A stretch of 62,996 bases of DNA, counting the filler, from Basidiobolus ranarum (Eukaryota): the NCBI GenBank assembly GCA_040143965.1. It is 26 parts of 26 records of this genome, joined end to end, with 100 filler letters (N's around TTAATTAATTAA, not from the genome) between each part and the next. Parts side by side here need not be neighbours in the genome. Positions count along the whole stretch, not along the records: positions 9,743 to 12,075 come from JASJQH010010338.1; 25 more parts are not named here. One strand, 5' to 3'. This document shows positions 1 to 62,996 of the stretch, piece after piece. The position numbers and the translations under genes were made by a program. How positions within the stretch are numbered: position 1 is the stretch's first letter; each line of letters starts with the position of its first letter. The notes beneath the pieces are model-generated. The model did no database searches and was not told where the DNA came from. It was given only the letters and a program-made list of their open reading frames with translations.

Positions 1-2338
1 GAGTACTGAAACCAACTTGGAAAATGATACATTGGAAATAGATACTGGAATTAGGCCAAATTTGGAATCTGAAACTATCTATCAACATTATCCAAATTTA
101 GAAAATATCACATCTGGGACAAGGTCTAAAACATCATCCACCGATGAATATATGACAAAGCTCAAATCATTACCAATCCCTGTGGTGAATATTCCTAGCA
201 GAAAACCAACAAGCAATAATCCTGTCTCAAACTTCACTACGAGTACTGAAACCAAGGAGAACAAACTATTATATGATATTCTGGAATCAAGCAGCTATAC
301 GAGTAGTGAAACATTAGGCAGCACTGGAAATGCACCAATTTATACCAGAAAACCTGATAATTACTCTGAGGATACTGATAATTTGGAACCAGCTTCTGGA
401 AATCAGCATATTATCTCTGCCAATGAAAAATATGGTAATCAGAAAAAGGATATTTTTCCAGCCAATCAGGAATCAGGAAATTGGGCTCAGAAACAAGGCA
501 ATAATTTTCTGACCAATCACATACCTAAGAAATATCCTACTCTCAATTTGGCTGATATTGGATGCAATCAATTATTGGAAGTATGCAATCAATCACAACA
601 AGTATTCAATCAATCACAAAATTCAGGCAATCAGGTCTCAGAAATCCTACCGAGTGGAAATCAGAAACATCCTCTAAGTGAAACATCTGACCATTCTACC
701 GAGGACTTTGGATGTCTCAAATCAGAGCATAAAATCAACAGTTTCAATTCAGAAAAAGGGTGGAATATATCTGCACATATAGCATTTTCTGAACCAGAAA
801 ATTTGACACAAGCTCTGAAATCTGATGAAGCAACAGAATGGAGAAAAGCCACTGATGATGAAATTCACTCCCTAATCAAGAATAACACATGGATCCTTGT
901 GGACTTACCTACTGGAAGAAAAACTATTGGTAATAGATGGGTGCTGAAACTGAAACTTAACTCAGATGGATCTATCAACCAGTACAAAGCAAGATTAGTA
1001 GTAAAAGGCTATGCTTAGAAACATGGCATTAACTATGATGCAACATTTTCTCCCATTGCTAAGTTTATCTCAATCAGAGTAATCCTTGCCATTCCTACCC
1101 ACCAAGGAATGCTGATTGAACAAATGGATGTCAAGATAGCATTTCTTAATGGAGAAAGTGATGAAGATATATACATGGATCAACCAGAGGGATGTATTGC
1201 ATAAGGAAAAGAAAATCAAGTATGCAAACTACAGAGAAGTCTATATGATCTGAAACAGGCTCCTCATGCATGGAATACCAAAATCAATCAGATCTTGATA
1301 AACATCTTTTCCATTGTAGCAAACCTGATCACTGCATATACTTCAAGACTATCAAAGCCACCAAAGTGATAATTGCTCTCTATGTTGATGATATTGTAAT
1401 AGTTGGTAATTGCTCAAATCTGATGAAACAAACTAAGACCTGGCTATATACTAGGTTTGAAATGCAAGATCTTGGATCACTAGCATATTGTCTTGGAATG
1501 CAGATACATCAAAATTCCACTATTGGAACACTCTGTATCACACAAGAAAAATATATTGGAGATGTTTAAACAGATTCAATATGTCAGAATGTAAAGCAGC
1601 TTCAAATCCACTACGTATGCTGAAATTCACTATGAATATTGAACCAAAGACCTCTGACAATATTGAAATCATGAAACTTATTCCTTACCATAGTGCAGTT
1701 GGAAGTCTCATATATGCAACAACTGGTACTAGGCCTGATATTGCTACAGCAGTAAGCATAGTAAGCAAACATATGAAAATCCTGCAATGGAACATTGGAT
1801 AGCTGTGAAACAGATAATATGCTATCTGAAAGGAACAGTATATGATGCAATTCAATTTAGTAAGCAGTACAACCTGTCACTTATTTTGGAAGGATATGCT
1901 GATGCAGACTGGGCTAACAATACAGAAGACAGTAAATCCAATACTGGATATGTGTTTAACCTAGCAGGTGGGCCAATAAGCTGGATTAGCAAGAAACAAC
2001 AAACTGTTGCATGATCAACTACAGAAGCAAAATATATGGCAAGCACTAGGGCTGTTCAAGAAGCTATATGGCTAAGGAGTCTTCTCAAGGAACTAGAATA
2101 TGATCAAGTTAATCCTACCCCAATATATCAAGATAATATTAGTTGTATTCAGAACACCAAGAATCCGGAGCATAACTCAAGAATGAAACATATTGACATA
2201 AGACATCATTTTATGCAAGAGAAAGTTCAAGACAAAGAAGTGAACTTTATTTATTGTAATACTGAAAACCTGCTTGCAGATATACTAACAAAACCACTCA
2301 AAACTTCAAGCTTTGAGAAGTTAAGAGCAGGAATAGGC
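1..2338 (+). mobile_element. Ty1/copia pol remnant (IN-RT linker, RT, RNase H), decayed
   Basis: RVT_2 motifs NNTWILVDLP/YKARLVVKGY, ALYVDDI, TRPDI; RNase H GYADADWA, KHIDIRHHF, LADILTKPL; several stops and frameshifts. Confidence 0.97.
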
Positions 2339-2438
2339 NNNNNNNNNNNNNNNNNNNNNNNNNNNNNNNNNNNNNNNNNNNNTTAATTAATTAANNNNNN
2401 NNNNNNNNNNNNNNNNNNNNNNNNNNNNNNNNNNNNNN
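2339..2438. other. Artificial contig linker N44-TTAATTAATTAA-N44 (first of 25)
   Basis: Identical 100-bp spacer with stops in all six frames, starting at 2339, 4775, 7210, 9643, 12076, 14509, 16940, 19370, 21798, 24225, 26652, 29079, 31505, 33931, 36357, 38782, 41206, 43630, 46054, 48477, 50899, 53320, 55741, 58160, 60579; the segments between them never increase in length (2338 to 2318 bp). Confidence 0.99.
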
Positions 2439-3525
2439 AGGCCAATAGTTGCACAAAGCCAGGAGAATATTAACAGCAATAAGTGCACAGAACTGACTTT
2501 AGTTTTGCTCACCAAATCCACTGGCTGTGCTTAGCCTCAAAGTTGTGGTAACACTGCTAAAAGTCAAAATTCCATGAAGTAACCACAGTTATGTGACCAT
2601 AATGATGTAGGTAGAAATGCAACTTTGGTCAAACCAGTAAGTCCAGACAACTTAGTGGACATGCTGCTTGATATTGACCTTGGTTATTCCAGTACCAATG
2701 GTAGTATATCCAAAGTTGAAGAAGATGATGATGGTTTTGTTGCAAACTCTTTGTTATTGGCAAGCATTAGTCTACTCCTAACAATTACAGTAGAGGAAGC
2801 ACATTTGCTTATTGAGGAGTGGAGAGTTCAATCCAATCTTACAACCAGGTGTTTGGTGGTTTTCTTACACTTTTATTACAATTGATTGGCAGCTATTGCT
2901 TGCCACAGACCTGGTACAAGTGGAAAATACTTGTCCATTGTATGACTCAGAATCCTTCAGTAATTGAACCACCTTCATGTCCAAAAGGTTGTTTGGCTTT
3001 CACCAGTGATCTGAAAAACCTGAAGTCATGTACTGTTTGTACACAATTGGCAATTACTGAATCAGGTAAATACCATTCATATTTTGCTTAGATACTGTAA
3101 ATTTTGCATCTTAAAGCTTTGATGAAATCACCCAAATGTAGTTTATTGATCCAATACCAAAGTACTCACCATAAAGCTGGTGGTATTACCAATATACTTG
3201 ATGGATGCCACTACAAGAATCTGAAATGTCAAGGTTTCTTTGAGAACACATATAATCATGCATTTGCATTGGCTATGTATGGTTTCTCACCAAACCAATA
3301 TACCATTGGAAAGGCTAGCAGTCCAACAATTTTAATTAACTTAAATCTTCCTCCTTCTGAATGGTATAAGAGTCATAATACTTTCATACTATCCATCATA
3401 TGTGGACCTAAATCACAAGTGCTGATTGATAGCTTCTTGGAGCCTTTGATTGTGGAATTTGATTGGTTTTCTAATGGAGTTCAGATGGGTGAAAATTTAT
3501 TAAAGCTAATATTGTTGTATTTATA
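2439..3525 (+). mobile_element. CMC/EnSpm (CACTA-like) Tnp2 transposase, N-terminal half, decayed
   Basis: CPxGC..CTVC motif, ILDG.HY..L..QGFF, LINLNLPP.E, GPKS..LIDSFLEPL, typical of Transposase_21/Tnp2. Confidence 0.9.
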
Positions 3526-3527
3526 AA

Positions 3528-3762
3528 TGTGAAAATGTAGGCTGTTTTGAGGAACTTAAGAAAAGTGGAGTTGTGTATAGCTTTTGTGAGATTTTTATTT
3601 ATTGTCCAGAAATAAAGCATTTATACCTTTTGGTGGAAATACAGAAAACTAACACTGGGGTTGTGTTCAGAACATCTGGGAGAGTAAAATGGGCTTTTTT
3701 GGGGCATTTTGGATAAATTTGTAATTTCCAATATGGAATTGCTAATTCTCATGTTATTCACA
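3528..3762. repeat. LTR-like segment (TGTGAA...TTCACA, 235 bp)
   Basis: Inverted TG..CA termini between CMC and copia fragments; single copy here, no clear TSD. Confidence 0.5.
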
Positions 3763-3789
3763 TATATATATGATATATGTTCCAATTTG

Positions 3790-4774
3790 CAGTTTAGTGA
3801 TATAAAACATATTTTGAGCCATATTTGGCTTTTTTCATCATTTTTGATGGGATTTTTGACTAGTGTCACACCTGGATCCATGGGAGTTGCTACTGGCTTA
3901 CAACTCTCCATCCTGTAATATCTGAGAGTGTTTGAGATGTACTTAAATTGATTCAGAGTAATAGATTTGCTCAATATATATGTATGGATGCTCAGGCCCA
4001 AAAAATATGTAAGTTAATGTAAATCAGTCAACTTGAATTGAATTGATACATCTCTTTTGGTGTTCCTGGGAGCTTCATCATTATTGGTAGCTATAATCAG
4101 ATCTTCTACATATAAGGCAAGTATTACCTTATTGTCCTTATCTGTCTTGAAGTAGATCCCAAAATCTACCATACTTTTTTGGAAATCAAGTGATTCCAAG
4201 TATGTGTTGATCTTAGTGCACCAGGCCCTGGGTGATTGTTTAAGCCCATAGAGTAATTTTTGTAGCTTACACGCATCATCAGGGTGCTCAGGATCCACAA
4301 AACCATCTGGTTGATCAATGAATATTTCCTCTTTGAAGTCCCCACCCAAAAAAGCAGTCTTGACATCAATTTAATGGATTTTTAAGCTGTGTTTTGCTAC
4401 TACTGCTGATACAGTACTGATGGAGTTAAACTTTGCTACAGGAGCAAATGCTTCATTGTAGTCCACTCCTTCAGTTTGAGCAAATCTTGTGGCCACAAGT
4501 TTAGCTTTATATCTTTCTACAGATCCATTAGCTTGCTGTTTAACTCTAAACACCCATTTGTATCTAAATGCTTTTTGGTCATCAGGTAACTTAAGCAAAG
4601 TCCAAGTTGGTTAACTATTAGTGACTGATACTCCTCTGGCATTGCAGCACTCCAAAACTTTGTGTTGGGACTCTCCACAGCCTCCTGTACTGATTTGGGT
4701 TCATAAGAAAGTGCTAAATTAGCACTACAGCTTCTGGTACCAATTTAGGCAATGAAACCACCTCAGACTTGGTT
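3790..4774 (-). mobile_element. Ty1/copia RT remnant
   Basis: [50 protein letters not shown]. Confidence 0.95.
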
Positions 4775-4874
4775 NNNNNNNNNNNNNNNNNNNNNNNNNN
4801 NNNNNNNNNNNNNNNNNNTTAATTAATTAANNNNNNNNNNNNNNNNNNNNNNNNNNNNNNNNNNNNNNNNNNNN

Positions 4875-6283
4875 GAGATTGGATCAAAGTTTGAATCAAT
4901 TGGGAAAATGCTTGAAAATGTCAAGATACCATCATATTTTACCAGGACTCCCATCAATATCCACTAATCTAGGCGTTTATTCAAATGCAAAGACTGGAAG
5001 AATTGGATTTGTATATATTCAAGTGGAATCTGGAAAAGATTTCTGCCTGATAAGTATTGGCAACATTGGGAGTTGTTTGTCAATATTGTTAATACATTCT
5101 TACGGCATCAACTCACATTGGCAGATCTCAAGCAGATACAGTGACTGAGCAAAGATTTTGCAATTGGATATGAAAAACTTTATTACAGGTTTAAAGAAGA
5201 TATACTGAATCTATGCCAGTATTCAATACATTCTCTGCTACATCCATCACAATGCTTAGAGATTATAGGCCCTTGTTATACATTCTGGGAGTTCCCAATG
5301 GAGTGCACTGGCGGTGAAATGATGATCCGTGTGAAATTGTCAGTATTACTGTATGCTAATCTGATTAACCATGTATCAGCAAAATCAGTGATGGATGTAA
5401 TGCAATGTGTAAGGCAGACTCTAGAGTATATTAACCTGCCAACAAAGTGCTCTTTTCAATGTGCTCATGGGTTTTTGCATTGTTTGAGCACAATAACAGC
5501 AACAAAGTCCAATCCATGGACACAGAGTAAGTACCGCTATAATCAGACTAATTTACTTGAATGATAATCTGACGGCATTTTTAGGAAAGCTGCAAGACAG
5601 ACTTCTTGGTGAGATAGATCAAGATATGCAGTACTATTGTTTTAGCCATGATGTAATTTATTACAGCAATGACACATCTACTTGTGGCAGGACATTTGTT
5701 GACTGCAGGTTGGGGATATATTGGCCAAAGTCTTTACGGAAATTTGCCAAAATCCAAGAGCTTACTCTCATTGTAAATGGTAGCAAGAGTCAGCTCTTTG
5801 CCAATTGTCAGTGCTATTCAAAATTTCAGATGTTTAGCAATTTATCTACTATTAGTTTGCTGGTACAGCATATTGATGTTGTTGAGTTATGTCTAATCAG
5901 TCAAGTATGTGCATATGCAGAGACTAAACACAACAAGATTCTTGTATTTTTTGATACTCAATATGGCTGGAATACAAAGCCTAAAATATCTAAATAAAGG
6001 CATGCATATTGATTCAAATTCCTCCAGCAGTAAACCCAGTAATTAGTCATTTGAATATTTATATTTGCAAAAACTGCCAAATATTGAATAATGTATGTCA
6101 AATTTGAGGATCAATATTTTAACATGTATGAATACCATCAAAATACTGTTAAGAAACCACCATCACACCATCAAAATCCCTGGCAGAATGCAAGCCACCA
6201 ATAGTGCAACAGTTCTCTGATGGTTTTGCAATCTGGAAGGATGGATTGGATCTGGATTGAATAAAATTTTATTTTTGTCTGGG
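4875..6283 (+). mobile_element. CMC transposon 3' half: transposase C-terminus plus right end
   Basis: KCKDW..WI, YEKLYYRF, SIHSLLH, FWEFPME (DUF4218-like); ORF ends KPKISK* at 5997; element ends ATTTTTGTCTGGG at 6283 (degenerate right TIR). Confidence 0.9.
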
Positions 6284-6608
6284 AAAGTAGAAGGTCCAGG
6301 AAATCTTGTGGTATGCCTTTGCTGTTGTTGTGTGGTAGTATGCATTAGGCTAGTATCCCAGTTGGGTGGCTAGATTGTTGGAGCTGACTCTCCTCCATAT
6401 TTAAATAGCCCGCTAGATGGTGTGGTCAAATTAGTCAAAGTGCATAAAATGAAGCATTGATTAACTGCTTGCACTTTGTGTAAAATATCCCAAACATCTC
6501 AAATGCTATCATCCTGGGACTGCTGTCAATGTGTACTACCAGCTGCTGAGCCAAGTTGTTGGGCTCCTGCCCTTCTTGGCAGTGTTGCCTCAGTTGTAGT
6601 GGTGAGTT

Positions 6609-6806
6609 TGTTGAAATAAGCATTGCCTAAACATCTATACAGTCATATATAGCTTAGCACTTAGCTATCCTATATCTTACTGAGATACTTCCCATGATTA
6701 TCAATTGGAGTTTACACTGATGTTTTACTAACTTAGAAGTTTTTCAATATAAAGATTTTTCCAACCTGAGTCAGAAGCCCCAAACTTTGCACGCATGTTA
6801 TGGGGT
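6609..6806 (+). repeat. Copia LTR family A, truncated by a CMC right end
   Basis: TGTTGAAAT.AGCATTGCCTAA start; homologous to about a dozen other copies in the window. Confidence 0.9.
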
Positions 6807-7209
6807 CCCTAACAAAAATAAAATCAATTTGATCTGGATTGGATCCACCCTCCAAAATAGCAAAACCATCAGAGAACCATCATAATATTGTTGGCTTGCA
6901 TTCTGCCAGGGATTTTGATGGTGTAATGGTGGTTTCTTGGCAGTAACTTAACAGTATTCATATATGTTAAAATATTGATCCTCAAATTTGGCATGCATTA
7001 TTCAATATCCAGCAATTTTTGCAAAAATATAATTTTCAAATGGCAAATTACTGTGTTTACTGCTGTAGGAATTTGAATTAATATGCATGCCTTTATTCAG
7101 ATATTTTAGGCTTTGTATTCCAGCCATAATGAGAATCAAAAAATACAAGAATCTTGTTGTGTTTAGTCTCTACATATGCACATATTTGACTGATTAGACA
7201 TAACTCAAC
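6807..7209 (-). mobile_element. CMC transposon right end (TIR CCCTAACAAAAATAAAATC)
   Basis: Same terminus at 6283, 38299, 45601, 54064, 57419, 61461, 61811, 62893, each with a different flank. Confidence 0.9.
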
Positions 7210-7309
7210 NNNNNNNNNNNNNNNNNNNNNNNNNNNNNNNNNNNNNNNNNNNNTTAATTAATTAANNNNNNNNNNNNNNNNNNNNNNNNNNNNNNNNNNN
7301 NNNNNNNNN

Positions 7310-7492
7310 CTTGGTAGGAATAGGCCAGTCACCTTCAGCGGCGTGGAGATCAGTGTGGCAAACACCGGTGTATTCAATCTTGACGAGAACATCATCAGGT
7401 CCAGGAGTAGGGACGGAGATAGTCTTGATCTCAACGGGTTTCTCGTGAGATTCAATGACGGCAGCCTTTTGAGTCTTAGGAATTTGGCACAT
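7310..7492 (-). CDS. ADH1: Zn-dependent alcohol dehydrogenase (yeast ADH1-like), 5' fragment
   Basis: MCQIPKTQKAAV..VPTPGPDDVLVKIEYTGVCHTDLHAAEGDWP contains the GVCHTDLH catalytic Zn motif; truncated by the contig end; CpG-rich. Confidence 0.95.
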
Positions 7493-7977
7493 TTTGAATG
7501 AAGTGATTTATTACGTTTCACTGGCACCTCTTTTTATATTCATCAGAGAGGTTTTCAAGTACCTATATCTGGATCGCCTTTCTGGATATACTCTCACCTA
7601 TTATAGTGATATACTTAATAGTGACATTGACTTGATACTGGAAAATCCGCATTTAGACAGACACCTGCACACGAAGGTAAACATGTCTTTTTGATCATTA
7701 CATCGTTACTTGATTCGAATCTGGATCGTTCTCGCCTATCAACTCAGCAATCTCAATCACGAACAATGCCGAAGTAATCTTGGAACAGCCAAACAATTAA
7801 TTCCAACTCAACATTGATTAATTATTTTTGATCAATATTCTTGATTAATAAAAATAATAAAACTCAGCAAAATTTTTCAATTCTCATAAGATTTTTCATC
7901 CATGACTGATAAAATATTCGATTCATGTGCATTAGTGCTTTTCCCTATAACAGTCCACTATTTTCCACTTCTAGACT

Positions 7978-8865
7978 ATGTTTTTACTACGCTTGAATAG
8001 ACTTCAGCCTACTTTGGGTGTACAGTTACCAAGATCCTTATTGTCGAAATGCAAGTTCTCCACTTCCATCAAACCTTTACAATTTCAGCATACGAAGATT
8101 TTGCAACAACTGAAAGAAGTCAATGCCTTGCAAAACGCTGAACCTGCTCCAGCCAAGTTCACACCACTAAAGCAGGAACCTGCCCCCATTCCTGTCAAGA
8201 AGCATTTAGCACTAAAAAAAGTATATCTCAAACCTTGTTATGGCACAGGAAGACTAGGTGATACTGAGGTATACGTGTTGAAAGATCCATTTGAGGTGGA
8301 TTCTGGTATTAAGCACTTGTTGAGTAGCATCAAGCTGGAAAAAGGCCATGAGTTGAAGTGTGTCGGTTTCGATACGGAAACTACCGTCAAGTTCCACCAA
8401 CCCCGTCAAAAAGTTTCCACCATTCAACTTGGAAACGACGATGTTTGCTTGATTATTCAAATATCTAGAATGCTTAGAAAAGGACATCCATTCCCCATGT
8501 CCTTGAAAGAAATATTACAAAACCCTGATATCCTTAAGGTGGGAGTGGCTGCTACCGGAGATGGAAAACATCTACAAGAATCTTATGGAGTTGAGACGAA
8601 TGGCATCGTAGATCTTGAAAACATTGCCAAGAAGCTTAACGAAGATGGATTATCGCTAGCAAAATTGGCATCGAAATATGCGGATGGATTAGAATTAGTA
8701 AAGAACAAGAAGAAGATGTTACGTTGGAGGTGGGAGGAGACTCTTGATCACGAGCGTATCATGTATGCTGCACAAGATGCTGTATCTGGCTACCGAATTT
8801 ACAAAAACTTACTCATCAAGCAGAAGGAAGTGAAAAATTCTACAACTTCTTGTAATACCCAATAG
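7978..8865 (+). CDS. DEDDy 3'-5' exonuclease, WRN-exo/EXD2-like, with putative mitochondrial presequence (295 aa, intronless)
   Basis: ExoI VGFDTE, VSTIQL, L.NPDILKVGV..ExoII D, ExoIII YAAQDA; N-terminus rich in R/L/S with no acidic residues for about 45 aa. Confidence 0.92.
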   Translation: MFLLRLNRLQPTLGVQLPRSLLSKCKFSTSIKPLQFQHTKILQQLKEVNALQNAEPAPAKFTPLKQEPAPIPVKKHLALKKVYLKPCYGTGRLGDTEVYVLKDPFEVDSGIKHLLSSIKLEKGHELKCVGFDTETTVKFHQPRQKVSTIQLGNDDVCLIIQISRMLRKGHPFPMSLKEILQNPDILKVGVAATGDGKHLQESYGVETNGIVDLENIAKKLNEDGLSLAKLASKYADGLELVKNKKKMLRWRWEETLDHERIMYAAQDAVSGYRIYKNLLIKQKEVKNSTTSCNTQ

Positions 8866-9122
8866 ATTGCATCACCTAGATCTCCCTTCATTTCATAATA
8901 AACTCTTGTCTGCATTAATAGCTATCATGAATTGCTGCACTTTCTTCAGCCTATTCCTCATTACCAAAATGTCAAAAAAAACCTGTCAAAAAACTTGTAA
9001 TGTGCTGCAGATTTTCATGGACATAATATACCACAGTCTTCCTACTAAATATAGAAAATTAGATAGCACATTATTAGTTATTTTGTATGCTTCACCAATG
9101 GAATTTGTGGGAATTGGTTTGT

Positions 9123-9642
9123 TGTTGAAATCAGCATTGCCTAAGCACCTATATAGTCATATATAGCTTAGTATTTAGTTATCCTATATTGAACTAAGAT
9201 ATCACCCATTATTCTCATGAGGAATTGTTTAAATTAGCATTGCATAAACATCTATATAGTCATATATGGCTTAGTACTTAGTTATCTTATACTTCACTAA
9301 GATATTACCCATTATTCTCATGAGGAATTTACTTGGAATATTTTTACCAACTGAGAAGATATAGATATATAGTTTTTCAAACTTGTGCTAGAAGCCCAAA
9401 ACCTTGCACATATGTTCCTGGGCCCTTCCTGAACATATTTTCAACATTAGTTTGTTTACATCTTGACAAAAGTATAAATGTCAACTTTCTACTCAGTAAA
9501 TCAATAAGTGAAAACCACCAATTTCTCTAATTCTCTAAACCACTTCTAATAGGCTCCTAAATACTTTAACAACTTATGAGCCCTAAGCTTGCACTCTCTG
9601 TAATGTTTACTTCTCAAATTTCTGGAACTTCTCCCTCCTCTC
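9123..9642 (+). mobile_element. LTR-A nested in LTR-A (9123-9225; 9226-9571), PBS and gag start
   Basis: Second TGTT.AAATTAGC at 9226 ending TTTAACA at 9571; PBS (AC)TTATGAGCCC at 9572-9583; leader matches the one before gag at 34620. Confidence 0.88.
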
Positions 9643-10383
9643 NNNNNNNNNNNNNNNNNNNNNNNNNNNNNNNNNNNNNNNNNNNNTTAATTAATTAANN
9701 NNNNNNNNNNNNNNNNNNNNNNNNNNNNNNNNNNNNNNNNNNCTGAATTATCTCAGAACTTTTGGATCAATAATATATGCTTATATTCCTAAACCTCAGC
9801 ATAGGAAATAGGACAAAAAGGCAATTAAATGTATCCTATTAGGATAACAGAACAAAGGCTACTATCTCCTAATTGCTGGCACAAATTAAATCATCAACTC
9901 CAGAGACACTATATTAATTGAAGTAAATCTCAAATAGTTTAACCAAGGGAATTTGATTTTGGCTGAAAATCAATTTCTCAATAACTCAAATTCTGAGTCA
10001 ACAAGTTCTGAAACCAATCTTGAGCTAATGAGTATTGAAAACAACTTAGAAAATAATACATTGGAAATAGATACTAGAATTAGGCCAAATATGTAATCTG
10101 AAACTATCTATCAACATTGTCCAAATTTAGGAAATATCACATCTGGAAAAGGTCCAAAACATCAGCCACTGATGAATATATGACAAAGCTCAAATCATTA
10201 CAAATCCCTGTGATGATTATTCCTAGCAGAAAAACAAGAAGCAATAATCCTGTCTCAAACTGTACTACAAGCACTGAAACCAAACAGAACAAACTACTAA
10301 ATGATATTCTGGAATTAAGTAGCTATACAAGTGCTAAACATTAGGCAGCACTGGAAATGTACCAATTCATACCAGAAAACCTG

Positions 10384-10516
10384 TATATATGTTAGTTTGT
10401 TTACATCTTGACAAAACTATAAAGGTCAACTTTCTACTCAATAAATCAGTAAGTGAAAACCACCAACTCCACTAATTCTGCAAACCACTTCCAACAGGCT
10501 TACAAATACTTTAACA
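10384..10516 (+). repeat. 3' (R/U5) part of copia LTR-A
   Basis: Matches the last ~130 bp of LTR-A and ends TTTAACA. Confidence 0.9.
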
Positions 10517-10567
10517 GGTTATGAGCCCTGGTTAGTGCTAAATCCGGAAATCCTGCTTGAGGAGAAA
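10517..10567 (+). promoter_or_regulatory. 51-bp TRIM internal region: PBS GGTTATGAGCCC and PPT GAGGAGAAA
   Basis: PBS of the copia half-tRNAiMet type directly after an LTR end; purine tract directly before the next TG. Confidence 0.8.
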
Positions 10568-10849
10568 TGTTGAAAGTCTGGTGACTTGTGGTACAAGCAG
10601 TAATTCCCAAAGAGGAAAATATGGAGTATGGTGACTGCATCTGAATACAAAGTCTAAGGCCAATCAGTTGCTTATATAGCTGCAATGCCAAAGTACCATA
10701 CATTATCACACTAGGTTAAGGTTCCCTAGCAATATAGGCATAGTATACAATGACTGGTAGCTCACTGGTTAGAACACCTTGCTAGAGTGAAGGAGGTCCC
10801 AGGTTCAAATCCTGGCCAGACCAATATTTCTCCCTAAATAATTTCAATA
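10568..10849 (+). mobile_element. tRNA-containing LTR (282 bp, TGTTGAAA...TTTCAATA), TRIM/Helenus-like
   Basis: Inverted termini (one C>T change); second independent copy at 16756-16939. Confidence 0.85.
10751..10823 (+). tRNA. tRNA-derived sequence inside an LTR (73 nt; anticodon loop CT-AGA-GT, short variable arm; isotype uncertain, probably not a functional tRNA)
   Basis: Acceptor TGACTGG/CCAGACC, D arm GCTC-ACTGGTTA-GAAC, anticodon stem CCTTG/GAAGG, variable AGGTC, T arm CCAGG-TTCAAAT-CCTGG; A box TAGCTCACTGG and B box GGTTCAAATCC. Confidence 0.85.
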
Positions 10850-12517
10850 ATCTCTGCCAATGAAAAATATGGTAATCAGAAAAAGGATATTTTTCCAGCC
10901 AATCAGATATCAGGAAATTGGGCTCAGAAATAAGGCAATAATATTCTGAACAATCACAGACCTAAGAAATATCCTACTTTCAATTTGGCTGATATTGGAT
11001 GCAACCAATTGTTGGAAGTATGCAATCAATCACAGAGTTCTGGCAATCAGGTCAAAGAAATCCTACTGAGTGGAAATCAGGAACATCCTGTAAGTCAAAC
11101 ATCTGATCATTCTACCAAGGACTTTGTATATCTCAAATCAAAGCATGAAATCAATGGTTTCAATTCAGAAAAAGGGTGGAATATTATTGCACATATAGCC
11201 TTTTCTGAAACAGAAAATTGGACAAAAGCTCTGAAATCTTATGAAGCAACAGAATGGAGAAAAGCCACTGTTGATGAAATTCACTCCCTAATCAAGAATA
11301 ACACATAGATTCTTGTGGATGTACCTACTGGAAGAAAAATATTGGTAATAGATGGGTGCTGAAACTGAAACTTAACTTGGATGGATCTATCAACTGGTAC
11401 AAAGCAAGATTAGTAGTAAAAGGCTATGCTCAGAAACATGGCTTTGACTATAATGAAACATTTTCTCCCATTGCTAAGTTTACCTCAATCAGAGTAATCC
11501 TAGCCATTGCTACCTGCCAAGGGTTGATGATTGAACAAATGGATCTCAAGATAGCATTTCTTAATGTAGAAATTGATGAAGATATATACTTGGATCAACC
11601 AGAGAGATATATTGCAAAAGGAAAAGAGCATCAAGTATGCAAATTACAGAGAAGTCTATATGGTTTGAAACAACCTCCTTGTGCATGGAATACTAAAATC
11701 AATCAGATCTTCATGAAACATCTTTTCCATTATAGCAAAGCTGATCACTGCATATACTTCAAGACTATCAATGCCACCAAAGTGATAATTGCTTTCTATG
11801 TTGATGATATCATAATAGCTAGTAATTGCCCAAATCTGGTGAAACAAACTAAGACCTGGCTATCTACCAAGTTTGAAATGCAAGATCTTGGATCACTAGC
11901 ATGTTTTCTTGGAATGCAGATGCATTAAAATTCCACTATTGGAACACTCTGTATTACACAAGATAAATATATTGGAGATGTTTTAAACAGATTCAATATG
12001 TCAGAATGTAAAACAGCTTCAAATCCACTACGTATGCTGAAACTCACTAAGAATATGGAACCAAAGACCTCTGAANNNNNNNNNNNNNNNNNNNNNNNNN
12101 NNNNNNNNNNNNNNNNNNNTTAATTAATTAANNNNNNNNNNNNNNNNNNNNNNNNNNNNNNNNNNNNNNNNNNNNACAACCAAACTGCAAACTAGACTGG
12201 ACAAGCCAACACATACCACAGCATATCAACCTCAAGCCACAACTCATGCCTGCCAAGGTAGAGGAACTTCAGCAGGATCAAACCAACCAACTCAGTGCAG
12301 AGTTTCAAGCAAAGTTCCTTCCATGGAAATATCAAGGAGACAACAAAAATAACAGAAGCAAATCAGCATGTACCACTTCAAACCTGGGCAACTGCTGACT
12401 GCTCTTGTTAATACTTAAATTATCTGATCTTTACTGCTTAGTGCATCATGCAAATTCAATATGGTTTGCAGCTTAATATAGCATAAATTGCTTTAGTTGG
12501 ATCATGATTGCTTACGT

Positions 12518-14044
12518 TGTAGTGTGGGATAGGGGTGTTAACTCAAATATTCAGTAATAAAGCTTAATCCCACTACAGATCTCCAGCAAAGCTGAATTTT
12601 TTATACTGGAAGCTTAAAAATATAGATAGGAGAATATTTTTTGCTCTATCTTTAAAGGGTAAAGACACACATGAGTATGTCAATAGCTTGAAGACTTTAT
12701 GAGAAAAGATTATTTATGATAATAGAGCTATCAAAAATCCTCAATACTACAAGGGCAGATAAAACTCTGGTGGTTTCCCTAACTTGAAGTCTGAAGAAAA
12801 TGATATAGTTCTTTTGAGATTGGCAAAGACTTTGATTAAGAGTTGGACATATTCAATGACTGTAAAAGTGAAGATAACTATGAAAGAATCCGTACTGCAA
12901 TCTTCAATAGTCAAGCCTAGTTGAGTTGCAATAGGAATCTTTATTTTCTTTCTACTATACAGGGTAGAATATCTAGTTAAGGAAAGAATAAAGAATATGG
13001 TGCAGTTTTGGATGGTGCTAAGGCTAGAAGCTTTTTCAATAGCGGGAAGGGTTGCTTATATAAAGAAACAGCCTAGAATAAATGCTATGAATTGGTGGCT
13101 GAGAATAAATGCTATGAGTGGGTGGCTTAGCATTGAAGTGCCAATGAGATCACTAAAAAAGCAGCTGCGGCTTTGAAACTTAAAACACATCAGCATCAAG
13201 TACTGTTGCAGCTCTGCGCAATATTTGAAGAGAATCCATTGGCTGGTTCAATAGTTAGCACTAATTTTGTGAGTATCTTGAGATCCTGAATTCCTGTGTT
13301 CTGAATAGATGCTAGTGTTAATTTTTGTGTTGGCAATTTTGAAATGGTTGTAGTTCCACCAATATTTGATCAAATTTTATAATTCTTGCATGCTTGCAAA
13401 GCTCTAATTCCAGAGTCTGTGATTGCAGCTTGAATTGTGCTAATGAGTTAAGTATTGATGTGATTATGAGCGATCAAATATTCTTGTTCTTTTTCTTGAT
13501 CTGTAACATATTATAAGATAGGAATAGATAATATTCTTCCTGCTTATTATGTGCCAGATATGATTGGAATATTTCCAACACTACAATGTCTTTATGCAAC
13601 ACTGATAGCGTGAAATTGTGATATATCAAAAAAATCCTTGATAGCCTATTCATAAAAGCAATTTTTCTACAATCAAATGAAAAATGTCTGTCAATAAAAA
13701 GCTTGCACAGCTGTATTGGCTCAATATGGCTCAATCTGTTCTCATTCACACCCAATTAGAAGCTTATATGATTGAATGAATAATTTGCTGTTATAAAAAT
13801 GATGAATCAAGCAATCCTAATCACTACTATCATACTTTGGATTGATCCATCATCAAGTGCTATGATATGTCACTGGCATGCCAAAACCACTGGTGTTTTG
13901 TAATGCAGGAGCCATTGGGCACAATTAAAACTCAGGATACTGTGTTAGTGAGGGACAAATATATGGCCTAAAAGCATGTGAATGTCTTGGTTATACATTT
14001 GATTTGTTAAGATACAGTATAGGTTGTTTATGTAGAACAGAACA
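12518..14044 (-). repeat. Long (~1.5 kb) LTR-like repeat family X
   Basis: Homologous to 14735-15557 and ~60164-60578; shared terminus ...CCCTATCCCACACTA(C/T)A in two independent contexts; AATAAA upstream of it; no recognisable protein. Confidence 0.65.
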
Positions 14045-14059
14045 TTGGCCTAAAGAAGG

Positions 14060-14318
14060 GGATGAGGCCTTTGGCCAACAAAATACTTCCTTGCTGAAGC
14101 CCTGCCAACTTCAAATTAGTGCAACTACTCTTTCTGTGCCTAGTTCATGCACATTCCATGAAGAGATCTGCAAGCTTCAATCTGAACACCCATTGGCTAT
14201 ACCAATCAAGGAAGCCCAGGAAGCATGCAAAGGCCTCCCAAGCTTGAACTTGTACTGCAATTTCTCTATCATCAATGATCTCTTGTTTATGAGAAGCACC
14301 TTTACATTCCAGACCACA
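14060..14318 (+). mobile_element. Probable Ty3/gypsy pol fragment (RNase H-integrase linker)
   Basis: EEICKLQSEHP..FSIINDLLF followed by LYIPD in a shifted frame. Confidence 0.55.
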
Positions 14319-14508
14319 GTAATTAAACTACATTCCTGTCCAAATGGTTGATTGGCTTTCACCGGTGATCTGAAAAACGTGAAGTCATGTACTGTTTGCA
14401 CCCAATTGGCAATCACTGAATTAGGTAAATATTATTCATATTCATCTTACATATGTATGATCATGCATTTGCATAGGCTCTGGATGGTTTCTTGATAAAC
14501 AAATATAC
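14319..14508 (+). mobile_element. CMC transposase fragment
   Basis: DNA matches 2960-3090 and 3250-3300. Confidence 0.85.
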
Positions 14509-14608
14509 NNNNNNNNNNNNNNNNNNNNNNNNNNNNNNNNNNNNNNNNNNNNTTAATTAATTAANNNNNNNNNNNNNNNNNNNNNNNNNNNNNNNNNNNN
14601 NNNNNNNN

Positions 14609-14720
14609 TGCATAGTGGCTAATGGGAAGCTCTGGCTCCAGCTGATCCCCTTAAGCAATATAATCTTAGGCTTACAGCTAATACCAAGTATGATGTTAAC
14701 TGACTATTTGGTGAATTTAT
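14609..14720 (-). mobile_element. CMC transposase fragment
   Basis: Reverse complement of the 18680-18795 region. Confidence 0.8.
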
Positions 14721-14734
14721 ATATATATATATCA

Positions 14735-15557
14735 GCAAGTTCACCATCACAAAAATTAACACTTGAATATATTCAGAACACAAGAATACAGGACCTCAAG
14801 ATGCTCACAAAATTAGTGATAACCTTTACACCAACTAATGGATTCTTTTCAAATTTGCACAGAGCTGCAGCAGTATCAGATGCTGATATGTTCAAAGTTT
14901 CAAAGCCACAGCTGCATTATTGGCGATCCTATTAGCCATTTGATGCTAAGCCACCCACTTACAGCTTTTATACTCAGCCACCAATTCATGGCATTTAATC
15001 TCAGCCATTTTCTAATGGAAGTAACCCTTCCCTATAGTGAAAAAGCTTCTAGCCTTAGCACCAACCAAAACTTCACCATATCCTTTATCCTCTCTTATAC
15101 TAGATATTCTACCCTGTATCAAGGTAGGATAATAAAGATTTCTATTGCAACTCAACTAGCCTTGAATATTAGAGATTGTAGTTCAGATTCACTCATGGTT
15201 ATCTTCACTTTTACAGCCATAGAATAGACTTTACTCTGGATCAAAGTCTTAGCCAATCTCAAAGAGCTATATATTTTTCTTAATACTTCAAGTTAGAAAC
15301 ACCACTAGAATTATATCTACCCTTGTAGTATTGAGGATTCCTGATAGATCTATCATCAGAAAAAATCTTTTCTCACAAAGTCCTCTAGCTACTGACATAC
15401 TATAGTGTGTCTTTACCCATTAAAGATAGAGTGAAGAATATATCTCCTATTGATATTTTTAAGCTTCCAGAATAAAAAATTCAGCTTTGCTGGAGATTTG
15501 TAGTAGGATTAAGTTTTCTTCTGAATATGTAAGTTAACACCCCTATCCCACACTATA
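14735..15557 (+). repeat. Repeat family X, 3' part, inserted in copia integrase
   Basis: Reverse complement of 12518-13330; interrupts the integrase at GIMQETTA. Confidence 0.75.
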
Positions 15558-16755
15558 GCAGTAGTTTCTTGCATAATTCCATGAACTTTACAAAAGTGAT
15601 TAAATAGTGTTGAAGTGTATTCTCCATCATTATCAGTACATATTTTCTTGCTTTTAGTTCCAGTATCAGTCTCTACAAGTGCTTTAAAATCTCTAAAGAT
15701 AGAGACAACTTCTTGTTTTTTTTCCATAAAGTAGACCCAAGTGCATCTTGTATAATCATCAATAAATGTGATTAAATATCCTTTTCCACCTAAAGATAAG
15801 TTTTGCATAGGTCAACACCAATCTGAATGAATTAGATCCAATTTATTGACAGATTTGATTGTACCAGAGCTCTTGAACAGCTTCTGGCTTGTTTTCCAAA
15901 TATTGAACCCTCACAAATTTTCATTTTGGTTGGGGATTATTTTGAAATCCAGATATTAGGCAATTTTTTATCATTTTGCTCAAATAATCTAATCCAATAT
16001 GGCCAAATCTCTTACACCATAATTGAATAGTTTCTTAATTAGAATAACTTATATTTGCACATACACCTCTTGGATTATATGTATAAGCTCTGATCCTTTT
16101 CCCCTGAAGCTAAATAAGTCCCATTTTGATCAGGGATGGTGCATCCTGACTTAGCAAATTTTGAACTTTAGCCCTTTTGAGGTGGCCTTGCATACAGATA
16201 TTAAATTCTTGGCAATATCTGGAGCTTGTAGTATATCCTTAGAAATATATACTTTCTCTTCAGAAACTCCAGTTAAATTGACTGGTGTTGTTCCCATTCC
16301 AATGGCATCCAATGTATGGTCATCTCCCATAAAAACCTTTCTAATTGGGTTTTCTTCATGATCCACAAACCAATGTTTTTCATTTGTGAAATGTTGGGAG
16401 GCTCCAGAATCAATATACCATGTCTGAGAATCCTTGTTGGAAGTCATAGATAGAGCAGATATAAATAAGCAATCTTCTGTTATAAGCACATATCCAGACT
16501 AGTATGTTTTTCTTCTTTTGCAATTCTTTTAAAGCAATCTTTGCTTCAATGGCCAGTTCTTTTACAGTAATCACAGAATGTGTGACTTTTCTTCTTAAAG
16601 TACTTTTGACCTTTTCAGGATGGTTTTCCATTGCCTGTTAAATCATTTTCTTCATTCTGTTGGTTGGATCCTAATTTGCATAAATTTTCATCCAGAAGTC
16701 TGCCAAATACATAATTTGAGGTCAAATTTTAAGTTCTTGATACTAGAGCCATTAC
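15558..16755 (-). mobile_element. Ty1/copia gag zinc knuckle-protease-integrase remnant
   Basis: CDYCKRTGH..DC, WYIDSGASQH, LIHSD, YLITFIDDYTR..W, TDNDGEY. Confidence 0.95.
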
Positions 16756-16939
16756 TGTTGAAAGTCTGGTGACTTGTGGTACAAGCAGTAATTCCCAAAG
16801 AGGAAAATGTGGAGTATGGTGACTGCTTCTGAATGCAAAGTCTAAGGCCAATCAGTTGCTTGCATAGCTGAAATGCCAAAGTACCATACATTGATGGACT
16901 AGGTTAAGGTTCCCTAGCAATATAGGCATAGCATACAAG
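16756..16939 (+). mobile_element. Second copy of the tRNA-containing LTR (5' 184 bp), inserted in copia gag
   Basis: Highly similar to 10568-10751; the contig ends on the first tRNA base (G, which restores the acceptor pair). Confidence 0.88.
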
Positions 16940-17039
16940 NNNNNNNNNNNNNNNNNNNNNNNNNNNNNNNNNNNNNNNNNNNNTTAATTAATTAANNNNN
17001 NNNNNNNNNNNNNNNNNNNNNNNNNNNNNNNNNNNNNNN

Positions 17040-17497
17040 CAGAGACCAAGGCCAATATTGCAGGGTATCCACCAGATAGCTGGAAGAATGTTGATGCAGC
17101 AACGTTAATACAAAGGTGGGCTTTGATGGAGATATTGACACAAACTTGTGTAGGGTATGAGCTAAACCTTGGGTACAAAGAACTGTATAAAAATATTCAG
17201 GAGAATATATCAAAGTGACTAAGGATTTCAAAGGTGACAAATTAGCATCGAAGTGGTAATTGTGTAAAATTTAAGTTACGTTTTTTGCACATGTGCTGAT
17301 CCACAGTTCTCTGAGATTTTAGCCAATCATTTGCAACTATTTTGAGAGTTCTTGAAGTTACACACCTGACACTGAAAAAAATGATTAAAATCAAATCCAA
17401 CTTGATAATTTTATGATGGTAAGTAAACAGTCAATCCCAAATGGATTGAAATTGTGATGGTTTTCCTACAATAACAATCCTCAAATTTCTGTTAGAG
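17040..17497 (-). mobile_element. CMC left end (TIR C(T)CTAACAGAAATTTGAGG) with ORF2 C-terminus
   Basis: Same terminus at 21341, 35909 and 62221. Confidence 0.88.
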
Positions 17498-17503
17498 TGT
17501 AGT

Positions 17504-19369
17504 TTGCCTCAAAGTTTTGGTCATACTGCCAAAAGTCAAGATACCATGGAGTTATCACAGTTATATGACCAGAATCATGTAGGTCAAAATGCAACTTTGG
17601 TCAAACCAGTAAGTCAAGAGAACTTTAAGGACTTGCTGCTAGATATTGACTTTGGTTACTCCAGTACCAATGGTAGTATATCAGAAGTTGAAGAAGAAGA
17701 CAACCATTTTGTTATGGACTCTTTGTTATCAGCAAACATTAATCCACTCATAACACTTACAGTACAGGAAGCAGCTATGATTATTGAGGAGTGGAGAGTT
17801 CAATCTAATCTTAGCAACCAGGTCTTTATTGGTTTTCTCACACTTATACCACAATTGATTGGCAACTGTTGCTTGCCATGGACTTGGTACAGGTGGAAAA
17901 TACTTGTCAATTGTATGACTTATAATCCTTCAGTAATTAAACTGCCTTAATGTTCAAATGGTTGTTTGGCTTTCACCGTTGATCTGAAAACTTGAAGTCA
18001 TGAACTGTTTGCACACAATTGGCAATCACTGAATCAGGTAACTATTGTTCATATTTGCTTACATACCATTGATTCCCTGCCTTAGAGTTTTGATGAAATC
18101 ACCCAAATACAGAGATTGTTCCAATACCAAAGTACTCACCGTAAAGCTGATGGCATCATGGATATAGTTGATGGATATCACTACCAGAATCTGATTAGTC
18201 AAGGTTTCTTTGAGAACATGTATAATCATGCATTTGCATTGGCTCTGGATAGTTTCTCAGTATACAAATATACCATTGGAATGGCTTGCTGGCCAATAAT
18301 TTTAATCAACTTAAACCTTCCTCCTTCTGAACAGTCTACAAGTCATAATATCTTGACACTATCCATCTTATCTGGACCTAAATCACTAGTGCTTATAGAT
18401 AGCTTCTTGGAGCCTTTGATTGCAAAATTTGAATAGTTATCTAATGGGGTTCAGATAGGTGAGTATCTTATTAAAGCTAATATCATTGTATGTATTGGTG
18501 ACACTCCTGCGATGAGTAAACTTGGAGGTTTCATGGGCACAATGCACTATCTTGCTGTAGATTTTATCAAATTAATGGAGTTTACTCTAACAGACATATG
18601 CATTGCTACTATCCAAATACAACACTAAACTTCATGATTTTACCATCAAGAGCCTGGCCAGATTTCAACATGATCACTGATATTGATTCACCAAATAGTC
18701 AGCAGTACATCAAGCTTGGTATTAGCTGTAAGCCTAAGATTATATTCCTAAGGGGATTAGCTGGAGCCAGAGCTTCCCATTAGGCACTATGCACTTACTA
18801 TTCAACAACATTCCAATACTACTTACTAAGCTATATAGTGGAATATTCAATATGAATGAGCCATTTGAGATAGGATCAAAGTGTGAATTCATTGGGAAAA
18901 TGTTTGAAAACAGCAAGATACCATCACATTTTACCAAGACTCCCATCAATATCCACTCAGCAAGGCGTTTATTCAAATGCAAAGACTGGAAGTATTGGAT
19001 TTGTATATATTCCTGCAGAATTGTGAAATGATTCCTGCCTGATAAGTATTTGCAACATTGGGAGTTGTTTGTGGATATTGTTAATATATTCTTACAGCAT
19101 CAACTCTCATTGGCAGATCTAAGGCAGATACAGCAACTGTGCAAAGATTTTGTAATTGGATATGAAAAACTTTATTACAGGTTTAAGGAAGATAGACTGA
19201 ATCTCTGCCAGTATTCAATACATTCCCTGCTGCATCTTTCACAATGCTTAGCGATTATAGGCCCTTGCTATACATTCTGGGAGTTCCCAATGGAGCACAC
19301 CTGTGGTGAAATGATGCTTCATGTGAAATTGTCAGTATTACCATATGCTAATCTGATTAACAATGTATC
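17504..19369 (+). mobile_element. CMC/EnSpm Tnp2 transposase core, decayed
   Basis: ALALDSFS, WPIILINLNLPP, GDTPA.SKLGGF, KCKDWKYW, YEKLYYRFKEDRLNLCQYSIHSLLHL, FWEFPME. Confidence 0.93.
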
Positions 19370-19469
19370 NNNNNNNNNNNNNNNNNNNNNNNNNNNNNNN
19401 NNNNNNNNNNNNNTTAATTAATTAANNNNNNNNNNNNNNNNNNNNNNNNNNNNNNNNNNNNNNNNNNNN

Positions 19470-21340
19470 AAGATTCCGCACAGTTTCCAAAATGTTAAAC
19501 CACTCATCATCAGAGCAAGTGACAGCAGCTCTGACATTCAGAGTCTTTTGGTTTGCCAGTTTTCCTATGAGATTTCTACTCACATGTGTTCTAATAATTT
19601 TGGGTTGTAGTGTATGCTTAAAGGTCTGACATATATTCTACTCTGCTCGATTGCCATGGTGACATTTGTATGTATTTTGAAGGACTAATTGAAGTCCCAT
19701 ATGAGAATGGACAGAGGGAGCCACATTTTGCTATAGCTCAAGTACAGCATTCTGAAGGTCTTGTATCATTGTCAAGAGACTCTCTAATTGTTACTAGTTA
19801 CTTCAGAATGATGCATTAATTGCACTATTGTGGCATTATAGCTTGTCATGGCCTGTATAGCAACTTTTCTGCCTCAGAGTTTGGGTAACACTGCCAAAAG
19901 TCAAGGTACCATCAAGTTACCACAGTTATATGGCCAAATTCATATAGGTAGAAATGCAAATTTGGTCAAATCAATAAGTCCAGACAACTTTGAGGACTTG
20001 CTGCTAGATGTTGATCTTGGTTGTTCCAATACCAATGGTAGTATATCAGAAGTTGAAGGAGAAGATGATGGTTTTATTACACACTCTGTGTTATTGGCAA
20101 GCATTAGTCCACTCGAAACACTTACAGTCAAGGAAGCAGCTTTTATTATTGAGGAGTGGAGTTTTCAATCCAATCTTAGCAACCAAGTGTTTATTGCTTT
20201 TCTTACATGCTTACCACAGCTGATTGGCAACTGTTGCTTGCCACAGACCTGGTACAAGTGGAAAACACTTGTCAATCATATGAGTTATAATCCTTCAGTA
20301 ATTAAACTACCTCATGTCCAAATGGTTATTTGGCTTTCACCAGTGATCTGGAAAACCTGAAGTCATGTACTGTTTGCACACAATTGGCAATCACTGAATC
20401 AGGTAAATAGCATTCATATTTGGCTTACATACCATTAATTCCCCATCTTCAAGTTTTGATGAAATCACCCAAAAATAGATCATTGCTCCAATACCAAAGT
20501 ATTCCTTGTAAAGCTGATGGTATTACCAATATACTTGATGGATATCACTACCAGAATCTAAAAAGTCAAGGTTTCTGTGAGAACCTGTACAATCATGCAA
20601 TTGCATTGGCTCTGCATGGTATCTGGCTAAACAAATATTCCATTGGAAAGGCTTGCTGGCCAATAATTTTAATTAACTTAGATTATCCTCCTTCTGAATG
20701 GTATAAGATTTGTAATATTTTGATACTATCCATCATATCTGCACCTAAATCACCAGTGCTAATAGATAGCTTCTGGGGGCCTGTGATTGCCAAATCTAAA
20801 TGGTTATCTAATGGGGTTCAGATGGGTAAATATTTTATTAAAGCAAATATCATTGTATGTATTAGTGACACTCCTTCCATCAGTAAACTTGGAGGTTTTT
20901 GCAGGCATAATGCACTATCTTGCTGTAGAATCTGTCAAATCAATGGAATCTACTCAATCAGGTATATGCATTACTACTATTCAGATATTAAACTAAACTC
21001 CATGAATTTACCATCAAGAGCCCTAACCAATTGCAATATGATCACTGATATTAATTCACCAAATAGTCAGTCTAACATCAAACTTGGTTTTAGCCATAAG
21101 CCTAAGATCTTAGAGCTAAATGGGATCAGCTGGAGCCAGAGCTTCCCATTAGGCACTATGCACTTACTATTCAACAACAATCCAATACTACTTACTCCTC
21201 TATATAGGGGAAAACTCCATGTGAATGAGCCATTTGAGATAGGAGCAAAGTTTGAATCATTTAGGAAAATGCTTGGCAAAATTCAAGTGGAATCTTGAAG
21301 AGATTTCTGCCTGATAAGTATTGGCAAAATTGGGAGTTGT
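19470..21340 (+). mobile_element. CMC internal-deletion derivative (ORF2 piece on minus strand joined to transposase)
   Basis: 19470-19865 is the reverse complement of about 42710-43100; it joins the transposase directly, lacking ~840 bp present at 41870-42710. Confidence 0.85.
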
Positions 21341-21797
21341 CCCTAACAAAATTTTGAGTATTGTTATTGTAGGAAAACAGTCAAAATTTTAATCCATTTG
21401 GGATTGAATGTTTACTTACCATCATAAAATTGTCAAGTTAGATTTGATTTCAATCAATTTTTCAGTTTCAGGAGTGAAATTTACAGCCATAATGAGAATT
21501 AAAAAATACAAGAATCTTGTTGTGTTTAGTCTCTACATATGCACATACTTGATTGATTAGACGTAACTCAACAACATCAATATGCTTTAGCCGCAAACTA
21601 ACTGTGGAAAAATTGCTAAACATCTGAAATTTTGAATTGACAAATTTTTGTTAGGGTAAACTCTATTGATTTGACAAAATCTACAGCAAGATAGTGCATT
21701 GTGCCTGCAAAAACCTCTAAGTTTACTGATGGCAGGAGTGTCACCAATACACACAATGATATTAGCTTTGAAAAAATATTCACCCATCTGAACCCCA
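21341..21797. mobile_element. Rearranged CMC pieces: left end, inverted C-terminal fragment, inverted left TIR tip (ends 21656), minus-strand transposase
   Basis: CCCTAACAAAATTTTGAG at 21341; CAAATTTTTGTTAGGG ending 21656. Confidence 0.75.
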
Positions 21798-21897
21798 NNN
21801 NNNNNNNNNNNNNNNNNNNNNNNNNNNNNNNNNNNNNNNNNTTAATTAATTAANNNNNNNNNNNNNNNNNNNNNNNNNNNNNNNNNNNNNNNNNNNN

Positions 21898-22259
21898 TCA
21901 GTGCCAACGAGCTACTCATCAACTCTACGCAGCGCAACATACTCTCCAATGTAGCACCTATGGATGGAGACTTCGTTGTTCAAAAGCGGAGATTTGACGC
22001 TATGTTTCAATCTACATTGCCACTTCTTTTGCGTGCAAACCTGATTGACACAGTAGTTCTATCTGGAGCATACACTTCCGGGGTTATTCTTGCTACAATG
22101 CGAACTTGCAGCGATATGGACTACCAGATCTATATTATTCGAGAGAATGTCATCGATCCAAGCTACTCCCTCAGTCAAACACTTCTTGATGTTTTCTTTC
22201 CCCAGCAAGCGAGTGTGATTAGCTTGGAGACTGCTTTACGGGCATTACCAAAGAACTAA
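21898..22259 (+). CDS. Isochorismatase-family (cysteine hydrolase fold) protein, 3' fragment, TSGV subtype
   Basis: VAP.DGDFVVQKRRFDAMF.S.L..LLRA..IDTVVLSG..TSGVILAT.R...D.DY....I.E...DP; frame open from the contig start. Confidence 0.9.
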
Positions 22260-22579
22260 ATTAATAATATATCACATAAATTTTGAATTTTTCCATTTTA
22301 GTTAAATCAAACATACGTATTAGTTTAATTGGAGCCAATAAGGGTGTGGTTGGCCATGAATAAAGTTCTAAACACTTTTTTACATATATGTATATACATT
22401 TCTTGTGTAAATAGTCTCTCTTCTAACTCAGATAGGGAATTAGTGGATGAGAAGCACCACAAGAGAAGCACCATAAGGTGTAATATTTATTTAAAAAGTT
22501 AAATTGCAAATATCAAATGAATAAACCTCAAGAATACAATGTTTACCATATATAGTCTGCTTAAAATATATAAGAGAAG

Positions 22580-22869
22580 TGTTGAAGGATCTTGACATAA
22601 CAGGGGTAGACTTTGAATATTAGAAGCAACTTATGATGGTGTGTTTTAGTTACTTTCTTCTTAAGAGTGTATGGTGGCTATTATAGTAGTAAAGTAAATC
22701 AATTATTTGAGATATTCAGGAGTTTGTGTAATAACATATAAGAGATAAGTGGGGGTAATAAGACATACTTGTTATATAGATATACAGATATTCCTATATA
22801 GAGTATATATACATTGCACTTTGTTTCTGATATATGTATCATGACTAAAGTCAACTAAGATATTGACTA
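22580..22869. repeat. LTR family C, interrupted by a copia-A element
   Basis: TGTTG(A/G)AGGATCTTGACATAA start shared with 29484 and 53185. Confidence 0.85.
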
Positions 22870-24105
22870 TGTTAAAGTATTTGGGAGCCTGTTGGAAGTG
22901 GTTTGGAGAATTAGAACAATTAGTGGTTTTCACTTATTGATTTATTGAGTAGAAAGTTGACATTTATAGTTTTGTCAAGATGTAAGCAAACTAACATGTA
23001 GAATGTGTTAAGGAAGGTCCCAGGAACATGTGTGCAAAGTTTGGGGCCTCTAGCATAGGTTTGAAAAGTTTATATATCTGAGAACTTCTAAGTTGGTACA
23101 AATATTCTATGTAAATTCCAATTTAGAATAATGGATAATATCTTGATGAATTATAAGATAACTAAGTACTAAGCTATATATGACTATATAGGTGCCTAGG
23201 CAATGCTAATTTCAACACTCTCCCTCAACTAAATAGTCATATAAACCAATCCTAATAAAGGTCTAAACTTCTCAAATTTCTGTCTAGCTAATGGTTTGGT
23301 TGATATATCAGAAATTAGGTCTTCTGTAGAACAATAAGTTAAGTCAATAAACTAATTTTCTATAATCCCTCTAATTATGAGATGCTTAATATCTATATGT
23401 TTGCTTTTATTATGAAACATGGGATTTTTAGCTAATTTGATACAACTTTGGTTATCTTGAGATATTGTAGTTGGTGAATTTTGAAAATAACCCATATCTG
23501 TTTAGAGCTTTCTTAACCATATTGCTTCTTTTGTTGCTTCACAGAGAGCCATGTATTCAGCTTCTGTTGTTGAATGTGCTGTGGAAGGTTGTTTCTTTAA
23601 ATTCCAAGAAACAGCTCTGTTACAGCAAAGAAAAAGTATCCTGTAGTAGATCTCCTGTCTTCAATATCTCTTCCCCAATTTGCATCTGAATATCCCATCA
23701 GATCAAAGTTTGATCCAGAATATGCGTATTTTAAGCATAGATCCATAGTACCTCTCAAATATCTGAAAATCCACTTAACTGCTATGATTTGATTGGATCC
23801 AAAATTTTTAACATATTGACACATAACTCCCACAGAATATGCAATATCTGGCCATGTTCCAACCATGATATACATCAAACTAGCAACCATATATTGATAA
23901 GCAAATTTCTGGCTTTCATTTGAATCCAAAAACATCTGATTTGAGCCATTTTTGGTCATGTTAAGATTTTTCTCCATTGAGGTAAATACTGATTACATTC
24001 TTCCATTTTGAACTTCTTTAGTATATCTAGGATATACTTAGACTGGCTTAAAGTAATTGTTTTGGTAGTTCTATCTATCTTAATTTAGATTCCAAGACAG
24101 TGCAT
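22870..24105 (-). mobile_element. Copia-A 3' end: RT/RNase H, PPT (23218-23228) and 3' LTR (22870-23217)
   Basis: TWPDIAYSV, GYSDANWG.DIEDRRSTTGY; GAGGGAGAG immediately before TGTTGAAATTAGC. Confidence 0.95.
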
Positions 24106-24224
24106 TTAGGGTTAGGGTTAGGGGGGAGACAGTCACCAAAAGGTGAAATCTTTATTTCAAACAAAACAAAGAAGCCATAACTACTTTTGTAGTTTCTTAA
24201 CTAATGTATGGAGATCTGGAGTAT
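24106..24224 (-). mobile_element. Putative non-LTR/PLE 3' end with telomeric tail; (TTAGGG)3 on plus strand at 24106-24123
   Basis: Minus strand reads AATAAAGATTT-CACC-TTTT-GGTG-ACTGTCT-CCCCCC-TAACCCTAACCCTAA and abuts copia RT. Confidence 0.55.
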
Positions 24225-24670
24225 NNNNNNNNNNNNNNNNNNNNNNNNNNNNNNNNNNNNNNNNNNNNTTAATTAATTAANNNNNNNNNNNNNNNNNNNN
24301 NNNNNNNNNNNNNNNNNNNNNNNNATGTTGTGCAATAGAAACATCCTTGGCATGTTAGCTAGAACTAGAGATAAACTTGTTGCAATATATTTCAGACCAG
24401 AGGCTATATTAGTGAAGTTGCAACCTAACCCTAAAATTAATACCAATCAAGTTAAATAAGTTTAGAAACTATCTTTATATAGATACAGACATGGAGGCCT
24501 AATCAATGTCTTCTTTGTTAGCTTGAATGTTGAGTTACAATTGTATACTATGATTCAGGCTCTATTTAAGGTGTAGTAGCAGTAGAATTCTTTAAATATC
24601 AGAGATTTAATTATCTTGCTAGTGTTGCATTTTGATCTGTAGTTATTTGTAGTGTGTTACCAATACAATT

Positions 24671-24744
24671 TGGAGATTCTACAAAAATATAACAAGCTTG
24701 ATGAGAATGGAGATTCTACAAAAATATAACAAGCTTGATGAGAA
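24671..24744. repeat. Perfect 37-bp tandem duplication
   Basis: TGGAGATTCTACAAAAATATAACAAGCTTGATGAGAA x2. Confidence 0.95.
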
Positions 24745-25090
24745 CCAATGTATTCCATTGTTTTTGCTAACGTGGTATATACTCCATGTCTTAACTGACC
24801 CTTACTTTGGTTGTTACATTTTGATTCATTTGAGTGAGTGGTGAGTGTTCATTTTATAAGAAACATCTAGATAGAATCAACACTTCTAAACCAAATGGTA
24901 AGTGATGATGATTTCCAAAATCTTAGCTACTACTATTGTTTTTATTTCATTTTAAACTGAACTTGAGTGGTTTTATTCACTCCAATCATAATCTACTTTC
25001 ATCCTAATATCTGACCATCAAATACTAAAGACTTTGCTTGCGTCCTTATTCTTGCTTTGTGGATTTTCCTGATTTGAAATACCATTGGTT

Positions 25091-25209
25091 ATGGGATTCT
25101 TAAAATATACAGGATTCTTAAAATATATGGGATTCTTAAAATATACAGGATTCTGAAAATATATGGGATTCTTAAAATATATGGGATTCTTAAAATATAT
25201 AGGATTCAA
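25091..25209 (-). repeat. 18-bp minisatellite x6.5 (NP[IV]YF[KQ] in the minus frame)
   Basis: A(TG/CA)GGATTCTTAAAATAT units. Confidence 0.95.
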
Positions 25210-25564
25210 TCTATTTGTCAGTATTGCATCATGGGAGATGTCAACTAGTGCCCAAATGGCCTTTGGTTTGAATCTTGAGCTTCTAACCCTAACCAGCTTA
25301 GTTGGAGTCAATAAATTCCATTTTATACCAAAACATGATCAGCTGCATTTCTTGACTCCAACTACTGCTTTAGTTTATATGTTTATACCAAAACTATTGG
25401 TGCTCTGAAAACTTTGAGTGGCTTTCAAATTTTGATATATCAAATGTTTCAATTTCTTATTTCAAAATACACTTGAATTGGCTGCTTACTTTCCAAGTAG
25501 TTGGAATATGTGATAGAGAACATATTCTAAGCATGAGCTTGGCAATACTATGGTACTTGATAAG

Positions 25565-25639
25565 TTAGTCAGAGCCAAATGTAAACTTGTTATGGCATTT
25601 TTTCATACAATGCACACCTGAGGTTACATTCAAGAAGTT
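25565..25639 (-). pseudogene. 3' fragment of a paralogous Cys-rich peptide gene
   Basis: NFLNVTSGVHCMKKCHNKFTFGSD*, homologous to 26474-26550. Confidence 0.6.
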
Positions 25640-25712
25640 GGTCAGAGACCATAGTGAAATCAGTCAAGTCAGGAGTGTTGAAGGCATGCTTTTCTATGCT
25701 AGACTTAATACA

Positions 25713-25904
25713 CTATTCTCCTTTGATTGGTTTAGTAAAGCTACACTGTGACTTGCATTGTCTAATGCTGTTCACTTGTTTATTGCATTTCAAAAGGCAT
25801 ATTTTGTTGCCATTACAAGCTTCCCAGCATTGTGGACTCTTGATAGCTTCATTCTTAGCAAACAGGATAGCAGAAAGAAGGATGGTTGGAATCAAGTATC
25901 TCAT
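25713..25904 (-). CDS. Small secreted Cys-rich (CxxxC) peptide; the stop may be premature (CAG>TAG)
   Basis: Signal-like MRYLIPTILLSAILFA; CWEAC, CLLKC, CKSQC; reading through TAG gives QCIKS, matching QCIKK in the paralog; TATA-like sequence upstream. Confidence 0.7.
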   Translation of the reverse strand: MRYLIPTILLSAILFAKNEAIKSPQCWEACNGNKICLLKCNKQVNSIRQCKSQCSFTKPIKGE

Positions 25905-26473
25905 AGTGTAATTGTTGTGTGGGTTCTGTTTGTTGAAAATATTGCCTTTTATACTGTAAATGTTGGACTGAAGTTAAAAATAGTCTAGTTATATTAGCTG
26001 TAAAATTATCAATCATAGCATTCTTGGATTATTACAAAAAAATAACAAATGTCATAGTTGCTTCCTAATGCCTCAGGTATTGTGGAGAACTATACTAATA
26101 AAACTACCAATTAGTATACTGTTACTTCCCTATTAGATTAGTGTAATTGGCTTTAATTTTTATCATTAATTATCTAAATAATATAATTGTATAGTTATCA
26201 ATTCATTCTTGAGAAATGTACTTCAGGTGCCTACTTCAACTTTTAAGGAAAAGTTGGCACTGGTACTTGTGGAATTGACATATTCAATAGTTGCTGATGA
26301 AACCTCTAGGGCAAAATGCTGACATATTCAGATTTCTGATTGCATATTTGCTGTATATATTTTGTGTTAGGACTTGTGTTCTCATTAAAAATTACTAAGG
26401 GTAAGATTAGTTATAGTACTACTCATTTATTGTACTAAGATATATTAGTTTCTTTTATAATTATCTTGATTAG

Positions 26474-26615
26474 TTAAACAGAGCCAAATATGTATCTGTT
26501 GCACCATTTTTTGATACATTGCCCACCTGAGGTCACATTTAAGAAGTTACATCTTGCTTTACATCCTCTTAATCCTTAGCCACATTGGGCAAGACATCTG
26601 CAGTTGCTTGCACAA
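26474..26615 (-). pseudogene. Paralogous Cys-rich peptide gene, internal stop, 5' end cut off by a CCCTAAC terminus
   Basis: CASNCRCLAQCG*GLRGCKARCNFLNVTSGGQCIKKWCNRYIFGSV*. Confidence 0.65.
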
Positions 26616-26651
26616 CCCTAACAAAAATAAACTCATTATGAATGGGACTGG
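26616..26651. mobile_element. CMC-type terminus CCCTAACAAAAATAA with a different subterminal sequence
   Basis: 15-bp identity to the right TIR, then divergence. Confidence 0.6.
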
Positions 26652-26751
26652 NNNNNNNNNNNNNNNNNNNNNNNNNNNNNNNNNNNNNNNNNNNNTTAAT
26701 TAATTAANNNNNNNNNNNNNNNNNNNNNNNNNNNNNNNNNNNNNNNNNNNN

Positions 26752-29078
26752 AAGAGGTTCCAGAGTTCTCGTTGACGATTGCCACATCATTTAACTTCTG
26801 GAGACCTTCGCCTACCAACGTACCGGATTTAGTAGGGGCCGGTATATTGATTGCTTCATTCACCGTGCCATCTCTATCATAGACTAACCTGGTTTCTCAG
26901 TAAACTATATTAGCATAACTCCAAATCTAGAATCCGATGCAGATACCAAGGTGAAGTTTGTTACAAGCAGTAGCGAGCTAAAAAGAAACCTGGAACAAAT
27001 TCGAGCACTCGGTGTACCTCGTGAAAAACTTTTAATGGGACTTTTGTTCTTTGGCATGTAAGTGGCTGCTTTGGATGATTTTTGCAATTTTACTCTATTC
27101 GATACTTACTGAAACCTATCCGTGGGTGAATCTTGGCAGGCCCTATAAGCTAGCAGATCCTAACTGTCACTGGGCTGTCTGTGCAGTGACAAGTGGTGAA
27201 TCTCAAAGTATGTGTGTTGAGAATTCAAGAATTTGGCCATATTATGAGGTTCGAGATCTATTTGGATATAGTGCTCCTGTTGGTGTCGAAAGAGAAGTCT
27301 TTAACCCAGACGCGCTCAGTACTATCATTACCCATGGCGAATCCAAGACGGACATTGTTGTCTATGATGACATAGAATCGATCAAAGCCAAAGCGAACCT
27401 CGCTAAAGAAATATGTCTTGGTGGTGTAAGTGTATGGAGTATTGATCAAGATGGCGATTCTGGTGATTTGTTCGGTGCGATTAATGAAATTGTGACTAAG
27501 ATCCCAAACCCGGATCAATTGATTCAAGGTGATATTCATTGCATTGTGTATAGATCGTAGAGCTACCTATTAATTTTGCCACGGTTATTCTATATAGATT
27601 TGATGGTGGCTTTAAACAGAGATGGAACTGTTCCAGATAATTTTTGGGATGTCATCGCGAGTCGAGTATCCCTTCTTGTTGACAATTACTCTCTTTCTCA
27701 AAGCTACGCTTATCAACTACTCTTACTAGCCTCTACCCGAATGTATAACCTTGTCACCGTTCAACTAGAGAAATTGTTAAGTCAAGGTGACCTTAGCGCA
27801 GACAAATTTGCCATTTATAAGAAATGGACGACTATTTCGGTTAATCGACAACTTCACCAACTTATGATCGGGGATGGAAGACAATTTTGGTCTTGTAAGA
27901 TCAATCAAAGTAGTGACTCTTCTCCTGACAAGTGTCCCACATCCTACCTGAGTCCGGTAGGTGTTTATGAAGTGACATGGGATTTGATAAACCGAGAGGG
28001 TTTCGAGAGTCTATTAGTCGAGAGGCTTCAAATCTCTCTGAATGATTTAGAAATGAGTACAGCTTATTATCCAATCATAGGTATGTGAAAGAGAATCCCT
28101 CAATCTTGTCATTATTACTCATTCGTTAGTGTAGGTGGTTGTCGCGATCCTGGCCTTGCTGCTGCTCTAATTTCTCCTAATACAAGCGCACCTCATGTGG
28201 CAATGAAGACAAGAGCTAAATATAGAACTTCTAAGGGACCAAGAATCAAGAAGTTTGGTAAACGATCCATGGAAGATCCTTTTGTCTCGGATCCATTTTG
28301 CGAGCTGGATACTCATTGGTATTTATTCTTTTGAAATTATTCACTTAAAAACTCGAGTTTGAAATGGGTTTTGACATCCACTTTAATGCCTTTTCATATT
28401 GTAGGAATGGCATGCTTAGAGCCAAGGACTCGTTTTTCGAGAATCCTGAACCATCTATACAGGAATATATCCAAACCGCTCAACTTGAAATCATGCGATT
28501 GGAGACTGTAGGTCTTTCCAAGGAAGCTTCCTTGTTGGAAGTCATGACCAATTTAGAAGAGGTATTGGTTACAATCACTTCCGGATCCCATATCTTAGTC
28601 CAAACCTATGGCTATATTGCAGCTCTAGATGAGGCGTTAGAAGCAGAAAGACAACAACTAGCAGCTCGAAACACAGTGGAGAGTATTCTACTTGAACTTG
28701 GGTTAACACTTATCGGGTTTGCTATTGGCCCTGTAGCTGGTTTAGTTGGAAGAGGGATCATGACGATCAGTCGCACTGTGGGAAATGTTTTAAAGACCGC
28801 ACGGGCCGCTAGAGGAGGAAAAGCTATCCAAGATGCGGCTAAACTTGAACAAACTGTAGTAAATGGATTTACCTCTATCAACAAAATTAAAGAGGCTGTA
28901 GGCTCGTTGCGCTCCATGATGACTCCATGTAAGTGAATATTCACTAGTTTCATTCTGGCAGATGTTAACTTTCGTTTTATCAGGATGCAATGGGACTCCA
29001 ACTGGTGGCTCATTATTGGTACCTACACCGGTTTGATTGGATTTATAGATGGTTTTGTATTGAGAAATGTTTACTTCC
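26752..29078 (+). CDS. GH18 chitinase-like protein, subgroup C (killer-toxin alpha type) with long C-terminal region; internal fragment with introns
   Basis: GVPREKLLMGLLFFG, Y.L.DPNC...C, YDD.ES.KAKA..A...CLGGVSVWSIDQD; GT-AG introns 26842-26900, 27058-27139, 27529-27597, 28081-28134 and 28319-28404 keep the frame; later W.G....NP motif and hydrophobic LLELGLTLIGFAIGPVAG. Confidence 0.88.
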
Positions 29079-29178
29079 NNNNNNNNNNNNNNNNNNNNNN
29101 NNNNNNNNNNNNNNNNNNNNNNTTAATTAATTAANNNNNNNNNNNNNNNNNNNNNNNNNNNNNNNNNNNNNNNNNNNN

Positions 29179-30301
29179 ATATAAGTTAGGTTTAAGAGAA
29201 ATACAAAACAATCCATTGAGTAGGAATGATGAAAATGGGTAAATAGCAACTCATTATTTAGTAGTAGGTTTTTTCACATTCTGATTATTTAGCACTCAAT
29301 TCTGTCATTCAAAAATGTGTGTTTATTGCTCTAATTGATAGAATTATCAAATAGATTACTTTTACCAATTTTGACTATTTTCTCAAAACCTCTCCAAATC
29401 ACCTCAAATTTTCACACATGCTTAACAGGCATGTTTGTTATGACCCAAGCACATCCAATAGTTCTATTTCAAAGTTTTTCCATTGTTGGAGGATCTTGAC
29501 ATAATGGGGGTGGACTTTGTATATTGATAGCAATATATGGTAGGATGTTTTAGTTACTTTATTCTTAGGAGCATATGGTAACTTTTATAGTAGAAAAGTA
29601 AATCAATTGTTTAAGATATTCAGGAGATTGTGTAATAAGAAATAATAAATAAGTGGGGGTAATAAGACATACTTGCTATATCGATATAGAGACATTCCTA
29701 TTTAGAATATAGGGGCTATAGGTATGTTGCTTTCTGTCTCTGATATATGTTTCATAACTAAAACTATGATGCTGAATAGAGATTAATTATCCAACAACCA
29801 TAAGTAGGATATATGAAATTCAATAAAACTTGAGTGTCTATTTCACAAATCCAAATCTTGTCCAAAACACTTCCAAATCCCCTAAACTCTTTTATCACTA
29901 ACATGTTCAGTTGTTCCATTTCATAGTACACAATAAACAGGACCTATTCAACTCAATAAAGCTTAATTGTCTAAACATTTCCAAATCACTTAAGGACTTT
30001 TATCAGGTTATGTGCCCCATGCTAACAGTTAAAGGAATGTCTTCCAGTACTATTACTAATGTTTTTGCATCCACAAAGATGTTTGATGGTGAATAATCCC
30101 ACCATTGAGGTTCAAGATGTAAATGGTCATAGAGGACAAGGACCTTTGGGGATTTTTGACAGGAGCATAAATTGAGCTAAAGGGACCATCATAAGCTATC
30201 TTTGCCTTTTTCCACAAGTAGAGTGAAGTACTCTCTATGTTTTGTCAACAACTTAGAAACCATGAACTGAGGCACATGCAATGAGCCAAAAATGTCAGAA
30301 A
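29179..30301 (+). mobile_element. Copia LTR family D nest (LTR ends at 29897 and 30005), PBS GGTTATGTGCCC at 30006, gag start
   Basis: TTTTATCA ends; gag MSSSTIT..FDGE...EDKDLWGFL. Confidence 0.85.
29484..29796. repeat. Solo LTR family C (313 bp) inserted in LTR-D
   Basis: TGTTGGA...TCCAACA termini; flanks TCCAT/ACCAT (4 of 5 bases of a TSD). Confidence 0.88.
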
Positions 30302-31504
30302 TGCTAAAAGTGTTTAGGGGAGTTGGAAGTGTTTGGGAATTCATTTGGATTTGTGAATTAGACACTTAAGGTTAATTGAATTGAATACGTCCTATTTATA
30401 GCTTACTATGAAGTAGGACAATTGGATGTGCTTAGAACATAACAAACATGCCTGTTGGGCATGGGTGAAAACTTGAGGTGATTTGGAAATATTTTGAGAA
30501 AATAGTGAAAATTGATCAAAGTGATCTAATTGATATTTCTATCAATTAGAGCAATAAACATGCACTTTTGAATGTCAGAGTTGAATGCTACATTATCAGA
30601 ATATGAATAAACCTACTACTAAATATGGAGTTTGTATTTACCGAACTTAAACATTCCCACTCAACTAATCATTTTTTATTTTTTTGAACCTAACTTATAT
30701 GTCAATGATACAAATTGTTCTTTAGCTGAAGGTTTGGTTAAGACAGCAGCTGTCATTTCTTCAGTAAGGCAATAGACAAGTTCCGTTATTTCATTCTGTA
30801 TTGCTTCTCACAGAATGATGCCTAATAACTATATGTTTTGTTCTAGCATGAAATACAGGGTTTTTGGCTAATGAAAACAACCTTGAATATTTTCAAATAC
30901 AGTAATTGCACATTTTTGCATGTATCCTAAGTCTGTAAATAACTTTCTTAATTACATAGCTCCTTGTGTAGTAGCAGAGCCAGCCATATACTTTGCTTCT
31001 GTAGTGGAAAGTGCAATGGTTGGTTGCTTCTTACCATTTGAAGTTATGGCTCCATTGCCATAGAGAAAAGTATACCTAGTTGTTGATCTTCTATCATCAA
31101 GGTTTCTTTCCAAGTCTGCATCACTGTAGCAGTCAAAATTTTGTGTATCAGGAGAGGCAGTGTATTCCAAAACCAGATCTCCAGTTCCTCTCAAAAACCT
31201 GAATATTTGTTTTACGGCAGTTTTGTGTTCTGAACCTGAATTTTAAAGAGATTGGCTAAGAATTCCCACAACAATGTCTGGACATGTTCAAACCATTGTA
31301 TATATTAAACTACCCCTGTGGATTGATAAGGGAACTCCTGGCTTTGATTTGAGTCATTGTGGGCCAAATTGGATGAAATTTTGATTAATTTCACATTGAG
31401 ATCCATTGGCATTGATACAGGCTTGCTATTCTTCATATTGAAGTGTTTTAGGATGTCTAAGATGTGTCTAGACTGATTCAGCCTGATTTTCTGAGTGGGT
31501 TTAG
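30302..31504 (-). mobile_element. LTR-D (30302-30704) and copia RT/RNase H remnant
   Basis: Reverse complement of the 29179-29897 LTR; YSDAD...LDDRRSTT, ALSTTEAKYMA, VLTKP. Confidence 0.9.
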
Positions 31505-31604
31505 NNNNNNNNNNNNNNNNNNNNNNNNNNNNNNNNNNNNNNNNNNNNTTAATTAATTAANNNNNNNNNNNNNNNNNNNNNNNNNNNNNNNNNNNNNNNN
31601 NNNN

Positions 31605-32363
31605 GAGCCTGTTCGAAGTGGGTTGGAGAATTAGAGAAATTGGGGGTTTTCACTTATTGATTTATTGAGTTGAAAGTTGACATTTATAGTTTTCTCAAGA
31701 TGTAGGAGAACTAACATGTAGAATGTACCAAGGAAGGCCCCAGGAACATGTGTGCAAAGTTTGGGGCTTCTTTGAAGAATCTATATATCTGAGAACTTCT
31801 AAGTTGGTAAAATATTCTAAGTAAACTCTGATTGAGAATAATGGGTAATATCTTAGTGAAATATAAGGTAACTAAGTCCTAAGCTATATATGAGTATATA
31901 GGTATTTAGGCAATGCTAATTTCAACAATACATCCTTATTATATGAAAGAGACTTCTGGCAAATATGTGAGTAGTATTAAAACCTTATAACATCAAGGAC
32001 TTCTTTTTGGACCCTGTTTATGTTGAAGTATTAGGGAGTTTGTTGGAAGTGATTTGGAGAACTAAAAGAGTTGATGGTTTTTACTTATTGATTGATTGAG
32101 CAGAAAGTTGACATTTAGAGTTTGTCAAGAGGTAAAAAAACAAACGTGTACAATGTGCTAAGAAAGGTCCCAGGAACATGTGTGCAAATTTTGGAGCTTC
32201 TAAGAAAAGCTTGAAAAATCTGTATATCTGAGAACTTCCAAGTAAATTCCTCTTGAGAATAGTGTGTGATATCTTAGTGAAATACGGAATAACTAAGTAC
32301 TAAGCTATATATATATATATATATATGCCTATATTGATGTTTAGGCTATGCTAATTTCAATCA
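31605..32363 (-). repeat. Two LTR-A copies (31605-31927; 32021-32363) with a (TA)n expansion near 32306-32326
   Basis: Homology to LTR-A; TG..CA ends. Confidence 0.9.
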
Positions 32364-34030
32364 ATACTTGGCTATAGGGCAACATATATTTACAAAAGCC
32401 AAAGTGCCATGAATAGATGCAAACTCTGGACATTTCTAGCTCTCAAATAGTTCCAGGGAGGCTTGTTACGATTCAAGTTTTCCAGGTTCTGGGCTATTAG
32501 GCACTTAGTAATGATGTACCAATTGACCAAGTTCCATTGAATCGTTAGAGTGTCTGACTAAACTACTCGAATAATTGGTAGCGTATACGAGATAAAAGGG
32601 GATGTCTGTTCTTAATCAATATGCCATTGAAAGTCACGCCAATAGCTACAACGTCATGTTAACGAATATATGGCATCACAGCTAGAATAGAAATATTGGA
32701 TGTAGCCTTGGTACTGCAGTTGTGTGCCCTCTTACCAGCAATAAGCATAGTGATTAGAGAAATCCGACCACTCGATTTTGTTGACGTTAATGCTAGTGTC
32801 CATACAGAACCATGGTTTCAAGAGTATTCCAACAGTCTCACATGACAACACAACATTCCACATAACCAGGAGCAGCTTATTCAGGTATATTGCAGGGGTG
32901 CTCATCAGTCGTGCTTTCTAAATTTCAATATGAAACAAGGCTCTTGGTGAAGCTATAGCTAAACAAATGGTGGACATTTGAAAGGTTGGATTTGTATGTA
33001 GAATTGCAGTTATAATAATAGCCAGAGCGTGATTAAAAGGCTATTACTAACATTGAATTGCTAAACAACTAAGGCTCACGAAGCTATCTATTTGCCATTG
33101 ATGTCCGTAAGTACCCAAGTCACTCTACAAGGATGGAACCGGGTGATGACCGGTGTGATTTGAGATCTAATGATGTTGGGAAAGAGATCTAAGAAAACAA
33201 CTGATGGTTGCCTCCATAGTGAAATAAACATACGAAGAAACCAATCCGTTAAAATATGCCAGTGATTGGTGTCGCTGCTGTTGTATGTTAGCCGTGTTGG
33301 ACTTCTACCTGCGGCGAATGGCTGATAGTTTCCCCTTTTGGCTGATCTAAAAAGGAAGCATTCATCAGGATCCCCGATGCTGTGCAACAAGGCCACGAAA
33401 ACTCTCGTCCCCAACCATGTGTGGATATGATCCATCTTGGGTGTAATCGTGAGTGCACAATAGTCACTGCATTCACATACAAATAGATCCCAGGATACCA
33501 GCTACAATCCCCAATCTAGAGCTCTCAAATCGAATAGTGGAAGAACCTGCTGAGGAATCTACTGCATTTCCGTACACTAATGGATATCTACATCGACGGT
33601 CTCGACAATCTCCCACACAAGATCTCCGATTTTCATAGGGAAACGATGGATCCCTGGAATGGAATTTGGATTTCGTTCTCGGTTTGTGGAAACTAGACTT
33701 TTGGATGAATTTTTTTAATTCATGGAAGCTTGTTTATAGAAAGTATCTCGGGATGTCGAGCAAACTGATTGGATATGCCTTCGCTCTACATCAGTCCAAT
33801 CCTGTCTAGTTGGTTTACCAGTTGTAGTAAATGTATTATGTGCTTTGCTAAATCAAGGCCCATTTTAGCTAATAAATAAATTCTGACTGCTGTGAATCCT
33901 CATTGAATAAATGCACGTCATGTGTATGGTNNNNNNNNNNNNNNNNNNNNNNNNNNNNNNNNNNNNNNNNNNNNTTAATTAATTAANNNNNNNNNNNNNN
34001 NNNNNNNNNNNNNNNNNNNNNNNNNNNNNN

Positions 34031-35908
34031 TCCATATTGAACTAAGATTTCACTCATTATTCTAAAGAGGAATTTATTTGATATATTTTTACCAACTTAG
34101 AGGTTCTCATATGTATAGATCTTGAGAGCTAGTCCTAAAAGTTCCAAACTTTGCACACATACTCCTGGGACATTAATTAACACATTCTACCCCTTTGTTT
34201 ACTTATTTCTTGACAAAACTAAACATATCAACTTCCTATTCAATAAGTCAATAAGTAAATACCACCAATTCCTCTGTTTCTGCAACCAATATCTGTGGAA
34301 ATTAGCATTGTCTAGACACCTATATGGTGATATATAGCTTAGTATTTAGTCATCTATATTCCACTAAGATATCAGCTATTATTCTCAATCAGTATCTACT
34401 TAAAAGTACTCAGAAATAGAGATTTGCAAACTTGTTCTAGAAGCCCCAAACTTTGCTCAAATGTTTCTGGATTTTCTTTAACATATTCTACATATTAGTT
34501 TGCTTTTATCTTGATAAAACAATTAATGTTAATGTTATATTCTATAAATGAAAAAGTCAAAGCCACCTATTTCTCTAATTCTTCAAAACACTTCCACAAA
34601 GTCCCAAAATACTTCAACAAGTTACAAGCCACAAGCTTGCACTCCCTATAATATCCAATTCTCAAAATTTGTGAACTTTTCTCTCTTTGGCAGAATTGAA
34701 CGGAACCAATTCTCATATTTATAAAACAAAAATGAAAATACTACTGCAAGAAAAACAACTTTGGGACACTGTTGTAGGAGAAGGAAACAATATAAAACTA
34801 TCCAAAATCAAAGCTTTACTTCATATTAAAAAAGAACAAAGTGCCTTCAACACAATTTGTCTTCATGTTAAACATAAATTGCTAATTCAATGTCCAAGAG
34901 CCAAAACTTTCAAGAAGATCTGGAAAGCCTTGGAACATATCTACTCTACATGTCCTGCTACCAACAAGATGTTTTTATGAAGATAATTGATCAACTTACA
35001 AATAAATGCAGGAGAAGGCATTAGACCACTAACTAATACTTTCACTATTTAGGGGGATGCAACACAATGCATTTGTGTACCTACTAATGATCACAATATC
35101 AAAGTCACAGTCCTGAATAGCCTGCCAGACAAACTCCAGAGCCTAGTAAAGGCTCTAGAATCTACAACAGAAGCTTGAACCTATATTATAAATATAGCCA
35201 ATCTCTGGAGGAAGATTTATGTAAAGAAGCATGCAACTAAAAGAATGAAGTCAATGCTTTAATAGGTTATGCAAAGCTGTCCCATAAAGATCAAAGGCAC
35301 CTTGCAAAGAGAAGTAACCTATTCTGCAATTACTGTAAAAGAACTGGCTATTCAATCAGAGATGGCTTAAATAAAAAGCAAAAGAAGAAAAGCAAAACAA
35401 ATCTAGAAAGATAGTTATAGCAATTTTTCACTTGCCTGTACCTGCCCTATCTACTACTACCAACAGCAATGGTTTTCATCGGAGATAAATGTAAAATGAA
35501 TGCTATTGGAATGAGAACAATTTAAGTCAATCAAACTGGTGTTTTTGAAGAGAGAGTGTATACTATTAATGACATACTCTATGTTCCAGATATTGCCATG
35601 AACTTAATATCTGTATACCAAGATACTATGCAAGGACTAATATTCAAATTTGATAGGTCAGATGTATCATCACTCATCAAATGGTAATATATAAGCTTTG
35701 GGACAAAGGGATCAGAATATATACAAACTTGCATATATTTCAAGTGGTTTATATATAAATATAAATTGCTCCATTCAAGAAACTATTCACTTATGGGATG
35801 TGAGATTTGGCCATATTGGATTTACTTATTTGTGCCAGATGATTGAAAATTGCCTAATTTCTGCAATTCAGATTATCTCCATACCCAAAATGTAAGTTTG
35901 TGGGGGTT
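34031..35908 (+). mobile_element. Copia-A 5' end: nested LTRs (34031-34293; 34294-34619), degenerate PBS, gag-protease-pre-integrase
   Basis: LNGTN..IYKTKMKILLQEKQLWD (gag), CNYCKRTG, LWD.RFGHIG. Confidence 0.92.
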
Positions 35909-36356
35909 CTCTAATGGAAATTTGAGGATTGATATTATAAGAAAACTGTCACAAATTCAATGCATTTTGGATTGACCATATACTTACCATCATAAAATCA
36001 TCAAGTTTGATTTGATTTTAATCAATTTTTTCAGTTACAGGAGTCAAATTTCAGATATCACAAAATAGTAGCACATGATTGGTTACAATCTCAGCAACAC
36101 ATGTGCAAAAAACTTAACACAAATTTTACACATTAACCACTTAAATGCTAATTTGTCATCTTTGAAATCCCTAGCTTCTTTGATTTATTTTCATGAATAT
36201 TTTTAAAGAGTTCTCATACCCAAGGTTTGGCTCATGTCCAACACAAGTTTGTATCAATAACTCCATCAAGACCCACCATTGTATTAACATTGCTGAATCA
36301 ACATTCCTCCTGCTATCTGGTGGATATCTTGCAAAATTGTGCCACTCAGTTTCAAG
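35909..36356 (+). mobile_element. CMC left end
   Basis: CTCTAATGGAAATTTGAGGATTG, homologous to 62221 onward. Confidence 0.85.
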
Positions 36357-36456
36357 NNNNNNNNNNNNNNNNNNNNNNNNNNNNNNNNNNNNNNNNNNNN
36401 TTAATTAATTAANNNNNNNNNNNNNNNNNNNNNNNNNNNNNNNNNNNNNNNNNNNN

Positions 36457-36650
36457 GGTTTCTCTGGTGATCTTGACAGCACTACTTACGATTTTTTCTC
36501 AAAATTTCCAGAATCTTTACACACAGTACTCTGGACCTTCTCCGGACACAGTATTCCCCGAAGGTAAAGATCCCAATTTTCATCACAGAGATCTTTACAC
36601 CGCAATTGACAATGAAGACTATCCTGAGTGGGAGTTGGGGGTTCAAATTT
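36457..36650 (+). pseudogene. Large-subunit (clade 2) catalase pseudogene fragment
   Basis: YDFFSKFPESLHTVLWTFSGHSIPR is joined out of frame to GKDPNFHHRDLYTAIDNEDYPEWELGVQI; the ~50 aa normally between these blocks is missing; a repeat then truncates it. Confidence 0.85.
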
Positions 36651-37040
36651 GGGGGGGGGATTGAAAAGCACCAGGTGGTGTGAACTCTATTTAGCTTAGA
36701 TACTAATCTAAACAAAGTGACAATCCAGAAATCAATCTCTTAAGATATTGTGACAATACTGATCATATCCAGCAGAGTCCAAGGGTTATGGGGATGAAAA
36801 GCACCAGATGGTGTGGACTTTACTTAGCCTAAATACTAATTTTAACAAAGTGACAGTCAAGACATCAATCTTTTAAGATATTGTGACAATACTGGATCCA
36901 TACTTAACTTGATGGCCAAGTAATTAAGTTCTGAGGATGTAAATATAGAGTTAAGAGGCAAAGGTGGTATGCAGAAAGGAAGGTACTCAGTACAAACTAA
37001 ATGGACAATAGGACAAAAACCTGGAATAATGGGGAACAAG
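36651..37040 (-). mobile_element. Two tandem 3' ends of the CCCCC-TAA(CCC)-tailed repeat
   Basis: Minus strand AA(G)TAAAGTCCA-CACC-ATCT-GGTG-CTTTTCAT-CCCC(A)-TAACCCT (tail 36782-36788); the other copy ends in C9 at 36651. Confidence 0.65.
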
Positions 37041-37041
37041 A

Positions 37042-38298
37042 AATTAAAGTATTTGGGAGCCTGTTGGAAGTGGTTTGGAGAATTAGAGGAATTGGTAGTT
37101 TTCAATTGTTGATTTATTCAGTAGAAAGTTGACATTTATAGTTTTGTCAAGATGTAAGCAAACTAATATGTAGAATGTGTTAAGGAAGGTCCCAGGAACA
37201 TGTGTGCAAAGTTGGGGGCTTCTAGCCCAAGTTTGAAAAAATCTAGATATCTGAGAACTTCTAAGTTGGTAAAAATATTCCAAGAAAATTCCAATTGAGA
37301 ATAATGGATAATATCATAGTGAAATATAAGATAACAAAGTACTAAGCTATATATGACTATATAGGTGTTTGGGCAATGCTAATTTCAACACTCTCCCTCA
37401 ACTAATTAGTCATATAGACTAATCCTAATAAAGGTCTAAATTTCTCAAATTTCTGTCTATCTAATGGTTTGGTTAATATATCAGCAATCATGTCTTCTGT
37501 AGAACAATAAGTGAAGACAATAAACTTATTATCTATAGTCTCTCTAATGAAGTGATGCCTAATATCTATATACTTGCTTCTATCAGAAACATGGGATATT
37601 TAGCTAATTTGATACAACTTTGATTATCTTGAAATATTGTAGTTAGTGAATTTTGAGAATAATCAAAATCTGTTAAGAGTTTTCTTAACCATATTGCTTC
37701 TTTTGTTGCTTCACAGGGAGCCATATATTCAGCTTCTGTTGCTGAAAGTGATACAGTAGGTTGTTTCTTTGGATTCCAAGAAATAGCTCCATTACAGCAA
37801 CAAAATAAGCATCCTGTTGTAGATCTCCCATCTTCAATATCTCTTCCCCAATTTGCATCTGAATATCATATCAGATCAAAGTTTGATCCAGAATATGTGT
37901 ATTTTAAGCATAGATTAACAGTACCTTTCATGTATCTGAAAATCTGCTTAACTGCTATGATTTGATCAGATCCATAATTTTGATGATATTGGCACATAGC
38001 TCCCACTAAGTGTGCAATATCTGGCCATGTTCCAACCATGACATACATCAAACTACCAACCATAATTTGATAAGGAAATATCTAGCTTTCATATGAAACC
38101 AAAAACATCTGATTTGAGCCATTTTTGGTCAAGTTAAGATTTGTCTCCATTGGGATAGAAACTGTATTGCATTCCTCCATTTTAAACTTCTTTAGTATAT
38201 CTAGGATATACTTAGACTGGTTTAAAGTTATTGTTTTGTAGTTCTATCTATCTTAATTTGGATTCCAAGATAATATGTCACTTCACAAAGATCACTCA
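37042..38298 (-). mobile_element. Copia-A 3' end: RT/RNase H, PPT, 3' LTR (37042-37390)
   Basis: Closely similar to 22870-24105. Confidence 0.95.
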
Positions 38299-38781
38299 TC
38301 CAAACAAAAATAAAATCAATTTGATCCGGATTGGATCCACCCTCCAAAATAGCAAAACCATCAGAGAACCATCACAATATTGGTGGCTCACATTCTGCCA
38401 GGGATTTTGATGGTGTGAGGATGGTTTCTAGATGGTATTTTGATGGTATTCATACATGTTAAAATATTGATCCTCAAACTTGGCATGTGTTATTCAATAT
38501 CCAGCAATTTTTGAAAAAATGTAATTTTCAAACAGCAAATTACTGGATTTACTGCTCAAGGAATTCAATTTAATATGCATGCTTTTATTTAAATATTTTA
38601 GGCTTTGTATTCCAGCCATAATGAGAATCAAAAAATACAAGAATCTTGTTGTGTTTAGTCTCTACACATGCACATACTTGACTGATTAGACATAACTCAA
38701 CAATGTCTATATGCTTTACCAGCAAACTAATGGTGGAAAAATTGCTAAACATCTGAAATTCTGAATAGCACTGACACTTGG
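38299..38781 (-). mobile_element. CMC right end inserted in copia RT
   Basis: TCCAAACAAAAATAAAATCAATTTGATCCGGATTGGATCC. Confidence 0.88.
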
Positions 38782-38881
38782 NNNNNNNNNNNNNNNNNNN
38801 NNNNNNNNNNNNNNNNNNNNNNNNNTTAATTAATTAANNNNNNNNNNNNNNNNNNNNNNNNNNNNNNNNNNNNNNNNNNNN

Positions 38882-39970
38882 ATCACACGCCATGGATTTC
38901 ACCCCTTGACTGCAATACATGCTGAACTCCCTATGGATCATATTGCTATTGATCTAGCTGGACCATTCACAACCAGTGATGATGGAAATCACGACCTATT
39001 TGTGATAGCGGATGTTTGTACATGTTTTGTTTTTCCTAAAGATCTACCAGACAAATTTGCTACCACCATTGCCCAAGCCTTATTCAAGCTATTCTGCCTC
39101 TTTGGATTTCCCAAAATCATTCAATCCAATAATGGCATTGAGTTTGTTAACCAAGCCATCTAAGAACTCTGCTGTGACTCTGCCATTGATCACAGACTGA
39201 TCACTCCCCATAATCCTAAAGCTAATGGACTTGTAGAAAGACATGTTCAAACTTCTGTGAACATAATCCATAAATTCATCAAAGGAGTCAGGAAGAATTG
39301 GGACAAGTTAATCACAATGGTTCCATATGCTATCAACACCAAGATTGCTGCACTCCATGGATCCACTCCATTCTCTCTTATGCTTGGAAGAATGTTTAGC
39401 TAACTACATAATTATCAAGATGTTCTACTCAGACCAATCAATACCAAAGACATAATCAAATGCCTTTAATTTCTAAAAGATATTGGCTACCTTGGAATCA
39501 ACTCAGGAAGCAAAAGTAGTCAGCAGAAGATGATGTTTAAGCACACTTCTAGGTACAAGACCACTAGTTTTCCTGAAGGTTCTTTTGTCATTCCTTTAGA
39601 TCCCATCTGCCAATCTAAGCTTGATCCCAGGTATGAAGGTCCCTTCAAGATTATCAGAAGCACCACTGGAGGATCTTATGTGCTTCAAGATAACACTGGA
39701 GCCTTACTACCCAAGAACTTTCCACTGTTTTCCCTTGAACTTATTTCACAAGATCCAATATCCATAGAATCATATGAAGTGGAAGCCATAGTCAATCATA
39801 ATGGTGAAGAACCCAACTGCCTTTACTTAGTGAAGTGGAAAGGTTACAATGCCACACACAATACCTGGGAGCTCTATAGCCACTTTGACAATATCTCTAT
39901 CATTGATCAATATTGGAATAAATGTAGAGGATCACCTACAAAGAAAAGTCCTGATCCTAGGAGGGAATGA
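38882..39970 (+). mobile_element. Ty3/gypsy chromovirus integrase with GPF motif and chromodomain, decayed
   Basis: PMDHIAIDLAGPF, FGFPKIIQSNNG.EFVN, KLDPRYEGPFKII, YEVEAIVNH..YLVKWKGY...NTWE. Confidence 0.96.
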
Positions 39971-40551
39971 TGTTGTGCACCAACATACAGAGTTGCTTAA
40001 CTTATGCCATATCTATACAACTTGCATGAATATCTCTTTAGTTTATCATTATTGCTAACTAGTCACCTGACCTTATGCAGTGACTTTATCATGTGACCTA
40101 TCATATGACTAACTACCTATTCTCTTATCCCATCTATTGGATCATATGATCAATCACATGCTCATTTTCCAATCAGTATTAATCTCCAAGTCATTTGCCT
40201 AGACACAAGTCAATATGAGTCACAAGATTCATAATCAATGATCTTTCACTGCCAAGACTTCAGCTGATGCATGACTCACTTATCTATCTATCCAATCACA
40301 TTATCTTTTATCAGAATCAGTCATCTAATATCTTGGCACTGACTAATTCACTTAGCTATTAAAAAGTATAAATAAAGCTAACTGAACCTTTTGGTTTAGT
40401 GTGTGTCTTAACAAATATAGGATCTCAACACTTCTCAGTGTTTCTCAACAAATTCAATATTCCCCTCTCATTTCTATCCAAGCCTAGTATTAACTAGCAC
40501 TTACAGAACACCAAGCCTAGCTGCCTAGCAAACCTACTCTCTACCATAACA
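39971..40551 (+). repeat. Gypsy 3' LTR (581 bp)
   Basis: PPT AGGAGGGAATGA then TGTTGTG...CATAACA; AATAAA near 40370. Confidence 0.8.
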
Positions 40552-40699
40552 TGGCAACCCACTGGTATTCCCAAAACATATATTAGTTAGATCTGCTCTG
40601 CTGATATAACCTGCTTAAACAGTTCTAAGATTATGCACTTAACTGTTTCTTTGGTTCAGTAAAGTTAAAGACTTTTTATCCACTTTTCTCTTGGACACA

Positions 40700-41205
40700 A
40701 CAGACCTAATATTAAAGACAATTTGCTAATTCAATGTTCAAGAGCCAAAACTGCCAGGAAGGTATGGAAAGCCTAGGAAGACACCTGCCAAATATGTTCT
40801 GCTGCCAACAAGATGCTCCTAAGTAGAGAGTTCCTTAACTTAAAGATGAAGCCAGGAGAAGACATTGAATCACTAATTAATAGAGTCACTATTTTAGTGG
40901 ATGAAACAGAATGCATGTGAGTATCTACTTCCAATAATGACATATTAGTAACCATCCTCAATAGCCTGCCACACAAGTTCCAGAGCCTAGGAATGGATCT
41001 AGAACCAAGAACTGAAAATTTGACCTTAAATTTGTTGAAGTATTTGGATGCCATTGCAAGTAGTTTAGAGAATTAGAGAAATTAGTGGTTTTCACTTATT
41101 GATTAATTGAGTTGAAAGTTGCCATTTATAGTTTTGTCAATATGTAAACAAATTAACATGTACAATCTGTTTAGGAAGGTCCTAGGAGCATGTGTGCAAA
41201 GTTTG
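40700..41205. mobile_element. Copia gag fragment (+) followed by LTR-A (-, from 41033)
   Basis: KDNLLIQCSRAKTARKVWKAL matches the 34870 region; LTR-A homology. Confidence 0.85.
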
Positions 41206-41305
41206 NNNNNNNNNNNNNNNNNNNNNNNNNNNNNNNNNNNNNNNNNNNNTTAATTAATTAANNNNNNNNNNNNNNNNNNNNNNNNNNNNNNNNNNNNNNN
41301 NNNNN

Positions 41306-42100
41306 TAATTTTAACAAGCCAAATATGAACAATATTTACCTGATTCAGCAATTGCCAATTGTGTGCAAACAGTACATGACTTCAAATTTTTCAGATCACC
41401 AGTGAAAGCCAAACAACTATTTGGACTTGAAGGTAGTTTAATTTCTGAAGGATTATAGGTCATACAATTGATAAGTGTTTTCCACTTGTACCAGGTCTGT
41501 GGCCAGCAACAGTTGCCCATCAACTGTGGTAAAAGTGCAAGAAAACCAATCAACATCTGGTTACAAAGATTGAATTGAACTCTCCCACCTCAATAATCAA
41601 AGCTGCTTCCATTACAGTAAGTGTTATCTGTGGACTTATGATTGCCAATAACAAAGAGTCTGTAAAAGAACCATCCTCTTCTTCTTCAACTTCTGATATA
41701 CTACCATCTGTACTGGAATAACCAAGGACAACATCTAGCAGTAAGTCCTCAAAGTTGTCTGGACTTACTGGTTTGACCAAAGTTGCATTTGGACTTACAT
41801 CATTCTGGTCATATAAATGTGGTAACTCCATGGTATCTTGACTTTTAGCAGTGTTACAAAAACTTCAAGGCAGCAGACTCAATGGGCAAAACTAAAGTCA
41901 ATTTAGTGTGCTTGTTACTGTTCTTATACACCAGGCTTTGTGCAACTGGTAAATCTGTACAGTGACCATGCTTGTGATTATTTTTTCTATGAAGCCTCTG
42001 GCATTGATAGCACAAGAATTTGTGATAATAATAGCAGGGCTTCTTAAATATTTGTGTTGCAGCATGTGAAGGATATTGTAAAAAAGAACATCTTGCATGT
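41306..42100 (-). mobile_element. CMC transposase N-terminus
   Basis: Homologous to 2439-3090 and 17504-18060. Confidence 0.88.
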
Positions 42101-42276
42101 TAGGATGGTATCTTAGGTATAGCCCAACAATATCATCAGCTGATTCTGAGACAGTGTCACAGATGAGTCATCAGGGGATTTACAATATATTTCTGGTATT
42201 AGATGACAATTTTGGTTTATTAAAAGCTGTTTCTAAGAAATTTCTGTACACCATGTTTATCATCTGAAAATTTCAA

Positions 42277-43629
42277 TGCCATTCAATAAGCATTCAAAAT
42301 CTAAGTCAGAATTTGCTTCCAAGCCAAAGCCTGCTGGCACAAAGGGAAAAAACCAGCAAGAACAGAGGACTTTATTCATGAGCAGTCTAGCAAACCTCTA
42401 TCCACTTTGAAAAGCATTAACATGCCAGAAGCTAACTCAAGTACTGATGAAGAAATAGTCAATTTACCAGATGTGTTCCTTTCCAGCAATAGTGCAAGTG
42501 ATGAGATTGTGATCCCCCAATTATGTAGTAAATCAATAATTGAGCAAAGTTCAATCACAACACTGTCAAGACCATCAACTTCCAAAATGGCTACTTTGCC
42601 TACTATTGAGTAAAATGCTATAAAAAATTTTGATAGAATTATTTCATCAAGGGAATCTCAGGAAAAACACTGTAATTATTTGTATGCAATCATAAGTAAA
42701 AACAACAAAGTTACTATACAGGCCATGACAAGCAATAATGCTGCAATATTGCAATTAATGCAGTGTTTGGAAGCAAGTAGTCAACAGTTAAATTGTCACT
42801 TGACAATGATACAAGACCTCCAGAATGCTGTACTTGAGCTACAGTAACATGCTGCTCCCTCCATCCATTCTCATACAGGACTTCAAACAATCCCACACCA
42901 TACATATTAATGTCATCATGACAATCTAGTAGAGCATAATATGTGTTGGAGCATTAAGCCTACACAACAACCCAAATTGCTTTGGCACATGAAAGTAGAA
43001 AACCCATAGGAAAACTGGCAAACCAAATGACTCTAATGTCAGAGCTGCCATCACTTGCTCTGATGTTGAGTGGTTTAACATTTTGGAAACTGTGCAGAAT
43101 TTTGCCCAAAATCACCGGGATTTGAGCCAATTGTGGAAAAACCTAAAACTGGGCGTTACTCTGAAGGTTCTTGACTTAATTCATGTGGCTTATCCTGAAT
43201 TTTTGCAAGCAAATGGCAACTGGGCTAGTATAAGCCTATTCATGAAACACCTCAAAAATGTATGCAATTATTGACTTGAGAAAGAAAGAAAAGCAGCTAA
43301 AGAAGTACCCAAGGCAAAGGAGTTTAGTAACCTAAGGGAAAAGCAAAGGAGCCAGTGAGCTTAGACTCTACTGTCCCACTTACCAAATTCTTCACACCAT
43401 TCCAAAGATCTACATTTCCAGAGTCAGATATACTGGCAAAAAAGCTTAATTTTACCATGGAACCAGGTACACCAATTGGAAGAGTGCTAAATTTGGAAGT
43501 TTATTCAACACCTGGCATCTCTCAACATGCCAGAACACCAGCAAATAAACCTCATGGCTCTCCAACCTCAACTAGTACTTTTCAAAGTGTTGAAATTAGC
43601 CCCAAATTTAAAGGCAAGCAAAAAGCCAC
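42277..43629 (+). pseudogene. CMC element ORF2 (unknown accessory protein), divergent from the transposase
   Basis: MPFNKHSKSK.., Ser-rich region, LETVQNFAQNH.DL.QLWK..K..V.LKVLDL.HVA.P.FLQAN.NWAS..LF.KHLKN; repeated at 19470-19865 and 50999-51900. Confidence 0.7.
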
Positions 43630-43729
43630 NNNNNNNNNNNNNNNNNNNNNNNNNNNNNNNNNNNNNNNNNNNNTTAATTAATTAANNNNNNNNNNNNNNN
43701 NNNNNNNNNNNNNNNNNNNNNNNNNNNNN

Positions 43730-44750
43730 GTTTTGGATTAGGTGTTTACTTACTCTCATAAGATTGTCAAGTTAGATTTGATTTTAATCAATTTTTTCAG
43801 TTGCAAGAGTGAAATTTCAGGATCTTGCAAAATAGTTGCACATGATTGACTACAATCTCAGAGAACTATGGATCAACACATGTGCAAAAAATGTAACTCA
43901 AATTTTACACATTGCCTACTTGAATGCTAATTTGTCACCATTGAATTCCCTAGTTTCATTGATATATTCTCCTGTAGACTTTTATAGAGTTCTCCATGCC
44001 TAAGGTTTGGTGCATATCCAACATGAGTTTGTATCAATATCTCCATCAAAGCCCACCATTGTATTAAAGTTGCTCATTCTACTTTCTTCCAGCTCTATGG
44101 CGGATACCCCGAAATATTGTGCCATTCCTTATTAAGTTCTTTGCAGATATCTGCATGATGAACACCAGACTGAATGTCAGGTTGAAGCCACTTTCAGGAG
44201 TGAAATCTCAAGATCTTGCAAAATAGTTGCACATGATTGGCTACAATCTCAGAGAACTATGAATCAACCCAAGTGCAAGAATGTGACCCAAATTTTACAC
44301 ATTTACCACTTGAATGCTAATTGGTCACCTTTGAAATTCCTAGTTTCTTTAATATATTTTCCTGAATATTTCTACAGTGTTCTTCATACTCAAGGTTTAG
44401 CTCATATCTAACACAAGTTTGTATCAATATCTCCATCAAAGCTGACCATTGTATTAACAATGCTGAATCAACATTCTTCCAGCTATCTGGCAGATACCCT
44501 GCAATAGTGTGCCACTCTGTGTTACATTCTTTGCAGATATCTGCATGATGAGCACCAGATCAAATGTCAAGTTAAAGCCACTTTCTGTATACTGGCACTG
44601 TGTTTTTCCCTTCTTACTTGTGAAAATACTCATCAAGCACTTTTACTATTTTTAGACATCCTTGCAGAGTGGCACTACTGAGGGTGCTCTGCAGTGTTTG
44701 TGTAGGTTTTTACTTGCCTAGTTTGGCATTTTCCACTGTTTGTTTGCTGG
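43730..44750 (+). mobile_element. CMC left subterminal region, partly duplicated in tandem (second copy from ~44195)
   Basis: Both parts match 62280-62890. Confidence 0.85.
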
Positions 44751-44799
44751 TTAAGCCTAGTTATGTTGGCTTGTTTTCCACATATACAACCCTCACAAA

Positions 44800-45600
44800 T
44801 TTCCATTTTGGTTGGGAATTAATTAGAATTCCACAAATTAGGCCATTGATGATCATTTGTTCAAGTAATCAAATCCAACATGGCCAAATCTCTTATGCTA
44901 TAATTGAATTATTTCTGGATTGCAATAACTTATGTTTACACATAAACATCATGGATTATATATGTTTTTGTATAAGTTCTGATCCTTTTCTCCCCAAGCT
45001 TATAATTCCCATTTTGATCAGGGTTGGTGCATCCTGACTTATCAAAATTGAATTTTAGCCCTTCTGAGGTGGCCTCTTATACAGATATCAAATTCTTGAA
45101 AATATCTGGAACCTGCGGTACATCCTTAAAAGTATATATTTCTCTTTGGAAGCTCCAGTCAAATTGAGTTGAATTGTTCCCACTCCAAAAGCATCAATTG
45201 CATGGTCATCTCCCATGAAAACCTTTCTAATTCGGATTTCTTCATAATCCACAAACCATTGTTTTTCATATGTGAAATGTTGGGAAGCTCCAGAATCAAT
45301 ATACCACATCTGAAAATCCTTGTTGGTAGTCTTAGATAGAGCAGAAATGAACAAGGGATCTTCTGTTGTAACCACATTTCCGGATTGATTATATTTTTCT
45401 TCTTTTGCATTTGTTTTAAAGCAATCTTTACTTAGATGGCTAGTTCTTTTACAGTAATCACAGAATCTGTCACATTCCTTCTTAAAGTACTTTTGACCTT
45501 TATAGGAAGGTTTCCCATAACCTATTAAAGCATTTTTTTTGTTGTTTTGGTTGCATCCTGATTTGCATAAATCTTCATCCAGAAGTCTGCCAAATACATA
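44800..45600 (-). mobile_element. Copia gag zinc knuckle-protease-pre-integrase remnant
   Basis: CDYCKRTSHLSKDC, WYIDSGASQH. Confidence 0.93.
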
Positions 45601-46053
45601 CCCTAACAAAAGTAAAATTGATTTGATCTGGATTAGATCAACCCTTCCAAATTGCAAAGCTGTCAGAGAACCATCACAATATTGGTGGCTTGCATTCTGC
45701 CAGGGATTTTGATGATGTGATGGCAGTTTCTTAATGGTATTAAAATGGGATTCATACATGTTGAATATTGCTCCATATATTTGGCATGTGTTATTAATTT
45801 CCGGCAATTTTTGCAAAATATAATTTTTGAATGGCAAATTACTGGGTTTTCTGATATAGGAATTCAAATTAATATGCATGCCTTCATTTAGTTATTTTAG
45901 GCTTTGTATTCCAGCCATAATAAGAATCAAAAATGCAAGAATCTTGTTGTGTTTAGTCTCTACATATGTACATACTTGACTGATCAGACATAACTCAACA
46001 ACATCAGTATGCTTTACCAGCAAACTAACGGTGGAAAAATTGCTAAACATCTT
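45601..46053 (-). mobile_element. CMC right end inserted in copia gag
   Basis: CCCTAACAAAAGTAAAATTGATTTGATCTGG. Confidence 0.9.
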
Positions 46054-46153
46054 NNNNNNNNNNNNNNNNNNNNNNNNNNNNNNNNNNNNNNNNNNNNTTA
46101 ATTAATTAANNNNNNNNNNNNNNNNNNNNNNNNNNNNNNNNNNNNNNNNNNNN

Positions 46154-46262
46154 CAGTATTGTCACAATATCTTAAAAGATTGATGTCTTGATTGTCACTT
46201 TGTTTAGATTAGTATTTAAGCTAAATAAAGTCCACACCATCTGGTGCTTTTCATCCCCCTAA
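46154..46262 (+). mobile_element. 3' end of the CCCCC-TAA-tailed repeat
   Basis: AAATAAAGTCCACACCATCTGGTGCTTTTCATCCCCCTAA. Confidence 0.65.
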
Positions 46263-46490
46263 GATACTTTGGCAAGAATCTTTATTGATAATTGGTGTTG
46301 ATCAGACTGAGGTCTGATCAAGGAATACATGGGGCTTATATAGATATTGCAAGGTGAAACATGATATACTTAATAGGGAATATACTGTGGCAAGTTCAAG
46401 AGTCAGGGTGTTGGGGACTATGAGGACCAATACAAAGAGGGATGATATAAGGAAGATGTAAGGATGATCAGGTGACCTTCCATGGAAGGT
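46263..46490 (-). repeat. Repeat with a perfect 10-bp hairpin (second copy at 60679-60829)
   Basis: TTGATCAGAC-TGAG-GTCTGATCAA at 46298-46321. Confidence 0.7.
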
Positions 46491-46499
46491 CTTGGCAGA

Positions 46500-47714
46500 A
46501 ATTAGAAGTTCTCAGATATATAGATTTTTCAAGCTTATGCTAGAAGCCCCAAACTGTGCCCACATGCTCCTGGGACCTTCCTTAACATATTCTACATATT
46601 AGTTTGTTTACATCTTGACAAAGCTATAAATGTCAACTTTCTACTCAATAAATCAATAAGTGGAAACCACCAATTCCTCTAATTCTCCAAACCAGTTCCA
46701 ACAGGCTCCCAAATACTTCAACATTTATGTCCTCAGAACTGGATTATATTGGTCAGCAAGTTAAGTATGGATATGATCCATTTTTGTCACAATATCTTAA
46801 AAGATTGATATAATGATTGTCACTTTGTTTGGAATAGTATATAAACTAAATAAAGTCCACACTACATGGTGCTTTTCATCCCCCTAAGACTTCTTGATGA
46901 GATAGAATGAGATATCCAGTATTATTGTTTTAGCCATGGGGTAATCAGTGCAAGCAATGATACATCTACTTGTGACAGGATATTTGTTGAGTGCAAGTTA
47001 GGGATATTTTGGCCAAATTCTTTATGGAACTCTGTCAAAATCCAAGAGCTTATTCTCATTGTCAATGGTAACCAGGGTCAGCTATTTGCCAAGTGTCAGT
47101 GCTACTCCAAATTTCAGATGGTTGGCAATTTTTCCATAGTTGGTTTGCTGGTAAAGCATATTGTTATTGAGTTATGTCTGATCAGTCAAGTATGTGCCTA
47201 TATAGAGACTAAACTCAAGATTCTTTTGTTTTTTGATTTGCATTATGGCTGGAATACAAAGCCTAAAATATCTGAATAAAGGCATGCATAATAATTCAAA
47301 TTCCTATAGCAGTAAGCCCGTAATTTGCCATTTGAAAATTGGTTTTTTCCAATATCAGAAATCTCATGTATCCTACTGCAACCAACCAAGTAGATATTAG
47401 ACATCATTTTATTAAAGAAACTGTAGAGAATAAGTTTACTGATTCAACTAATTGTTCTACAGAAAACATAATTGTGATATATTGAACAAACCAGCAGCTA
47501 GGCAGAAATTTGAGAAATTTAGACCATTCTTAGGATTAGTTTCTATTACTATTTCGTTGAGGGATAATATTGAATTTAGCATTGCCTAAACACCTATATA
47601 GTCATATATAGCATAGTATTTAGCTATCCTATGTTTCACCACGATATCGCCCATTATTCTCAATCGGGATTTACTTAGAAGTTTTCAAACATATAGATTT
47701 AAAATACTTCAACA
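46500..47714 (+). mobile_element. Nest: LTR-A 3' part (to 46723), tailed repeat (46724-46887), CMC C-terminus (46888-47340), copia RNase H end, PPT and internally deleted LTR-A (47568-47714)
   Basis: Homology to other copies in the window; DIRHHFIKE motif. Confidence 0.85.
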
Positions 47715-48351
47715 GCATTAAGGTTACAGAATAATCTGGAGTGTGTTATGACGTGATCAATATCATAACCTTTGTATATTGATATTGGCCTTAAAATGTT
47801 GTTGACATGTATGATGATAATGGTCTATATATATCATTGCTTTTAATGACAGAATAGCTATAGATCAAATATCATTTCAAAAATAACAATGTTAATTTTG
47901 AGATAGATCACGATCTTGAGCAGCCAACAAAAATGCATTGACTTGAATGGTGCTTACTTTTCACAGACTTTCAGTGATATGGCAGTAGTACACACACAAA
48001 AACCGCAGCATGGATGAATTACCACAGTTGCACAAACACATCTACCGCAGCAGGAATGAATTACCGCAATAGTGGGATTCTCTATGACGTTTCTCTATTT
48101 ACTAATTGCATGCCCATATCCGGATATAGGATTAATTTCGGGCGATATTAACCAATTCTCAATACCGAAAAAGAAATCTTGTTTCGAACTAAAGTATTTT
48201 TGGTTTCAGTGCAAAGACAGGTAAATTGTATCTCCCAGTGGCATCGTTGATGTATACAGAAGAGAAAAATCTCCAAATTTCATATAAATATTGAATCATT
48301 TCGACAAAATAGTTACTTACTTCCTTTTTCTTTTCAACGAAACAAAACAAA

Positions 48352-48476
48352 ATGTATGCAAATTTCACGCCTAAAAAGGTTGCTAAAGTTAGCTCCAAAA
48401 TGGAAAAAGAAACACCCGAGGTTACGAATTGGGTTGATACGTTGAATCAAATCATTGAGGATCTCTCAGAGAGTAA
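48352..48476 (+). CDS. Probable 5' end of an unidentified host gene
   Basis: TATAAATA ~65 bp upstream, CAAAACAAA-ATG context, frame MYANFTPKKVAKVSSKMEKETPEVTNWVDTLNQIIEDLSES open to the contig end, CpG retained. Confidence 0.55.
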
Positions 48477-48576
48477 NNNNNNNNNNNNNNNNNNNNNNNN
48501 NNNNNNNNNNNNNNNNNNNNTTAATTAATTAANNNNNNNNNNNNNNNNNNNNNNNNNNNNNNNNNNNNNNNNNNNN

Positions 48577-49027
48577 AACTAATACTATTCGCATATGGGG
48601 CGATGGAAATACAAAGTTTGATATAACTACATTGGAAGATACTGGTAGATTTACTGCTGAAGCACTGCTAGATCCCAATGTTGGCGAACGATTTGAATGC
48701 CACGGCGAGGAAGTCTCCTTAAACGAGCTGGCAGAGCGTTTGGAGAAGGCTCTAGGAGTTGAATTAAAGCGTGACACGCTCGGTTCTGTTGAGGAGTTAG
48801 AGACCATGCTTGAAAAAAATTTGAGCCAAGATCCAAATGCTCACCTCTCTGAGCAATATATGCTTCCACTTGTATCTGGAGTAGGTAAATTGCAAAATCT
48901 TCAAAATTCAAAGTATCCCAACTTAAAGCCCAAATCTTTGGAGCAATACATCGCAGAATTTAGAAAAGTCAGCCCACATGACATGAAAAACCCTGATTAT
49001 GTTGGCAGAGTAAAATCCAATAACTAA
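48577..49027 (+). CDS. NmrA/isoflavone-reductase-like NAD(P)-binding protein, 3' fragment
   Basis: IWGDGNTKFDITTLEDTGRFTAEALLDP..GEEVSL.ELA..GSVEEL..QY...L.SG.GKL....NSKYP..KP.SLEQY. Confidence 0.88.
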
Positions 49028-50740
49028 AGTAAACCTGATTCTCTGCCATCTAAACATTCAATCGCGTTGTCTCCGAACAAATGCAATAAACTTCGTTTGC
49101 ATCATTATCTCGCTAATTATAGATATTTTGATACTATTGCCATAGTTTTAACATTTGAGCTTGGACACACTTTGAGAGTGGGTTTTAAAGATGATTAACA
49201 GATTTGCCTACTCTACTACTTCAACTCAATCAGTACAATAAGAATATCATAATGCTATTTAGTGCATAATCGTAAGCAAATACTACATCGAAAGCCCATG
49301 CCACGCTAACACTCAAACATTATTTATGTTCAGATAAAATAAAAAGTGTCTCCTCAAGAATCGCCTATTGTCTTTGTGCAAACCCGCGTACCCTTCTCCA
49401 TATCGTTCCAATTTAAAGAAGTGCCTGAGACGAAGGGTATGTTGACTTTCATCAGCAGTTAGGAAAGAGTCACGATTAGATGCTTATAGCAATTGCTACT
49501 ATGAATTTGACATCTCAATATATCAATTCAAAACAGGCAGTTTGTTGTCAAAACGAAATTACTAGTATCTTTTAAAATAACACAATAATAGTGTCTTTTA
49601 AAATAGCATAATCAAAGACGCTATCGTAAATATCAAATCTTCTTCTGGCTTCAACAGATGTCAACCGCTTTCAATTCCAATTACGAAGCTTGGTTATATT
49701 AGTTCTACCAAGTACATTTCAATGAATTCATTACATTCTCTTTACTTGTATTTGCAACTTGAAGACTAATAGTAAATGTCCGAGAATGTGATAAGGAATT
49801 TCAAGTTGGGTAACATTTGGATATTTTGCTTCAGACAGTGTTTAAAATGTAAGAGCCCTCTGAACACAAAATGAGCATGTATTGCGCTCAATCTGCTCTA
49901 AAAGGCTCCAGTTAATCATTTGTTCGGGAATCACCCAACTTTCATAGGTAATCGCAAAGGTCGTGTACTTATGTACAAATGTAGATAGTTTGTTATGATT
50001 TGGAAATGGTTGATTTATTAGAAATAAAATATATTTTATTGGGATTTCTATCTATATCTAATAGACAGTCACACTCTAGCAACAAAAAAGAATCTTTTTT
50101 CTTCAACGAAGAAACATATACTAGGGAGGCCTGATGTTGACTTTTTAAGAAAATACTCTATATTTCGCCCAGATTGTGTACTTACACTATACCACACTGA
50201 ACAACATGGTAAGCCTTCATCTTCATATTTTTGATTACTTGCAGCATACAATGATGATTGCTTTGCCGCCCCAGTCATACACACACGCAACCACAACGTA
50301 TTGCTCTCCATAGTAACTTTTCTTTTTTCTAGATTTTTAAAGTCTTGTTCAGCTACGCGGTTGTTTGGTATCAATGAAAATAAATTGTATTTTTTTGTTG
50401 ACTGATTTTAGAATTTGGCATTTGCTTGTATTGTGTGATGTATGAAATAGTATTAAATTGATAATGAAATAGCCAACCAGGAAGGTTTGGGTATATAGCA
50501 AGTGAGAAAATTAATATTCCATATTAATTATATTAATTATGTCAATGTAAAATTAGTAAGCAGATGTGACTGTATTTGTAAATAAGTTACAAATGTTTAC
50601 ATGAAAATTAATGCGTTTGAACTTAGAGGAAATCTATCAGCAATCAGCCATGCTTTCAGGTTGGATATATTTGGGTTCTGGAGTATTGGTTAGGGTATAG
50701 ATGTTCTGGTAAGGGTAAGGGAGGGTAAGGATGAAAAGAG

Positions 50741-50885
50741 GAGGTCTGGGGGACGCAGTCCTCCCAGTATAAAAAGAAAGCAGGGGGTTGGGGGATGCAA
50801 TCCCCCATGTAAAAAAGAAAGCAGGGGGTTTGGGGGATGCAATCCCCCATGTACACCCTTCTCACAATATACTCAAGTCACTAGT
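50741..50885 (+). repeat. Three ~41-bp units, each with a GC-rich hairpin TGGGGGA-N5-TCCCCCA, followed by CTAGT (possible rolling-circle element end)
   Basis: Palindromes near 50747-50766, 50789-50807 and 50831-50849; CTAG at 50881. Confidence 0.6.
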
Positions 50886-50998
50886 ATATGGGAAGAATNN
50901 NNNNNNNNNNNNNNNNNNNNNNNNNNNNNNNNNNNNNNNNNNTTAATTAATTAANNNNNNNNNNNNNNNNNNNNNNNNNNNNNNNNNNNNNNNNNNNN

Positions 50999-53180
50999 TG
51001 TGCTACAGCAACATGCTGCACCTTCCATCCATTCTAATACAGGATTTCAATCAAACCCACCCCATACATATGAACATCATCATGACAATCTAGCAAAGCA
51101 GAATATGTGTTGGACCATTAAGCCTACACAATGACCCAATATTGGTTGGGCACATGAAAGTACAAATCTCATAGGAAAACCAGCAAACCAGAAGACTCTG
51201 AATGTCAGAGCTGCTCTCACTTGCTCTGATGATGAATGGTTTGCATTTTGGAAACTATGCAGAATCTTGCCCAAAATCACCTTGATTTGAGGCAATTGTG
51301 GAAAAGCCAAAAATCAGATGTTACTCTGAAGGTTCTTGACCTACATCATGTGGCTTGTCCTGGGTTTTTGCAAGCAAATAGCAACTGGGTTAGTATAGGC
51401 CTATTCAAGAAACATCTCAAAAATGTATGCACCTTTGAACTTGGAAAAGAAAGAAAAGCAGCTAAAGAAGTACTCAAGGAGCAGGAAGTTTGTAAACCCA
51501 AGGGAAAAGCAAAGGAGGCAATGAGTTTAGGCTCTACTGTCCCACTTGCTATATTCTTCATACCATTACATGGATCTGCATTTCCAGAGTCAGATATACT
51601 TGCAAAAAGCTTAATATCACCTTGGAACCAGGTACACCAGTTGGAAGAGTGCTAAATTTAGAAGTTTATCCAACAACTGGAGCCTCTCAACAAGCCAAAG
51701 CACCAGAAAGTAGAACTTATGGCTCTCCAACCTCAAGTTGTCCTTTTCAAAGTGTTGAAATTTGCCACAAAGTTGAAGGCAAGCAAAAAGCCAAACAAAC
51801 ACTGCAATGCACACTCAGTTGTATCACACTTCAAGGATGTATAAAAATAGCCAAAGTGCTTAAAGAGCATTATAAAAGGCATAAAGGTAAAACACAGTAG
51901 AAATATGCAGAAAGTAGCTTCAGAAGAAGAACATTCAACTTGACATTCATTCTGGTGTTGACTGTGCAGATATCTGGGAAGAACTTAATACAGAGTGGCA
52001 AAATATTGCAGGGTATCCACCAGATTGCTGGAAGAATGTTGATTCAGCAACATTAATACAATGGTGAGCTTTGATGGAGATGTTAATACAAACTTGTGTT
52101 GGATATGAGCTAAACCTTGGGTATGACAAACTCTATAAAAATATTCAGCAGAATATATCAAAGAGACTAGGGATTTCAAGACTGGAAGTATTAGATTTGT
52201 ATATATTCTAGTGGAATCTTGCAAAGATTTCTACCTGATAAGTATTGGCAACATTGGGAGTTGTTTGTGAATATTGCTAACAAATTCTTATAGCATTAAC
52301 TCACATTGGCAGATCTCAGGCAGATACAGCAATTGTGCAAAGATTTGGTACTTGGATATGAAAAACCTTTTTACAGGTTTAAAGAAGATAAACTGAATCT
52401 ATGCCAGTATTCAATACATTCTCTGCTGCATCTTTTGAAATTCTTAGAGATTACAGGCCCTTGCTATACATTCTGGGAGTTCTCAATGGAGTGCACCAGT
52501 GGTGAAATGATGCTCTGTGTGACATGGTCAGTATGACTGTATGCTTATCTAATTAACAATGCATCTGCAAAATCAATGATGGATGTAATACAATGGGTTG
52601 ATGAGACTGTAGGGTATATTAACCTTCCAATAAAGGGCTCTTCTCCAAGTGCTTAAAGTTTTTCCATCATTTGAGCACAATAACAGCAACAAAGCCCAAT
52701 TCATGGATGCAAAGTAAAGACCTCAATAAATCAGACTAATCTAACAGTATTTCTAGGAAAGCTGCAAGACAGACTTCTTGGTGAGATAGATCAAGATACA
52801 CAGCATGATTGTATTAGCAATGGGGTAATCTATTCAAGCTATGACATGTCTACTTGTGGCAGGACATTTGTTAACTGCATGTTGGGGATATTTTGGCTGA
52901 ATTCATGACAAAAAATGCTCAAATCCAAGAGCTTAATCTCATTGTGAATGGTTACAAGAGTCAGCTATTTGCCCATTGTTGGTGCTATTCAAAATTTCAG
53001 ATGTTTAGCAATTTCTTCACCATTAGTTTGCTGGTAAAGCATATTGATATTGTTGAGTTATATCTAATCAGTCAAGTATGTGCATATGAAAAGACTAAAC
53101 ACAACTAGATTCTTGTATCTATTGATTCTCATTATGGCTAGAATAGCAAGCCAAAAATATCTAAATAAAGGCAAGTATTT
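50999..53180 (+). mobile_element. CMC recombinant: ORF2 (50999-52180) joined to the transposase 3' half (52181-53180)
   Basis: Junction GGATTTCAAG|ACTGGAAG at a short CAA(A)G microhomology. Confidence 0.85.
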
Positions 53181-53184
53181 TAAT

Positions 53185-53319
53185 TGTTGGAGGATCTTGA
53201 CATAATGGGGGTAGACTTTGAGTATTAGAAGCAACTTATGATAGTGTGTTTTAGTAACTTTATTCTTAAGAGTATATGGTGACTTATATAGTAGAAAAGT
53301 AAATCAATTGTTTGAGATA
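53185..53319. repeat. LTR family C, start
   Basis: TGTTGGAGGATCTTGACATAATGGGG. Confidence 0.88.
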
Positions 53320-53419
53320 NNNNNNNNNNNNNNNNNNNNNNNNNNNNNNNNNNNNNNNNNNNNTTAATTAATTAANNNNNNNNNNNNNNNNNNNNNNNNN
53401 NNNNNNNNNNNNNNNNNNN

Positions 53420-55740
53420 CTCCAGCTATCATATAAATCAAAAAATACTAGCATATTATTATAAATGGTCTCTATATATACACAAACTTTATTAATCAGA
53501 CCCATTTCTATAATATCAATATATCTTAGTAACATACTAACAGCAAAAAAATTGCTGAAAATCACAAATTTCAAATAAAACTGGCAGTTGGCAAATAACC
53601 AATTTTTGCAACCATTGTCTATAATAATAAATCCTGAATTTGTACAAATATTTATATAGTATTCAGCCAAAATATTCCTGTCTTATAATCAACAAATGTC
53701 CTACAGCCAGTGGATGTGTCACTACTTCAGTATATTTATCTATTACTAAAACAAAAGTACCATGTATCTTCATCTATCTTGTCAACAAGTCCTTCTTGCA
53801 GCTTTCCTTAAAATATTATAAGTCTATGGGACCAATAAAACAGTTCCACAATATATATACACACTAACTGTCCATGAATTTGGTGTCATTGCTGTTATTG
53901 CACTCAAACAATACAAAAACCCAGAAGCAGACTGATTTAAGGACTAAGTGAGAAGGTTACTGATATCTCAAGTTACCTTAAACCATTGCACTATATCCAT
54001 CACAGATTTTGCTGCCACATTGCCAATACAATTTGCATATGGTAGCACTAATTCTTTCACTGACCCTAAAAAAAATAAAATTGATTTGATATGGATTGGA
54101 TTCACCCTTCTGGAACACAAAACCTTCACAGGACCATACCAATATTGGTGGCTTTTATTCTACCAGATATCTTGATGGTGAGATGGTGGCTTTCTAATGC
54201 TATCATGATAGTAATTGTACAGGGTGAAATATTGATCTTCATATCTGGCATGTGTTATTCAATTTCCAACAAATTTTTGAATGCAAGTTACTGCGCTTAC
54301 TGCTAAAGGAATATGAATTCCTGTCATAATGAGAATTAAGAAATACAAGAATCTTGTTGTGCTTAGCCTCTACATATGCACATACTTGACTGATCAGACA
54401 TAACTGAACAACATCAACATGCTTTACCAGCAAACTAATGGTGGCAAAACTGCTAAATATCTGAAATTTTGAATAGCACTTACACTGGGCAAATAGGTGA
54501 CTCTTATTACTGTTCACAATAACAATAAGCTCTTTTTATTTTTACAAATTTCCATAAAAAATTCAGCCAAAATATCCCTGACTTGCAGTCAACAAATGTC
54601 TAGCCACAAGTAGATATATTAATCCTTGAATGAATTACTTCATGGCTATAACAATAATACTTTGTATCTTGATCTATCCTACCAAGAAGTCTGTCTTGCA
54701 GCTTTCCTACAAGTCCCATCTCATAATCATACAAACAAAATAGTGCAAATTATTGAGATACTTACACTATGTCCATGGATTGGGCTTTGTTGCTGTCATT
54801 GTGCTCAAACAATGTGAAAACCAATGAGCAAATTGAAAAGAGGTCTTTGTTGGAAGGTTAATATAGAGTAGAGTCTTCTTGACCCATTCCATTACCCCTA
54901 TCACTGATTTTGCTGATATATTGTCAATCAGATTAGCATATGGTAATACAGACAATTTCACATGCAGCATCATTTTACTACAGCAATGCCCCATTGGGAA
55001 CTCCTAGAATGTATAGCAAGGGCCTATAACTTCTAAACACTGTGAAAGGAGCAGCAGGGAATGTCTTGAATACTGGCATAGATGCAGTCTATCTTCTTAA
55101 ACCTGTAATAAAGTTTCTCATATCCAATTACAAAGTCTTTGCACAGATGCTGTATCTGCTTGTGATCTGCCAATGTGAGTCAATCCATAAGAATATATTG
55201 ACAATATACCCTAACACTTCCAATGTTGCCAATACTTACCAGGCAGAAATTTTTTCAAGATTTGACTTGAATATATGCCAATCCAATACTTCCAATCTTT
55301 GCATTTAAATAAACATCTAGATGAGTGGATGTTGGTGGGTGTCATATTAAAATATGATTGTATCTTGACATTTTCAAGCATTTTCCCAATCAATTCAAAA
55401 CTTTGATCCTGTCTGGTATGGCTCATGCAGATTGAATTTTCCACTATACTTCTGAGTAAGTATTATTGAAATGTTGTTGAATAATAATTGCATAGTGCCT
55501 AATGGGTAGCTCTGACTCCAGCTGATTCCCTGTAGCAACACAAACTTAGGCTTATGGCTAATACCAAGTTTGATGTTAGACTGACTATTTGGTGAATTGC
55601 AATCAGTGATCATGTTGAAATCTGATCCCTGGATTGATGTTAGACTAACTGTTGGGTGAATTGATATAAGTGAACATGTTGAAATCTTCTGTGTTTGTTA
55701 TGATAAAATCATGTAGTTTAGTGTTCTATTTAGATAGTAG
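53420..55740 (-). mobile_element. Older, diverged CMC copy (53420-54063) and a younger copy with its right TIR at 54064
   Basis: Both encode the transposase C-terminus; CCCTAAAAAAAATAAAATTG at 54064. Confidence 0.88.
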
Positions 55741-55840
55741 NNNNNNNNNNNNNNNNNNNNNNNNNNNNNNNNNNNNNNNNNNNNTTAATTAATTAANNNN
55801 NNNNNNNNNNNNNNNNNNNNNNNNNNNNNNNNNNNNNNNN

Positions 55841-58159
55841 ACACTCCTGCCATCAGTAAACTTGGAGGTGTTTGTGCGCGCAATGCACAATCTTGCTGTA
55901 GATTTTGTCAAATCAATGGAGTCTACTCAATCAGGCATATGCATTACTACTATCAATATACAAACTAATTTCCATGATTTTACCATCAAGAGCCCAGTCA
56001 GATTTCAACATGATTACTGATAACAATTCACCAGATAGTCAGTCTAACATTAAACTTGGTATTAGCTGTAAGCCTAAGATTATATTGATGAAGGGGATCA
56101 GCTGGGACCAGGGCATCTCATTAGGCACTATGCACTTACTATTCAACAACATTCCAATACTACTCACTCAGCTATAAAGAGGAAAATTGAATGTGAGTGA
56201 GCCATTTGAGATAGGATTAAAGTTTGAATTGATTGGGAAAATGCTTAAAAACATCAAGATATCATCATATTTTACCAGGACTCCCATCATTATCCATTCA
56301 TCCAGGCATTTATTCAAATGCAAAGACTGGAAGTATTGGATATCTATATATTAAAGTGGAATCTTGAATAGATTTCTGCCTGAAGAGTATTGGCAACATT
56401 GGGAGTTGCTTATGGATATTGTTAATATATTCTTATGGCATCAACTCATATGGGCAGATCTCAGGCAGATACAGCAGCTGTGCAAAGATTTTTAAATCAG
56501 ATATGAAAAACTTTGTTATAGGCTTGAAGAAGATAGACTGAATCTATGCTGGTTAAGGAGACTCCAGATTTTATTAACCTTCCAACAAAGGGCTCTTTTC
56601 AATTTGCTCATGGGTTTTCACATTGTTTGAGCACAATAACAGCAATAAAGCCCAATTCATGGACATAGAGAAAGTACCTCTATAATTTGGACTAATTTGT
56701 TTGTTTAATAATCTGATGGTATATCTAGGAAAGCTACAAGACAGACTACTTGGTGAGATAGATGGAGATACACTATTATTGTTTCAGCCAAGGGGTAATC
56801 TATTCAAGGAATGACACATCTACTTGTGGCAGGAGATTTTTTGACTGCAGTTGGGTATATATTTGCTGAATTCTTTATGAAAATTTGCCAAAATCCAAGA
56901 GCTTATTTACACAGTGAACCATAACAAGAGTCATCTATTTGCCAGGTGTCCGTGTTATTCAAAACTTGGATGTTTAGCAATTTTTCCACCATTAGTTTGC
57001 TGGTAAAGCATATTGATGTTGTTGAGTTATGTCTAATCAGTCACGTATGTACATATGTAGAGACTAAACACAACAAGATTTTGGTATTTTTTTATTCTCA
57101 TTATGGCTGGAATACAGAGCTTAAAATATCTAATTACAGGCATGCATATTAATATGAATTCCTACAGCAGTAAACCCTGTGATTTGCCATTTGAAAATTA
57201 AATTTGCAAAAATTGCCAGAAATTAATAATGTGTGCCAAACATGAGGAACAATATTTTAATATGTATTAATACCATTGGAAAACCATCAAGAAACTGCTG
57301 TCACACAATCAAAATCCATGGCAGAATGCAAGCCACTAATATTGTGATGGTTCTCTGATGGTTTTGTAATTTTGAAGGGTGGATGAAAGTGGATCAAATT
57401 GATATTAATTCTGTTATGGCACACACCTGGTTCAAGTGAAAAACACTTGTCAATTGTAAGACTTATAATCCCTCAGTAATTAAGCTACCGTCATGTCCAA
57501 CTGATTGTTTGGCTTTCAATAATGATCTGGAAAACCTGAAGTCATGTACTGTTTGCACACAAATGGCAATCACTGAATTAGGTAACTATTATTCAAATTT
57601 GGCTTACATACCATTGATTCTCCATCTTAAAGTTTTGATGAAATCACCCAACTATAGATCTTTGATCCAGTACCAAAGTACTAACCATAAAGCTGATGGT
57701 ATTACCAATATACTTGATAGATATCACTACCCAAATCTGAAAAGTCAAGGTTTCTTTGAGAACACATATGATCACGCATTTGCATTGGCTCTGGATTGTT
57801 TCTCATTAAAAAAATATATTGTTGGAAAGGCTTTCCGCCCAATAATTTTAATCAACATGAATCTTCCTGCTTCTGAATGTTATAAGAGTCATAATATTTT
57901 GCAACCAACCATCATATTTGGACCTAAATCACCAGTGCTTATAGATAGCTTCTTGGAGCCTTTGACTGCAGAATTTGAATGATTATCTCATGGTGTTTTG
58001 ATGGTGTATATTTTATTAAAGCTAATGTTAGTGCATGTATTGGTACTCTCCTCCCATCAGTAAACTTAGAGGTTTTTGCAGGTACAATGCACTTTCTTGC
58101 GGTAGAATTCATTAAATCAACGCAGTTTACTCTGTCAGGTATATGCATTACTACTATTC
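55841..58159 (+). mobile_element. CMC 3' half ending at the right TIR (57419), followed by transposase core of another copy
   Basis: Tnp2 motifs; TTCTGTTATGG end. Confidence 0.9.
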
Positions 58160-58259
58160 NNNNNNNNNNNNNNNNNNNNNNNNNNNNNNNNNNNNNNNNN
58201 NNNTTAATTAATTAANNNNNNNNNNNNNNNNNNNNNNNNNNNNNNNNNNNNNNNNNNNN

Positions 58260-60110
58260 ATCTAAGCACGTCCAATAGTCCTATTTCATAGTAAACTATA
58301 AATAGGACATATTCAATTCAATAAAACTTAAGTGTCTAATTCACAAATCCAAATCTTGTCCAAAACACTTTCAAATCCCCTAAACACTTTTATCATTGAT
58401 ATGGGAACTCCTGGCTTTGATTTGAGTAATTTTGTGCCAAATCAGATGAAATTTTGAGTAATTTCACATTGGGATCCATTGGTGTTGACACAGGCTTGCT
58501 ATTGTCCATGTTGTGGCATTTTAGGATATCTAGGATCTATCTAGACTGATGCAGCATGACTTTCTGATAGGGTTTATCTCTGTTGATTTGGATTCCAAGG
58601 AAATAACTGAATTCACCCATATCAGTCATCTGAAATTGGTTTGCTAAGTTACTTTTGGTCTAATTAAGGGCATCTAGATCAATTGTTACCATGATCAAGT
58701 CATCCACATATAGTACCAAGAAAAGAATCCTATTTCTGGTTGTTTTGAAGTACATACTGTGATCTGCTGTGCATTTTTGGAATTTTAGTGATTCAAAATA
58801 TATGTCTTTCTTGTTGTAACATGCCCTGGGTGCTTGCTTGATTCTATATAGCAGCTATTGCAGTTTACAGATCATATCAGGGTGTTTTGGGCCAACAAGT
58901 CCATCTGGTTGCTCCATTGAGATTTCTTCTAGTTTTCCATTCACAAAGACTATTTTGTCAACCATTGGACGTAGATCAAGTTTATGGATGGCTCAGAGCA
59001 CCAGGATTGCTCTAGTGGAGTTGAATGTAACAACTGGAGCAAAAGTTTCATTAAAATCAACTCCCACAGTCTGTTGCAATTAATCTTTCTTTATGCCTTT
59101 TGATAGGCCCATCAGCTTAGTTGGTGACTGTAAAAAGCCATTTGCTTTGTATTGGCTTTCTTCCTGAAGCTAGGAGACTTAAAATCCATGTTTTATTGTC
59201 CTGAAGTAAGAAAACTCATCACAAACTGATTTTCCCCATGACTTTGATGCTGAACCCTTCAGATCTTGATCTAGAGCCTGTAGCTTGCTTTAGAATGCTG
59301 CATAAACATGGACATCATGATTGGAAGTGTTCCACCAGTTCCCTGGCTTATTCCTTCTTTGGCATGGTCTTCTAGGTCCTTAATCATCTTCTTATGTAAT
59401 TCAAGCTGAAATTTTGCTTGAATTGGTTGCAGATACAGCTAATGATCAAACATCACAGCTCTACACTTTATTAACTTTTGATTTTTAGTATCAAACAATC
59501 TGTAGGCCTTAGATCCATCACAGTAACCAAGATATATTCATTTTCTGCTGTTGGGTTCCAATCAGAGCATTTTTGAGTGGTAATTAGATAATATGCTTTG
59601 CAACCAAAGATCCTTAGATGATACACACTTGGTTTTGATCCATAAACAGCTTCAAATGGACTAGAATTTCATAGAAATCTTGTTGGGCATCTGTTTTGAT
59701 ATAGACTACAGTGGAGACCAATTCAGCCTAATATTGGTGATCTAACTTTTGATCATGTAACATTTATCTTACCATTCATGCCATAGTCCTATTAGCATGT
59801 TCTGCAACTCCATTTTGCTGTAGAGTATAAGGTACGGTAGCTTCTTGCTTAATTCCATGATCAGAACAAAAACTAGCAAAGTTTTGAGAGCTGTATTCTC
59901 CACCATTATTGCTCCTTAATACCCTTATTTTGTGTGCTGATTCTTTCTCTGCCATTGCTTTGCAGTGCTTGATCATAGCAAAGGCTTGAGATATTGATTT
60001 GATGGAGTATACCCAATTATATCTAGTTTTGTCATCAACAAAGGTCATAAAGTACCGCAACCCACCTAGTGAGTTGTTTTCATTGGCCCACAAAGATCAG
60101 AATGAATTAG
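58260..60110 (-). mobile_element. LTR-D 3' part (+, 58260-58395) and copia integrase-RT remnant (-)
   Basis: LIHSDLCG, YFMTFVDDKTR, LRSNNGGEY, QQNGVAE, VLYVDDLI. Confidence 0.93.
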
Positions 60111-60163
60111 GGCAAAATTCCGAGCAGATTGGGTAACTGACAATGCAAGTTCATCCCCTAGTT

Positions 60164-60578
60164 TGTAACTTATCAATCATTCAATATTTAACTGTAAACA
60201 ATTAATACTGTAACTTGCCAAGTCAAGTATATAACCAAGTCACTTACATCTTTTCAGGCCAATCATATGTCACTCACTCACACAATATCCTGATCTTCAA
60301 TTGTGCCCAATTGCTCCTGCTTTATGAAACATCAGTAGTTTTCACATTGGTGACAAATCACAGCACTCAAGGATGGATCAATCTGCAGTATGATAGTATT
60401 AATTTGGATTGGTTGATTCAACATTTTTAGATCAGCAAATGATTCATTCAATCATGTAAGCTTCTAAGTGGGTAAGAATGTGCATGGATTGAGACATATT
60501 CATCCAATATGGATGTGCAAGCTTTTTATTGGCAGACACTTTTCATTGAATTGTAGTGAAATTGCTTGTATTAATAGG
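60164..60578 (+). repeat. Repeat family X, 5' part
   Basis: Reverse complement of about 13645-14030. Confidence 0.7.
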
Positions 60579-60678
60579 NNNNNNNNNNNNNNNNNNNNNN
60601 NNNNNNNNNNNNNNNNNNNNNNTTAATTAATTAANNNNNNNNNNNNNNNNNNNNNNNNNNNNNNNNNNNNNNNNNNNN

Positions 60679-60829
60679 GTATATTCCCTATTCAGTATAT
60701 TATGTTTCACATTGCAATATCTTCATACGCCCCATGTATTCCTTGATCAGACCTCAGTCTGATCAATGCCAGTTATCAATAAAGATTCTTGCCAAAGTAT
60801 CTTCCTTGTCCAGTCTTGTCTTGTCTTGT
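60679..60829 (+). mobile_element. Putative LINE/SINE 3' end: hairpin, AATAAA, (CTTGT)n tail
   Basis: Hairpin at 60743-60766; tail CTTGTCCAGTCTTGTCTTGTCTTGT at 60805-60829 abutting CMC sequence. Confidence 0.55.
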
Positions 60830-62996
60830 GGTAATCTATTCAAGCAACGAAACATCTACTTGTGGCAGAACATTTGTTGACTGCAAGTTGGGGATATATT
60901 GGCTGAATTCTTCATGGAAATTTGCCAAAATCCAAGAGCTCATTCTCATTGTGAATGGTAACAAAAGTCAGCTATTTGCCAAGTGTCAGTGCTATTCAAG
61001 AATTCAATATGTTTCACAATTTTTCTACCATTAGTTTGCTGGTAAAGAATATTGATATTGTTGAGTTATGTCCAATCATTCAAGTATGTGCATATGTAGA
61101 GACTAAACACAACAAGATTCTTGTATTTTTCGTTTCTCATTATGGCTGGAATACAAAGCCTAAAATATCTAAATAAAGGCATGCATATTGATTCAAATTC
61201 CTACAACAGTAAACCCAGAGATTTGCCTTTTGAAAATTATATTTTGCAAAAATTGCTGCATATTGAATAATCCATGCCAAGTTTGATGATCAATATTTTA
61301 TCATGTATGAATACCATAACAATGCTGTCAAGAGACCACCATCACACCATCAAAATCCCTGGCAGAAGGCAAGCCACCAATATTGTGATGGTTCTCTGAA
61401 GGTTTTGCTCTTTTGGAGGGTGGATCCAATCCGGATCAAATTGATTTCATTTTTGTCAGGGAACTTATTCCTGAAGGGAAACATATGCATGAAGTAGTTC
61501 TAACAGATGAAGAAGAAGAAACTTCTGAACAAAAAAGAATAGATTCTGACACTATAACAGAGAAGCTAACATGTAGAGAAGTCAGGGCAGCTTTCAAAGG
61601 AAAAGACTTATTGGCATTTAGGGGAATATGTCAAAGACCAGGATCACAACAACTTCTGCTAGACAGAGATGCTGACTCTGCAAAGAATGCATGGGAAATC
61701 CTAGTGGAACATCATGAGCAAAAAGGGCTTGCTCACTTGATACTGCTACAAAGAAAATTCTTAAACTCTTATATGTTTGAGGATTCAGATGTTATGCCAT
61801 ATGTAAAAGCCCCTAAAAAAAATAAAATCAATTTGATCTGGATTGGATCCACCCTTCTAAATTGCAAAACTGTCAGAGAACTGTAACAATATTGGTGGCT
61901 TGTATTCTGCCAGGAATTTTGATGATATGACAGTGGTTTTTTGATGGTATTCTGATGGTATTCATACATGTAAAAATATTAATTCTAATATTTCTCATGC
62001 ATTTTTAATTTCTGGCAATTTTCACAAAATATAATTTTTGTATAATAAATTACTGGGTTTACTGCTGAAGTAATTCAAACTAATATGCATGCCTTTATTT
62101 AGATATTTTTGACTTTGTATTCCAGCCATAATGAGAATCAAAAAACACAAGAATCTTGTTCTGTTTAGTCTCTACACATGAACATACTTGACTTATCAGA
62201 CATAACTCAACAACATCTATCCCTAACAGAAATTTGAGGATTGTTATTGTAGGAAAACCATCACAATCTTAATCCATGAGGGATTGACCGTTTACTTACC
62301 ATCATAAAATCGTCAAGTTAGCTTTGATTTTAATCAATTTTTTCAGTTTCAGGAGTGAAATTTCAAGATCTTGCAAAATAGTTGCACATATTTGGCTACA
62401 ATCTCAGTGAGCTATGGAGCAACACATGTGCAAAGAACATAACTCAAATTTTACACAAATACCATTTGAATGCTAATTTGTCATCTTCAAAATCCCTAGT
62501 CTCTTTAATGTATTCTTCTGAAGAATTTTATAGAGTTCATCCTACCAAAGGTTTAGCTTGTACCCAACACAAGTTTCTATCAATATCTCCATCAAAGACC
62601 ATAATTGTATTAAAGTTGCTAAATCAACACTCTCCCAGCTATCTGGAAGATACTCTGCAATATTGTGCCAATATGTATAAAGTTCTTCCCCAATATTTGC
62701 ATGGTCAACACCAGACTGAATGTCAAGTTGAATGTTCTTCTTGTGAAGCCACTTTATGCATGCTTACACTGCATTTTTCCCTTCAAACTTTTGCAAATAC
62801 TCCTCAAGCACTTTGACTATTTTTGTACATCCTTGTAGTGTGACACTACTGAGGGTGCTTTGCAGTGTTTGTGTGGCTTTTTGCTTGCCTTTCCCTCACA
62901 AACCTTAAAGCAATTTGATCCGGCATGGAGCCACCCTCCAAACAAGCCACCCCAGCAGAGAACCCTCACAATATTGCTGGCTTGGATTCTGCCAGG
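60830..62996. mobile_element. Four CMC termini (right 61461, right 61811, left 62221, degenerate right 62893) around a copia gag fragment (61462-61810)
   Basis: TIR matches; gag SAKNAWEILVEHHEQKGLAHLILLQRKF (UBN2-like). Confidence 0.88.

Follow-up and report, generated by a model that had tools for sequence, protein, structure and literature searches.

How did the tail of a copia LTR come to stand, across a primer-binding site (PBS), in front of a short half-element that ends in a different LTR, one with a tRNA-like module? We found that the locus is a real, old and dead chimeric remnant, in which the U5 end of a copia LTR (LTR-A) and a PBS are joined to a half-element that ends in a Helenus-type LTR. 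The window, that is, the whole stretch of DNA analysed (62,996 bases), is composed of 26 unrelated contig pieces of 2318-2338 bp each, arranged in size order, and does not represent one chromosome stretch. The spacers between pieces read N44-TTAATTAATTAA-N44, which gives fifty 44-N runs paired around TTAATTAATTAA. Because the pieces are artificially joined, inferences that rely on adjacency across spacers are void. GC content is 31-38% across the window, nearly every piece is similar to several others (65-92% identity within the window), and the assembly behind it is highly fragmented and repeat-rich, with short contigs. The hybrid locus lies in piece 5 (9743-12075); the copia-A sequences used for comparison come from piece 4 (at 9123-9642) and from piece 15, starting at 34294.

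Anatomy of the Hybrid Locus

A 466-bp block (10384-10849) is nested in the integrase-RT linker of a degenerate copia element, copia-H. The block contains, in order, an LTR-A tail, a 15-nt PBS, 27 nt, a purine tract and a complete 282-bp LTR (LTR-T). The features of the locus and the sequences compared with it are as follows.

9743-10383 (+): left part of copia-H as far as the left breakpoint, comprising a degenerate integrase C-terminus and the integrase-RT linker
10386-10516 (+): 3' ~131 bp of LTR-A, with a TATA-like box, AATAAA and the U5 end ...CTTTAACA; the 5' ~217 bp are missing
10517-10531 (+): PBS GGTTATGAGCCCTGG, 15 nt, by direct reading
10532-10558 (+): 27-nt spacer, unique in the window (no BLAST match)
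10559-10567 (+): polypurine tract (PPT) GAGGAGAAA, directly adjoining the LTR-T start TGTTGAAAG at 10568
10568-10849 (+): complete 282-bp LTR-T (TGTTGAAAG...TTTCAATA), Helenus-type; start placed from a second copy, end from piece 1
10751-10823 (+): decayed tRNA-like module in LTR-T; ARAGORN tRNA-Ser(aga); Rfam tRNA 37.2 bits (gathering score 29)
10850-12075 (+): copia-H resumes, linker and RT, with RVT_2 at 11302-11928 (E 1.4e-60)
357-412 (+): 56 bp of the copia-H in piece 1 without counterpart at the insertion site in piece 5, by paralogue comparison
9123-9642 (+): reference 5' end of copia-A in piece 4, with LTR-A (449 bp), PBS ACTTATGAGCCCT, leader AAGCTTGCACTC... and the contig end
16756-16938 (+): first 183 bp of the other LTR-T copy, 93.4% identity over 183 bp; the only other one in the window

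In the copia-H of piece 5, SH3_retrovirus was recognised at 9743-9940 (E 3.9e-16, with 4 stops read as X). The paralogous copia-H in piece 1 matches both sides of the block at 90.2% identity (1-356 vs 10030-10383 and 410-1657 vs 10847-12074), and the block stands in place of 56 bp of target. In piece 1, these 56 bp lie inside one 338-aa open frame (2-1015) that continues into RVT_2. Copia-H was considered as a possible copy of copia-A and ruled out; the RNase H parts of the two are 55% identical over 51 aa, with no nucleotide match.

The PPT adjoins LTR-T, which at its own 3' end passes precisely into host sequence, so the right end behaves as an element terminus. A 5-bp TSD is a feature of fungal Helenus elements; no TSD was found around the 466-bp block (flanks ACCTG vs ATCTC) or around LTR-T alone (flanks AGAAA vs ATCTC), and solo-LTR readings were rejected on this ground. 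If the left end has been deleted, the missing TSD is uninformative. The flanks of the block also bear on a simple insertion of LTR-A with a 5-bp TSD, which the earlier note had named as the outcome that would speak against its reading; no such TSD is there.

The Left LTR Is a Fragment of the Copia-A LTR

The left LTR had been identified in the earlier note as copia LTR-A and not the tRNA-bearing LTR. The family assignment was borne out, but only the last ~131 of ~348 bp are present, and the TGTTGAAA start is missing here. By BLAST, 10386-10516 matched the 3' ends of LTR-A at 8 other window sites (79-91% identity, E 6e-18 to 6e-49), and 9 rows of LTR-A 3' ends were aligned. The end ...CTTTAACA at 10516 is the same as at 9571. 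The subfamily nearest to the fragment is that of pieces 10, 16 and 20 (89-91% identity). A full LTR-A measures 347-348 bp, with complete copies at 22870-23217 and 37044-37390. The left end was also considered as a transcript start, produced by minus-strand copy-choice onto copia-A RNA and comprising R-U5 only; this reading was rejected because the LTR-A fragment reaches ~30 nt upstream of the TATA-like box.

The element to which LTR-A belongs, copia-A, has a Ty1/copia layout, with LTR-PBS-gag at its 5' end and RNase H-PPT-LTR at its 3' end. At 34294-34977 in piece 15, an LTR-A-like repeat, a decayed PBS and the leader AAGCTTGCACTC are followed by a Retrotran_gag_2 ORF (34675-34977, E 5e-9). 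In pieces 10 and 16, RNase H motifs of the copia type precede the tract TTGAGGGAGAG, after which LTR-A begins; the motifs were recognised by eye, and one ORF has no Pfam match. The order of integrase before RT was seen in copia-H (SH3_retrovirus, then RVT_2) and not in copia-A itself. The leader that had been described for regular copia-A at 9572 and 34620 is present at both sites and runs into a gag ORF at the second, with the qualification that both sites are on contigs other than that of the hybrid.

Several other LTR-A copies have unusual structures. In piece 4, the first ~105 bp of LTR-A are tandemly duplicated (9123-9329, units 88.6% identical), which accounts for its length of 449 bp vs the usual ~348 bp. 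At 34031-34300, an LTR-A lacks its last ~30 bp, and a further LTR-A-like repeat (TGTGGAAATTAGC) begins within 8 bp of where it stops; the junction at 34285-34294 looks like an LTR-A nested into the U5 of an older LTR-A. Two further LTR-A copies (31605-32365, -), 74% alike and in the same orientation, lie 91 bp apart (31929-32021). Neither a PBS nor a purine tract was found between them, and they therefore look like adjacent or nested solo LTRs. Nested and truncated LTRs are common in the window, which indicates that DNA-level decay is frequent here.

Just upstream of LTR-A in piece 4, an open 296-aa frame (7975-8862, +) encodes a DNA_pol_A_exo1 3'-5' exonuclease domain (E 2.6e-20). Its whole length aligns with a protein of Basidiobolus meristosporus at 80% identity, the sole pointer in the window to a probably Basidiobolus-like host. 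RT homologues show at most 53% identity and gave no indication of taxon. An exact-pattern scan of public genome contigs with an LTR-A 24-mer returned 0 matches.

The Right LTR Carries a tRNA-like Module

The start of LTR-T was fixed by the second copy (16756-16938), the upstream flank of which is unrelated and not purine-rich, and its end at 10849 by comparison with the paralogous copia-H of piece 1. The tRNA-like module has a box A-like TAGCTCACTGG and a box B-like GGTTCAAATCC, and TAGCT..TGG and GGTTC can be read directly. Its MFE fold is not a cloverleaf (z -0.19). A tRNA-derived sequence with box A and box B is present in the LTR, as it is in Helenus. Two like LTRs around a short non-coding interior, as in Helenus, are not found here, the left LTR being a fragment of LTR-A. 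The PPT adjoins LTR-T as expected of Helenus, and the PBS is present but follows LTR-A and not LTR-T. Judged on LTR features and PBS type, LTR-T fits the Helenus type.

A copia-A-like element (14744-16756, -) harbours the second LTR-T copy in its gag-protease region, in antisense orientation. The minus strand of this contig, piece 7, encodes Pol_BBD and rve, and 16435-16756 is 71% identical to 35465-35145. The copy is cut by the contig end just before the tRNA-like part. Since it is the only other copy, no LTR-T followed by a PBS occurs in the window, and we infer the TRIM and its shared PBS from a single locus. The earlier note had spoken of a TRIM with a shared PBS; the PBS at the locus is present, whereas its presence in the TRIM itself was assumed. 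Low-stringency searches of the window returned no further copies of LTR-T or of the tRNA module, and exact-pattern scans with an LTR-T 20-mer gave 0, 0 and 0 matches in public metagenome, genome and viral contigs, respectively. The contig with the second copy breaks exactly at the expected start of the module, as if assembly had halted there at a high-copy repeat.

The Switch Maps to the PBS

The PBS core TTATGAGCCC occurs at exactly 2 window sites (9574 and 10519). The copia-A PBS at 9572 has just the central 11 nt (9574-9584) in common with the 15-nt PBS of the hybrid, and a search of the window for the latter with up to 3 mismatches returned no match besides itself. Read as its reverse complement, the PBS gives an anticodon stem with three G's, a CUCAUAA loop and the start of the return stem. 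A three-G anticodon stem with a CUCAUAA loop is a hallmark of initiator tRNA-Met. On the basis of these textbook features and of the PBS types described by Kojima (2024, PMC10886601), the PBS reads as one of the tRNA-iMet anticodon-loop type.

Past ...GAGCCCT, copia-A continues with AAGCTTGCACTC (at 9585 and 34633) and the hybrid with GGTTAGTGC (at 10530). BLAST found no match to the rest of the window over 10530-10567. The leader AAGCTTGCACTC is kept in the copia-A copies at 9585 and 34633, which belong to different subfamilies, and it is conserved even between LTR-A copies ~73% alike; the break is therefore not subfamily variation. These results confirm that the switch maps to the PBS, as had been proposed, with A-type sequence up to the PBS and sequence unrelated to the copia-A leader directly after it.

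The spacer yielded no further copies at low stringency in the window, and a 20-mer from the PBS and spacer had 0 exact matches in public metagenome contigs. An origin of the spacer from the lost 56 bp of target was ruled out, as 46 of 500 shuffles score equally well. The PPT core TTGAGGAGAAA resembles the copia-A PPT TTGAGGGAGAG at 23218 and 37391, a marginal similarity in that fractions of 0.056 and 0.038 of 3000 random 20-mers score equally well.

Possible Origins of the Join

One broken copy cannot show the mechanism of the join. Our tentative choice, which we put short of an even chance, is an origin by plus-strand transfer in trans. The fuller version, in which a copia RNA and the RNA of a Pol III-type (Helenus-like) TRIM took part in such a transfer inside one particle and the locus would be its fossil, we hold with somewhat more reserve. 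Copia-A and TRIM RNAs would have been packaged in one copia-A-type particle and each reverse-transcribed. Plus-strand strong-stop DNA of copia-A, a copy of LTR-A and the PBS, would then have paired in trans with the complement of the PBS on the minus strand of the TRIM. The exchange point is the PBS, the only long exact block that both families can share, flanked by the related ~20-nt U5 end. The product, LTR-A/PBS/27 nt/PPT/LTR-T, would have been inserted by integrase, which could act on the hybrid because both LTR families have common termini. The element that entered the integrase-RT linker of an unrelated copia would in this way have had a tRNA-bearing LTR of Helenus type at its end, and a later deletion would have stripped the locus of the left TSD and 56 bp of target along with ~217 bp of LTR-A.

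The junction between donor and acceptor lies in the PBS, as the product of a trans transfer of plus-strand strong-stop DNA requires. We give trans transfer a small preference because the PBS is an obligatory transfer site, because two non-homologous RNAs within one particle can each yield a minus strand, and because the right end is an intact element terminus. The plus-strand template switch put forward in the earlier note is thus coherent, and it predicts the exact order LTR-A/PBS/TRIM interior/PPT/LTR-T, but it is inseparable from an exchange at the PBS after integration. Against it stand the single copy, the acceptor PBS, which is hypothetical, with no LTR-T/PBS junction in the window, and the frequency of nested and truncated LTRs here. 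The diagnostic features of a plus-strand transfer product, a full left LTR (131 of ~348 bp are left) and a 5-bp TSD, are gone. Flanking TSDs are the criterion for an origin in reverse transcription (Sabot & Schulman 2007, PMC1950507), and a locus with a left LTR fragment, no TSD and 56 bp lost cannot display them. The interior of 51 bp is below the 85 bp termed short by Kojima (2024, PMC10886601), so the locus may also have lost interior sequence. Recombination during reverse transcription normally yields two identical LTRs (Drost & Sanchez 2019), and unlike LTRs therefore need a special event. The second strand transfer of retroviruses is described as "generally intramolecular," and trans transfer has been proposed (Cappy 2017).

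An alternative that also fits, and that we place only a little lower, is a DNA event after integration. In this reading a normal LTR-T TRIM would have been inserted first and would have had its left side replaced later, through an exchange at the PBS. In one version, a copia-A lands directly upstream, and the 15-nt PBS copies of the two elements act as direct repeats between which a deletion fuses them. In the other, an ectopic copia-A serves as template for break repair; copying is primed at the PBS, and the product is joined to host DNA at its resected end. The absence of a TSD, the truncation of LTR-A and the loss of 56 bp of target would all fall under one event class; the convention for complexes that lack TSDs is to explain them by recombination of neighbouring elements (Sabot & Schulman 2007, PMC1950507), and the nested LTR-A at 34285-34294 and the pair separated by 31929-32021 demonstrate how frequent decay is here. 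The same event demands two insertions and two deletions, or else a templated repair with no more than 15 nt of homology to prime it. Since the U5 end is A-type throughout, the related ~20-nt U5 block was not used in such an exchange, and no traces of a left LTR-T or of a copia-A interior are present at the locus. Integrase-free capture of aberrant reverse-transcription products at a break, with a cDNA patchwork filling the 56-bp gap, is unlikely. A target deletion and a truncated left end are typical of end joining, and the left piece stops exactly where plus-strand strong-stop DNA ends (LTR and PBS), as the right piece does at a cDNA terminus. However, the pieces are arranged and oriented exactly as in a functional element (PBS ... 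PPT-LTR), which is likelier by ordered strand transfer than by random ligation, and neither filler nor microhomology is recognisable at 10383/10384.

The fragmented, repeat-rich assembly, with 26 contigs of ~2.3 kb in the window, could itself have produced the join if the assembler had connected two repeat families at the shared PBS. The exact overlap could be at most ~16 nt (11 nt with the copia-A copies in the window), which is shorter than the k-mers or overlaps in usual use, and 10517-10567 is spanned by no exact repeat of at least 14 nt common to the rest of the window (within 63 kb). Misassembly is therefore quite unlikely, and to the left and right of the block the contig keeps the same order as its paralogue. 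The least probable of these readings, to which we give very little credence, is chance juxtaposition: a solo LTR-A that hit a TRIM precisely where its LTR meets the PBS, or a solo LTR-T beside a purine run in an element that bears LTR-A but has a different leader. Elements inserted into one another are frequent in the window, and the leader of the closest LTR-A subfamily (pieces 10, 16 and 20) is absent from the window. Nevertheless, a base-exact position would be required on a target of ~600 bp, LTR-T has no TSD in its flanks (AGAAA vs ATCTC), and it is followed by host pol and not by the remainder of an LTR-A element. The conservation of the leader between LTR-A copies only 73% alike also makes a different leader unlikely.

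Comparison with Known Systems

Helenus elements (TRIMp3) are TRIMs of 311-1263 bp with tRNA-derived sequence in their LTRs; those of fungi mostly use the tRNA-iMet anticodon loop as PBS, and their published hosts are Pucciniales and Agaricomycetes (Kojima 2024, PMC10886601). They have PBS regions in common with Copia and 5-bp TSDs, they are thought to be mobilised by Copia, and one family has a Copia interior between unrelated LTRs (Kojima 2024, PMC10886601). The present locus resembles them in its 282-bp LTR-T, in which the decayed tRNA-like module keeps TRGCY..YGG and GGTTC, in the PPT before LTR-T and in the tRNA-iMet anticodon-loop PBS, which is dominant in fungal Helenus and is also that of Copia. 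The ARAGORN call of Ser-AGA is a type listed for fungal Helenus. The locus differs in having one LTR-T, a copia LTR fragment as left LTR, no TSD and an interior of 51 bp, and its host is Basidiobolus and not one of the published groups. In the text of the Helenus paper, supplements aside, "chimer" and "hybrid" do not occur (Kojima 2024, PMC10886601).

Cassandra, a TRIM with 5S rRNA in its LTRs (Yin 2014, PMC4079214), likewise has a Pol III-type module inside TRIM LTRs. Its multi-LTR recombinants reflect frequent inter-element recombination and occur with and without TSDs (Yin 2014, PMC4079214). Unlike the present locus, Cassandra has 5S and not tRNA sequence and a plant host, and its recombinants unite Cassandra copies with each other rather than a TRIM with an autonomous copia LTR. 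In the template-switch complexes described by Sabot & Schulman (2007, PMC1950507), two co-packaged RNAs give rise to one abnormal daughter in reverse transcription, as would be the case here. Those complexes have three LTRs of one family, TSDs and matching outer LTRs, whereas our locus has two unlike LTRs, a junction at the PBS and no TSD. The PBS is complementary to the anticodon stem-loop of tRNA-iMet and directly follows the LTR, as in the half-tRNA priming of Copia and Ty5 (as cited in Kojima 2024, PMC10886601), and no difference in the PBS from the description given there was apparent.

The present locus also invites comparison with LTR exchange between autonomous and non-autonomous partners in plants. 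Such LTR swapping is said to have been described in soybean by Du et al. (Plant Cell, in 2010); the elements reportedly belong to Gypsy-type families, and the swapped elements still amplify as whole families. The exchange between autonomous and non-autonomous partners is alike, and the locus studied here differs in being one dead copy.

Helenus, Cassandra, recombinants with unlike LTRs, complexes formed at the reverse-transcription stage and LTR swapping between partners are thus already known. Literature listings and abstracts contained no report of a copia/TRIM (copia-LTR/Helenus-LTR) chimera joined at the PBS.

Copia-A as a Candidate Partner

LTR-T and LTR-A have the same first 8 nt (TGTTGAAA) and related last ~20 nt. 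In comparisons of the last 22 nt of LTR-T with 5 LTR-A ends, the score was beaten or equalled by 0, 10, 0, 1 and 3 of 3000 random 22-mers. LTR-T as an LTR-A diverged throughout was considered and ruled out; the local score is 21 vs a shuffle mean of 19.4, and the termini alone match. That both LTRs begin with TGTTGAAA had been pointed out before, and it is true of the families. With 16 occurrences in the window, however, the octamer is a weak marker by itself.

The common termini of LTR-T and LTR-A suggest a copia-A-like partner independently of the chimera. The proposal of the earlier note that copia-A is the autonomous partner thus gains modest independent support from the LTR termini and from the Helenus literature, and none from the chimera itself.

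A Helenus-like, tRNA-bearing LTR in a Basidiobolus-like fungus is one of the two main solid results of this analysis, and the common LTR termini that point to a copia-A-like helper are the other. As the published fungal hosts are Pucciniales and Agaricomycetes, a Basidiobolus host would extend the range of Helenus. The ties of TRIMs to autonomous helpers are open for Helenus and Cassandra, and so is the occurrence of copia interiors between unrelated LTRs (Kojima 2024, PMC10886601). If hybrids joined at the PBS were to recur with intact TSDs, they would identify the helper and reveal how LTRs are swapped. If trans transfer is the true origin, the locus would be direct physical evidence for the identity of the autonomous element that mobilises such a TRIM, a swap of LTR and interior between partners caught in the act at the PBS, and an example in an early-diverging fungus, where such TRIMs are undescribed.

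At 18663, 55613, 55677 and 56003, another repeat family shows ...GTGATCA followed directly by TGTTGAAATCTG. The 8-nt start common to LTR-A and LTR-T may mark further LTR families in this genome.

Follow-up and report, generated by a model that had tools for sequence, protein, structure and literature searches.

The described elements closest to the locus reported here are those of the Helenus (TRIMp3) group, which are TRIMs with a tRNA-derived sequence in their LTRs (Kojima 2024, Biology 13:119, PMC10886601). According to the sections of that paper used here, Helenus elements are known from fungi, animals and one plant, and consist of two tRNA-bearing LTRs and a short non-coding internal portion, the whole element being shorter than about 1.3 kb. 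[quoted passage not shown] The pseudo-tRNA calls reported in the same sections include Ser-AGA, and the use of RNA polymerase III (Pol III) is unvalidated in them. The fungal hosts given there are Pucciniales, Agaricus, Coprinopsis and Amylostereum; these sections make no mention of Basidiobolus, Zoopagomycota or Mucoromycota, and the screen was seeded from Repbase (PMC10886601). No publication joining Basidiobolus with copia LTR retrotransposons was found in the literature, and no extension of Helenus/TRIMp3 to the Basidiobolus lineage was found among the matches listed for the literature from 2024 onward.

Three other systems share part of this organization. Cassandra elements of plants have a small-RNA-derived Pol III promoter module in the LTR, a short internal region, a PBS and a polypurine tract (PPT), as does the element described below. 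They differ from it in carrying 5S rRNA in the LTR and conserved terminators (as given in the sections of PMC10886601 used here), both of which are lacking in the present LTR, and in their host, which here is a fungus. The tRNA-derived SINEs (SINE2) are likewise short and non-autonomous, with a tRNA head that includes boxes A and B. Priming of the Ty5 / Drosophila copia type resembles that proposed here in that the PBS matches the anticodon stem-loop and not the tRNA 3' end (as cited in the same sections of PMC10886601); the difference is that here the PBS serves a gene-less internal region of 51 bp.

The window analysed is a stretch of 62,996 nucleotides from Basidiobolus ranarum (GenBank assembly GCA_040143965.1), in which 26 contigs of 2,318-2,338 bp each are joined by N44-TTAATTAATTAA-N44 linkers, about 60.5 kb being real sequence; all positions count along the window. 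Its GC content is 31-38% and repeats are dense throughout. Contig 5 (9743-12075) holds a 279-bp unit, hereafter the C LTR, together with a tRNA-like module, and contig 7 (14609-16939) holds a second copy of that unit. These 26 contigs, one metagenome contig (L001) and Kojima 2024 form the evidence base. As regards other coding sequence in the window, a partial isochorismatase ORF (21900-22256) was 90% identical to a Basidiobolus meristosporus protein, and a partial NmrA-like ORF (48578-49024) matched only two proteins, from B. meristosporus (64% identity) and B. ranarum (60%), its Atlas neighbours being mostly fungal; these two gene fragments point to Basidiobolus or a near relative as the probable host. 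The copia reverse transcriptase (RT) was uninformative for lineage, the best matches being plant fragments at 43-47% identity.

Compared with Helenus as described in those sections of the 2024 paper, the C element is alike in having an LTR-borne tRNA module with conserved boxes A and B that is unconvincing as a tRNA (its isotype and anticodon conflict), a PBS in common with a copia family and a very short internal portion. It differs in its host, an early-diverging Basidiobolus as against the published Pucciniales and three Agaricomycetes, and in that the LTRs of LTR-1_PTrit and Copia-9_PGr are reported as dissimilar, whereas here the LTR tips and the PPT are also shared with the copia family. 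The element is likened to Helenus by described features and agrees with the fungal members in all those that were readable, and on this comparison it is likely a Helenus-type remnant and a new member of that kind of family. The original prediction stated correctly that tRNA-bearing TRIMs have been named Helenus (PMC10886601). It also suggested that the family may be undescribed; the kind has been known since 2024, and what is left of that suggestion is a family at most new for this fungal lineage. Its comparison with Cassandra found no counterpart in the sequence, where 5S rRNA was not matched anywhere in the window at the Rfam gathering threshold or at E-values up to 5.

Organization of the contig 5 insert

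The features on which the description rests are the following, in order of position.

9226-9571, plus strand: B-type LTR of contig 4, followed at 9572-9584 by the same PBS core (..TTATGAGCCCT)
10030-10383, plus strand: left part of the host copia 'A', coding linker upstream of RT; 90% identical to contig 1 positions 1-356
10384-10516, plus strand: 3' part (about 131 bp) of a B-type LTR, ending ..CTTTAACA, first 217 bp or so missing; 5' LTR remnant of the insert
10517-10531, plus strand: primer-binding site GGTTATGAGCCCTGG, directly abutting the LTR end
10532-10555, plus strand: 24-nt spacer between PBS and PPT, to which nhmmer and blastn found nothing similar elsewhere in the window
10556-10567, plus strand: polypurine-tract region CTTGAGGAGAAA, aligning with GTTGAGGGAGAG upstream of the 3' B-type LTRs of contigs 10 and 16
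10568-10846, plus strand: C LTR, 279 bp, TG..CA, with the tRNA-like module; acts as 3' LTR of the insert
10751-10823, plus strand: tRNA-like module with anticodon AGA and a short variable loop (ARAGORN, Rfam)
10758-10768, plus strand: box A region, TAGCTCACTGG; TAGCT..CTGG fits TRGCY..YGG
10802-10812, plus strand: box B region, GGTTCAAATCC; GGTTC at 10802-10806
10847-12075, plus strand: right part of the host copia 'A', 90% identical to contig 1 positions 410-1657; RT ORF at 11302-11928
16756-16939, plus strand: second C LTR copy, 5' 183 bp plus one base, ending at the contig end
34294-34619, plus strand: B-type LTR of contig 15, delimited by LTR alignment and followed by a degenerate PBS
34675-34980, plus strand: copia gag ORF of contig 15 (Retrotran_gag_2, E 5.1e-9); 34294-34980 is the putative helper reference

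Positions 10384-10846 are best explained as a 463-bp remnant of a small, non-autonomous, Helenus-type LTR retroelement lying in the coding region of a copia; taken as a whole, with mobilisation in trans and a Pol III promoter included, this explanation is considered probable by a slight degree. The host sequence is well defined by contig 1, an intact paralog of the host copia in which an open frame at contig positions 2-1015 runs into an RVT_2 reverse transcriptase; the RT ORF of the host copia itself (11302-11928) matches RVT_2 with an E-value of 1.4e-60. Relative to contig 1, the 463 bp of contig 5 replace 53 coding bases.

The C unit begins at 10568 (TGTTGAAAG), directly after the purine tract, and ends at 10846 (..ATTTCA); from 10847 onward the host copia is again homologous to contig 1. 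The original prediction had described an LTR of 282 bp with ends TG..(C>T)A, with the tRNA-like part ending 26 bp from its 3' end: the LTR itself is upheld, its length is corrected to 279 bp with canonical TG..CA ends that need no C>T change, and the distance to the 3' end is 23 bp.

Both tips of the C LTR resemble those of the B-type LTR. Its first 8 nt, TGTTGAAA, are identical to the B LTR start; the PPT with the LTR start (..TTGAGGAGAAA|TGTTGAAA) matches that of the B family (..TTGAGGGAGAG|TGTTGAAA), and the final 24 nt (..CTCCCTAAATAATTTCA) can be aligned to the 3' terminus of the B LTR (..CTCCCAAATACTTTAACA). Among random 24-mers of the window (n=20,000), 0.03% scored as well for the PPT with LTR start and 0.125% for the 3' end. 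Between the bodies of the two LTRs the similarity was not significant (global score z 1.8). The C LTR lineage can be linked to the B-type copia because the LTR tips, the polypurine tract and the anticodon-loop primer site are shared. The interpretation that 10568-10846 behaves as the LTR of an LTR retroelement is supported, because its 5' start is shared by copies in two contigs, the paralogs have empty sites, a PPT lies upstream and its ends are B-like. A composite LTR, in which the 279-bp unit would be one half and the 131-bp B piece the other in an RNA-shaped permuted copy, was rejected because the 3' end of the 279-bp unit is an LTR terminus in its own right.

The B family has a full LTR length of about 348 bp and nine copies in the window, the contig 5 remnant included. 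Over 10386-10516, that remnant is 79-91% identical to the eight other copies (84-91% to six, 79-82% to two), and all copies end at the same base, beyond which the flanks are unrelated. Contigs 10 and 16 share about 880 bp of internal sequence, which together with a PPT precedes the B LTR, and B LTRs flank copia gag and pol sequence; by this arrangement the B family is assigned as the LTR of an autonomous copia.

The internal region of the insert (10517-10567) measures 51 bp and starts GGTTATGAGCCC(TGG). Its PBS stands just 3' of the 5' LTR end (..TTTAACA) and its PPT just 5' of the 3' LTR, the two motifs being intact and 24 nt apart; the 24-nt spacer is unlike the leader found 3' of the PBS in contigs 4 and 15. 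A 51-bp internal region bounded by PBS and PPT was thus correctly predicted. The PBS core is common to the B LTR of contig 4 and 10517-10531 over 11-13 nt. Read on the other strand, the PBS presents CAT as an anticodon within seven bases that resemble a loop and are closed by G-C pairs, and 10517-10531 is what we take to be the complement of the anticodon stem-loop of initiator tRNA-Met, a 3'-truncated primer type; we infer that the site targets the anticodon stem-loop of tRNA-iMet.

The structure as a whole departs from the predicted one. A complete TRIM of the form LTR-51 bp-LTR had been expected, and on the left the place of a C LTR is taken by the 3'-terminal ~131 bp of a B-type LTR. The 51-bp stretch is the only internal region in the window, with the tRNA-bearing LTR on its 3' side and the truncated B-type LTR on its 5' side, and no LTR-51 bp-LTR unit with two tRNA-bearing LTRs occurs within the window. 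Reverse transcription yields identical LTRs; the contig 5 copy is therefore not the plain product of one retrotransposition, because its two LTRs differ in type. It is a dead, rearranged and apparently hybrid remnant, and its 51-bp internal region may be a one-off product of deletion or recombination and not the structure of the family.

The simplest history for these features would begin with recombination across the shared interior bounded by PBS and PPT, which would join a 5' LTR of B type and a 3' LTR of C type in one element; alternatively, the hybrid may have arisen by intermolecular plus-strand transfer between co-packaged genomes. The element would have been copied and integrated in trans by the proteins of the B-type copia, a dependence to which the shared PBS, PPT and LTR tips point; from the same features the resident B-type copia appears a plausible helper of the C element, as had been proposed. 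A later single deletion of about 275 bp would have taken away the left copy of the target site together with 53 bp of host sequence and some 217 bp from the start of the 5' LTR. No target-site duplication is readable in either copy, the left flank in contig 5 having been lost with the 53-bp host deletion and the contig 7 copy being cut by the contig end.

The second copy, 16756-16938, is 93.4% identical to 10568-10750 over 183 bp and has the same starting base. Its host there is a copia on the minus strand, with Pol_BBD and rve ORFs, and the insertion falls within the gag region; in contig 15 the corresponding position is about 165 bp past a Retrotran_gag_2 ORF. The insert of contig 7 is missing from two paralogous copia copies, in contigs 15 and 17, whose sequence is continuous at that point; from this empty site in two paralogs it follows that the left end of the C unit is a true insertion boundary. 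The two copies in 60.5 kb occur at unrelated sites, and searches of the whole window by nhmmer and by blastn (word size 7) returned only these two C copies and no further internal regions. No ribozyme family was matched in the window (Rfam), the hammerhead in LTRs by which retrozymes are recognised included.

The tRNA-like module

ARAGORN called a tRNA-Ser with anticodon AGA at 10751-10823 on the plus strand, its only tRNA match in the whole window. The same 73 nt matched Rfam RF00005 over the full model (1-71) with 37.2 bits against a gathering score of 29 and an E-value of 0.00033, the latter referring to the whole window on both strands; a sensitive Rfam scan of the whole window revealed no further decayed tRNA-like modules. 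A 23-nt core of the module occurs once in the window at up to 3 mismatches, and none of 100 shuffles matched. The module starts 184 nt inside the C LTR, and its end lies 23 bp before the LTR end. Its box A and box B fit the Helenus patterns TRGCY..YGG and GGTTC (motifs taken from the sections of Kojima 2024 used here).

A complete cloverleaf had been claimed for this segment. The tRNA-shaped 73-mer and its boxes A and B are borne out by ARAGORN and Rfam; the complete cloverleaf is not, the Rfam fit having four non-standard pairs, of which the acceptor stem holds two and the D and anticodon stems one each. The minimum-free-energy fold of the module is not a cloverleaf, and its stability is no better than that of shuffles (z -0.19). 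The cloverleaf of 10751-10823 is accordingly a homology fit, and by its sequence the module reads as a decayed tRNA. Its place 184 nt inside an LTR-tipped unit, after a PPT and near a PBS, with no LINE-type or A-rich tail, led to rejection of an identity as SINE2.

The module would act as an internal Pol III promoter and not as a tRNA, a role that would agree with the state of its parts: boxes A and B are kept while the tRNA fold decays, which fits selection on the promoter boxes and not on tRNA structure, the metagenome relative described below being a single, post hoc case.

Competing accounts of the C unit

The account that survives best next to the Helenus-type remnant holds that the C unit belongs to a normal Pol II LTR family, that of an autonomous or large non-autonomous element of a copia lineage, in which a captured tRNA pseudogene is carried as a passenger with no promoter role, the 51-bp region being a one-off product of internal deletion or recombination and not a propagating TRIM; it is regarded as unlikely, though worth serious weight. 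The unlike LTRs, the truncated 5' LTR and the 53-bp host deletion are clear signs of rearrangement and agree with it, as does the single internal region in the window, and the sections of PMC10886601 used here state that 'not a few' Repbase LTRs hold tRNA-like pieces, only some of them being TRIMs. The distribution of T-runs bears on this account in both directions. No terminator lies within the C LTR, as a passenger would allow; against it, the sense strand of 10517-10846 has no run of four or more T. Such a lack in the 330 bp of internal region and LTR is found in 9.7% of 1,924 equal-sized segments, and in a virtual transcript of 426 nt, also devoid of T4 runs, it is matched by 5.0% of 1,404 segments; full B LTRs taken for comparison (n=3) have 1-3 T4 runs each. 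The first T-run of at least four is 67 nt downstream of the module, and the first T5 stands at 10890 in the flank, 44 bp beyond the LTR end. This depletion of T4 runs points weakly to Pol III transcription. The intact PBS and PPT, 24 nt apart, also speak against a mere passenger, and so does the retention of boxes A and B despite decay of the cloverleaf, which is more pronounced in the metagenome relative.

That relative, L001, is a soil-type metagenome contig of 1,220 bp found with the 23-nt core and is the sole metagenome match; the core had no matches in prokaryote genome contigs and none in viral contigs, and a 30-nt pattern from the LTR body had none in the metagenome scan. Its module is 85.7% identical to that of the window over 49 nt (E 5e-10), the AGA loop included. 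It has lost its variable loop as well as the T stem's 5' half, both boxes are kept, and ARAGORN finds no tRNA in L001. The module lies within a unit of 182 bp (333-514) that starts TGTTGGAG, ends in CA and has ATTAC on either side. In L001, 29 matches of 5-base flanks were counted in 15,540 position pairs against about 15 by chance, one of which meets the TG..CA/TA constraint. Positions 333-514 thus fit a candidate solo LTR that belongs to a related family and comes from another organism, the duplication being weak when taken alone.

Under a second account the tRNA-like piece is a one-off insertion, of a SINE or a tRNA retro-copy, into the contig 5 copy, the family itself having no module; this is held to be improbable. 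It is favoured by contig 7, whose last letter falls on the first base of the expected module, as would fit a branch in the assembly graph. The original prediction had cited this copy as an independent second one in copia gag; copy and gag site are confirmed, and because the contig ends at the module start it neither shows nor excludes the tRNA module and is uninformative on the tRNA. The coincidence could be a hint that copies continue differently there, or it could be plain repeat-induced fragmentation. In the sections of PMC10886601 used here, insertion of a SINE into an LTR is itself proposed as the origin of Helenus families, which also suits a one-off event. Opposed to it are the absence of a flanking duplication, SINE body or A-rich tail at 10751-10823, the remaining 23 nt being the LTR terminus, and the related module in the L001 unit, which has a similar 5' tip. 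The G at 16939 would pair with acceptor-stem position 72, where contig 5 is mismatched, a very weak point of one base.

Contig 5 might, thirdly, be an assembly chimera formed via short shared repeats, so that the order of B LTR, PBS, PPT and C LTR would not be genomic. The assembly is highly fragmented (26 contigs of about 2.3 kb) and rich in repeats, and the unlike LTRs are odd; against this, the sequences outside the insert on either side belong to one copia copy and, measured on contig 1, are separated by only 53 bp, and the shared PBS core of 11-13 nt is too short to mislead most assemblers, which makes a chimera very improbable.

Serine tRNAs have a long variable arm. That 10751-10823 is a working tRNA-Ser(AGA) gene placed in a repeat by chance can be dismissed as having a negligible chance of being right, despite the call by both ARAGORN and Rfam, in view of the low score (37.2 bits), the four non-standard stem pairs, the short variable loop, a free-energy fold that is not a cloverleaf and the lack of a T-run within 66 nt downstream. 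As the original prediction held, the segment is not a working tRNA-Ser: it combines a short variable arm with four non-standard stem pairs and is not followed by a terminator; it was rejected as a functional gene for want of a long variable arm, fully paired stems and a downstream T-run terminator.

Possible significance for early-diverging fungi

With the Helenus-type remnant as the preferred reading of 10384-10846, a broader proposal may be made tentatively: that Basidiobolus and its relatives, early-diverging fungi remote from the Pucciniales and Agaricomycetes with known Helenus, have a TRIM lineage of Helenus type with a Pol III promoter, its module being conserved across at least two organisms despite decay of the tRNA fold, and that contig 5 is a natural hybrid of helper and parasite which records strand transfer or recombination between their co-packaged genomes and identifies the helper directly. 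This is regarded as possible, though less likely than not. The present evidence comes from a fragmented assembly and consists of a single rearranged copy plus a half copy. Elements of this kind inflate tRNA gene predictions, here by a false tRNA-Ser(AGA). The putative helper copia can be named from common LTR tips, PPT and PBS, a link that is rarely available for TRIMs. Confirmation across the genome would place tRNA-promoter TRIMs on a deep fungal branch as well, and it would support either repeated independent births of such elements or an origin older than has been proposed.

Composition of the window

The 26 contigs that make up the window are sorted by length, longest first (from 2,338 down to 2,318 bp), and are glued together by linkers of the form N44-TTAATTAATTAA-N44 (2339-2438, 4775-4874 and so on). 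The spacing between features of different contigs is meaningless.

A recurrent breakpoint in the copia gag region

One point in the copia gag region, at 16713 in contig 7, was found as a breakpoint in contig 17 (41033) and contig 19 (45600). This point lies 44 bp away from the insertion of the C LTR, whose copy in contig 5 carries the tRNA-like module. At the breakpoint in contig 17 the end of a B LTR, the LTR family of the resident copia, coincides with this point, and at that in contig 19 the homology changes to a different repeat family. The shared breakpoint may represent an insertion hot spot of this copia family. Regarding the B LTR, a tandem duplication of its first approximately 104 bp was observed in contig 4 (9123-9226 and 9226-9329), with an identity of 85.6% to the reference copy.

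Other repeats, open frames and host-gene fragments

Coding features are listed below; the two adjacent open frames at 27036-28088 may correspond to a host-gene fragment or to a pseudogene. The isochorismatase and NmrA-like fragments, both from host genes, jointly indicate a fungus similar to Basidiobolus.

Coding features in the window
20411-21298, 57440-57982, 3101-3523 and 18086-18433: multi-copy family encoding a Transposase_21 protein (tnp2, CACTA/EnSpm-like); repeat families D1, D9, D10 and D12, three to four copies with identities of 84-87%
7975-8865: open frame of 296 aa with a match to DNA_pol_A_exo1, the 3'-5' exonuclease domain (E = 2.6e-20)
21900-22256: isochorismatase fragment, 90% identity to a Basidiobolus meristosporus protein
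48578-49024: NmrA-like fragment, 64% and 60% identity to Basidiobolus proteins
27036-28088: two adjacent open frames in the same reading frame, separated by a stop; the first with a weak match to glycosyl hydrolase 18 (chitinase; E = 3.2e-7)

A related module in a metagenome contig

A tRNA-like module related to that of the C LTR, and more decayed, is present at positions 398-457 of the metagenome contig L001. The module sits inside a TG..CA unit (333-514), which begins with TGTTGGAG and is flanked by ATTAC. This unit is a candidate solo LTR of the Helenus type, i.e., of the TRIMs with tRNA-derived sequence in their LTRs, from another organism.
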